Source: a virus (taxonomy: Duplodnaviria; Caudoviricetes). Taken from it: 38,018 nt of DNA. How positions within the stretch are numbered: the first letter of the stretch is position 1; each line of letters starts with the position of its first letter. Shown here piece after piece: positions 1 to 38,018 of the stretch. The translations under genes and the position numbers were made by a program. The notes under the pieces were generated by a model. It searched no databases and was not told the origin of the DNA. It saw nothing but the letters and a program-made list of their open reading frames with translations. The stretch is taken from the IMG/VR virus record IMGVR_UViG_3300029318_000026, positions 1 through 38,018 of that record. The stretch is one strand, 5' to 3'.

Positions 1-77
1 CGCGCTGTCTTCCAGACAGCCACGCCAGACGCTATTGTTGTCATGGAGACCACAGCCAACGGCTTGAACCATGCCCA
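1..77. repeat. Terminal overlap, left copy (circular assembly)
   Basis: Bases 1-77 are identical to 37942-38018. The 77 nt length matches a common de Bruijn k-mer and the repeat falls inside terL, so the unit genome is 37941 bp. Confidence 0.95.
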
Positions 78-1122
78 TCAGTTGTGGACTGATAAGAATG
101 GATACAGCAAGGTCTTCCTCCCGTGGATGCTTTCTGAAGAGTACCAGCTAAAGGAACGCCCTGATGCGTTCCGTGGCAAGATGACCAAGTGGCATGACTA
201 CGCCAAAGAGCACAACCTAACCAAGTATCAGCTTTGGTGGGCGTTTGATACCTATCGAACCAAGTGCGGAAACAACTGGCAGACGTTTCATCAGGAGTAC
301 CCAGCCACCGCTGAGGTGGCGTTCATCACGTCAGGTGAGCGGTACTTCGATGTCATCTATCCGCATGCTAAGGCATCTACTGGGTACAGGGAGTATGCGA
401 AGCCTCAGAAGTATCATGTATATGCGATGGGCGTGGACACTGCTTCGGGCTCACCGTCTGGGGACTTTTCTACGTTCTGCGTTATGGACATTACGAACAA
501 GGAGAAGCCGAAGTGCGTCAGCACCTACTACGTCAGAGTCTCGCCAAGCGAGTTCGCAGCAAGGGTCCTAGAGGAGGCGAAGAAGTGGGATGCTCTGGTG
601 GTGGCGGAGTCCAACTCCTACGGACTAAGCATCATCGAGCACCTCATCGGAGAGGGTTACGCAAACCTCTACAGGCGCACCAAGTTCGATAAGATGGCCA
701 AGCGGTGGAAGGAGGAGCTTGGGTTCGTGACCACGGTCGCCACTCGCCCTGTCATCCTGGCCAACCTGCACAAGGCACTGTCCGCCGGCAACTTGGTTGT
801 TAACGATGACCGCATGAAAGCAGAGATGAACACTTTTGTTTACGGCAAGGGTGGCAAGCCCCAGGCAGACAGCGGAAAGCACGACGACATGGTGTTTGCG
901 TGGGCTCTGGCGTTGGCTGGAGTAGGCCAGATAGACGCTGTTAAGCAGGAAAAACTGTCGACTAGACCCACCAGTTTGCGCGAACTCTTGGCATATGAGC
1001 GCGCAACGGGTAAGGTCTTCGAGGAGGAGTGGGTAGCTAGTGAGGAAGAATCATTAGACATTCTCTCCCAAAATGAACTCGCGCAAAAGCGCGTCAACCC
1101 CGCCAAGATTCCACGGCGTTAA
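1..1122 (+). CDS. terL: Terminase large subunit, C-terminal part (continues in frame from 37438)
   Basis: Motif III ETTANG, then nuclease-domain motifs MGVDTASG..GDFST, VVAESNSYG and HDDMVFAWALA, typical of T4 gp17-like terminases. Open from base 1 in the same frame as 37438. Confidence 0.93.
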   Translation, partial: RAVFQTATPDAIVVMETTANGLNHAHQLWTDKNGYSKVFLPWMLSEEYQLKERPDAFRGKMTKWHDYAKEHNLTKYQLWWAFDTYRTKCGNNWQTFHQEYPATAEVAFITSGERYFDVIYPHAKASTGYREYAKPQKYHVYAMGVDTASGSPSGDFSTFCVMDITNKEKPKCVSTYYVRVSPSEFAARVLEEAKKWDALVVAESNSYGLSIIEHLIGEGYANLYRRTKFDKMAKRWKEELGFVTTVATRPVILANLHKALSAGNLVVNDDRMKAEMNTFVYGKGGKPQADSGKHDDMVFAWALALAGVGQIDAVKQEKLSTRPTSLRELLAYERATGKVFEEEWVASEEESLDILSQNELAQKRVNPAKIPRR

Positions 1123-1134
1123 AAGGAGCTAGAG

Positions 1135-2094
1135 ATGGGTTTACTAAGCGAAGAGAAAGCACAGGAGCTGACTGAGAAGCTGGAGCTTGGATTCTCCGGG
1201 CAGAGTGAACCTGCGTCCGTGACCGAGGACGTAAAGCCAGAGGTCGAGGCTGCACCCGCAGCCGAAGAGGTGGCTGAAGCCCAGACTGAGACACCGGAAG
1301 TGCCGGCTGATCAGGGTGGGGCAGAGGCCCAAACCGGCGAGAGCGAGGCGAAGACAGAGGCTAAGTCAGACAGCGGCGCTGACGAGGACGACTCTTTGCC
1401 ACCGGGCCACCGTGTACCGTACAAGCGGTTTAAGAACGTTCTGGAGGCGCGCAACAAGTACCGGCTAGATGCCGAAGATGCTGCTGCACAAGTCCAGTTG
1501 TTCAAACAGCAGGTAGAGGCAATGCGCAACGAGGTTGCGATGATGCGGAACCTGCAACCAGCCAAGCCGGCAGAGAGCGAAGTAGAGGTCTCCGACGAGC
1601 TCGATAGGCTACTGAATGGCAACCCAGACCTTCCGAAGGAAGTGAAGGATAAGATCGCCATGATGGAGGCTCGCCTGCACCAGCAGGAGGTCCACGCTGA
1701 GCGGATTCGTCTTCGGCAAGAGGTCGCCGATGTCACCGATAAGTATGACAAGAATCTCACTACAGACCTTCAGCAAGTTCTCTACAGCGCCGTACAGCGT
1801 GATCCGAATGTAGACTTAGATCAGGTGGCAGAGCAGTACACGACGTGGGTCGCTAAACGCGAAGAAGAGGCGATTGCTCGGTATCTTGAGAAGAACCCCG
1901 GTGCATCTGTTGCAGAGGCCGAGGCTCAGGCTTCCGAGGCGTCGTCAGGCGTTCCTTCACGCCCAAAGCGTGCAGGGACGGGAGCGTCAAGTGTTGCTCG
2001 AACCGCTGACCGCAAGTCTTACAGCACGATCAAGGAGGGCACAGATGCCCTCTTCAAAGCCATGGAACGTGGCGATATAAAACTCTTCGGTTAG
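1135..2094 (+). CDS. Capsid scaffolding protein
   Basis: Acidic, low-complexity N-terminus, RVPYKRFKNV followed by a coiled coil, directly upstream of the capsid gene, RBS AAGGAG. Confidence 0.72.
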   Translation: MGLLSEEKAQELTEKLELGFSGQSEPASVTEDVKPEVEAAPAAEEVAEAQTETPEVPADQGGAEAQTGESEAKTEAKSDSGADEDDSLPPGHRVPYKRFKNVLEARNKYRLDAEDAAAQVQLFKQQVEAMRNEVAMMRNLQPAKPAESEVEVSDELDRLLNGNPDLPKEVKDKIAMMEARLHQQEVHAERIRLRQEVADVTDKYDKNLTTDLQQVLYSAVQRDPNVDLDQVAEQYTTWVAKREEEAIARYLEKNPGASVAEAEAQASEASSGVPSRPKRAGTGASSVARTADRKSYSTIKEGTDALFKAMERGDIKLFG

Positions 2095-2107
2095 GGAGAA
2101 ATAGAAA

Positions 2108-3451
2108 ATGGCAGCGACAATCGGAACAGTGGCGAGCGCCGGAACGCTCGGCCCCATTCTTAAAGATTTTTACATCGGTCCTCTACAGGAGCAATTAAAC
2201 AACGAGGTCATGGTCCTCCAGATGTTTGAGAAGGCCAAGATTTCCTGGGCCGGTCGGCAGGGCATTGTGCCCGTGCATGTTGGCCGTAACAGCGGCGTTG
2301 CCTTCGCCGCTGAGGGAAGCACTGGTGCTGGCGGTGACCTGCCCACAGCGGGCTCACAGACCACCAAGCGCTTGAGCTTCGAGGCTGCGTACCTTTACGG
2401 TCGCTTCGAGGTGACTGGTCCCGCGATTGCTTCGGCAGCCAAGGGCGGCACCGCGAGCTTTATCGGGGCGCTTGAGCTTGAGATGGATAAGCTCAAGGAC
2501 GATATTCGCGATCAGGCTGACCGGTCCATGACCAGTGGCGGTCGCGTTGTCGGGTTCCTCAACCAGCACAAGAACGAGGCTGGTGCTGCTACGTGGGAGT
2601 TCGCAGGCGACTTTGCGAAGATTGCCAAAGCGTATGCCGACAAAGGGAACAACGTTGATGTTGCTGTTGTTGATTGCTCCAATAACACCTTGTCTGGCGA
2701 TGCTGTGTCCTACGAGCTCATCACGACTTCGGCGGCCCTCGACTGTGCCCACGCTGGGTTCAACCCAACGAACGGCACGGTTCGCCTTACCAATGCGCTC
2801 AACACCACCACGGTGGCGGACGGGTACGCATGCGCCCTGGTGATCAGCGATACGGACGCAAAACTTAACTATCTTGACCAAGAGCCTATTGGTATCTACG
2901 GAAACCTTGGCGGTGAGCTTTTGTTTGGGGTTGATCGCGGCTCTGTCGCTGGCGACGCCATGCAGCTTCAGTCGGTCATCGTCAACATGGACCAAGACAA
3001 CTCTGGCAACGGCGATGGCGAGGCTCTGACGCTTGCCCGTATGCAGGAGGTGATTGACGGCATCAGCATCACTAGCGGCATGGAGCCCGATGTGATTCTG
3101 ATGAACCCGCTCGATCGCGCCCAGTACATTGGCTTGCTCCAGGGTAACATCCAGATGAACTCACAGGGCACTGCCCAGTCAGGTGATGGCGGGTTCTTGG
3201 GTCTTTCCTACGCTGGCATCCCGATTAAGGCGGCTCGCAATGTGGACCGGGGCCTCATCCTCTTCCTCAACACGAAGTGCTGGAAGCTCGCAGTCCTTGA
3301 GGATGGCAAGTTCGCTGACCTCGATGGCTCGGTGCTCTCCCGCGTGAGTGGCAAGGATAGCTTCGAGGGCTTCTACAAGTGGTACTACAACCACTACTGC
3401 TACCGACCCAATGCTCAGGGTGTTCTGACCGGCTTCCCGGTTCGATCGTAG
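2108..3451 (+). CDS. Major capsid protein (HK97 fold)
   Basis: 447 aa. ILKDFYIGPLQEQLNN, GVAFAAEG..LPTAG, ALELEMDKLKDDIR, ILMNP and C-terminal CYRPNAQGVL resemble phage MCPs; follows the scaffold gene; RBS GGGAG. Confidence 0.88.
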   Translation: MAATIGTVASAGTLGPILKDFYIGPLQEQLNNEVMVLQMFEKAKISWAGRQGIVPVHVGRNSGVAFAAEGSTGAGGDLPTAGSQTTKRLSFEAAYLYGRFEVTGPAIASAAKGGTASFIGALELEMDKLKDDIRDQADRSMTSGGRVVGFLNQHKNEAGAATWEFAGDFAKIAKAYADKGNNVDVAVVDCSNNTLSGDAVSYELITTSAALDCAHAGFNPTNGTVRLTNALNTTTVADGYACALVISDTDAKLNYLDQEPIGIYGNLGGELLFGVDRGSVAGDAMQLQSVIVNMDQDNSGNGDGEALTLARMQEVIDGISITSGMEPDVILMNPLDRAQYIGLLQGNIQMNSQGTAQSGDGGFLGLSYAGIPIKAARNVDRGLILFLNTKCWKLAVLEDGKFADLDGSVLSRVSGKDSFEGFYKWYYNHYCYRPNAQGVLTGFPVRS

Positions 3452-3452
3452 C

Positions 3453-3656
3453 ATGGCTTTTCTCCACGACATCCTACTCGTCCTCCTCCTTGCGGGTGGG
3501 GTGTTCGTGGAGGTACAGTTGGCTAGGTTTCTGGCCACGCTGAGGCGGGTGAAGGAGGCGGAATCTGACCACCTCCTGAACCCCGCTTCGGTTGACCCCA
3601 CCCCTTCTGAGATATTTGAGGTGTTGTATGGAGCCAATCACAGCGGGACTACTTAG
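3453..3656 (+). CDS. Small protein with N-terminal hydrophobic segment
   Basis: Starts 1 nt after the MCP stop; hydrophobic stretch ILLVLLLAGGVFV. Confidence 0.55.
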   Translation: MAFLHDILLVLLLAGGVFVEVQLARFLATLRRVKEAESDHLLNPASVDPTPSEIFEVLYGANHSGTT

Positions 3657-4008
3657 CGCAGCCCCATCATTGCTAGGCGCGCTTTTCGGCGCACTGGCTC
3701 CAAAACCAAAGCAGCCCCTCCCCATGGCTCCCTCTCTTATGAGTGGGGAGCGTTTGCAATTGGGGATGGAAGAGCCGCGCCAAGGACCCTCGCCTGGGCA
3801 GCTAGTCCTCGATGGCCTCCTCTCTGGAGGCCTTGGGGCGCTTGGCGCATACGCACAGCAGCCTGCGGCTGATTCAGGCATGTTATCCCCTCGGCAGTAT
3901 GCCGCGCAGCAGTCGCTTGGCAACATGAGGCTTGCTTCCCCATTGCTCGAAAGCCCCCGGTCTAACTACACCTTCCAGACCGGACTCGGTAGTCGCGGAG
4001 CCTTTTGA
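3628..4008 (+). CDS. Hypothetical virion protein (Gly/Ala/Leu-rich, possible pilot/ejection protein)
   Basis: ATG at 3628 with GAGGTG RBS; MEPITAGLLSAAPSLLGALFG start; stop overlaps the portal ATG (TGATG). Confidence 0.6.
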   Translation: MEPITAGLLSAAPSLLGALFGALAPKPKQPLPMAPSLMSGERLQLGMEEPRQGPSPGQLVLDGLLSGGLGALGAYAQQPAADSGMLSPRQYAAQQSLGNMRLASPLLESPRSNYTFQTGLGSRGAF

Positions 4009-5924
4009 TGCCTGAATATCCAGACAACATGGGCAGCCAGATTGAGGCTTCCCGCAGTGACAAGACCACCTATGGTCGGATGTGGGACCTCTGCACGATG
4101 TTCCTCGAAGGGCGGCAGTGGCTGAACTATGACCGAGACCGAGCGGCATACCTTATTAACCAGCGCGCTAGGCCTGACGGCAGTCAGCGCCAGACGGTTA
4201 ACCTGCTTCTCAACATCTACCGGAACATCATGGCTCGGCTTACGCTGAGCTATCCGTCTATCGCGGTCATCCCAGCATCTCCATCGAACGATGACATCAT
4301 CAAGGCGAAGAGTTCTGAGATAGCGCTGCGCTACTACTGGACCCGAGAGGACGTCCAGGACAAGGTTCATTCTGCATTGCAGTGGTTGTTGGTGACTGGC
4401 ACCACTGCAATGCATACTTACTACGACGCTGATGACGACGTCATTCACAGTGAGCCCATCAGCCCATACGACCTTTTCTTCGAGGATAAGGTCACCAACC
4501 CTGATGACTCTCAGTGGGTAGCCATCCGCAGTTATCACGTCAAAGAGGACGTTGAGGCCGCTTACCCGGACAAGGTGGACGACATGTCCTACTCCGGGGG
4601 GAGCAGTGATGACTCAGGTTTGGACTACGAGCTGCACACTGTGCCTGACAACCGCGTAGAGTTGATGGAGGTCTACTGGAGGGATGGGCGCCACGCCATC
4701 CTCTCTAACGACGTGTACCTCTACAAGGGCACATGGAAGACCAAGACCTTTCCGGTGCAGATTATCCGCTACACAGAGGTGCCTGGGCGTCTCTGGGGCA
4801 TCGGCCTGATGCAGCCTCTCTTGGACCTGCAGCGTCTCTACAACGAGCAGCGCACTCAGGTTGTGCATAACGTCAAGCTCATGGGTAATCCCAAGTGGGC
4901 CATCCCTAAGACAGCGGGCGTCAACACTTCGTCGATGACCAACCGCCCAGGCGAGAAGATTTACTTCAACCCTGCTGGTGGCCCTCCTTCTCAGATTCAG
5001 CCGGTTCCTCTGCCTGGATATGTTTTGGACAGCATTACCCGCACACAGGCAGAGATGCACGATGTGGCGGGCATCCACTCGGTGAGTCTTGGTAAGCGCG
5101 CTGTTGGTGTTAGTTCTGGCAAGGCCATGCAGGTCTTGGCTGAGCGTGATACGTCACAGCTTCAGGAGACTCAGACCAACGTGGAGCGCGCCATCCGAGA
5201 GATGGCTAAGGTTGTGCTTGAGCTGATGAAGGCTCACTACACTGAGGCTAAGATGGTTCGCATGCTCGACCAGACTGGCCGGGTGCTTTACCAGGCCATC
5301 AGTTCAGAGAACATCGTGGACAACCCAGAGGTGTTTATCGAGGCAGGCAGCGCCTTCCGCTTCGATGCTCGCGACCGTGATCAGCACGTGATGGAGTTGT
5401 TCCAGGCTGGGTTGATTGACCCAGAGACAGCCATGCAGGAGCTTTCCTTCCGCACTGGCAACGCCTACATCACTGAGAAGGTTCAGGGTCTGTCTCACGC
5501 CAAGAAGCTGCTTGAGGCAACCAAGCAAGGCTTTGAGATTGAGATCTTCCAGTCCGATGACATCAAGTCGATGCTCAAGGTCTTCGCCGACTTCGTACAT
5601 ACTGACGATTTTTACGCCCTACCCGACGAGCGTCAGTTGTACATCAGAGACGTGGTGGTTGCCCTCAGCAACCCCATGGCGACTGCCGAGGAGTTCATAA
5701 AGGCTGAGACGATGCAGAAGGTGTTCCCACGCCAGTTGCCATCCCCAAGCCAAGCCCAGACTGTCCAGAGCATCCTGGCGGCACAGTCGCCTGAGACTCA
5801 AGGGCAGATGGCCGAGGCTGCGGTCGGAATGGCACAGCAGCAGGACGCCATGGAGGCTGCGCAGTCCAACACTGCGCGAGGACAAGAGGCTCTGATTAGC
5901 CCAGTATTCGGGGGTATCGGATGA
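4008..5924 (+). CDS. Portal protein (P22/podovirus-like)
   Basis: ~638 aa. FLEGRQW, WLLVTGT, ISPYDLFFE, PGRLWGIGLMQPLLDLQRLYN, SGKAMQVLAE and a Gln/Ala-rich C-terminal tail match the P22-like portal pattern. Confidence 0.88.
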   Translation: MPEYPDNMGSQIEASRSDKTTYGRMWDLCTMFLEGRQWLNYDRDRAAYLINQRARPDGSQRQTVNLLLNIYRNIMARLTLSYPSIAVIPASPSNDDIIKAKSSEIALRYYWTREDVQDKVHSALQWLLVTGTTAMHTYYDADDDVIHSEPISPYDLFFEDKVTNPDDSQWVAIRSYHVKEDVEAAYPDKVDDMSYSGGSSDDSGLDYELHTVPDNRVELMEVYWRDGRHAILSNDVYLYKGTWKTKTFPVQIIRYTEVPGRLWGIGLMQPLLDLQRLYNEQRTQVVHNVKLMGNPKWAIPKTAGVNTSSMTNRPGEKIYFNPAGGPPSQIQPVPLPGYVLDSITRTQAEMHDVAGIHSVSLGKRAVGVSSGKAMQVLAERDTSQLQETQTNVERAIREMAKVVLELMKAHYTEAKMVRMLDQTGRVLYQAISSENIVDNPEVFIEAGSAFRFDARDRDQHVMELFQAGLIDPETAMQELSFRTGNAYITEKVQGLSHAKKLLEATKQGFEIEIFQSDDIKSMLKVFADFVHTDDFYALPDERQLYIRDVVVALSNPMATAEEFIKAETMQKVFPRQLPSPSQAQTVQSILAAQSPETQGQMAEAAVGMAQQQDAMEAAQSNTARGQEALISPVFGGIG

Positions 5925-6580
5925 CAACGGCAGAACTCATAGTCAAGTTCCGTCAGTATATTGACGAGCCTGACCAGACCTTTGTGTCTGACTCGGACGT
6001 GTCAACCTACCTAGCCGATGGCTACCGTGAGTTCCGCAACATGGTGTGCGACATCAACCCGGTGATCTACAACACCACACAGAACATCACGCTATCCAAT
6101 GCGATTAGCCACGACCTAGCCAATGTTGACCCGAAACTCCTGGGCGCTAACGCAATCGCAAACCCTGGCCGCATGGTCAGGCTTAACACCATCGTGAAGC
6201 GCAACTCTGAAGGCCGGATATCAGAGAGGCTTGAGGCGGTTAGCAACGAGCAGGCACTAGATGTTGTGCCTTGCAGCTACTACCTGGCTAACACCATCCT
6301 CAGGTTCAGCACTCGGCTCACAGGCACTTACGAGGTCAACTACGTGCCAGAGTCTACTGTCGACTGGACTGACGGAAACCCAAACTTCATCGACAATCTA
6401 ACTCCGTTTCACGACTTGATTGCGCTCTTGGCTTATCGCCAGTACGCCATTGTGGATGGCGCTGAGAGCGAACCAATCCTGAGGCAGGCTGCCACGCGCA
6501 TGTCTGAGTTCAGAGAGTACCTGCAGGCAAGAGCCTACGACGGCTACGACTATATCCAAACCGTTCCCTGGTATAGCTAA
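5921..6580 (+). CDS. Putative head-tail adaptor
   Basis: 219 aa directly after the portal (ATGA overlap); MTTAELIVKFRQYIDE..YLADGYRE and FHDLIALLAY resemble adaptor proteins. Confidence 0.65.
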   Translation: MTTAELIVKFRQYIDEPDQTFVSDSDVSTYLADGYREFRNMVCDINPVIYNTTQNITLSNAISHDLANVDPKLLGANAIANPGRMVRLNTIVKRNSEGRISERLEAVSNEQALDVVPCSYYLANTILRFSTRLTGTYEVNYVPESTVDWTDGNPNFIDNLTPFHDLIALLAYRQYAIVDGAESEPILRQAATRMSEFREYLQARAYDGYDYIQTVPWYS

Positions 6581-9447
6581 TGGCTACCAAAGCCCAAGAG
6601 GTACAGGTCCTCAGAGACGGCATCCAGGCGAACGCACCCACACCAGGGTCGTTCGCTTTGAACATGCTGTTTAGCAACAACTGCTGGCAAGTGCGAGAGG
6701 GCTTTGGTCAGGTCACTCAGTTCGACACTGAGATGTCCGCCATATTTAGTGGGTACGAGAATTCTGAGTGGGGATTCACTAAGCACCTTGGGTCGCACCT
6801 GATTAAGACAGGCTTTGGCAACCTCCAGATGCTGTCTGTTTTTCTCGCAAAGGTTATTTCCTCTGAAGCTGGTGGGCCTAACCTTGCCTCAGTATACGCA
6901 CCCTTGAAGGACATATACATAGCCAGCGTATACGACCTGACTACCAACGAGCGCTTTGAGGTGCCGCTATACCCGCACACCAGCCAGACCGCTGTGGCTT
7001 CAAGTTACAATGATGCGGTCCCCACCGCTCTTGGTGGGCGCGCAACAATCTCAGTGTCCCCAACCAACCTTGACGACCTTTTGCCCCAATACCAAACATG
7101 CAAGAGTGAGTCCTACGAGGCGTGGGTCCAGGCAGAGGATGAGTTCTTTTATTTCAAAGAGTTCGCTGACATCCTCTACTTCGGCAACAAGTACACTGGC
7201 ACATGGGCGTACTTGCCGTCGTCGTTCAATGGCACGCGCAAGACCTTCATAGACAAGTTCAACCTGCGCGACTACGCCCTGTCCTACGGCGAGTCGAGCA
7301 TGATAACACCTGTGGTGCTTAGCCCTGGCATCAACACAGATGCCTACGCTTACTTCAGAACCGCAGACATGCCTAACGCTGTGGACATTGCAGTGGTGTC
7401 CGGGCGGATGGTTTACGCGGAGGGCAACACGGTCTTCTTTTCGGACCCGTTTTATCCCAACGCCATTGTAGGCGACAACTTCGTGCAGGTGCCTTCTGAA
7501 GAAGGCATCACAGCGGTGGCTGAGCACAACTCAAACCTGATGATATTTACAGCCAACGAGACATGGCTTTACCAGCCTTCCGTTGGAGACCTAGCTTCAG
7601 CCGGTAGGATTAGCCGTGTGAGCGACACGGTGGGCTGCGTTGGGCCTAACGCAAAGTGCCGCATGGGGTCGGCTTTGGTATGGGTGGATACAAGCGGTGT
7701 GTACCAGACGACGAGCGGGCTCAACATGAGCCGCCTGTCGGACGATGTGCTTCCATTCTTCGAGAGGGAGGGGATGACCAATCCCCTCACATCTTACTTT
7801 GTGGACCATGGCAAGGCGAACCCGTCGTTAAGGGAGCAGCCGACTACCACGCTGAGACTGAAGCCAGAGGGCGTGAAATGCACCTACGTCGCATCGATGA
7901 ACATGCTCTCGATCTGCGTCCCAGACCTGAGCGGCGCCCTTGTATTGAGCGGCGGGAAGTGGTCGTGGTGGACATTTGAAAGCATGGTCGCTCGGCTGGG
8001 AGACTCCGCCGTAGTTGGTGTCAGCCAGAACCTACCCGCACCGTGGGTGCTGAACTACCAAGACGACATCTTTGCTATCGCAGGCCCAGATGTCCAGGCG
8101 CTAACTGACGAGGCTGTTGACGTGTCTGGCTCAGACATTAACTTCGACGTCACCTCACGCTCGTTCTTCATCATGGAGTACGGCAGAGGCGGCTCTATTG
8201 ACCGCAGCGTCTCTGATGAGGATGACCGCAAGATAACAGGCTACGGAGCGTATACGCCTGGAGCAGGAACAGGGGCCACGCCTCTTGGTGGCCTCTACTT
8301 GCACGACCCAATCAAGGTGCCCGTTGGGTACGTGTTCCCGTCTGGGGTCACGACAGCCACCACCGATGATTACATCTTGGTGTTGTTCAGCATTGTCCTT
8401 GGTCAGTCCATGGACGTAGACACCATCGAAGTCGACCTTGCGTTTGATAACACCCACTGGAAACCAGTGTTTAACCACGCGACCAACTCCACAGTCGACT
8501 TCCTGCTCCCAACAGAGCGCCTAGCCAGCGCAGCAGGGTGGACCACTAGCGGCAGTCATCTTGGCAAGGTCCAGGTCTTTTCCGACTCAGGAATGACCAC
8601 TGCCGACCAGGATGGCAAGTTCCTCAAGGTCAAGTGGGACTACGTCTCTACATCAGGGTACCAGCACGCTCCGCACATGAACCTTAACGTCCTCAGGGAT
8701 AACCGGCTTATATACGTGCCCTTCAAAAGAATATCAGCAAAAGCTGACGAGGACACGAGTAGCATGGGCTGGTCAGTGCTTACCACCCTAGGGACCACCC
8801 ACTTCACCGTTACTGATGACAGCGCCGGAACAACCATACGGCCTGGGGTCAACATCTTTAACAGGTGGTCCTTGGCAACAACCTCGGTGCGCAAGGAAGA
8901 CTCTGTCGCCCAGCCTGTAGACTGGGCCTACAAGTCCACCAACGTGGGCCTAGAGGGCGGCAACCAACTTAAGATGCGCGGCCTCTACGCCAACCTGCTA
9001 AGCCACGGCACGGGCACAGACAAGCTCGACAGCGTCTGGCCCTACGGCACATTCAACACCCTAGTAGGCAGCGACCGTAAAGAGTGGATGACCCAGGTCA
9101 TCGACGCCACCCCAGCACAAGCCGCAGTAGAGCAGGTGGCCGGAACCAACACACTGCGCACTAGGGTGCAGAAGAGCAATGGGGCCTTGGTTGACAAGGT
9201 GTTCCAATCTGGCGGGACTGACATTGTGTGGGCCAACAAGGACGCGACTGGTTCTGCAACGGCTGATGGCACGGTCTTAATCGGCGATGAAGACACGAGC
9301 AATATAGCTGTGAGCATGTCGGTCAAGGGTGAAAGCTTCAGCGTAATGAACTTCGGGTTCATCATGAACCGAGCCGAAAAGCTCTGGCTTGAAGGCGTCA
9401 AGGCGGTGTTCCGAGTGGTCGGCGGTCGCCGCAGAAGGGGCCGCTAA
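6580..9447 (+). CDS. Putative tail nozzle / tail tubular protein
   Basis: 955 aa after the adaptor; beta-propeller-like segments (VFFSDP, EGITAVA, LMIFT, VGCVGPNA, LVWVDTSGVY) typical of P22 gp10/T7 gp12-like hubs. Confidence 0.68.
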   Translation: MATKAQEVQVLRDGIQANAPTPGSFALNMLFSNNCWQVREGFGQVTQFDTEMSAIFSGYENSEWGFTKHLGSHLIKTGFGNLQMLSVFLAKVISSEAGGPNLASVYAPLKDIYIASVYDLTTNERFEVPLYPHTSQTAVASSYNDAVPTALGGRATISVSPTNLDDLLPQYQTCKSESYEAWVQAEDEFFYFKEFADILYFGNKYTGTWAYLPSSFNGTRKTFIDKFNLRDYALSYGESSMITPVVLSPGINTDAYAYFRTADMPNAVDIAVVSGRMVYAEGNTVFFSDPFYPNAIVGDNFVQVPSEEGITAVAEHNSNLMIFTANETWLYQPSVGDLASAGRISRVSDTVGCVGPNAKCRMGSALVWVDTSGVYQTTSGLNMSRLSDDVLPFFEREGMTNPLTSYFVDHGKANPSLREQPTTTLRLKPEGVKCTYVASMNMLSICVPDLSGALVLSGGKWSWWTFESMVARLGDSAVVGVSQNLPAPWVLNYQDDIFAIAGPDVQALTDEAVDVSGSDINFDVTSRSFFIMEYGRGGSIDRSVSDEDDRKITGYGAYTPGAGTGATPLGGLYLHDPIKVPVGYVFPSGVTTATTDDYILVLFSIVLGQSMDVDTIEVDLAFDNTHWKPVFNHATNSTVDFLLPTERLASAAGWTTSGSHLGKVQVFSDSGMTTADQDGKFLKVKWDYVSTSGYQHAPHMNLNVLRDNRLIYVPFKRISAKADEDTSSMGWSVLTTLGTTHFTVTDDSAGTTIRPGVNIFNRWSLATTSVRKEDSVAQPVDWAYKSTNVGLEGGNQLKMRGLYANLLSHGTGTDKLDSVWPYGTFNTLVGSDRKEWMTQVIDATPAQAAVEQVAGTNTLRTRVQKSNGALVDKVFQSGGTDIVWANKDATGSATADGTVLIGDEDTSNIAVSMSVKGESFSVMNFGFIMNRAEKLWLEGVKAVFRVVGGRRRRGR

Positions 9448-10079
9448 TGCCCAACTACGGCATATACAGCAAGCTCCTGAAGTTTGACCGCACACCCGAA
9501 GAGGCCAACGACGCAGCGCACGACCAGGCCATTCAAGAGACTGTTGCAGGCTTAGAGGTGCTGCCCAAAGGCAGCATCCTCGACGAGTCCAAGATAATCA
9601 ACAACACGTGGACTCTAGGCGGGGGCGCCTACCCGTCGTTCACGCATGAGGCTAATCAGAATGTGATTAGGGGACTGGCTGCAAACACAATCATATCAAG
9701 GCGTTGTCAGATAAACGGACACGCGTCTGTGTTTGGCGTGACCTTTACGGATGATAACCAGCCGGATGCAACCGAGCTTGTCCGCATTGGTCCAGGCGCA
9801 GCCGTCAGTTTTGTGAACTGCATATTCCGTAGGTCAGATGCAAGCACGGATAACATCGTCTTTGTGTCTGATCAGGGAGCAGGCTTGGCAGCAGCCACTG
9901 CTTCCTTTGTGGGCTGTACGTTCATAGAGGGCGGCGATACTACGATAAACAATGAGTCTGGGTCAGCCTTGCTGGTGCAGGCCATTGGTTGTGTCAACCT
10001 AACCGGCAACACGAGACTTGACGGTACGACCGCACCTGCTGCCGCTGTTATTACCGAGACAGGGACTATTGGTGCCTAA
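9447..10079 (+). CDS. Tail-associated protein with beta-helix-like repeats
   Basis: Repeats VSFVNCIF / ASFVGCTF / VFGVTFT; translationally coupled within the tail module. Confidence 0.55.
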   Translation: MPNYGIYSKLLKFDRTPEEANDAAHDQAIQETVAGLEVLPKGSILDESKIINNTWTLGGGAYPSFTHEANQNVIRGLAANTIISRRCQINGHASVFGVTFTDDNQPDATELVRIGPGAAVSFVNCIFRRSDASTDNIVFVSDQGAGLAAATASFVGCTFIEGGDTTINNESGSALLVQAIGCVNLTGNTRLDGTTAPAAAVITETGTIGA

Positions 10080-11128
10080 TGACTTGGCGGAAGAACCCCA
10101 GAACACTGACTAAAGAGCAGTTCTCAACCGGCACCACTATTGACGGCGACCGGATTGATAACGCTCTTGACGACGTTGTTGAGCGCGTCAATGACATCCC
10201 CTATGGCGACCTGCGTAAGCGCTGGGTGCCCACCACTTATGTGGCCGGCTGGACTCCGCAAAGCCCTGGTTGCATATCATCTGCAAGCCCATCTCCAACC
10301 ACAGGGACTTCTGCGTCTTCAGCGGGAGGGGTTTATGGCACCCACCATTGGCCCTGGCTGAGGGTGCGAAACGCTACTTACGAGATTGCGGACAAGACCG
10401 AAGGCCATGTCGACACTGACGACAACAAGACAACAAACCCTTACAGGCTAAAAGGAGTGGGTGTTCCGGGTGTGCATCCATTTGGATACGCCGAGATTAG
10501 CGCATCTGACTGGCAGCCTGGGCTTTTGCCTGTCGGCCTCCAGCTAGCGTGGACTAGGTCCTGGTTCATTGACAATCCGTCTATCTTAGACTCGATCGAT
10601 CTGATACTCGAAGTAGACGACCCAGGCTACAGCGACAAGGTGTTCCAAAACACCTTTGAGTTCACAAGCTCTAACCAAGTACCCGAAGGATACCCAGACC
10701 TCAACTCCAGAGACCTTGTAATCACCGCTGCTGTGGATAGCGAGTTTGCCAGAGAAGACCGCAACATGGCAGACGTCGAGGTGCTCAGAAAGGGATTCGT
10801 TATCGAGAACGACGCCTTCAGCAGGCTCTCTCTGCCCACTCACGGGTCAACCTACCAAGACATGGAGCCTGGGTTTAACACTGGCAAGGTCCCTGGCACC
10901 ACCATCCAGGGCGCGTACATCAAGCTTAGAGACCTCAACATACCCATTCACCAGAACGCGCGCCTCCGGGTGGCGGTTGTCATCCCATCGTATCAGTCCC
11001 AAAGCATTACCGGCGCTGTCCAGAGGACGAGCGGGTGGAATCCAAACAACTTCAGCGCAAAGTACCCGTGGATGCAGCAGAAGATACACATGTCTGTCAC
11101 CATGCTTGAGGAGGTGACACGTGGCTAA
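10079..11128 (+). CDS. Hypothetical virion/tail protein
   Basis: 349 aa, coupled (TAATG) in the structural operon. Confidence 0.55.
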   Translation: MTWRKNPRTLTKEQFSTGTTIDGDRIDNALDDVVERVNDIPYGDLRKRWVPTTYVAGWTPQSPGCISSASPSPTTGTSASSAGGVYGTHHWPWLRVRNATYEIADKTEGHVDTDDNKTTNPYRLKGVGVPGVHPFGYAEISASDWQPGLLPVGLQLAWTRSWFIDNPSILDSIDLILEVDDPGYSDKVFQNTFEFTSSNQVPEGYPDLNSRDLVITAAVDSEFAREDRNMADVEVLRKGFVIENDAFSRLSLPTHGSTYQDMEPGFNTGKVPGTTIQGAYIKLRDLNIPIHQNARLRVAVVIPSYQSQSITGAVQRTSGWNPNNFSAKYPWMQQKIHMSVTMLEEVTRG

Positions 11129-13052
11129 AATTACACGCAAAAAGCTGTCTCGCGGCACGAAGCTCACCCCTGAGCACGTGTACCCACCGTTGGCCTCAGC
11201 CGCCTCACAGCTCACAGGCATTGCTATTGAGAAGGAGCAGATGCAGGCGCCGATGGCGCCGTTCAGGGTCAACTTAACACTGCCTTACCTGGCGAGCGAC
11301 TCCCTCCCCAAAGGGCACATCACGATGCCCTTTGTGCTTCCTCCACCCCAGGACCTATTCCTCACTGCTAACAACGCGGCTGGTGGCAAGGATGCCATCT
11401 ACAGTGGCAACCTGCCTCAGATGAAACTTAAGTCAGTCTCATTCTCTTTTGACCAGAGAGGTGAGCCGGGAGCCATCGCCAGCCAGTTCTGGAAGCTTGC
11501 CTCTAGCGGCACAGCCAATACGGGAAAGTACGGGTACTCGTCTGAGCAAGGCCACGTTAGCTATGAAGATGTTACTAGGCTGGACATAGCCCTGTCTCTT
11601 CACGAGAAGACCCAAGAGTATTTCGGCGACACCTACCCCTACAACCTAGAAAGGGAGCTGTGGTCTACCACCATCCCTGCTGCGGAAGGTTATGCGGGTG
11701 TGTCCCTCAGGGCGAACCCGTTCATCCAAACCGACATGGACATAGCCGTCGACCCCTACAAAACCCTGGTACTGTCTATACAGTGCCCAGGTCTTGAAGA
11801 CTCGAATGGCAGGAACTTGGCCCTGCCTTCTATCGAAGTCTCCATGAAGTTCGCGTGCGAGCTTATGCCTAGAGACACTGGCCAAACAACGGTGCAAAAC
11901 ATCCCTGCCGATGGCGGCAGCGGCACCGGCAAGTACGGCGCCAAGACAGCTCCCAGTGTGACGATTAACACCCCAACACACTCCACAGCTATTGAGTCGG
12001 ACTCAAGTGATGGAGTTACTTACAACATCGACACGCTTGACGAGCAGTTCAGGGACAAGCTTGAGGGCGGGTATAATAGGTTCGCAGATGTGCCCCCCAC
12101 AGAGGTGATTGCAGACGATGCAGCCTACGAGGTCATCGCTGTGCCGCTGTACCAGAACATGGCGCATGGGGGCCTTTCGGCGTCTCCAGCCTTCTACGCC
12201 ACCTACCCGTACCTCGCTACACTGGGAGGAACAGGTAACACGACAGTAACCGAAGCCACAGACATCGGGGCGTTTGATCGTAGGATCATACCAATCCACC
12301 ACTCGTACACCATCCAGCACGCTATTCTTGCCTGGAACTGGACTCCGTGGGAGTTGCTTAACTGGGACGGCGACGGTGGAACTAAGCCAATATCTTCAGG
12401 CTCATCAAGCGCAAGTGATCAGCAGAGGGCCAACATTGCTTGCCCGTCAAGGGAGGTGACCCTTGACGTTGGGGTTGGTATTGGCACCGGAGCCTCTGCA
12501 GATAACTTTGACTACGAGCAGGTAGCAAAGCTAAGCATCAGCAACCCAAACAACTATGGCACGTGGGATGGTAGCAGCGGCACTAAGGTGCCCACTGACC
12601 CAACAACCAAAGGCACATGGGACACCAGCCTAATAGACCGCATCACGTCTACTGTCGATCCTCCACGGGTGCTTATATGGGACTCCGGTGGCACGGCGGC
12701 GCTTGGTGTGCCTAAGTGGAACTGGGAGTTACACTCCATCCCTATCGTTGGTAGCGGCACATTCGGCGCTGGAGTTGGGTATTACACGCAAGGCAAAGAG
12801 GTCTTTGTGGGCCCCGGCTGGACGCGCACGTCGTCGCGAACAAACATGCAAAGTAGCGCCCCTGACACGGGTGGAGCGGAGCAATGGATTGAGGTGAGGG
12901 CCAACCTATACCCGACAACCAGCATTGCCCTCAATGCGGCGCCTTACCAGTTCGATCCGGCATCAACCCACATATCAGATAAATCAAGCATCTTAATAGG
13001 CTACGGCGGGTGTTACGTGTATCTTATCTGCAAGAAGCACCTTACGAAGTAG
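11121..13052 (+). CDS. Hypothetical virion/tail protein
   Basis: 643 aa, GTG start with GAGGAGG RBS, Ser/Thr/Gly-rich, in the tail module. Confidence 0.55.
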   Translation: MAKITRKKLSRGTKLTPEHVYPPLASAASQLTGIAIEKEQMQAPMAPFRVNLTLPYLASDSLPKGHITMPFVLPPPQDLFLTANNAAGGKDAIYSGNLPQMKLKSVSFSFDQRGEPGAIASQFWKLASSGTANTGKYGYSSEQGHVSYEDVTRLDIALSLHEKTQEYFGDTYPYNLERELWSTTIPAAEGYAGVSLRANPFIQTDMDIAVDPYKTLVLSIQCPGLEDSNGRNLALPSIEVSMKFACELMPRDTGQTTVQNIPADGGSGTGKYGAKTAPSVTINTPTHSTAIESDSSDGVTYNIDTLDEQFRDKLEGGYNRFADVPPTEVIADDAAYEVIAVPLYQNMAHGGLSASPAFYATYPYLATLGGTGNTTVTEATDIGAFDRRIIPIHHSYTIQHAILAWNWTPWELLNWDGDGGTKPISSGSSSASDQQRANIACPSREVTLDVGVGIGTGASADNFDYEQVAKLSISNPNNYGTWDGSSGTKVPTDPTTKGTWDTSLIDRITSTVDPPRVLIWDSGGTAALGVPKWNWELHSIPIVGSGTFGAGVGYYTQGKEVFVGPGWTRTSSRTNMQSSAPDTGGAEQWIEVRANLYPTTSIALNAAPYQFDPASTHISDKSSILIGYGGCYVYLICKKHLTK

Positions 13053-13061
13053 GAGGCACTC

Positions 13062-13844
13062 ATGGCGCACGAGCCAGGACACGAAGACGAGTACAACATC
13101 AGCGCAGACGATATGTTGGCTGCCAGCCAAGGTGCATACGGCCTTCAGCCCTACCAGCAGGCCCTTGGCAGGTTCCAGCTTGAGGCCCCTCAACTACTTG
13201 AGCGTTCTGCTGCGCGTGAACGTCAAGCGCTCCAGCAGGCCCAGCGCACCGGGATGATGTCCCTTGCCGAGCAGGCAGCCCAGGCCCGTGCAGCCGCTAT
13301 GGGTGGCGCAGGGCAGATGGCAGGTGGTGGTGGCCGAGCGGCAAGCATGCGACAGGGTGGCTTGAGCTTTGGCCGTAGGGCTGCTGACTTTGCAGCAGAC
13401 GCTGCTCAGCGTGCCGCAGGACTTGAGGCTGACATCACCAACCGCCAACTTCAGATGATGGGCGAGGCTCTCCCCGGCGCAATGCTTGCCCAGGCAGAGG
13501 CGCAGCGCTCAGTCCAGAATGACGTGGTCAACCTCCAGAACTACCTGGAAGTGCTTGAGGACAACTACAGCGTGTCTGATCGTCCCGGTCAACTGCGCGC
13601 TTTCCTTGCCACGATTCCGGCAGGTAGCCCTGCGCACCAGCTGGGCATGGCTGCATTGGCTAGGATGGAGGACAGGGCGTCGCAGCTTAGTTCAGCCCTA
13701 GCGGGGGCCGCTCCAAGCGGACCCCCTGTGTACAACAGCCAGACTGGCCGATTTGTGCGCCCTGGGATGCCCGGATACGAGGAGGCTTTGGCCGGATCTA
13801 CCATGCGCGATATGGGTTTTAGGGTCTATAACCAGTTCGCCTAG
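13062..13844 (+). CDS. Putative ejection (internal virion) protein
   Basis: Ala/Gln/Gly/Met-rich helical composition, AGGAGG RBS, first of three ORFs of increasing size as in P22 gp7/gp20/gp16 or T7 gp14-16. Confidence 0.6.
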   Translation: MAHEPGHEDEYNISADDMLAASQGAYGLQPYQQALGRFQLEAPQLLERSAARERQALQQAQRTGMMSLAEQAAQARAAAMGGAGQMAGGGGRAASMRQGGLSFGRRAADFAADAAQRAAGLEADITNRQLQMMGEALPGAMLAQAEAQRSVQNDVVNLQNYLEVLEDNYSVSDRPGQLRAFLATIPAGSPAHQLGMAALARMEDRASQLSSALAGAAPSGPPVYNSQTGRFVRPGMPGYEEALAGSTMRDMGFRVYNQFA

Positions 13845-13852
13845 AGGATTAA

Positions 13853-15682
13853 ATGGGACGCATCGTCATACCAAGGGTCCGCCAAGAGGCGAGACAACAG
13901 CTTCAAAGAAAGCGCCGCACGGGTTACTTCGCCAATGGCTTTGGCCCGCAGGAGATGCGGCTTGTGTCCCAGCTTGCTGACCTCGCAGTGGCAGGCGGTG
14001 GCCAGATTGCCAGGGCTGTCCAGATTAGCAACCGGGAGAAGGAGCAGGCTGAGGCACAGGCTGAATATGACCAGAGGCTTCAGTCGGAGATCGAGAGCCG
14101 CCAAAGGGCGGCGCAAGCCGAGATTGCAGATGTTCAACTCGGCGGCGGCCCACAGGCGTTTATGTCTGACTTCTTCTTCAACAGGCCAGATGTTGCTCTT
14201 AAGCCCGCTGACTCTCCAGACACGTCTGCCTTAAGGGGCGCCACCCAGCAGAGGGGTGCGCCCATTATAGCTTTAAGCGGCGTTGCCCCGGAGGACGCTC
14301 GCAAAATGCTGGGCATTGACGCCCCATCTCTGGGCGACGCAAGAGCACAGCGTCTCGCCCCTGAGGACGCCCGCCCACCTCTTGCCGGGCTAACCCCTGC
14401 TGATCTTATGCAGAGGACGCGCCTGCCTGGCCTTAGGGCGGCTTACCAGAGCGCTCTTGCGCGAGGAGATGTTGGCGCAATGGGCCGCATAGCCAGGGAG
14501 GGTGAGCGGCTCCCAGGGCTTGGTTCCGCATACCCCACACCGCCCGAAGTCACCAACATTCCCTCTTTGGACGAACCGCCACCAACCATTTCCGACGAAG
14601 ACCTTGCCGAACTTTCTAGACTTGCCGCAGCTCCTAGGCTGGAGGCAATCGCGCAGGCGCGCGCCCAGGCACTGCAGCAGGCGCAGCAGGCCATGCAGGG
14701 CCGCGACTTCAGGCGAGAGGCCATGGAGGCAATTGGGCCGGCCCCTGAGCGCAAGCTCTTCCGCATTGCAGACATCCTTGCAGCAGCCCCGTCAGCACGC
14801 ACAGCAGAGCAGCGAGCCATGCTGCTTCAGGCCGCCGCTGATAGCCCTGACATCCAAGCCACTGGTCTTAGCGACTTGGCGAAGGGAGCTTACCGCGACC
14901 GCGCCATGCAGGCTGTAATGAAGCTCTTCCCTGAGGAGGAAGAGCCGATGAGCGAGCTTGATAAGCTGCGCATCGAGAGCACCCGTGAGCGCATCGAGAC
15001 GGAGAACCTCCGTCAGCAAAAACTCCAGGCAGAACTGGACAAGGACGCTGCTGACGCCGAAAGAAGGGCCAACGCTGTAGTCAGGGTCGACCCAGAGCTT
15101 GCCAAGAAGGAGGCTCTGTACGCCTTCTACACAAAGAACTGGCCGCGGAAAGAGGCCATGGGCGACGAGGCGTGGAGTTCGGGCGCTGGCGAGTTGGCTG
15201 ACATGACGCCCGCCGGCCTTGCGGCCTGGACGCGCAACAACAAGCTCTCTCGCGCTACCCGCAAGAGCGTTAACGCAACAGCGGGCAGGTTGCTTCAGAT
15301 GCGGCCCAAAGCTGATCCAGCCCCCAAGGGCGATACTGATGCAATGATCAAGCGCAAGGCCAGCGTTCGCGCAGAGTTGCCTGTTGTGGTGAAGGATATG
15401 CCGCCTGACGCGCGCACATCAGCGATTAACGCCGTAGCCACCGGGAACACTTATGCCCTCCTAGGTGTGCTCCGCAAGCACCAGATCGACATGGAGAAAA
15501 AGCACGGAGTTAAGAGCGCTGAGGCCAAGCGAATTAAGTTGCTCAGAAGTGACATTGTGGCCACCAGCGGGCAAGTTGACCCGCCCGAGTTGCCTGAACC
15601 CGAACCTACTAGGGACCCTGTTGATAATCGGGTTGACGCTCTGCGCGCGCAAATTGAGGCCGACGAAGCCAGGGGCATGTAA
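13853..15682 (+). CDS. Putative ejection (internal virion) protein
   Basis: 609 aa, Ala/Arg/Gln-rich with coiled coils; position. Confidence 0.6.
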   Translation: MGRIVIPRVRQEARQQLQRKRRTGYFANGFGPQEMRLVSQLADLAVAGGGQIARAVQISNREKEQAEAQAEYDQRLQSEIESRQRAAQAEIADVQLGGGPQAFMSDFFFNRPDVALKPADSPDTSALRGATQQRGAPIIALSGVAPEDARKMLGIDAPSLGDARAQRLAPEDARPPLAGLTPADLMQRTRLPGLRAAYQSALARGDVGAMGRIAREGERLPGLGSAYPTPPEVTNIPSLDEPPPTISDEDLAELSRLAAAPRLEAIAQARAQALQQAQQAMQGRDFRREAMEAIGPAPERKLFRIADILAAAPSARTAEQRAMLLQAAADSPDIQATGLSDLAKGAYRDRAMQAVMKLFPEEEEPMSELDKLRIESTRERIETENLRQQKLQAELDKDAADAERRANAVVRVDPELAKKEALYAFYTKNWPRKEAMGDEAWSSGAGELADMTPAGLAAWTRNNKLSRATRKSVNATAGRLLQMRPKADPAPKGDTDAMIKRKASVRAELPVVVKDMPPDARTSAINAVATGNTYALLGVLRKHQIDMEKKHGVKSAEAKRIKLLRSDIVATSGQVDPPELPEPEPTRDPVDNRVDALRAQIEADEARGM

Positions 15683-15685
15683 TCA

Positions 15686-18600
15686 ATGGCCACCAAGCAA
15701 GAGGTTGCAGACCTCATCGAAAGGGCCGTTAAGGCCGGAAACAGAAAAGCCGCCCGTGAGCTTCTTTCCATCTACGATAGCCTCAGCGCAGATATACCTC
15801 GCGCGCGCGCCCAACAAACATTGGCTGCGGAGGGGGTTGGATACACCCCTGCTATAGACGAGCAAGCGTTCTACACCGAAGGTCCCTCGCAACCCGCCAT
15901 TGATGCCTTGTCTCCGCTTGCTGGCCTCCAGGAGCGCTTCGCTGCTATTGAGGACCCGCGTGAGGCTGAGGGTATTGAGCAACTGGCGCGAGGTGTTGGG
16001 TCTGGCGCTATAGGGGTGGCCAAGGGTGCGCTCCTAGACACAGGTCTCGCTGCGGCAGAGGCGATACTTGGGCGAGAAGAGGTTGAGAGGTCTCCATCGT
16101 TCCGGCTAAGTCAGGAGTTGGGGGCCATCCAGGAGGGGCTTTACAAGCCCAGCGTGTCTTTTGACGACGTGCTTGATAGCCCAACCCTTGAGAACGTGAC
16201 GTCATTTGTTGGAGAGGGTATTGCCTCGTCTATCCCAGGAATGGCTGCCGCAGTGGCGTCAATGCCAAGGTATGCACTCTCGATGGTGGGAGATATCGCT
16301 AAGCAGCGCGCGGCTAACCGTGGCCCAGGCGCAGAGGTTAATGCTGGGGACCTCATTGCAGCCATAGGCACCGCTGGTGTTGTTGCTGGCGCCGAGAGGC
16401 TCGGTGGTCGTCAGGTGCTGGGGCGTGGCACTGCAGCTACTGCGCCAGGGCGCATCGCAAGAGCCGCTGCCATAGAGCCAGCCACTGAGTTTGGGCAGGA
16501 GTTTGCCCAGACCGTTGGCGAGCAGGTGTTTACGCGAGAGGGCGACGACCTTGTCCTTGGTGTGGATGTTGGTGAGGGTGTAAAGAGGGGCGCTGCTGGC
16601 GCCCTTATTGGTGGAGCGATGGGGCCTCTTGGTTCCGCTGCTTCAGAAGGTGTGCGGGCAGTTAGGAGACGCCTCGAAGGCCCACTGCCTGATCCTCCCC
16701 CACCATCACCGCAAGAGCTAGTGGCTATCGAGGACGTTGTTCAGGACGCGCCGTCTTCACAGGACCAAGCGGTTCAGGCGCAGGCTATTAAGTCCGAAGC
16801 TGATGCCGCCGAGAAGGCTCGTGTTGAGGCTGTGCCGGCTAGGCCACGCACCACTCCTGCTGAGCCAAGGCAGTCTCGTGCCCAGAGAAGTGCTGAGGTC
16901 GTGCAGGCAGACGCTGACATAATCGAGTCCATTCAAGACCCGGCTCAATCCCTTGAGGATGTTGCCGTGTCTGTCGCCAAAGCGACCGGCATGCGCTCGC
17001 CTGATGGCCTTGCTGCTAGAAACGAAGACACAGAGGCGTTCCTTGAAGAGCTTGGGTACGACAACGATCGAATAAATAAGGTGATGCGCCGAGACCCTGT
17101 CTCTTACGGGCAGGCCGTTGCCCAGATCGACAGTGCCGGTATGCGCTCTACGATTGCGGAGGATGGTCTCGTTGAGGTGCCTGCGTCCGTTCGGTCAATC
17201 GCTGACGACATCGTCAACAAAGGTAGGCTGCCATCAGAGGTGGAGACGCTTGCCATTCTACACGCCGAGATACAGCATAAGCGCGCCTATAAGGCGCTTT
17301 TAGACCAAGTGGACTCAGCCGTTACTGACTCTGATCGCGAGGCGCTGAGGCAAAAGCTCAACAAGGTTGAGGAGGAAGCGGACCTCATCGCGAGGGCAAA
17401 CACCCTTGGCGGGTCGGCGATCGGCCGTGCTCTTAGGTTTCGACGGTTTAGGGTCGATCAGGACCTGAACGTCTTGCAGTCTCTATCAAAGGCGAGGCTA
17501 AAGAAAGGCTCACCGCTCTCCACACAAGAGAGCGACTTCATTAAGAAGACGTTCAAGAAGTCAGACGCAACCATCAAGAGGGCAACGGCTAAGCGCGACG
17601 CTGAGTCGAAGAAACTCAAACGCGCTCTCCAGATCTTAAAGCAGCAGACAGACGCAGGCGCGTCACCAGAAATGATCAGGAAGGCTCAGGCGACCGTTGA
17701 CACACTTAAGGGTCGCGTCATCCAGGCCGAAGCCAGCGCTCGTTCAGCGCAGGCGGACAAGGTCAACGCCTCATCCGATGCGGTCCGGGGCATCTTGCGC
17801 CGCACGGTTAGCGGGTTCGCTGACGTGTCCAGAGCCCTCACGTCTTCACTTGACGACAGTGCCCTTGGGAGACAGGGCCGTGAACTGTTTGTGCGGTCGC
17901 TGTTTAGCCGTGAGCAGGCTGGCCTCAGGACGATCGCCCCTGCGCTGCGGATACTCTCTTCAGCTGTTCGCGGCAAGGACGCCATCGCTCGCAACAGGGC
18001 TTTGGCCCAGCGCATGCAGAAGGCTATGGTTGACCGCCCCTTCCAGAAGCTGGCAGACAAGGCAGGCCTTGAGATCACTGAGATCGAGGGGATTGGCGCG
18101 TCTCATGGCTCTAAGATCGACGCCAGGGAGGAGCAGTTTGCGACCAACCTGTTTGAATCTAAGCCGTTCCTCAGGTTGCTTGGCGAGAGGATCGTCACCC
18201 CGAGCCAGAACGCTTACGGGTTGACGCTGAACAGGCTGAGGACATGGCACTTTGACAAGCAGGTCAGGAACCTCGCTAGACGCAAGGGCCTGCCGGCAGA
18301 CGCCAGCGTAGATACGCTGGCCAAGCAGTTACCCCTGGCAGACATAAAGGCCATCGCCGCACACATCAACGCCTCTACAGGTCGAGGTAGGTGGGCGCTC
18401 AAGCGGGCCGGGAAAGAGGGCTCTGTTGACCCGGTTAGCGAGTCCCTTAGAAACGTCATGTTCGCGCCTGTCTTCACCTTTTCGCGCGTTGAGTCTGCGC
18501 TTCAGTTGCCGCAGATGCTTCTGGCAAACGTTAAAGGCCCCAAGCGAGACCCATCTGGCCGAAGGCTCCCCCTGATGGCCGGCGCTCTTGGGCCGTTCAG

Positions 18601-19252
18601 GAACATCTCGGATGAGGCAAGAGGCCTTCTCCTCCAGGATGCCCTGTACAACGCCATGTGGATTACCAGCCTTGGCCTGATCACCTACCTTGGCGCAGGG
18701 GAGGATGACGCAGACGACCGGGTAATGGCTTTCCTCGACCCAGGCAATGCGGATTTTGGAAAGATCCGGTACGACAATCATCACTGGGACCTATCCGGCG
18801 GCATCGCGCCTACGCTCCGGTATATGCTGCCTTACAATCTTGGCTCAGGCGATGCTGATGGCATCATTGATGCGGTGCAGCCTGAGACCAGAATGTCTGA
18901 CAAGTTTGGTCGGCTGATGAGGAACAAGCTCCACCCCACGGCCTCGGCCGCATGGTCCGCGTACACCAACAAGGACTACCTTGGGCGCGACCTAACAGAG
19001 GATGAATGGGAAGACGCAATGGACACATGGGAAGGCATGATGAGCTACATCGGCCAGCGGTTTGCCGCTCCGTCTGCCAGCGCCTTCTTACCCATCACGG
19101 CACAAGAGGTAGGCCGGTCACTCCTGGGAGAAGAGGACGAGGACGACAGAACCGCGCTTGAGCGCGCGCTGCCCCTTGGCGCAGAGTTCTTTGGCATCGG
19201 CCATTCGTATTACGAGCCAAGAGCCGGCACTCAGTCGTACCTAGCCAACTAG
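15686..19252 (+). CDS. Large putative ejection (internal virion) protein
   Basis: 1188 aa with Gly/Ala-rich membrane-like segments (EPATEFGQEFAQ, GALIGGAMG) and a C-terminal helical region; last structural gene before lysis. Confidence 0.65.
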   Translation: MATKQEVADLIERAVKAGNRKAARELLSIYDSLSADIPRARAQQTLAAEGVGYTPAIDEQAFYTEGPSQPAIDALSPLAGLQERFAAIEDPREAEGIEQLARGVGSGAIGVAKGALLDTGLAAAEAILGREEVERSPSFRLSQELGAIQEGLYKPSVSFDDVLDSPTLENVTSFVGEGIASSIPGMAAAVASMPRYALSMVGDIAKQRAANRGPGAEVNAGDLIAAIGTAGVVAGAERLGGRQVLGRGTAATAPGRIARAAAIEPATEFGQEFAQTVGEQVFTREGDDLVLGVDVGEGVKRGAAGALIGGAMGPLGSAASEGVRAVRRRLEGPLPDPPPPSPQELVAIEDVVQDAPSSQDQAVQAQAIKSEADAAEKARVEAVPARPRTTPAEPRQSRAQRSAEVVQADADIIESIQDPAQSLEDVAVSVAKATGMRSPDGLAARNEDTEAFLEELGYDNDRINKVMRRDPVSYGQAVAQIDSAGMRSTIAEDGLVEVPASVRSIADDIVNKGRLPSEVETLAILHAEIQHKRAYKALLDQVDSAVTDSDREALRQKLNKVEEEADLIARANTLGGSAIGRALRFRRFRVDQDLNVLQSLSKARLKKGSPLSTQESDFIKKTFKKSDATIKRATAKRDAESKKLKRALQILKQQTDAGASPEMIRKAQATVDTLKGRVIQAEASARSAQADKVNASSDAVRGILRRTVSGFADVSRALTSSLDDSALGRQGRELFVRSLFSREQAGLRTIAPALRILSSAVRGKDAIARNRALAQRMQKAMVDRPFQKLADKAGLEITEIEGIGASHGSKIDAREEQFATNLFESKPFLRLLGERIVTPSQNAYGLTLNRLRTWHFDKQVRNLARRKGLPADASVDTLAKQLPLADIKAIAAHINASTGRGRWALKRAGKEGSVDPVSESLRNVMFAPVFTFSRVESALQLPQMLLANVKGPKRDPSGRRLPLMAGALGPFRNISDEARGLLLQDALYNAMWITSLGLITYLGAGEDDADDRVMAFLDPGNADFGKIRYDNHHWDLSGGIAPTLRYMLPYNLGSGDADGIIDAVQPETRMSDKFGRLMRNKLHPTASAAWSAYTNKDYLGRDLTEDEWEDAMDTWEGMMSYIGQRFAAPSASAFLPITAQEVGRSLLGEEDEDDRTALERALPLGAEFFGIGHSYYEPRAGTQSYLAN

Positions 19253-19261
19253 AGGATCACC

Positions 19262-19645
19262 ATGCAAGTCACCAAACACTTCAAACTCAGCGAGTTCGCC
19301 TGCAAAGACGGCACCCAGGTGCCCGAGAAATACCAGGGCAACGTCGCCGCACTGTGCTTAGCACTCGAACACCTCCGCGCTCGCTTGGGCTCGCCCGTAG
19401 TCATCATCTCTGGCTACCGAACCAAGGAATACAACCGCAGAGTGGGCGGTGCATCCAAGTCCAAGCACCTCACGGCATCGGCGGCTGACGTCCGCCTAAG
19501 CGGTAAGTCACCGGCAGAAGTGTCGGCATGCCTCGAAGAACTCATCGCTGAGGGCACCATCCCCCAAGGCGGTATCGGCGTGTACCCCAGCCAAAACTTC
19601 ACCCACTATGACGTGCGCCTCACCAAGGCAAGATGGGACGGCTAG
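19262..19645 (+). CDS. Endolysin, peptidase M15A family
   Basis: HFKLSEFACKDG, IISGYR, SKHLTASAAD, GGIGVY..FTHYDVR (Zn ligands H, D, H). Confidence 0.9.
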   Translation: MQVTKHFKLSEFACKDGTQVPEKYQGNVAALCLALEHLRARLGSPVVIISGYRTKEYNRRVGGASKSKHLTASAADVRLSGKSPAEVSACLEELIAEGTIPQGGIGVYPSQNFTHYDVRLTKARWDG

Positions 19646-19727
19646 CCCCAACTGAACGAGATAGTGACTATACACACCCATAACTGCTAGGATTCCTAAC
19701 AGTTACACACCAGCCAAAGGCAAGCAC

Positions 19728-19955
19728 GTGAAACAACTAGCAATCATGGTTATCCTAATGATGTTCGCAGGTTGCGGCAGCAGCTACCACCTCAAGACCG
19801 GAGGTTGGAAGCTCAGCAAGGTGAAAGGGGAGGGCACATGCCTCGTCGTGCATGGCGACTCTGACCCTGAGGTTGTGCGCGTATGTATCGCTAAGCCTGA
19901 GGCATTGAAGCTCAGCACCGAGGTCCTGAAGGAGCACTGCAATGGCGCTGACTGA
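19728..19955 (+). CDS. Small lipoprotein (possible o-spanin)
   Basis: Signal peptide with lipobox FAGC; in the lysis region. Confidence 0.6.
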   Translation: MKQLAIMVILMMFAGCGSSYHLKTGGWKLSKVKGEGTCLVVHGDSDPEVVRVCIAKPEALKLSTEVLKEHCNGAD

Positions 19956-20190
19956 TAGCGACAAGGACTTCCTGCGCATCCCAATCATTAGCGCAGCATT
20001 CTTAGATGTGCTCGGTAAGACGAGCGGTATGGAGACCTTTAACTCAGCAGCGGCGGCCATCAAGGTGGTGCCTGTTGAGACCATCGCCGAGGCCCTCGCA
20101 GCCCTGCGCACCGATGAGGTCTTCATCGAGGCTGGCACCATGGTGATCAGCGATGACGTTGAGATTGAACTCTATGAAGAGGAGGACTAA
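19942..20190 (+). CDS. Hypothetical acidic protein
   Basis: 82 aa, AAGGAG RBS, coupled to neighbours. Confidence 0.6.
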   Translation: MALTDSDKDFLRIPIISAAFLDVLGKTSGMETFNSAAAAIKVVPVETIAEALAALRTDEVFIEAGTMVISDDVEIELYEEED

Positions 20191-20430
20191 ATGTCCGCCA
20201 AAGTACACTCAAAGCCTATCGACACACCTGAGACCACAGTGGTGGCAGCATCCCTAGTGGCCTGTGTCCTGCACCTTGCAGGCCTTGTCGAGCTTGACCA
20301 GGTCAACCTAGGCGTAGCCATCGGCGCGTGCCTCACACCCGTAGCAATGTTTGTGATCAGGATTGTTACAGCGGCAGCAAGCCGCGTTGAGGACGCGGTT
20401 GTGCCCGATGAAGAAGGCGAAGAGTCATGA
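20191..20430 (+). CDS. Putative holin (2 TM)
   Basis: Two hydrophobic segments and a charged C-terminus; near the endolysin. Confidence 0.55.
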   Translation: MSAKVHSKPIDTPETTVVAASLVACVLHLAGLVELDQVNLGVAIGACLTPVAMFVIRIVTAAASRVEDAVVPDEEGEES

Positions 20431-20729
20431 GTCTCGGTGACTGGGCCAAGAACAACGTGGTGGCTCTTGCGACTTGGGCTGGAGTTGCGCTTTCGCTTGT
20501 GGCTACAGCGGGCGCCAATGTGGCCATCTCTCAAGACACGCAGTCTGAGCTTGTCGAGACGGTTGCGCAGCACGAGCAAGACATCATCAAGCTAGAGTCA
20601 GACGTGCGCTCTATCCAAGAGCAGCAAGCTAGGCTCGTTAAGGTTGCTGAGAAGACTGAGACCGTGCTCTCTGAGCTTGATAAGACCACCGCCGAGTTGA
20701 AGGTGATGGTCCAAGCCATGCGACAGTGA
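20427..20729 (+). CDS. Membrane-anchored coiled-coil protein (i-spanin- or holin-like)
   Basis: N-terminal hydrophobic helix plus a heptad coiled coil. Confidence 0.55.
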   Translation: MSLGDWAKNNVVALATWAGVALSLVATAGANVAISQDTQSELVETVAQHEQDIIKLESDVRSIQEQQARLVKVAEKTETVLSELDKTTAELKVMVQAMRQ

Positions 20730-20730
20730 T

Positions 20731-20904
20731 GTGTCTGACACGAAGTGGAAGTCACGCGAGGTCTACGGGGAGACTGAGGACATAGTCATTGATGTCATCC
20801 TCACCCACCCCCCGTGCACCTTTGTCATCATTGGAGAGGACCCCGACCCTGAGGTCGGCGAGGTATACGCAAAGCTAATCGTACCGCACTGGGGTGAGGC
20901 ATGA
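20731..20904 (+). CDS. Hypothetical 57 aa protein (not in ORF track)
   Basis: GTG 1 nt after the previous stop; reads MSDTKWKSREVYGE...PHWGEA; ATGA overlap with the next gene; fills the gap exactly. Confidence 0.55.
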   Translation: MSDTKWKSREVYGETEDIVIDVILTHPPCTFVIIGEDPDPEVGEVYAKLIVPHWGEA

Positions 20905-22046
20905 GCCTGAGTAAAGATGAAGCAGACAAGCTCGCAAAGGCTGACGAAGTGGAGGCCCTGTCCTCTCAGGGGTACACCCACAAGCAGATTGCAAGCAAGC
21001 TCAACATCGCACCCTCAACCGTACACAGACGTAAGTCTGCAGGCGCTGCCATACGGGACAGGATAGGCGTATCCACCAAGCCCACCACCGTTGAGCGCAA
21101 GGACTTACCGTCCTTCGACAGGTGGGACATGCCTGGTGAGAAGCCAGACGACCTTGGCTACGATGACTTTGACGACGATGTGCCCATCGATGAGCTGATT
21201 AATGAGCGCAAAGAACGCTTCAAGCGCCTCGATGGTAAGAAGACCAGGCGCCACACACGCAACGTACAAGTGAGGCTACCAGGCCCTGTGGCCATCACAC
21301 ACTTCGGCGACCCTCACGTAGATGACGATGGCTGCAACTGGCCCGAACTCCTACGCACTGTCGAGGTTGTATCCAAGACAGAGGGTATGTTCGCTGGCAA
21401 CATCGGCGACACCACCAACAACTGGGTGGGTAGGCTTCAGCGCCTATGGGGGCATCAGTCCACCACAGTGGACGAGGCCATCAGGCTTGCACACTGGCTC
21501 TTTCATAGCGTGCCCTGGATGTACTGCGTACTGGGCAACCACGACAAGTGGAACCATGGCGCCCAACTGCTACGCTACCTGACGCAGGGCGCCAAGATTG
21601 CAGTGTTCGCCGAGAACACGGCGCGCATTGAGCTTGAGTTCCCCAAAGGCGACCCACTTAGAGTGGTCGCCCGCCATGACTTCAAAGGCTCCAGCATCTG
21701 GAACAGGGCCCATGGCCCGCTGCGTGAGTCCAAGCTCAACCCATGGGGTGACATCTACATCTCAGGTCATCGCCACATCTGGGTGAGCCACCATGAAGAG
21801 GGCACAGACGGCAAGCCACGCCACGCCCTAATCGTCAGGGGCTTCAAGGCTTACGACGAATATGCAGAGACGTGCGGATTCTACGAGCACCAGCACGGTG
21901 AAAGTGTTACCACCATCCTAGACCCGACACACCCCAGCCCGATGCAACGAGTGCAGATAGTGTGGGATGTCGAAGAGGCGGCGGATATACTCACATGGAA
22001 GCGTGGCAAATATGGGCTCACCTCTTACAGCAAGAGAAGACGCTGA
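20901..22046 (+). CDS. HTH-fused calcineurin-like metallophosphoesterase
   Basis: N-terminal HTH (GYTHKQIASKLNIAPSTVHRR); motifs GDPH, GD, GNHD, H and GHRH. Confidence 0.85.
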   Translation: MSLSKDEADKLAKADEVEALSSQGYTHKQIASKLNIAPSTVHRRKSAGAAIRDRIGVSTKPTTVERKDLPSFDRWDMPGEKPDDLGYDDFDDDVPIDELINERKERFKRLDGKKTRRHTRNVQVRLPGPVAITHFGDPHVDDDGCNWPELLRTVEVVSKTEGMFAGNIGDTTNNWVGRLQRLWGHQSTTVDEAIRLAHWLFHSVPWMYCVLGNHDKWNHGAQLLRYLTQGAKIAVFAENTARIELEFPKGDPLRVVARHDFKGSSIWNRAHGPLRESKLNPWGDIYISGHRHIWVSHHEEGTDGKPRHALIVRGFKAYDEYAETCGFYEHQHGESVTTILDPTHPSPMQRVQIVWDVEEAADILTWKRGKYGLTSYSKRRR

Positions 22047-22075
22047 GTGATAACGAGCCAACCCTCGCAGACCAC

Positions 22076-22249
22076 ATGCGCCCTGCCATGCTGCTCCTCG
22101 CAGCCGTGCTTGTTATTGGGCTGTCCGTTAGGCTTTGCTCTCCACCCACGACAGAGCCAACCTGGTACGAAAGATACATCGAAGAGAACTGCTCACGGTG
22201 TGAGCGTGAGGGTACGCCATGCTGTGTGACGATAGGTGCCCCAGGATAA
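22076..22249 (+). CDS. Small membrane protein, Cys-rich C-terminus (start uncertain)
   Basis: Hydrophobic segment MLLLAAVLVIGLSV then CxxC..CC; last + strand gene before the convergent block. Confidence 0.4.
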   Translation: MRPAMLLLAAVLVIGLSVRLCSPPTTEPTWYERYIEENCSRCEREGTPCCVTIGAPG

Positions 22250-22330
22250 AGAGGCTCCCAGCGGGAAGCGCCGATGAGGTTGAAGCATCAACTGATTGTG
22301 GTTGCACCCGCCAGGAGCCAGACATCCAGC

Positions 22331-22714
22331 CTACCACTGAATGTCGTCGTCCTTGTAAGGATTTGAGCTTGGCCCCATGCGCCCAGACTGAGGCGCGTTC
22401 TGCTTGCGAGAGCCGCAGAACTCAAAGCGGTAAGCGCGGATGTAAACCTTCTTGCGCTTGTTCCCCTCCTTGTCCGTGTACTCGTCGCACTTCAAAGACC
22501 CCTCGATAAACACCTCATCCCCCTTGTCCTGCGTGCAGATAAGCTCTGCCTGCTTGTCCCAAAGGGTGATGCTGTGCCAGTCGGTGGTCTTCTCACCCTT
22601 GGCAAAGCCTGACGTGGCGAGTGACACCTCCACTACCGGGGTGTTGCCAGCGCCCACGCGGCGCATCTCAGGTTTGGAGCCCAGTCGACCTTTAAGAATA
22701 ACGATGTTGGCCAT
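22331..22714 (-). CDS. ssb: Single-stranded DNA-binding protein
   Basis: NIVILKGRLGSKPE, TDWHSITLW, KGDEVFIEGSL and acidic tail DDDIQW. Confidence 0.92.
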   Translation of the reverse strand: MANIVILKGRLGSKPEMRRVGAGNTPVVEVSLATSGFAKGEKTTDWHSITLWDKQAELICTQDKGDEVFIEGSLKCDEYTDKEGNKRKKVYIRAYRFEFCGSRKQNAPQSGRMGPSSNPYKDDDIQW

Positions 22715-22829
22715 TGGCCATCCTCCTTTTCAGTGCCGCTCTCTTGCGGCGCATTAGAATCCTCAACTCTCTCTGCCAGCAAGGCTCACAGCGAACCTCG
22801 CCAGCACACACAAAACGCTTGCAGTCCAT
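22692..22829 (-). CDS. Small Cys-rich protein (45 aa)
   Basis: ATG with AAGGTG RBS; MDCKRFVCAGEVRCEPCW; fills the gap between neighbours. Confidence 0.45.
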   Translation of the reverse strand: MDCKRFVCAGEVRCEPCWQRELRILMRRKRAALKRRMANGQHRYS

Positions 22830-22834
22830 GCACC

Positions 22835-23032
22835 TTAGAGGTCCTGCGCTCCTTGCTTCTTGAGCCAGTCGGTTATCACTGCCCTGCTCAGCCTGCTTGG
22901 GCTCATGTGCGCGCCCAGGTTGCCAGGTTGCTTGTTGAACTCCCGGCAATAAGTCTCGATGGCTTCCTTGAGGTACTGCGGCATACGCACGCCGAGCACC
23001 ACCGTCTCTGTTGGTGTTGGCTTCTTCGCCAT
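22835..23032 (-). CDS. Ribbon-helix-helix-like DNA-binding protein
   Basis: VVLGVRMPQYLKEAIETYC...SPSRLSRAVITDWL pattern. Confidence 0.6.
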   Translation of the reverse strand: MAKKPTPTETVVLGVRMPQYLKEAIETYCREFNKQPGNLGAHMSPSRLSRAVITDWLKKQGAQDL

Positions 23033-23697
23033 TACTGCTCCTTCTTCCACTGGTTAAATCCATTACGACCTGCTTCGGTCCTAAGCTTGTCAAGCACCTT
23101 GCGTCGCTGTCCTTCATTCATCCCGCTCGGTCTGGGCATGCCCTTGGCCTCCAGGAAACCGGCAAGCTCGTTGTAATTTATGTCCAGCTCCATGGTCAGG
23201 ATGGCGCAGAAGCGCCCCCTGTTCTCTTGCCATGAGGGATGGTGCTTGGCCTTCCTCTGCTCTTCAGGGGTGCCGGTTGGCTCCTGCACCCCATCATCAA
23301 AAGGGACTTCAATCTCCGGAGGGCTGCTCACCGCTGCGTTGCCATCGTCATCAGGGTCATTCACGATGCCAAGGATGGCAGCCAACCCATAGCGTCTGGC
23401 GTAGGTTATACCTGAGCCATAGCCGTGAGCGTTCTGCTTCGAGGCCATCACCTTGGTGCATGACTGCACATACTCGCCACTCTCATGGCAGAGCATGGTG
23501 ATCACCTCGTCTCCATTGACTAGCTGTATGGCCGATAGACCATGCTTGGTAGCCTGACGCGCCGTGTCAGTCACACTCTCAAGCGTAGCGTATCTGCTCC
23601 TGAAGTGCGGGTTGTTGCCATCCATCGCTGCCTTCGGCTTGGTAGCCTGAAAGGCTGCAATGGCCTTGAATAGTTCCGGTCCTGGGTTACTCATCAT
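23032..23697 (-). CDS. erf: ERF-family ssDNA-annealing recombinase
   Basis: NPHFRSRYATLESV and the signature GSGITYARRYGLAAILGI..DDDG. Confidence 0.92.
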   Translation of the reverse strand: MMSNPGPELFKAIAAFQATKPKAAMDGNNPHFRSRYATLESVTDTARQATKHGLSAIQLVNGDEVITMLCHESGEYVQSCTKVMASKQNAHGYGSGITYARRYGLAAILGIVNDPDDDGNAAVSSPPEIEVPFDDGVQEPTGTPEEQRKAKHHPSWQENRGRFCAILTMELDINYNELAGFLEAKGMPRPSGMNEGQRRKVLDKLRTEAGRNGFNQWKKEQ

Positions 23698-23869
23698 TGC
23701 CCCCCTTTAGCTCCCAAGACACCACCCACTCGTCGGCGTCTTCGTCGTAGTTAATCTCCTCTGTGAAGTCCAGCAGCATGGTGTCATTGACCCGGCTACC
23801 TCCTAGCTTATTCTTGGCCAGCTCGACCATATCTTTGTAGGTGATCACCACCCTAGCCTCTGCCTTCAT
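23687..23869 (-). CDS. Hypothetical protein
   Basis: 60 aa, GGAGGAG RBS, coupled to erf. Confidence 0.55.
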   Translation of the reverse strand: MKAEARVVITYKDMVELAKNKLGGSRVNDTMLLDFTEEINYDEDADEWVVSWELKGGNDE

Positions 23870-23996
23870 CGCTCTCCTCCTTCTGGGTTTTCTCTATCCA
23901 CTGCGCCATCTCCTTGTAGGTCTGGTGTAGTGGGTGGTCAGGCTTGTCAGCCCCAATCTCCTTGAGCGTCAGCAGCGCTGACTTCTTACGCGCCAT
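23853..23996 (-). CDS. Hypothetical 47 aa protein (not in ORF track)
   Basis: MARKKSALLTLKEIGADKPDHPLHQTYKEMAQWIEK...; fills the operon gap. Confidence 0.5.
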   Translation of the reverse strand: MARKKSALLTLKEIGADKPDHPLHQTYKEMAQWIEKTQKEESDEGRG

Positions 23997-24001
23997 GATG
24001 T

Positions 24002-24238
24002 TCACCACTTCCTCCTCTTGGCCGGGGTGTAGTCGACTGTCGTGTAGTAACAGTGGCCATCCTCATTAGGGCAGATGATTGCACTGGAGCCATCTGTGAA
24101 CTCAATCCTCCACCCAAAAGACACCTGCCTTCTGTGGCTTGTATAATCTGGAGAGTCGCCCACCCATGTATCCCCGTGGCGGGATAAGCTTTCGACCGTC
24201 TTGCCCACTATCCACCGTTCCTGAAAGCCCGGCATCAC
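24002..24238 (-). CDS. Hypothetical protein
   Basis: 78 aa, overlaps the stop of the upstream gene. Confidence 0.55.
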   Translation of the reverse strand: MMPGFQERWIVGKTVESLSRHGDTWVGDSPDYTSHRRQVSFGWRIEFTDGSSAIICPNEDGHCYYTTVDYTPAKRRKW

Positions 24239-24828
24239 TTCCTCCTAGTGTGAGTGCCATCTACCCACTCGATGGTGACCACGGGCTCTCCGCGCTCATC
24301 GAGCAGGGGTGTCGCTGTCTCTGCCCACTCAAGCAGAGCATCCTTGTCCACCCGATAGACCACCTCCTCTACCTTCACATCCCCAGGTAGCAGGTGCTCG
24401 TTACGCTTGGACCAGACTGGCTTGGGGTACGTCTCCTTCTGTACCAGCCATGCCTTCGACCCATCGGGTAGCTTCATCGACTTGCCCTCCTCCTCGCCCA
24501 GGGTGGCTTGCCTGCTGTGGAAGATGGCGATGCCAAGCTCCTTGCACCTGTCGATGGTCCGCTGGTTAGCCTTGATAGCCTTCTGAAACGTAGCCACCTG
24601 TGCCTTGAGAGCCTCGATGTCCTGCTCAGCCCGCTTCTTTGCGAAGTCAATCCGCAGGTACTTCTCTGAGAGGTCACCCTCGTATTGGTTGAGCGCCTCC
24701 TTCACTGCCCGTGCAGCCTCAGCCACCTCGTCAGTCAAGCCCTCGTCAGCCTCCCTCTGGAACAACTCAGAGAGCCGCATGGCTAGCTCCTCGCCGTCCC
24801 TCATCAAGTCATACGTTGTCTTACTCAC
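24235..24828 (-). CDS. Siphovirus Gp157/Mu Gam-like coiled-coil protein
   Basis: GTG start with AAAGGGGG RBS; long coiled coil then LLPGDVKVEEVVYRVDKDALLE; near erf. Confidence 0.6.
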   Translation of the reverse strand: MSKTTYDLMRDGEELAMRLSELFQREADEGLTDEVAEAARAVKEALNQYEGDLSEKYLRIDFAKKRAEQDIEALKAQVATFQKAIKANQRTIDRCKELGIAIFHSRQATLGEEEGKSMKLPDGSKAWLVQKETYPKPVWSKRNEHLLPGDVKVEEVVYRVDKDALLEWAETATPLLDERGEPVVTIEWVDGTHTRRK

Positions 24829-25066
24829 TGGTCCCCCTTTGGAAATCCTCGATGGTCTGCACAATGCACTCTTGTGTGGGGTTTGCGCGCCACCCATCAC
24901 GCCTAGTCCGCACCTCTTCGATAACCCAGCACCCTGACAGCGGGTGACTACGCTCAAAGTGGATTGTCGCCTTCTGCGGCGTTGCTGCGTGTTCATAACG
25001 CCTTACGGCGGCGACATCTGATGCCCTAAAGGCTAACGACTCGCCGCCCTTAACAATGACTCTCAT
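24821..25066 (-). CDS. Hypothetical protein
   Basis: MRVIVKGG..., coupled to the methyltransferase-like stop. Confidence 0.5.
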   Translation of the reverse strand: MRVIVKGGESLAFRASDVAAVRRYEHAATPQKATIHFERSHPLSGCWVIEEVRTRRDGWRANPTQECIVQTIEDFQRGTSE

Positions 25067-25665
25067 CAACATAACCCACCCCACTGTGTTGCCATCGCGT
25101 CAGCGATGCCTTGAAACGTCTTCGACCTCACCTTCCACCTATCCTCGGAGGGCGGCAGGTTGTACCACTTGGGCAAACTCCTGCCCGACTTGGTAACGTG
25201 TCGCTCCCCCTTACTCACCACATTGCTGGGCTTAAGCTCAGGCAACCCGCTCAACCACAACCCAGTCTTCTTTGATGCGCTGTCTCCGAACTGCCAAGGC
25301 TGCACCCACTGGCTAGCCTTCATCGGCAGCACCCCGACAGGGTTCTCCATGCACACACGGGGGCACACCTCATTGGCTCGCTCCCACAGAGACATGGTCC
25401 ACTCGATAGCCTCAAGCCTCATGCTGTGCTTGGGCTTGCCCTTGCCGTACCAGCGGTTGCCAGACACGCATAGCGCCGTGCATGGCGGGTGCATCACAAT
25501 CATATCCCACCGCCCCTCCTCTAGCAGTTCACCCACATCCATCTGCAAGTGGTGCGGTGAGCCGTCGTCAGCGGGCAACAGGTCGCACGACCAGGCGTCA
25601 TGCCCCAGCGCCCGAAAGGCTTCGCGCACTGTGCCGCTGTACTCACACGCGATCAGCACTTTCAT
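25066..25665 (-). CDS. Short DNA cytosine-C5 methyltransferase-like protein
   Basis: VLIACEYSG (motif I variant), SCDL, HPPCT (catalytic PC), ENPVG, QPWQFG, KKTGLW and RSKTFQGIADAMA. Confidence 0.8.
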   Translation of the reverse strand: MKVLIACEYSGTVREAFRALGHDAWSCDLLPADDGSPHHLQMDVGELLEEGRWDMIVMHPPCTALCVSGNRWYGKGKPKHSMRLEAIEWTMSLWERANEVCPRVCMENPVGVLPMKASQWVQPWQFGDSASKKTGLWLSGLPELKPSNVVSKGERHVTKSGRSLPKWYNLPPSEDRWKVRSKTFQGIADAMATQWGGLC

Positions 25666-25849
25666 AGTGCCCCTCCTCTACTCGCCTAAGGTGGTAGGCC
25701 CAAAAGGCCTCCACCTCGTCTCCACAGGTTGATACAATGGGCGCACCAGCAATGCGGTTATGGACGTATTCCCATGCCGCCTCAGCGCGCCCGAACTCGT
25801 AGCCACTACGCCACGCCTGCTCCCTCTCATCTTCGCTACTCGCCTGCAT
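25643..25849 (-). CDS. Hypothetical protein
   Basis: ATG with AAGGAGG RBS; 68 aa. Confidence 0.5.
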   Translation of the reverse strand: MQASSEDEREQAWRSGYEFGRAEAAWEYVHNRIAGAPIVSTCGDEVEAFWAYHLRRVEEGHYESADRV

Positions 25850-26063
25850 CGACAACCTCCTTATGGATGCCCTTGATGACCTCCAGGCACCCCTCAATCC
25901 ACCTGATGTCCACCGCCATCTCATTAGCCCGGTTGGACCCAATGGGCTCTTCTCTCAGCACGCTGCGGCACAGGCTCTCAAGACTAGAGAACTCTCGTCG
26001 GTACCTTGCTTCCCTTGCCTGCTTCATACCCTTCGGTGTCAGACGCAAAAGCTCATCGCTCAT
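25836..26063 (-). CDS. Hypothetical protein
   Basis: MSDELLRLTPKG..., overlaps both neighbours. Confidence 0.5.
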   Translation of the reverse strand: MSDELLRLTPKGMKQAREARYRREFSSLESLCRSVLREEPIGSNRANEMAVDIRWIEGCLEVIKGIHKEVVDAGE

Positions 26064-26229
26064 CACGCACCCCCAAGTGCCGGAAGAATGACAGGTCAGA
26101 TACCTTAGGGTTCTGCCCGTCCAGGTCATCGAGCAGTATCTCGATAGACAGGCCCGCGTTGCGCACCTTGCCTTGCTTCAGCTCCTCGTAGATGGTCTCA
26201 ATAGCTCTAATGATATCAGCGGTTTCCAC
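26053..26229 (-). CDS. Hypothetical protein
   Basis: GTG with AAGGAGG RBS just downstream of the predicted promoter. Confidence 0.5.
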   Translation of the reverse strand: METADIIRAIETIYEELKQGKVRNAGLSIEILLDDLDGQNPKVSDLSFFRHLGVRDER

Positions 26230-26257
26230 GCTGCCTCCTTGTGTCATGGGTGTTGCG

Positions 26258-26286
26258 TACTTAGCACGCGTGTTGCTGGGTGTCAA
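26258..26286 (-). promoter_or_regulatory. Sigma70-like promoter
   Basis: TTGACA-17-TAAGTA with TG at the extended -10 position. Confidence 0.55.
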
Positions 26287-26304
26287 CGGAGTTGGCGCTG
26301 GGGC

Positions 26305-26559
26305 CTAAGGGTTTTTTTCAAGGTCGCTTACGAGGTTGTCCAGCTGGATTGCTGCGTCCTCGTCTATCGCTGCTAGCTCGTCTATGGCGTCGGCCACCTT
26401 TCTAAGGGCGTCCTCTCGCTGCAGTTGCCAACGCTCTTGCTCTGCCTCTCGCGCCAACTCGTTCTCTGTCGGTCGATCATCATAGTCAGGCTCAGCGTAG
26501 TACTCAGCGTGCTCCCTAGCCCCCTCAACGGTGCGCGTGTAATAGTCATGCTTGCTCAT
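26305..26559 (-). CDS. Hypothetical acidic protein
   Basis: GGAGGTG RBS, MSKHDYY..., 84 aa. Confidence 0.55.
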   Translation of the reverse strand: MSKHDYYTRTVEGAREHAEYYAEPDYDDRPTENELAREAEQERWQLQREDALRKVADAIDELAAIDEDAAIQLDNLVSDLEKNP

Positions 26560-26756
26560 GCTGTCACCTCCTCGACGCAGCAACTCTGTTCTATGTACTC
26601 AAGGTCATCTTTGTCTACGGTGACCCTGCCCTCTGCCTCGATGTGGTCAACGATGTCCGCAACGCTAGCGTGCAGCGCCTCAAGCAGCTGCGACCCGTCG
26701 ACCTCTTGGTCGTAGTCAAACCAGACATCAAATGTAAACCTGTACTTGTCTCTCAT
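26556..26756 (-). CDS. Hypothetical acidic protein
   Basis: AAGGGGG RBS, MRDKYRF..., 66 aa. Confidence 0.55.
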   Translation of the reverse strand: MRDKYRFTFDVWFDYDQEVDGSQLLEALHASVADIVDHIEAEGRVTVDKDDLEYIEQSCCVEEVTA

Positions 26757-26785
26757 CTCATCCCCCTTGGATTGCTGTGTTAAAG

Positions 26786-26930
26786 GTGCCCCCTCCCCAC
26801 CGGGGAGAGGGCGTGCGACGCCCACCGCTTACGCGGCGTGACTGGTGTGCTCAAGCGTGGGATTGTTTTGCCCCTGTGCTATCGCGTACGTCTCAGGCTC
26901 CCCCATCCGGGGCTACTCCCACCAGTCACC
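26786..26930 (-). ncRNA. Candidate structured intergenic RNA
   Basis: 10 bp inverted repeat GTGACTGGTG/CACCAGTCAC enclosing sub-hairpins, followed by three consecutive hairpins including a GUAA tetraloop. Confidence 0.5.
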
Positions 26931-26931
26931 A

Positions 26932-27105
26932 TTACCCCTCACTTACGTCGCTGCGAGGGCCGGGTTTAATCTCTCCCCTTGATTCCCTTTCCTCCACCCT
27001 GTCAAGGATGCCGTCTACGATGGAGTTGCGCAGGGCCACGCAGTCTGCGCAGAACCCCTCACCCCTCTCCACGTGGCTCATCATGCATCGCGGTTGGTCG
27101 CTCAT
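26932..27105 (-). CDS. Hypothetical Cys-containing protein (57 aa)
   Basis: Repeat-borne RBS; CMMSH...CADC. Confidence 0.5.
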   Translation of the reverse strand: MSDQPRCMMSHVERGEGFCADCVALRNSIVDGILDRVEERESRGEIKPGPRSDVSEG

Positions 27106-27183
27106 CTCATCCCCCTTGGATTGCCATAGCAATCAGTGTCGCGTAAGTGCTTATAAGTATTAGTGTTAATGCGTGGTTGTGAA

Positions 27184-27465
27184 TCATGCCCAGCCCTCCT
27201 CGCCATTGATGACGGCGTCCAAGTATTCGCGTTCCTCGTTTGCTTCCCATGGGAACTCATAAACCTTGTCGCCCGTCTTCGGGCTCACCTGCCAGTCAGG
27301 GTCATACCCTGGCAGCAAGGGCGCCCTATGGTGCAGCCAGTTCTCAATCGAGTGCGCCACCTCAGCAAGCCCGCGCTCGTGGTTATTGTCTAGTGCCTGC
27401 CATCGTCGCGCCTTGCGCGCTGCGTTCACAGCAAGTTCTCTGAGTAATACGTTGATGTCTGCCAT
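27184..27465 (-). CDS. Hypothetical protein
   Basis: 93 aa, AAGGGGG RBS. Confidence 0.6.
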   Translation of the reverse strand: MADINVLLRELAVNAARKARRWQALDNNHERGLAEVAHSIENWLHHRAPLLPGYDPDWQVSPKTGDKVYEFPWEANEEREYLDAVINGEEGWA

Positions 27466-27475
27466 GCTGTCCCCC

Positions 27476-28156
27476 TTAGTGCTGCTTTAGGTGTACGTGT
27501 GTCTGTCCCTTGTCGAAGCATCCGCCCTTGCCACATCGTGTGGCGCATGCTCCCTTGTCTTTCTCCCATGTCTTAGCGCATAGGTGGCGCTCTTCGCCTG
27601 TCAGGGTCTCGAAGGCCTCATCATCGCCGAAGAACATGGTTGACCAACCCTCGGCGTCGAGGCTCGCCTGCTCCTCGCGCGTTGTATCCACGTCTGTCGA
27701 CGCTTGGATGCGAGCGTTAGGAAACTCGCGCATGATGGCCACGATCAGGGGACGCATGCGCTTGCTACGCCATGCCCTAGTGGGTATCCAGAAGAGCCTA
27801 TCTGGGTTGGCGGTCAGTAGGTCGCGCACCCTGATAATATCGGACGGGTCGCGGAAGGCTTCACCCCGTGTCATGAGGCGCACCCTGTCGGTCTGGTTAC
27901 GCTTACGACCTAGCGTGTCGCGCAAAGCCTTGCCTGTCAGGCGTTGCCACGATTGCTCATTACGCACGTCGCGTCTGTCGATGTCCCGCTGGTACATCTT
28001 CATGAACTTGAGATTGAAGCAATCGTCGCATGCTGAGGTCCGCCAAAGGCACGAGCCCTTAGCAGCGACGCGCCCCTGGTCGTCGCGGATGGTAAAGATA
28101 GGCCGGTCGATTGCGAACATACCAAGGTCCGCGCAGTATCGGTGTTCTACATTCAT
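27476..28156 (-). CDS. GP88-like protein (radical-SAM-related, Cys-rich)
   Basis: SCLWRTSACDDCF Cys triad, RVRLMTRGEAF, FWIPTR, NARIQASTD and a C-terminal C..C..C..C cluster resemble the phage gene product 88 family. Confidence 0.65.
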   Translation of the reverse strand: MNVEHRYCADLGMFAIDRPIFTIRDDQGRVAAKGSCLWRTSACDDCFNLKFMKMYQRDIDRRDVRNEQSWQRLTGKALRDTLGRKRNQTDRVRLMTRGEAFRDPSDIIRVRDLLTANPDRLFWIPTRAWRSKRMRPLIVAIMREFPNARIQASTDVDTTREEQASLDAEGWSTMFFGDDEAFETLTGEERHLCAKTWEKDKGACATRCGKGGCFDKGQTHVHLKQH

Positions 28157-28219
28157 GGGTAGCTACTCCCGGTTTGAGTTATGGGTTGCTTATTTGCTTG
28201 GGTTTATCCACGTGCGGCG

Positions 28220-28444
28220 CTATTTTTCGATAGCTACGAGCCAACGTCCCTCAGGGCCTAGGCGCAAAGCATCTTTGCTCACCTGATGCTTTGTCATCGC
28301 CTTTGTCCCGGTCGGATCTATCGTTATCGATCCTTCTCTCAGCTTTTCGTTCACGAGCCATTTGGCGTCATCTGTATATGGTGCGTAGTAGCGCTCTGCT
28401 TGCCATGTCGATCGAAAATATGCGGTTCCGATTAGGTGAGTCAT
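28220..28444 (-). CDS. Hypothetical protein
   Basis: GAGGA RBS preceded by the AACCCATAACCCAAA leader motif. Confidence 0.6.
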   Translation of the reverse strand: MTHLIGTAYFRSTWQAERYYAPYTDDAKWLVNEKLREGSITIDPTGTKAMTKHQVSKDALRLGPEGRWLVAIEK

Positions 28445-28508
28445 GGTGTCCTCGTTTGGGTTATGGGTTGAAGGTTTGTGAATCGTTCCACGTGGTAAGG
28501 GTGAGCGC

Positions 28509-28537
28509 TAAATAGCACGCGCTCAGTGTGCTGTCAA
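28509..28537 (-). promoter_or_regulatory. Sigma70-like promoter with overlapping inverted repeat
   Basis: TTGACA-17-TATTTA with extended TG; TGAGCGC/GCGCTCA inverted repeat flanks the -10. Confidence 0.55.
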
Positions 28538-28549
28538 CATTGTTAACGG

Positions 28550-28939
28550 TTAGGCGTTACCGCACCAGTACTCTTCGCATCCCATCCCATGCTCTGGGCA
28601 ATGTGCGATGGACGCCTCAGCAAGCGCCATTTCGTAATCCCACATCACGCCGGAGATGTGGTCGAATCGTTCACGGAGGGCGCTCATGCATGCGTCCCTG
28701 TTGCACGTCGACGTTGGCGGCGCGTGGATGGTTGCGCCGGAGAGGGCTACCAGGGCAGGGGTATAAACCCAGCATCGCACCTGGAACCTAATCCCTAGCG
28801 CCCCCTTATGCTTGCCGCTAAATGTGACCCACCAATCACCCCTCTGCAGGGGGCCGTGGAAGTGCTCTGCAGTCGCTGGTTTTGGGTCGTCCATCATTGC
28901 GCGCCACCGCTTAATTTCGTCGTGTACCTTGTAGTTCAT
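28550..28939 (-). CDS. Hypothetical protein, C-terminal C/H cluster
   Basis: 129 aa, starts MNYK inside the 32 bp repeat; ends HCPEHGMGCEEYWC. Confidence 0.6.
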   Translation of the reverse strand: MNYKVHDEIKRWRAMMDDPKPATAEHFHGPLQRGDWWVTFSGKHKGALGIRFQVRCWVYTPALVALSGATIHAPPTSTCNRDACMSALRERFDHISGVMWDYEMALAEASIAHCPEHGMGCEEYWCGNA

Positions 28940-29311
28940 GCTGTCCTCTCTGGGGTTAGTTGTGGTTCATGCTGCGCATGGCCGCACTCGCGGCCGACTC
29001 GAAGTCGGCAAACGTACACAGCTCGTCGATTCGGTCGTTGAAATCGCAGGGGTCGATATCGCTCGGCCGGTCTGGGGTGTCGTCGATGTCGCCAGACTCC
29101 ACAGCATGCATGTAATCCGGGTAGTTCATCCATCGTCGGACGATTGAGAAGGTCCCGTCGATATCCTCGTTGTCGATGATGTAGTGCGCGCCGTCACCGC
29201 CGCGTGGCGTCGTGCCGAAGTGCCACGCGCTAACGCTCCAATCGGCGTTCAGTCCGCATCTAGTGAGACCTTTGCAATTCTTGTAGTTCATGCTGTCCTC
29301 TCTGGGGTTAG
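28928..29311. repeat. 32 bp direct repeat pair (28928-28959, 29280-29311)
   Basis: Identical CTTGTAGTTCATGCTGTCCTCTCTGGGGTTAG, covering the RBS and first four codons (MNYK) of two adjacent genes. Confidence 0.92.
28956..29291 (-). CDS. Hypothetical acidic protein
   Basis: 111 aa, Asp-rich, bracketed by the 32 bp repeats. Confidence 0.6.
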   Translation of the reverse strand: MNYKNCKGLTRCGLNADWSVSAWHFGTTPRGGDGAHYIIDNEDIDGTFSIVRRWMNYPDYMHAVESGDIDDTPDRPSDIDPCDFNDRIDELCTFADFESAASAAMRSMNHN

Positions 29312-29422
29312 GGGGTTAATCAATCGCAAGAAGAGCCAACAACTAACGGGTCAGAGTGTCGCGAGACGTTGACGCGCTACGTTATAGGCTGTTCTTGAGG
29401 CTGATTAGGTTTAAGCGCTCAG

Positions 29423-29585
29423 TGCTGCGGGCGGGATTCGAACCCGCGAACACCTCAGGTGATCACCCTGAGGCGGCTTCAATCCAGGCTGCAAGGGCTT
29501 ACATTAAATATACGCGGCCATATCCGCGCCCCTGCCTACCCGCTCCGCTGCGTCGACTCAGCTTACGCTCCGTGCCTTCCGCAGC
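29423..29585 (-). ncRNA. tRNA-like RNA (163 nt) with large internal insertion
   Basis: Acceptor stem GCTGCGG/CCGCAGC+A, perfect T arm GCGGG-TTCGAAT-CCCGC, long variable-arm-like hairpin; about twice normal tRNA length; no encoded CCA. Confidence 0.65.
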
Positions 29586-29599
29586 ACTGAAAACTTAAA

Positions 29600-29902
29600 C
29601 CTTCCCCGAAGGGTTGGACACGTTCAGGTAGCGCCCGGCGCACACACACTTTAGCCATGCCAGAGCTGGCTCGTTCGGTGTCACCTTACCAGCGCCCCAC
29701 AAGGGCGCATCGCGTCTAGGTCCTAGCTCCTAAGCCGTCGACCTATCGCTTTCCCGGTTACGGCCTTTCACCGCGTCGGGACACACTCACACCATACGCG
29801 GGGTCTGCTACACCACGCGCATCCTGAGTCCTTCTGTGGGGTGACCAGCCCCAGCCAGCGCACACACCTGTGGCGCCGTATGGTCATCGGGGTGCTACCC
29901 CG
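29600..29902 (-). ncRNA. Candidate large structured RNA upstream of the tRNA-like domain
   Basis: Dense hairpins with UAGCA, UGAAA and UUCG loops; no ORF of 60 aa or more. Confidence 0.45.
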
Positions 29903-29926
29903 TCTCTCCTTTTGGGTTATGGGTTG

Positions 29927-30157
29927 TTAGTTTATTGGGGTGTGGGCTTCGTTGTACTTGACCCTACCGATGGTCGTTTCAACCCGACCGTCAATCATCG
30001 ACAAAAGCACGTCTTGCGCTTCTGCCATATCTGTGGCGAGTTGGCTGAGCGCCCCGAAGTCGTCTCTGGTCTCTATCTGCGCCAGCATAACTTTCATGCT
30101 CTGGTCCTCGATCACTTCGATAGCTGCAGCGAGTATCCCGGCTTGCTTCCTAGTCAT
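29927..30157 (-). CDS. Hypothetical protein (first leftward gene)
   Basis: MTRKQAGIL..., 76 aa, preceded by a variant of the leader motif. Confidence 0.55.
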   Translation of the reverse strand: MTRKQAGILAAAIEVIEDQSMKVMLAQIETRDDFGALSQLATDMAEAQDVLLSMIDGRVETTIGRVKYNEAHTPIN

Positions 30158-30360
30158 GGTGTCTCTCGTGTGGGTTGTGGGTTGTTTGGATTGCCTGACT
30201 GGGCCAGTATCGCCCATCGGCTTGAGGACGGTTTACGAGTAGAGTATCACCTCACTTGATGCCCCAAGGGGCTCATCGCTCCGCCCGCTGATGTTAGCGG
30301 CGTGGTCGGCTACGTTGTCAGTCTCTCCGTGTCTCAAGGTCAGTCCCCGTCGACATCTGT

Positions 30361-30420
30361 AAGGTCTCACAGCTGTTAACGGTTTGCAACATAAAAAAAC
30401 AATGTGACCGAAAAAAAGTC
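30361..30420 (-). promoter_or_regulatory. Possible leftward early promoter with UP-like tracts
   Basis: TTGCAA-17-GACCTT with extended TG and upstream T tracts; the -10 is weak. Confidence 0.4.
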
Positions 30421-30620
30421 AAAAGCTCAATGTTCCCACTGGGTTACCGATGAACTTTTTTGGGATGATGTTCACTGGGTGGTGCGAGGGTGTATAGGCT
30501 ACCCCCCTCCATCCATTAATCCGGATGAACGGGTCAAGCTCCGAGGCCCTCCTCCCTGGGCGCATACGAATGACGGGCGCATACGCGTAGCAAGGGGCAT
30601 GCCAATAGGGATGGGGTGGG

Positions 30621-30683
30621 ATGACGCACTGTGTCATGGGGTGATGACGCACTGTGCCATGATGGTATGACGCGGCGTGTCAT
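30621..30683. repeat. Three quasi-palindromic 17 bp repeats at 23 bp period
   Basis: ATGACGCACTGTGTCAT (30621), ATGACGCACTGTGCCAT (30644), ATGACGCGGCGTGTCAT (30667). Confidence 0.85.
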
Positions 30684-30846
30684 GGTACGTGCTACCCCCA
30701 CCAACGCGGTGACCCCCCGCCCTGCCAGGGCGTGTTGTTGCAATTTCTACGCGCCGCTATTTTCCAACCGCACACTAAATCTGATCAGAACCAGCCCACT
30801 TCTCCCCGTTGGCCCCCAGGCCAAAAGGGGCATGTAAATCCATGGG

Positions 30847-30875
30847 TATACAAAACCCTCAAAACGTGCTATAAT
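30847..30875 (+). promoter_or_regulatory. Rightward sigma70 promoter
   Basis: TATACA-17-TATAAT with extended TG (TGCTATAAT) in an AT-rich patch. Confidence 0.65.
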
Positions 30876-31148
30876 ATTGATATATGATACATATTAGAGA
30901 GTTAGCGGTGCGTAGACTGTACGCTTCGCTAACACTCGGGCCCAACCGGTGGCTTTGGGGGTAGAAGTTTGGATGGCTTCGGCGGTTTGCTTTTGTGCAA
31001 AGCCGCCGTGTTTGGAGTAGGAGCTACTCCGGTGGCGTTTCGCCAACGTGCGTAGCGACATTCCCGGAGATGGTGAGATTTGGTAGGAGTCGCCTTGTTG
31101 GTGATCTCCGCTATATAGAAGCGCGCAGGCGCGCGCGAGGTGCTTGGT

Positions 31149-31553
31149 TTGTCAAAGGCTCGTAAGGAAGCTGCTCGTCGCGAGGGTGCTGCTGTCAAGA
31201 CAGACCCTGGCAAGTGGGAGAAGGCTAAGTCTGACGCCAAGGCCCGTATGGGCGGTAAGCACTCTGCACGTGCTATGCAGCTCGCTACCAAGCTCTACAA
31301 GGAGCGTGGCGGTGGGTATAAGGGCAAGAAGAAAGAGACCTCTTTGTCGCGCTGGTCCAAGCAGGACTGGCAGTATTCCGGCAAGGGTAAGGGAGTTTAC
31401 TTGCCTAAGAAGAAGATAGAGAGCCTGAGGAAGACAGCTGCTGGCCGTGAGAAGCTTGCTGCTGCGTCTCGGAAGAAGGCTAAGGCTACGCGTGAGGGTA
31501 AGCAGTACGCACGCCATGGCTTGGCTGCTGGTACGAGTAAGAAGAGGTCTTGA
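31149..31553 (+). CDS. Basic protein (DUF5872-like)
   Basis: TTG start after GAGGTG; HSARAMQLATKLYKERGGGYKG, LSRWSKQDW and YLPKK resemble a family seen in environmental phages and giant viruses (from memory). Confidence 0.7.
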   Translation: MSKARKEAARREGAAVKTDPGKWEKAKSDAKARMGGKHSARAMQLATKLYKERGGGYKGKKKETSLSRWSKQDWQYSGKGKGVYLPKKKIESLRKTAAGREKLAAASRKKAKATREGKQYARHGLAAGTSKKRS

Positions 31554-31849
31554 TGTCAAAGGCACGCAAGGATGCGGCGCTTATGGAGCGCCTGGGCGTA
31601 TCGGGCTACAACAAGCCTAAGCGTACACCTAACCACCCCACCAAGAGCCACGTCGTGTTGGCTAAAGAGGGTGACCGTGTGAAGACCATCCGCTTTGGTG
31701 AGCAGGGAGCTAGCACTGCTGGCAAGCCCAAGGCTGGGGAGTCTGAGCGCATGAAGAAGAAGAGGGCCTCTTTCAAGGCCCGTCACCGCCGGAACATTGC
31801 CAAGGGTAAGATGTCTGCTGCATTTTGGGCAGACAAGGTGAAGTGGTAG
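31553..31849 (+). CDS. Basic conserved phage protein
   Basis: GYNKPKRTPNHPTKSHVVLAK, IRFGEQG, SFKARH and SAAFWADKVKW, a pattern common in aquatic phages. Confidence 0.75.
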   Translation: MSKARKDAALMERLGVSGYNKPKRTPNHPTKSHVVLAKEGDRVKTIRFGEQGASTAGKPKAGESERMKKKRASFKARHRRNIAKGKMSAAFWADKVKW

Positions 31850-31859
31850 GAGTTGAGTG

Positions 31860-32972
31860 ATGGCTGACAAGGTCAGCAGTATCCTTAGTGGCATCTCATC
31901 GGGCTTAAGCGACCCCTTTGAGTTGGGGTTTGATTTTGGGGTCGACGAGCTTGACCCTTCGCAGTTTGACAAGGGCACCCCTGAGCCCGGACGTTTTGAC
32001 GAGACCCCCGCGACTCGCGCGAAGCGCAGGTCTATTCTTGAGCGGCGTGGGCGTCTTTTAGACGCATCCCAGATACCCACTGTTGAGTCGGAGCTTTCGA
32101 TGTCGACTGGGTCTCAGTACGGCACGGACACTAGGACTTCAGGCCTTGATGGTTTTGACTGGCGCACGGGCACGGTAATCCACCCTACTACTGGCGAGAT
32201 TGTAGACGCGCTTGAGCTTGAGTCGGAGCTTGTTAAGCACAGGGCGTCTGGCCCATCCGCTGGCCCATCTTCAACTCCGTCCAGCCGAAGCTTTGAGGTT
32301 AGCCGCCTCGGCGCGGGGTATAAGCGTGGGCACGTAGAGAGGGTTGCCTCTGAGTTTGGCGTCGATGACTTCGACTACGATGCTGATGTGAAGCGCGCGC
32401 GCGATGCAATGTTCCCCCGCCCACCCGCCGTTTCAGAGTTGTCTGACGACCCCATTGACCTCTCGCGCCGAAAACTTGGCCAGCGCAGTTCTGAGCTTAT
32501 TAGGGGCGACAAGGGCTTCATTAGCGGCGTAGCGCCATCAGCACGGTCTACCGCTGCTCGTGGACTGTCTACCGCCATGGGCGTAGCAGCCGCTCCAATC
32601 ATTGACTACGCACTCGACCCAGAGTCGCGCACACCTGTCCAGTTTGCACGCGCACAGGAAGAGGCCATCACGGGTATGGTGCCAGGGCTCGTGAGCCCCT
32701 CTGAGCTTCCGCCTCCAGCCGTTCTCCCGCCTGACCGCGTCAAAGCGGTCGAGGCTACGCAGGGTATGGCTGGCGTGGCTCCTGACACCAAGTCACCCAA
32801 CGTGACTGAGCAAGAGGTGCGCGCCTATATCTCCAACAAGGTCGCCAAGGGAGATAAACTCCCAGCATGGGCACAGAAGATTACCTCAATGAAGGGTGGC
32901 AGGCTCTCCATTAAGCCCGTTAACCCGCGAACAAAGGCACGGCAGGAAGCCGCTAAAAGTGGAGCTAAGTGA
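31860..32972 (+). CDS. Hypothetical low-complexity protein
   Basis: 370 aa, AGGAG RBS; C-terminal KARQEAA. Confidence 0.65.
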   Translation: MADKVSSILSGISSGLSDPFELGFDFGVDELDPSQFDKGTPEPGRFDETPATRAKRRSILERRGRLLDASQIPTVESELSMSTGSQYGTDTRTSGLDGFDWRTGTVIHPTTGEIVDALELESELVKHRASGPSAGPSSTPSSRSFEVSRLGAGYKRGHVERVASEFGVDDFDYDADVKRARDAMFPRPPAVSELSDDPIDLSRRKLGQRSSELIRGDKGFISGVAPSARSTAARGLSTAMGVAAAPIIDYALDPESRTPVQFARAQEEAITGMVPGLVSPSELPPPAVLPPDRVKAVEATQGMAGVAPDTKSPNVTEQEVRAYISNKVAKGDKLPAWAQKITSMKGGRLSIKPVNPRTKARQEAAKSGAK

Positions 32973-33250
32973 TGGCAAAATACCCAGGTGACGCCGAGGT
33001 CGATCGTGTTGTCATGGAGAACACAAAGAGCTACCGCGCCAAACACGGACGCGACGAGCCTTTGCGCGGGGACGAGCCCGAGTGGCTCTTAGCCTCTATC
33101 AAGAGGGTGCGGGCAAAGCTGGGACCAGCGGGTCAGCCTCGCCCTAAGGCGCGGAAAGAGGCTGCTGCATCGCTGGCTAAAAAGAAGTCGGCTAAGCGAC
33201 CGCACAACCCCCGAATGGGCCAAACTAAGCGTAAATACGGGGGTTATTAA
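32972..33250 (+). CDS. Small basic protein
   Basis: Coupled to the upstream stop; contains KARKEAA. Confidence 0.65.
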   Translation: MAKYPGDAEVDRVVMENTKSYRAKHGRDEPLRGDEPEWLLASIKRVRAKLGPAGQPRPKARKEAAASLAKKKSAKRPHNPRMGQTKRKYGGY

Positions 33251-33268
33251 CTTCCACTGAACGAGGCC

Positions 33269-33297
33269 TTGACATCCCCTGGGGCTTCGTTCAGTCT
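33269..33297 (+). promoter_or_regulatory. Sigma70-like promoter inside an inverted repeat
   Basis: TTGACA-17-CAGTCT; repeat arms at 33256-33268 and 33283-33295. Confidence 0.55.
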
Positions 33298-33303
33298 CTT
33301 CTC

Positions 33304-33393
33304 ACCCTCGGAGTAGCTCTCCTTTGGGTTATGGGTTCCATCCCGCTTCATCTGTTGTCACGAGTTGTCACCAGCGGTCGCGGGATGGTTTTA
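33304..33393 (+). ncRNA. Candidate antisense small RNA / operon leader
   Basis: Upstream promoter, 5' hairpin GGAG-TAGCT-CTCC, seed TTTGGGTTATGGGTT, closing stem CCATCCCGC/GCGGGATGG followed by TTTT. Confidence 0.55.
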
Positions 33394-33421
33394 CGTGTCT
33401 TTTCTATACAGGGGATTAGTT

Positions 33422-33685
33422 ATGAACTGGTGCATGGAGAAAAGGTTTCTTCCAAACGGAGACTTGAGCGGTTTTGATGTGGGTCATTACACGCCTGTTG
33501 ACAGGCTCGGTTTGCCTGCTGAGTTGAGTTTTAAAGTGCTGAAGACCTTCTGGGTCAAAGACGAGCATTACGATCATCTTTGTTGGGAGGATAAGGATGC
33601 GATGGCTTTCAGTAGGGCGGCGAGCCTTGTGTCTTTTTTGAACGGTGGGCCGACACCTCCTGAAGACACCCGTTGGGACCGATAG
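33422..33685 (+). CDS. Hypothetical protein (87 aa)
   Basis: AGGGGA RBS; stop overlaps the likely helicase GTG. Confidence 0.6.
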   Translation: MNWCMEKRFLPNGDLSGFDVGHYTPVDRLGLPAELSFKVLKTFWVKDEHYDHLCWEDKDAMAFSRAASLVSFLNGGPTPPEDTRWDR

Positions 33686-35025
33686 TGGATCCTATATTTC
33701 TACCGCAGAGCAGCAGTGTCGAGCGTGAGGTGCTCGCATGCTTGCTCTTAGACCCTTCCAAAACACCCTCGGTGTCCAGCCGTCTGACTGGGGAGGACTT
33801 CCATAACGACGTTAATCGCTTCATCTGGGACGGTATGGTTGTGGCGCATGAGCGCCATACGGACTTTGATGGCGTAGTGCTCGAAGAAGTCATGCGTGAT
33901 CAGGGCTCATGGGGCCGTGTAAGCGGTGGTGACCTCGTCAAGCTCATGGATAGAGCCGGCTCAACCTCCATGCTTGACACCTATGTGGACCGCTTGCTGG
34001 AGATGACCGCTAGGCGCCGCATGCATCAGGCTGCTGAGCAGCTATCATCCATCGCTATAGATGGGGACCTCAGCCCAGGAGAAGCACTCTCCGAGGCTGA
34101 GGCGTTGGTAGGGCGTCTGAGGGAGTCAGGTGAGAATCTAACGGATGGAGATGATGCGGGACCTGTAGTCAATGACTACATGAAGATGGTACACGCCATC
34201 CAGAAGGGTGAAAAGAAGCCGCCACGTATCTCCACAGGCCTCTATCCGCTGGACAAGGCTACCGGAGGAGGCTTTCGACCCGGCTGGTTGGTGCTAGTCA
34301 TGAGCCTTAACGGCCATGGCAAGACCGCGTTGTCCGTAAATGGCTTTGCATGGGCGGTTGCCCACGAGCAGAAGCGACCTGCGCTCATTGTCAGCCTAGA
34401 GATGCCCGCTGATCAGATAATCGGACGGCTTATTGCCGCCGATTCTGGCATCCCGGTGCAACTTCATGACCAGGAAGGCCTCAACGAGGACCAGTTAGTG
34501 GCCCTTACGCACGCTGCACACCGTGTTTCAGCCGCCCCAATCAGGGTGGTTGGCCACCAAGCGGGCACAATCGACGGTGTTAGGCAGGCTGCTCGGTCCT
34601 ATAAGGCCCAGAAAGGGGACCTTGGCATCATTGTGGTGGACTATATCCAGCTAATGAGGTCCCAAAAGCGCAGCAGTAACCGAACTGAGGAGCTTGAGCA
34701 GATAAGTCGGGGCCTAAAAGAGCTTGCTATGGAGTTAGATTGCGTGGTGATTAGCATCTCTCAACCCACAATGGCGGCTAAGAGGACGAAAGAGCGTCCA
34801 ACTATCCGCGATTCCAAGGGTTCAGGAGCAATCGATGATGATGCTGATTTGGGTCTTGTGCCTTGGCTGCTACATAATGTTAACGAAAACGCTAGCCCTT
34901 GGGAGGCGCAGATTGGCATGGATAAGTTCCGCCACGGCCCCCGTCGCAACCTATATGAGAGCGATATTGAGTGGGATGGCAGCAGAACTCGTTTCATTTC
35001 TGCGGGATTAAGGCATCGTGGCTAA
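33685..35025 (+). CDS. dnaB: Replicative DNA helicase, DnaB family (start 33685 or 33673)
   Basis: N-terminal VEREVLACLL..DFH; ISTG..LD..TGGF.PG.L, GHGKT, SLEM, IVVDYIQLM, ISRGLKELA, SGAIDDDAD and KFRHGP. Confidence 0.93.
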   Translation: MDPIFLPQSSSVEREVLACLLLDPSKTPSVSSRLTGEDFHNDVNRFIWDGMVVAHERHTDFDGVVLEEVMRDQGSWGRVSGGDLVKLMDRAGSTSMLDTYVDRLLEMTARRRMHQAAEQLSSIAIDGDLSPGEALSEAEALVGRLRESGENLTDGDDAGPVVNDYMKMVHAIQKGEKKPPRISTGLYPLDKATGGGFRPGWLVLVMSLNGHGKTALSVNGFAWAVAHEQKRPALIVSLEMPADQIIGRLIAADSGIPVQLHDQEGLNEDQLVALTHAAHRVSAAPIRVVGHQAGTIDGVRQAARSYKAQKGDLGIIVVDYIQLMRSQKRSSNRTEELEQISRGLKELAMELDCVVISISQPTMAAKRTKERPTIRDSKGSGAIDDDADLGLVPWLLHNVNENASPWEAQIGMDKFRHGPRRNLYESDIEWDGSRTRFISAGLRHRG

Positions 35026-35575
35026 ACCCGAAGGGAGCATAAGGCTGCACGTAGTGCCTTGCACATTGAAGATGGCATGCAAGTTCATATCGATGGCGCA
35101 TAGGCATCACAGGCCGCCGGTTGGCAGTGTTTTTAACCTAGCGGTTGTTGATACATCAGGGATGGTAAGGGGGGTGGCCACTGTAGGCAGGCCAGTTGCG
35201 AGGATGCTTGACGATGGGTTCACCGTTGAGGTCAACAGAGTGGCTACTGATGGCACTCCCAACGCATGCTCCGCTCTATATGGGGCAGTTGCTAGGGCTG
35301 CTAGGTCCCTGGGGTACACGACGTGTATAACCTACACGCTGCCGTCCGAGGGGGGGGCTAGCCTCAGAGGTGCCGGGTGGGAGATAGACTGCGATAACGC
35401 TGGTGGCGGAAGTTGGGTCCACTCTGGCAAGAAAAGGAATAACGATTGGCCTCTCATGGCCAAATGGCGATGGTCAAAGTCACTTTCAAAAGCAGACAGG
35501 CCGTCAAAGATAACATGGCCAGAGCCAAAGGATGCTCCTCAGATGACGTTGTTTAGTGGTGCTCACAATGAGTAA
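35018..35575 (+). CDS. XF1762-family / Mom-like GNAT-fold protein
   Basis: HRHHRP, GVATVGRPVARMLDDG, EVNRVATDGTPNACSALYG and ITYTL.SE.GASLRGAGW. Confidence 0.78.
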   Translation: MAKPEGSIRLHVVPCTLKMACKFISMAHRHHRPPVGSVFNLAVVDTSGMVRGVATVGRPVARMLDDGFTVEVNRVATDGTPNACSALYGAVARAARSLGYTTCITYTLPSEGGASLRGAGWEIDCDNAGGGSWVHSGKKRNNDWPLMAKWRWSKSLSKADRPSKITWPEPKDAPQMTLFSGAHNE

Positions 35576-36095
35576 ATCAAAGAGCAAGTTTCCCCCGTGT
35601 CCCCCTCCTGCCCACCGAGCACCTAGCCGATGGGTGAGTATTGACCCGGCGAGTGGCAAGAAAGCCACCGCCGTGGTCGTATGGGAGGGCACAGAGCCCG
35701 TTGACTTCCGTGACATCGACCATACAGACTACCTTGCGGTGAGCGGGGTGGCCGTCGACATCGACCTAATGGTGATGGAGGGTGGTGGCTACGTTGGTGT
35801 GAACGCAGCAGCGTCTCTTGGCTTAGCTAGGGTGCGTGAGCGCTTTGCAACTAGCGCATGGTACGAGGATGTACCCTATGTGGAGGTTGCGCCTACGCAC
35901 TGGAGGGTTGAGTTGGACTTACCGTCGCAGCCAAGGTCCCGCGCAGTTGCGGCTACGCGCGACATGTGTAATATGTTGGCTAAGCCCAGACATTCCCCGG
36001 CGTTACCGCTGGCTCATCTGGCTAAGAATGACGATAGACGAGCGGCCCTTCTGATTGGTTGGGCATGTTGTCACGCCTGGAACTGGTTGGAGTAG
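35568..36095 (+). CDS. RuvC-like Holliday junction resolvase
   Basis: VSIDPAS, MVMEGG, VAPTHWR and NDDRRAALLIG follow the RuvC motif order. Confidence 0.7.
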   Translation: MSKSKSKFPPCPPPAHRAPSRWVSIDPASGKKATAVVVWEGTEPVDFRDIDHTDYLAVSGVAVDIDLMVMEGGGYVGVNAAASLGLARVRERFATSAWYEDVPYVEVAPTHWRVELDLPSQPRSRAVAATRDMCNMLAKPRHSPALPLAHLAKNDDRRAALLIGWACCHAWNWLE

Positions 36096-36098
36096 ACC

Positions 36099-36419
36099 AT
36101 GAGCGAAGAGAAGGTTGTTAAGCGTACCCGTAAGCCCAAGCCCGTTGTCACTGACGAGGCAAAGACCATGCTCCGCGCAGCAGCCAAGGAGAAGACTCCT
36201 CGCAAGCCACGCACTGGCCCGAGCGCCATGGACGTCGTCGTTAAGATTCAGGCTAAGGACCTGGGCAAGGACACCCTTAAGTTCATTGAGAGCGTTTCTA
36301 AGTCTTCAGGCATGTCCATTAAGGACATCATCTGCTGCATGGTTCGCATGTCTAGAAATGCTGGCCGAGTCAATGGGCCGCGCTACTTTGCCCCTCAACT
36401 GAAGAGGTTCTCTAAATGA
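36099..36419 (+). CDS. Hypothetical basic protein, possible RHH DNA-binding domain
   Basis: LGKDTLKFIESVSKSSGMSIKDII pattern. Confidence 0.55.
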   Translation: MSEEKVVKRTRKPKPVVTDEAKTMLRAAAKEKTPRKPRTGPSAMDVVVKIQAKDLGKDTLKFIESVSKSSGMSIKDIICCMVRMSRNAGRVNGPRYFAPQLKRFSK

Positions 36420-36916
36420 GCGTCTTTGCGCCAGAGGGCGGCGACATTGGCAACGCCAAGGAAATCTCCTCTAAGGACGTTATCGTTTACAATCAGGACG
36501 CTCGCTCAGGCGGAATCGGCAAGGCGACCCTTGTGGAGGGTCTGATTGCCGAGTGTGTTGTGAGTTGTAAGCAGTCCCTAGATGTTGTCTATTACAACCA
36601 GACAGACATGAGCATCGAGGACGCGCTCATCTCGTCGTTCAAGCTTATCGGCATGGAGTTGATGAATCTTGTCGCCATGCTGTCTGGATACCATGACGCA
36701 GCGCTCCGACCTAAGCACCGCGCTTGCCGCCAGATTGTGGTGAATATGCTTGAGCGTATGCAGTCCAACGACATCCAAGAGGATGCCGAGGCAGAAGACC
36801 TTGAGCTTTTTGCCAAGGATGCTGTTCGCTTTTTTGAGTGCATGCACGTGTGTATGCTTGAGGAGACAGATCGAAAGAAGCGACATCGCTGGAAAAAGAG
36901 GTTTTTAGATGGCTGA
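36416..36916 (+). CDS. Hypothetical protein
   Basis: 166 aa, coupled on both sides. Confidence 0.6.
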   Translation: MSVFAPEGGDIGNAKEISSKDVIVYNQDARSGGIGKATLVEGLIAECVVSCKQSLDVVYYNQTDMSIEDALISSFKLIGMELMNLVAMLSGYHDAALRPKHRACRQIVVNMLERMQSNDIQEDAEAEDLELFAKDAVRFFECMHVCMLEETDRKKRHRWKKRFLDG

Positions 36917-37463
36917 AGCGCCCGTGCATTACCCTGAACCTGAGGACATCATCCTCACCACCCAGGAGAGGGCGATGAAGAAGCGTATGCTTCGCGTCCT
37001 TGAGGCTCTTGAGGCTGGCCACAGCCGCCAATCGGCGGCATCCATGGCTAACGTGTCGCCTCACACGGTGAAGGTATGGGCTCGCAAGGGTCAGAAAAAC
37101 CTAACGCACTCTCTGTATCCATGGTTTTACCATGAAATCAGCCGTTCAGAGGGTGTTGGTGAGTCTCTCTTTGCAGACATTGTTATTCGAGAGGCCACCG
37201 AGAAACACAACTGGCGCGCTGCGATGTTCGTGTTGCAGAAGAGATACAAGTGGAACGATAGGCCAGAGATGGATGACGAGGTCCAGAGAGAGCAGCAGAA
37301 GGCTCAGCTTGCCAAGACTAAGGCTGATACGGTCTACGTTGAGGCCCGCACCACCAAGCTCAAGGAGGACAGCGAAGAGATTGTCCTCGACCGTCTGCGC
37401 GATATCTTGAATGAGGTCCGCGAAGAGGTGAAGCCGAGTGTCAAGGAAGAGCAAGTCAACTGA
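36909..37463 (+). CDS. terS: Terminase small subunit
   Basis: HTH (ALEAGHSRQSAASMANVSPHTVKVW), WRAAMFVLQKRY, directly upstream of terL. Confidence 0.72.
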   Translation: MAEAPVHYPEPEDIILTTQERAMKKRMLRVLEALEAGHSRQSAASMANVSPHTVKVWARKGQKNLTHSLYPWFYHEISRSEGVGESLFADIVIREATEKHNWRAAMFVLQKRYKWNDRPEMDDEVQREQQKAQLAKTKADTVYVEARTTKLKEDSEEIVLDRLRDILNEVREEVKPSVKEEQVN

Positions 37464-38018
37464 GGAAGAACTGCGGCGGTGTGCCGCTGACTTCCGTTAC
37501 TTCTGTCGGCACCTCAGGATTGTTGACAAGAAGGCGAAGCTCATTCCGTTCAAGCTGAACGCTGCCCAGGAGACGCTCGTTTCCTCCATCGAGGACAACC
37601 CATGGGTGTTTGACCTCAAGGCTCGTCAGATGGGTGGCACCACGGGTATCGCTGCGTATGCGTTCTGGCATGCCTACTTCAGGCCCAACTTCCGCGTTGG
37701 CGTCATGGCTCAGAGCCGGGAGTCTGCCGAGCAAATCTTCGAGATTTACAAGCGCTTTTACGACAACCTCCCACAGTGGCTTCAGTTTCCGACCGAGAAG
37801 TCCAATGTGCGGGAGATGGCCTTCTTTCATGGCGGCATGGTGCGCGTCTTTACCGCCAACACGCAGAGTGCTCGTGGTACTACCTATAACTTCCTTCATT
37901 GTTCTGAGTTCGCCTTCTATTCAGATGTTGAGAACACTGTACGCGCTGTCTTCCAGACAGCCACGCCAGACGCTATTGTTGTCATGGAGACCACAGCCAA
38001 CGGCTTGAACCATGCCCA
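37438..38018 (+). CDS. terL: Terminase large subunit, N-terminal ATPase part (not in ORF track; full gene 541 aa across the junction)
   Basis: GTG after GAGGTG; IPFKLNAAQ (Q motif), LKARQMGGTT (Walker A region), ARGTTYNFLHCSEFAF (Walker B region), ETTANG. Confidence 0.93.
   Translation, partial: MSRKSKSTEEELRRCAADFRYFCRHLRIVDKKAKLIPFKLNAAQETLVSSIEDNPWVFDLKARQMGGTTGIAAYAFWHAYFRPNFRVGVMAQSRESAEQIFEIYKRFYDNLPQWLQFPTEKSNVREMAFFHGGMVRVFTANTQSARGTTYNFLHCSEFAFYSDVENTVRAVFQTATPDAIVVMETTANGLNHA
37942..38018. repeat. Terminal overlap, right copy
   Basis: Identical to 1-77. Confidence 0.95.

What the first reader, a model, noticed from the sequence alone, without database searches (positions are those of the whole stretch)
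29407..29602. Oversized tRNA mimic with an extended terminal stem
Seen on the - strand: 7 bp acceptor stem (29579-29585 with 29424-29430), discriminator A, canonical T arm (29431-29447), 8 bp variable-arm-like hairpin (29452-29474) and a 7 nt loop AUUGAAG (29477-29483) with UGA in the anticodon position. The D/anticodon side is expanded by roughly 75 nt containing an 8 bp stem GCAGGGGC/GCCCTTGC. Leader and trailer extend the pairing to 12 bp, a 3x3 internal loop and 9 more bp (29407-29430 with 29579-29602). There is no CCA and no G3:U70, so it is neither a normal tRNA nor a tmRNA, and it is not permuted like YrlA Y RNAs. Inference: a tRNA decoy (for example against anticodon nucleases), an RNase P/RNase III processing module, or an interrupted tRNA-Ser(UGA).
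Basis: partly seen in the sequence, partly recalled or inferred. Interest (0 to 1): 0.72.

Follow-up and report, generated by a model that had tools for sequence, protein, structure and literature searches.

The report
Stem-clamped oversized tRNA look-alike cassette
A marine phage carries, in the leader of its early genes, a 196-base cassette that keeps the acceptor and T arms of a tRNA but has no stable anticodon and no CCA end; it is cleanly absent in related phages, and it is likely cut out of the transcript as a stable non-decoding RNA that would act as a tRNA decoy.

Summary
The structure is real. The fold has z = -6.5. One variant differs at 12 of 196 bases, with 2 compensatory pairs and no confident pair broken (random placement: 11 of 200,000). 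Three related phages lack exactly this stretch, so it is an exchangeable cassette bounded by its 24-bp terminal stem. The proposed UGA anticodon is not kept (AUUGAAG becomes AUAGAAG) and closes no proper stem, so tRNA-Ser(UGA) and an anticodon-nuclease decoy are unlikely. The frame is that of a long-arm, Leu-like tRNA with a branched 68-nt insert in the anticodon arm and a degenerate D arm. It resembles T5 RNA1 and T4 species 1 RNA in layout but is a sequence homologue of neither, and has no Rfam match. Similar long closing stems occur in 7 of 10 relatives, which suggests RNase III release; the consensus match is only borderline (p = 0.06). Function is inferred: most likely a decoy for host proteins that read the tRNA body. 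The scan has noted oversized tRNA look-alikes and stem-closed cassettes before on other DNA. New variant of a known kind; interest 0.45.

The parts
29586..29602 (-). 5' arm of the outer closing stem (leader)
   Evidence: compensatory A-U to G-C at 29596/29413 in L111
29579..29585 (-). acceptor stem 5' strand (G1, C2, U3)
   Evidence: pair probability 0.98-0.99; unchanged in L111
29549..29578 (-). degenerate D-arm region with a 3-bp tetraloop hairpin (29560-29569); A at positions 8 and 9, no GG in the loop
   Evidence: 2 substitutions in L111, one in the tetraloop
29545..29548 (-). [quoted passage not shown]
   Evidence: C-G to U-G in L111; 1.7 kcal/mol less stable than the 9-bp variable arm form in the window; inferred
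29477..29544 (-). 68-nt insert in place of the anticodon loop: 5+8 bp helix ending in a three-way junction with two hairpins (29514-29527, 29500-29512); ends in AUUGAAG
   Evidence: pair probabilities 0.5-1.0; G.U to G-C in L111
29451..29475 (-). long variable-arm-like hairpin, 6-9 bp
   Evidence: compensatory C-G to U-A at 29470/29456
29431..29447 (-). canonical T arm
   Evidence: unchanged in L111
29423..29430 (-). acceptor 3' strand and discriminator A73; G1 to A73 spans 163 nt; followed by CUG, not CCA
29407..29422 (-). 3' arm of the outer closing stem (trailer); predicted RNase III cuts would leave ends at 29597 and 29410
   Evidence: 13 of 16 consensus positions, p = 0.06; U.G to U-A in L111
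29621..29927 (-). separate upstream structured RNA module of about 300 nt, found with and without the cassette
   Evidence: no Rfam hit
29314..29406 (-). separate downstream conserved long hairpin, found with and without the cassette
   Evidence: z -6.95; 5 of 32 pairs with two-sided changes in 5 sequences

Best explanation
The 196-base stretch is an exchangeable RNA cassette in a phage early leader that keeps a tRNA acceptor stem, T arm and long variable arm around a branched insert; it is likely cut out of the early transcript by host RNase III at its outer stem and likely serves as a stable, non-decoding decoy for host proteins that read the tRNA body rather than the anticodon. Shown: the fold, its conservation between two variants, clean absence in relatives, loss of the anticodon and of CCA. 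Inferred: transcription with the early genes on the - strand; an RNase III double cut near the outer end of the stem; then either a product with clamped ends or trimming by RNase P and 3' nucleases with CCA added by the host; the decoy role. Odds by step: selected RNA structure 0.93; released as its own RNA 0.65; decoy for tRNA-body-reading proteins, given release, about 0.6.
For: Fold z -6.47. 12 substitutions in L111: 2 compensatory pairs, 2 one-sided changes that keep pairing, 0 broken among pairs of probability above 0.7, 6 at other positions; random placement of the same changes gives this in 5.5e-5 of 200,000 trials. Acceptor and T arm have no substitution. Wobbles form on the - strand, the strand of the neighbouring early ORFs; the opposite strand folds 20 kcal/mol less well. 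All 3 IMG/VR relatives that keep the downstream hairpin (L025, L028, L035) have about 2-5 nt in place of the cassette. Long closing stems occur in 7 of 10 relatives' early regions, against 0 in a late-region control and 1 in total over 5 shuffles. The outer stem matches the weak RNase III consensus (PMC4357697, one passage) at 13 of 16 positions, in register on both strands, with a 2-nt 3' overhang. T5 RNA1 has the same layout, also lacks an encoded CCA, and is annotated 'tRNA-like stable RNA with unknown functions'. Defence effectors that act on tRNA acceptor ends exist (PMC11559606, PMC12851939; search listing only).
Against: Only two distinct sequences could be compared base by base, so covariation rests on 2 pairs; the tool's shuffle control is uninformative at n = 2 (126 of 500), and on the minimum-energy fold one weak pair is broken. 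The RNase III match is not significant (p = 0.06), falls to 12 of 16 in another register in L111 (p = 0.19), and none of 10 stems reached p < 0.05. U8 and the D-loop GG are missing, so the L-shaped elbow and leucine charging, which needs G18G19 and D/T contacts in E. coli (PMC9976931), are doubtful. The trailer pairs over the discriminator and the CCA positions, which would hinder RNase P and CCA addition until the stem is cut (inference). No host and no defence system is identified, and the decoy step has no direct evidence.
Confidence: 0.4

Rival explanations
1. The tRNA frame is a stabilising scaffold; the working part is the branched 68-nt insert, an aptamer-like domain that binds a host or phage protein.
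For: The insert is well folded, has only 3 substitutions in 68 nt with one G.U repaired to G-C, and one hairpin is unchanged. Unrelated phage RNAs put unrelated inserts in the same frame (T5 RNA1, L003).
Against: Conservation of the insert is no higher than that of the rest at this distance; no partner is known; no antisense match longer than 11 nt to the early transcript.
Confidence: 0.25
2. A cis-acting processing or stability module: RNase III and RNase P cut at it and so separate the upstream 300-nt RNA from the downstream hairpin and mRNA; the excised RNA itself does nothing.
For: It sits between two conserved RNA modules; closing stems are a family trait; M. smegmatis YrlA shows that a tRNA-like module with a 7-bp acceptor stem can be cut by RNase P (PMC4201824, passages).
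Against: Relatives manage with a short junction and no cassette; a processing signal does not need a conserved variable arm and a branched insert, both with pair-keeping changes.
Confidence: 0.17
3. An optional domain of one large ornate RNA of about 600 nt (29314-29927), as tRNAs are sometimes found in the GOLLD linker.
For: The whole stretch is non-coding on the - strand and folds with z -5.1; GOLLD linkers sometimes hold tRNAs (PMC12286853, passages).
Against: The three modules close on themselves and assort independently: L025 pairs the downstream hairpin with another upstream block, and a contig of run X14 holds the upstream module alone. No GOLLD or ROOL hit.
Confidence: 0.1
4. An interrupted (intron-bearing) or decaying tRNA gene, or a DNA-level mobile insertion with terminal inverted repeats.
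For: ARAGORN in intron mode makes a call here; the ends are inverted repeats and the element is a clean insertion or deletion.
Against: The ARAGORN call uses a different, mismatched acceptor and changes identity between variants (Asn, Tyr). No target-site duplication is visible. One copy per genome. Mismatches in the repeat are one-strand wobbles, and changes are compensatory.
Confidence: 0.08

Closest known systems
Phage T5 RNA1 (NC_005859 30501-30644, 'tRNA-like stable RNA with unknown functions')
   Same: Long-arm tRNA frame with acceptor stem, enlarged anticodon arm, long variable arm, T arm, no encoded CCA.
   Different: No sequence homology (model R2 scores only the T arm, 7.3 bits, E 1.1, below ordinary tRNAs). 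T5 RNA1 keeps a Leu-type D arm with GG, lies in a tRNA cluster and shows no long outer stem in the flanks printed; this one is larger (163 nt core), has a degenerate D arm, stands alone in a genome where ARAGORN default finds no tRNA, and is clamped by a 24-bp stem.
Phage T4 species 1 RNA (rnaC, NC_000866 70908-71046)
   Same: Stable phage RNA with a long hairpin, a variable-arm-like hairpin and a T arm; role unknown (PMC3014915, PMC9697503; passages).
   Different: Model R1 scores only the variable and T arms (11.5 bits, E 0.45). Two short shared words give p = 0.07 and are not conserved within the T4 family. rnaC is a late RNA in a tRNA cluster.
Bacterial class II tRNA-Leu
   Same: G1-C72, A73, C2-G71, long variable arm; a tRNA-Leu(GAG) in L107 has the same acceptor stem and A73.
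   Different: No U8, no G18G19, no 7-nt anticodon loop, no CCA; not called by ARAGORN default or Rfam.
RNase III processing stems (rRNA operon stalks and T7 early transcript, recalled; consensus from PMC4357697)
   Same: Long leader-trailer helix enclosing a domain; partial in-register consensus match.
   Different: Here the processing stem runs straight into a tRNA acceptor stem; the match is not significant; no cut has been shown.
tmRNA and YrlA Y RNA
   Same: tRNA-like top half with a long helix in place of the anticodon arm.
   Different: No G3.U70 and no ARAGORN tmRNA call at 70% threshold; not permuted, and no TROVE/Ro60 gene in the genome.

Membership tests
canonical tRNA (Rfam tRNA, ARAGORN) | 7-bp acceptor stem and 5-bp T stem with canonical T loop | tested here: met
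canonical tRNA (Rfam tRNA, ARAGORN) | 5-bp anticodon stem with a 7-nt loop | tested here: not met
   68-nt branched insert; the UGA stretch varies; no call at default
canonical tRNA (Rfam tRNA, ARAGORN) | U8 and D-loop G18G19 | tested here: not met
   A8; no GG in the D-loop region
tRNA-Ser(UGA), interrupted | G73, conserved UGA, removable intron giving a cloverleaf | tested here: not met
   A73; UGA to AGA in L111; intron-mode call is a poor Asn or Tyr model
leucine-accepting RNA | A73 with D/T tertiary contacts (G18:U55, G19-C56), CCA end | tested here: inconclusive
   A73 and T loop present; GG and CCA absent; charging not testable
tmRNA | G3.U70, tag reading frame, pseudoknot domain | tested here: not met
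   U3-A70; 0 tmRNA calls at -ps70; no Rfam hit
YrlA Y RNA | permuted order with the acceptor-like stem closed by a loop; next to Ro60 | tested here: not met
   ordinary order; 0 TROVE matches in the complete genome, control rang in 2 of 14
T5 RNA1 family | homology to a covariance model of 4 members | tested here: not met
   7.3 bits, T arm only; T5 itself 155 bits
T4 species 1 RNA family | homology to a covariance model of 5 members | tested here: not met
   11.5 bits, variable and T arms only; T4 itself 161 bits
oversized phage tRNA-like stable RNAs (layout class) | tRNA outer frame with enlarged anticodon arm, in a phage | tested here: met
oversized phage tRNA-like stable RNAs (layout class) | accumulates as a discrete stable RNA | not testable with these tools
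   no RNA holder listed
RNase III substrate | about two helical turns of duplex | tested here: met
   24-bp stem with one mismatch
RNase III substrate | weak sequence consensus in register | tested here: inconclusive
   13 of 16, p = 0.06; L111 12 of 16, p = 0.19
mobile insertion with terminal inverted repeats | target-site duplication and several copies | tested here: not met

The most novel reading that the evidence does not exclude
The early leader of this marine phage family is an array of swappable RNA and gene cassettes, each released by its own closing stem, and this cassette yields an end-clamped (possibly circularised) tRNA-body mimic that never receives CCA and neutralises a tRNA-targeting host defence: an RNA-only counter-defence gene.
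Probability: 0.15. Interest if true: 0.8.

Novelty: new variant of a known kind. Interest (0 to 1): 0.45.

Why it matters
T4 species 1 and T5 RNA1 have been annotated as stable RNAs of unknown function for decades. This example is easier to test than those: it stands alone, has sharp natural boundaries, and natural with/without alleles exist among close relatives, so its processing and any effect on host defence can be assayed as one unit. If it is a decoy, it would show that phages counter tRNA-directed immunity with RNAs that gene callers, ARAGORN and Rfam all miss. The host is unknown and the phage uncultured, which limits this.

Tried and rejected
Exact and near-exact DNA patterns in IMG/VR gave no close homologue: 0 hits; 3 hits, two ordinary tRNAs and L003; 18 hits for an upstream-module word with no extended match; 2 hits already held; 8 hits for a D-region word, none scoring with model R3; 78 hits for the downstream hairpin, 1 true and already held. 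BLAST of 29380-29930 against 50,697 phages matched only T arms. Model R3 over 28 relative records gave 0 of 28, but only 3 are at least 90% complete and the call had no positive control. Of 9 metagenome hits: L104 is identical to the window and probably the same source, L111 is the variant, L109 and L110 repeat L003, L105 and L103/L106 are other RNAs, L107 and L108 are ordinary tRNAs. Antisense control of early genes: longest perfect match 11 nt, rejected. Coding on the + strand (ORF 29356-29598): 8 amino-acid changes and a lost stop from 12 substitutions, rejected. T4 rnaC homology through two shared words: p = 0.07, rejected. Host: no close prophage; best helicase matches in genomes 25-34%; portal matches under 30%. 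Expression: no RNA holder listed. The base-level differences of a third variant (run X9, 28 other letters and 4 gaps over 29314-29606) were not obtained. Literature: searches found no description of this element or of a stem-clamped oversized tRNA mimic; the library lacks most subscription and older papers. In PMC10690425 (viral candidate RNAs) four short words and two contig ids were not found, but 3 of 6 held files were not searched and 3 more cannot be read, so overlap with that catalogue is open.

Full report
Setting. The window is a complete 38-kb virus record with direct terminal repeats. PHROGs matches to terminase, portal, major head protein, endolysin, SSB, Erf, a DNA methyltransferase and a DnaB-like helicase make it a tailed phage of bacteria (53 ORFs scanned of 151 listed). 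The six runs that hold half or more of the stretch are marine metagenomes, five marked as possible sources. The element lies on the - strand in a non-coding gap (29292-29926) between small leftward ORFs that I read as early genes. The host was not found.

Observation. The 196-nt stretch folds at -100.2 kcal/mol, z -6.47, 0 of 200 shuffles as good. ARAGORN default finds no gene in the window and Rfam no family. The outer '3x3 loop' is one U/C mismatch between two U.G wobbles. From G1 (29585) to the discriminator A (29423) the core is 163 nt.

Selection on the structure. A gapped pattern scan of metagenome contigs gave 9 loci. One, L111, is a variant with 12 substitutions in 196 nt. Judged on pairs of probability above 0.7 predicted from the window sequence alone, these are 2 compensatory pairs (outer stem A-U to G-C, variable arm C-G to U-A), 2 one-sided changes that keep pairing, 0 broken pairs and 6 changes elsewhere; the same changes placed at random give at least 2 compensatory and none broken in 5.5e-5 of 200,000 trials. 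On the minimum-energy fold one weak pair is broken. On a tRNA-frame structure that I wrote after seeing both sequences, all 126 cells pair, against 34-47% when slid; the shuffle control says nothing with two sequences. Acceptor and T arm are unchanged. The opposite-strand ORF takes 8 amino-acid changes and loses its stop. A third variant exists in run X9, but its letters were not obtained.

A cassette. The helicase found 188 relatives, 80 kept. Three cover the homologous site with the downstream hairpin intact, L025, L028 and L035, and all three have only about 2-5 nt where the window has 196. A loose end in run X9 reads, by eye, like the L028 junction, on a contig of depth 91, against 6.2 for the filled form. 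There is no target-site duplication and one copy per genome. L029, L034, L038 and L039 cover the early region and show no match to the cassette or to either neighbour. The two neighbours are separate modules: about 300 nt upstream (29621-29927), found on its own in a contig of run X14 and replaced by another block in L025, and a 93-nt hairpin downstream (z -6.95; 5 of 32 pairs with two-sided changes in 5 sequences).

What kind of tRNA frame. G1-C72, C2-G71, A73 and a long variable arm point to a Leu-like class II origin; a tRNA-Leu(GAG) in L107 has the same acceptor stem. Bacterial Ser identity uses G73, and Leu identity uses A73 with G18G19 and D/T contacts but not the anticodon (PMC9976931, passages). 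Here U8 and the D-loop GG are missing, so a proper elbow and leucine charging are doubtful. The anticodon arm is replaced by a 68-nt helix with a three-way junction. [quoted passage not shown] The AUUGAAG stretch becomes AUAGAAG in L111; AGA would also read serine, but the stretch closes no 5-bp stem, so I give that little weight. ARAGORN's intron mode returns a poor model on a different 5' strand, Asn in the window and Tyr in L111, and no tmRNA.

Processing. Long closing stems occur in the early regions of 7 of 10 relatives, against 0 in a late-region control and 1 in total over 5 shuffles; in L025, L029, L034 and L035 I see a small ORF inside. The element's own stem matches the weak E. coli RNase III consensus (PMC4357697, one passage) at 13 of 16 positions, in register on both strands, and would give a 2-nt 3' overhang with ends at 29597 and 29410. 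This is not significant (p = 0.06), is weaker in L111 (p = 0.19), and none of 10 stems reaches 0.05. RNase III release is therefore an inference from geometry and family context. [quoted passage not shown]

Function. I commit to a stable, non-decoding decoy for host proteins that read the acceptor/T-arm half of tRNA (0.40). The unchanged parts are those that such proteins would read, and defence effectors acting on tRNA acceptor ends are described (PMC11559606, PMC12851939; search listing only). There is no direct evidence. Rivals: scaffold for the branched insert (0.25), cis processing module (0.17), domain of one large ornate RNA (0.10; PMC12286853, passages), interrupted, decaying or mobile element (0.08). 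Antisense control of early genes was tested and rejected.

Comparison with known RNAs. Notes of this scan pointed to T5 RNA1 and T4 species 1 RNA. I fetched both and folded them; T5 RNA1 has the same layout and no encoded CCA. Covariance models from 5 T4-type members (of 751 records matched) and 4 T5-type members (of 487) score the element at 11.5 and 7.3 bits, on the variable and T arms only, below ordinary tRNAs. It works like these RNAs in layout and is not a member of either family. Their roles are stated as unknown (PMC3014915 and PMC9697503, passages). It is not YrlA (PMC4201824, passages; no TROVE gene). The passages read of a review of non-canonical tRNAs do not describe this layout (PMC7609411). 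Two unrelated oversized RNAs with the same acceptor stem, L003 and L105, turned up and are missed by ARAGORN default; they share no inner sequence with the element.

Novelty and score. Searches found no description of this element; supplements of PMC10690425 (passages read) could be searched only in part. The scan has recorded oversized tRNA look-alikes and stem-closed cassettes in other phages, though nothing on this genome or look-alike stretches and nothing for the combination searched. What is particular here is the union of the two: a processing-type stem continuous with the acceptor stem, a degenerate D arm, and natural presence/absence alleles. New variant of a known kind, interest 0.45.

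Noticed in passing
window 29621-29927 (-): About 300-nt structured non-coding module, closed by a terminal helix, conserved in marine relatives (runs X8, X9, X14; L111, L028, L035) with no Rfam match; deserves its own study.
   Followed up: partly
window 29314-29406 (-): Conserved 93-nt long hairpin directly before the next gene; z -6.95, 5 of 32 pairs with two-sided changes in 5 sequences.
   Followed up: partly
L025:6667-7021, L029:6501-6793, L034:1558-1878, L035:920-1294, L032:865-1735, L111:103-446: Stretches of 230-400 nt, most holding a small early ORF, enclosed by 23-30-bp closing stems with shared end sequences.
   Followed up: partly
L028:3033-3118 (-): Type II hammerhead ribozyme above Rfam gathering score in the early region of a relative.
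   Followed up: no
L025: about 6160-6620 (-): A different non-coding block of about 450 nt fills the slot of the 300-nt module; no Rfam hit.
   Followed up: no
L003:1043-1223 (same as L109, L110) and L105:1201-1377: Unrelated oversized tRNA-like RNAs of about 180 nt without CCA, missed by ARAGORN default; L105 shares short 5' and T-arm words with T5 RNA2.
   Followed up: partly
L106 around 1201-1376 (-), same as L103: T-arm-bearing domain inside what looks like a longer hairpin-rich non-coding stretch; no Rfam hit.
   Followed up: no
window 30615-30683: Three near-palindromic 23-nt repeats in tandem between the divergent gene blocks, operator-like (D2), near a sigma-70-type site at 30847-30875.
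   Followed up: no
window 28166-30186 (-): Repeated A/C-rich leader words before several small early ORFs, and a 32-nt exact repeat at the starts of ORFs 28939 and 29291 (D1, D3, D5).
   Followed up: no
window 29564-29567 and 29519-29522 (-): Possible 4-bp loop-loop contact between the D-region hairpin and an insert hairpin; the L111 change turns a G.U into A-U. Weak, may be chance.
   Followed up: no
L006 around the match (IMGVR 3300009788_002229): Shares a 20-nt word with the upstream module in an apparently non-coding stretch.
   Followed up: no

Follow-up and report, generated by a model that had tools for sequence, protein, structure and literature searches.

A conserved candidate small RNA upstream of a phage helicase operon with complementarity to a tag shared by early leaders on the opposite strand

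The window, by which we mean the whole 38,018-nt stretch of DNA that was analysed, is a circular phage genome of 38 kb with a terminal overlap of 77 nt. A plus strand run leads from a DnaB-like helicase gene (33673..35025; phrog_19, E 6e-77; Pfam DnaB_C) through terminase to P22/SU10-like head genes identified by a profile scan. A minus strand block (22331-30156) contains SSB, Erf, a methyltransferase, a GP88-like gene (27476-28156; Pfam GP88, E 3.9e-6) and many small ORFs, and on this gene content we take it to be the early block. The helicase is the first conserved gene of the operon 3' of the candidate RNA described here, and a variable gene slot lies between the two. This slot (33400-33680) is hypervariable among relatives. 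Judged by eye from sequence motifs, we take the slot gene upstream of the helicase to be methyltransferase-like in L007 and L154 and sigma-region-4-like in L011.

A sequence-only reading of this DNA had described a phage with no evident repressor. A scan of the 55 ORFs of the window yielded no integrase and no CI-type repressor match, but the description was overstated: ORF 22835-23032 on the minus strand (65 aa) is ribbon-helix-helix-like (Atlas score of 0.92 to a cluster with 12% RHH_1 carriers), has no Pfam match and possibly encodes a transcription regulator. No cultured relative was found among 50,697 phage records, in which the closest helicases were ~31% identical and the RNA element gave only two chance-level matches. 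In the 19 of 64 parts of a genome collection that were scanned, the best cellular helicase relatives were 25-34% identical and no close prophage was present among the 80 helicase loci listed. With ARAGORN, neither the window nor 18 loci yielded a tRNA or a tmRNA. The gap between the divergent gene blocks also contains three head-to-tail 23-nt copies (30615-30683) that could be origin or packaging repeats.

The sequence-only reading had placed a promoter, a small hairpin and a stem followed by TTTT at 33.3 kb, and all of these elements were found at the positions given. The predicted promoter is of the sigma-70 type (33269..33297, plus strand), with TTGACA at 33269-33274, a 17-nt spacer, CAGTCT at 33292-33297 and a predicted start at A33304. 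This start is the first base of hairpin 1 (33304..33329), which carries a UAGCU loop and was defined by predicted folding and covariation. The plus strand sequence CTCTCC...ATGGGTT (33317-33337) includes a G/U-rich seed (UUUGGGUUAUGGGUU; 33323..33337) that was delimited by 15-mer counts, alignment and folds, and the 3' half of which is predicted to be open. A long terminator-like stem with a short U tract follows (33338..33392; arms 33338-33346 and 33380-33388, TTTT 33389-33392). Folding of 33256-33400 gave z = -4.1, and the segment 33304-33392 is likely to give a small RNA of ~90 nt. A consensus scanner called neither the promoter of the RNA (-10 element, 3/6) nor the terminator (four U), and support for both therefore comes from conservation. 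The terminator is likely to be leaky, with read-through expected because the U tract is short and is missing in L146. Two early promoters, at 28509-28537 and 26258-26286, are of the same sigma-70 type as that of the RNA, so the RNA need not appear late.

A 16-bp hairpin overlaps the promoter (33256..33295, plus strand) and directly follows the stop codon of ORF 32969-33250. It is likely the 3' end structure of the upstream transcript, and it is missing in L016, L022, L025 and L026. Two predicted promoters, at 33256-33295 (plus strand) and 28502-28525 (minus strand), lie within inverted repeats that, in RNA form, might terminate the transcript arriving from upstream.

Most folds leave the UAGCU loop and UUAUGGGUU unpaired, and in the ensemble of the window's own sequence an alternative pairing between loop and seed competes. 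The loop and 3' arm of hairpin 1 are complementary to the SD and the SD-AUG spacer of the targets discussed below. As nucleotides 33317-33329 form this 3' arm, the anti-SD part is predicted to be paired; the anti-SD stretch that had been proposed is indeed complementary to the SD of the targets, but it would be sequestered within hairpin 1. The statement that the 33.3-kb motif precedes no credible minus strand ORF proved correct, only a 4-codon ORF following it on that strand. We also considered that the unit might serve as a minus strand leader, and this was ruled out by the 4-codon ORF, the distribution of G·U pairs and the plus strand direction of the promoter. A structured plus strand leader at 30990-31130 (z = -2.8), located behind a promoter at 30847-30875, contains GAGCTACTCC, the reverse complement of the hairpin 1 loop region.

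Helicase searches recovered relatives from 99% down to 49% identity. We examined 48 loci, 45 within the clade and 3 outgroup loci (helicase 35-38%), counts that include redundant contigs. The order promoter, hairpin, G/U-rich seed and long stem was present upstream of the helicase in 41 of the 45 clade loci, 36 found by pattern and 5 as a diverged form. The four clade loci without the unit are contigs that end too early, 180-587 nt upstream, and the unit was found in 0/3 outgroup loci. The promoter TTGACA-17-(C/T)AnnnT is kept with a purine 7 nt further on, while the spacer, the upstream gene and the downstream gene vary. An alignment was built from 21 distinct sequences; the diverged L026 type was left out and folded separately. 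Across both stems, 92.0% of 398 cells were paired and 9 of 19 pairs showed two-sided changes. Hairpin 1 contributed 90.4% paired cells with two-sided change at 4/10 pairs, and the long stem 93.7% with two-sided change at 5/9 pairs. Pairing in shuffled controls was 87.8%, with 0/500 reaching the real value in a test that is inflated by relatedness, and slid controls gave 46-55%. The UAGCU loop columns were invariant in all 21 aligned sequences, and the seed columns were nearly invariant although predicted to be open, whereas the apical part of the long stem is free to vary.

In 22 sequences, the number of G·U pairs per fold was 2-11 on the plus strand and 0-3 on the minus strand, which identifies the plus strand as the RNA strand. 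An RNA model built from the alignment gave one strong match per genome, matched the L026 type weakly (E 0.03-0.9) and gave no match in the outgroup loci. The kept elements, the G·U bias and the covarying stems support a conserved, promoter-driven structured RNA on the plus strand, as had been proposed. An Rfam search yielded nothing near the gathering score in the window or in 33200-33450, and the suggestion that this search might return the C4 or CI families was not borne out.

The seed recurs in the early block. Allowing up to 3 mismatches, the 15-mer TTTGGGTTATGGGTT occurs five times in the window, always on the plus strand: at 28173 (1 mismatch), 28455 (0), 29911 (0), 30169 (2) and 33323 (0). 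Shuffled sequences contained a mean of 0.53 copies and 0/100 reached 5. On the minus strand, four of the copies take the form of AACCC(A/C)AACCC-type tags, each placed a few nucleotides 5' of an SD-like word; the fifth is intergenic and precedes the helicase operon. The tag is strand-locked, 8 early blocks containing 40 sites in the sense and 2 in the antisense orientation; the motif is thus strand-specific and not the orientation-independent DNA site that the sequence-only reading had named among the findings that would refute it. Tags were found 5-35 nt before an ATG ORF at 17/30 sites compared to 595/3000 random positions, and in the 12 genomes used for the count all exact copies of the 10-mer fell within the early block.

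Population contigs from runs X1 and X2 leave the window at position 29927, at the tag, and enter another early module. The tag marks a recombination junction, and recombination can therefore homogenise the copies; concerted evolution among the leaders is real, as this module switching shows. It would explain less easily how one inverted copy within a fixed fold keeps pace with the others. L014 has two copies of a CTGAAGACTGATTCGAG-type motif, inverted and near tags (~1320-1380 and 1716-1752), and a motif related to CTGAAGACTGATTCGAG lies beside tags in G001 and L130.

Pairing partners on both strands were ranked with a scan of our own rather than with IntaRNA; it combines ViennaRNA duplexes with opening energies and uses a 7-bp seed. 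This accessibility-aware scan replaced duplex energies calculated without accessibility, which were too noisy. Of the non-self sites in the window, the best predicted partner was on the minus strand at 29904..29925 (-20.4 kcal/mol), where a conserved non-coding region has its 5' end. The translation-initiation region of the GP88-like gene (28157..28187, minus strand) was second (-19.8 kcal/mol, rank 2 non-self), and pairing at this site would cover the C/A-rich tag, the SD and the spacer up to the AUG. The leader of ORF 28220-28444, directly upstream of its SD (28455..28469, minus strand), was third (-15.7 kcal/mol), and the 15/15 match claimed for it was confirmed with 0 mismatches. The predicted duplexes at these three sites cover 29904-29924, 28157-28186 and 28455-28468. 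A weak tag copy in the leader of the ORF starting at 30156 (30169..30183, minus strand; 2/15 mismatches) fell outside the top 25, and this site, given previously as 30171, carries a pair-breaking U>C change. The next non-self match in the window was -12.4 kcal/mol and is the best plus strand match, inside the helicase gene. Four mRNA leaders had been put forward as targets. Those at 28157-28187 and 28455-28469 held up, whereas the 29904 site heads a non-coding region and the 30171 site is weak. Likewise, the expectation that these leaders would be the top matches was satisfied in our scan by three of the named sites but not by 30171.

The sum of the top three sites in the early block was -55.9 kcal/mol, versus -20.6 to -48.1 for shuffled seeds, 0/14 of which reached the real value. 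Single shuffled seeds reached -17.5, so the third site taken alone is within chance. Twelve genomes were scanned, 4 as a whole (the window and three others) and 8 over 4.7-10.5 kb, and in 12/12 the best non-self match was a minus strand site in the early block. A site matching that at 29904 also ranked first in G002, L011 and L152, and the GP88-leader site was best or near-best in G001, G004, L147 and L160. Many of these duplexes run from the tag across the SD into the spacer, whose AGCUA matches the loop.

Seed and tag were then compared between lineages. The word CCCATAAACCC, the seed with one extra base, was found in the early blocks of L147 (3 copies) and L011 (1 copy), the two genomes with that seed, and in 0/10 other genomes. 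The common word CCCATAACCC was present in 6 of the 8 genomes with the common seed, the other two having wobble-type variants; it occurred once in L011 and was absent from L147, G002 and G003. The RNA of G002 and its best site have a lineage-specific 12-mer in common, with no exact copy of the genome's own seed word being found. CCCAAAA is common to the seed and the leaders of G003, and no CCCATAA was found on the mRNA strand of that genome. The GGGUUAAUGGG seed type (L017, L135, L138, L154, L022) was left out of the early-block comparison. In a cross test of six seed types by eight early blocks, in which G004, L001 and L011 were represented by stand-ins of their own seed type, the own seed type was strictly best in 4/8 blocks and within 2.1 kcal/mol of the best in 7/8. 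The own seed of L011 was clearly worse (-47.6 vs -62.8), and L147 also has two leaders that match the seed of another lineage. Mismatches among the tags comprised 15 that keep pairing as G·U, 21 that break it and 6 at a U position, with no clear favour for keeping. The seed/target covariation that had been predicted is seen in part, across about three lineage switches counted without a tree; the L011 cross test and the mosaic leaders of L147 speak against it, and gene conversion may contribute to it.

The inverted copy in the RNA and the tags change together in some relatives, and the RNA therefore likely silences the tagged genes by pairing. The reading that we consider probable is antisense control, in which the ~90-nt RNA would block translation of several early mRNAs by pairing in trans. 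The promoter would produce a short RNA by partial termination at the stem, and read-through would feed the helicase-terminase operon. UUAUGGGUU, being open, and the UAGCU loop would make the first contacts, after which pairing would zipper through hairpin 1. Once bound, the RNA would keep ribosomes off the opposite-strand early mRNAs by occupying their C/A-rich tag, SD and spacer. The outcome may be that early genes are turned off with a delay, while the RNA builds up; we put this at somewhat less than even chances and favour it over a role of the RNA in immunity or dormancy, which seems doubtful. More tentatively, an RNA circuit might time this integrase-less phage: address tags fused to ribosome-binding sites would be read by an RNA from the replication leader that shuts the genes off, a second, early non-coding RNA with the best copy of the tag would act as its sponge, and seed variants would define immunity-like groups among co-infecting relatives.

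The most serious alternative, although an improbable one, is that the unit is a cis-acting leader of the helicase operon (an attenuator or a nut-like antitermination site) bound by protein at the UAGCU hairpin, with the complementarity to early leaders being a relic of an inverted leader copy whose likeness gene conversion maintains. The order promoter, hairpin, terminator, RBS and operon in every case, the weak U tract and the coincidence of tags with module junctions would suit such a leader. The GP88 leader and 29888-29902 also bear sense-oriented hairpins with U(A/C)GC(U/A/G) loops, and the RNA model weakly matches the reverse of the GP88 leader (E 0.19-0.81), which fits common descent. 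However, a cis-acting leader would leave unexplained why an open seed remains complementary across 40-50% helicase divergence, and why it tracks a 1-nt insertion or whole-seed changes. Moreover, the inverted copy is single and occupies one fixed structural position in 41 loci, and the RNA model gives one strong match per genome.

Still less probable is that pairing is real and control is reversed or two-way, such that read-through into the replication operon is set by early transcripts, above all the 29590-29930 RNA, through binding to the nascent leader or titration of the small RNA. Complementarity is symmetric, the top-ranked site in the window and in G002, L011 and L152 falls at the 5' end of a non-coding region, and CI of P4 acts on termination by pairing (PMC4825925, in the part concerned with CI). 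Most of the other sites, however, straddle SD and start codons, as expected of translational targets; folds of 22 sequences contained no conserved strong antiterminator helix, and the non-coding region was detected by BLAST in just 5 other fetched contigs, partially. A DNA-level site (a protein operator or recombination repeat) or a plain translation enhancer like the Cluster K SAS, with no RNA-pairing role for the 33.3-kb copy, is very improbable. In its favour, C/A-rich stretches alone enhance translation (PMC3879156), start-associated repeats of unknown role are in print (PMC3203893), the mismatch spectrum is 15 keeping versus 21 breaking and an RHH-like protein is encoded. Against it, covariation of the stems involves G·U pairs on a single strand only, the motif is not palindromic and keeps to one strand (40 to 2), and the lone inverted copy lies behind its own conserved promoter.

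Among known systems, antisense control as proposed here most resembles the action of GcvB. The GcvB seed is G/U-rich and the RNA is Hfq-dependent. One RNA acts on many mRNAs through C/A-rich enhancer stretches just upstream of the SD, according to the GcvB portion of PMC3879156. An own promoter and a 3' terminator stem, as in a GcvB-like mode, are indicated here by conservation, with a weak U tract, and the conserved exposed seed is predicted to be complementary to several translation-initiation regions. GcvB differs in being a host metabolic regulator without sequence relation to this unit, whereas here a phage RNA would act on phage targets through 14-30-nt duplexes.

C4 of P1/P7 and CI of P4 had been named as analogues; some features are alike, but the unit belongs to neither family. 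The C4 model (RF01695) gave no match at E up to 5 in the window or up to 10 in 33200-33450. C4 resembles the RNA predicted here in having two exposed regions, one covering the RBS and one an upstream address, and in that seed/target variants give specificity between related phages (both from the C4 section of PMC5320573). Unlike the two hairpins in series of the present unit, C4 has three stem-loops (P1-P3), and it is processed by RNase P from a precursor whereas a primary 5' end is predicted here. In addition, the candidate targets here are several unrelated early genes in opposite-orientation transcripts 3-5 kb away, and the integrase/antirepressor context of C4 was not found among the 55 ORFs. 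CI of P4 is likewise an RNA from a terminator-bearing operon leader ahead of replication genes (the relevant section of PMC4825925), and the present unit lies upstream of DnaB in 41/45 loci. CI pairs with seqA and seqC of its own transcript to cause termination (same section of PMC4825925); the best plus strand match here is -12.4 kcal/mol and the strong sites are all in the opposite-strand early block. IsrK of Gifsy-1 also occurs as short and read-through forms from an operon leader, but it activates its own read-through message (PMC4825925, passage on IsrK).

Well-studied lytic phages carry out early shut-off with proteins, as exemplified by T4, in which the endonuclease RegB and the repressor RegA switch off early messages at translation-initiation regions (part of PMC3014915). 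The presumed job is the same, done there by proteins and here by RNA. Most of the phage antisense RNAs covered in the pertinent part of one review target a single gene that they overlap, lysogeny, or genes of the host (PMC12197685). VpdS of VP882 and PreS of lambda are phage-encoded trans-acting sRNAs, with VpdS affecting phage and host mRNAs; they differ in being Hfq-bound and in belonging to temperate phages with mainly host targets, and that part of the review describes no dedicated repeated tag on their own early leaders (PMC12197685). A literature search that covered few subscription journals returned no phage sRNA directed against a tag common to the early leaders of the same phage, and six seed words were absent from 6 supplementary files of PMC10690425 (those other than files 1, 2 and 4). 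We regard 33304-33392 as probably representing a new family of small RNAs whose functional kind is already known; comparative support for it is good. If true, a conserved RNA acting on many early genes of the same phage via a co-evolving tag would be a new layout of phage gene timing. The natural seed/tag variants would offer ready-made orthogonal pairs for reporters, though phage and host are uncultured.

This reading would also offer a concrete interpretation of start-associated repeats, a puzzle since 2011. The SAS of Cluster K is an asymmetric repeat at the starts of non-structural genes with one reversed copy lacking a gene start, the reversed SAS having been reported in Cluster K1 mycobacteriophages (SAS passages of PMC3203893); its role was still unknown in 2024 (the portion of PMC11373665 on SAS). 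Its sequence is unrelated to that of the tag. In Anaya and Angelica, the reversed SAS lies in the loop of a long intergenic hairpin (L248 29760-29990, corresponding to Anaya 59759-59989). The intergenic region had matches in 178 records and the hairpin is conserved (L248, L249-L256); no Rfam family matched it. In Unicorn and Amgine the hairpin loop is changed while the SAS is not, so covariation with the SAS failed in both of the two divergent phages. We treat the reversed SAS as a comparable RNA only as a lead.

The best predicted partner site, 29904-29925, begins a second conserved structured non-coding region (29590..29930, minus strand). Its counterparts are L152 6575-6922 (89% over 328 nt) and G002 36772-37047 (83% over 135 nt), and an alignment of the 3 sequences showed two-sided change at 14/84 pairs. 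BLAST of the region gave partial matches in 5 other contigs among those fetched; no Rfam family was found at threshold and no match was found in cultured phages. An ATG at 29888 behind the 29904 site opens 39 codons, is ACG in L152 and is absent in L011 and G002. As this frame is short and not conserved, the 29904 site is probably not a protein leader, and the region is possibly a target or a sponge of the small RNA.

At 29407-29602 (minus strand), 24-nt inverted arms enclose a tRNA/tmRNA-like piece with an acceptor-like stem, a long variable arm and a T arm. It was matched by the tmRNA model at E 1.3e-5 (18.9 bits, below the gathering score of 47) and was negative with ARAGORN. The piece is absent in L152 and L011, and 20 letters stand in its place in run X2. 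Hairpins with a U(A/C)GC(U/A/G) loop recur in the sense orientation at 33310-33322 (plus strand) in the small RNA, at 28157-28170 (minus strand) in the GP88 leader and at 29888-29902 (minus strand) in the non-coding RNA, where they may constitute a protein operator or a kissing loop.
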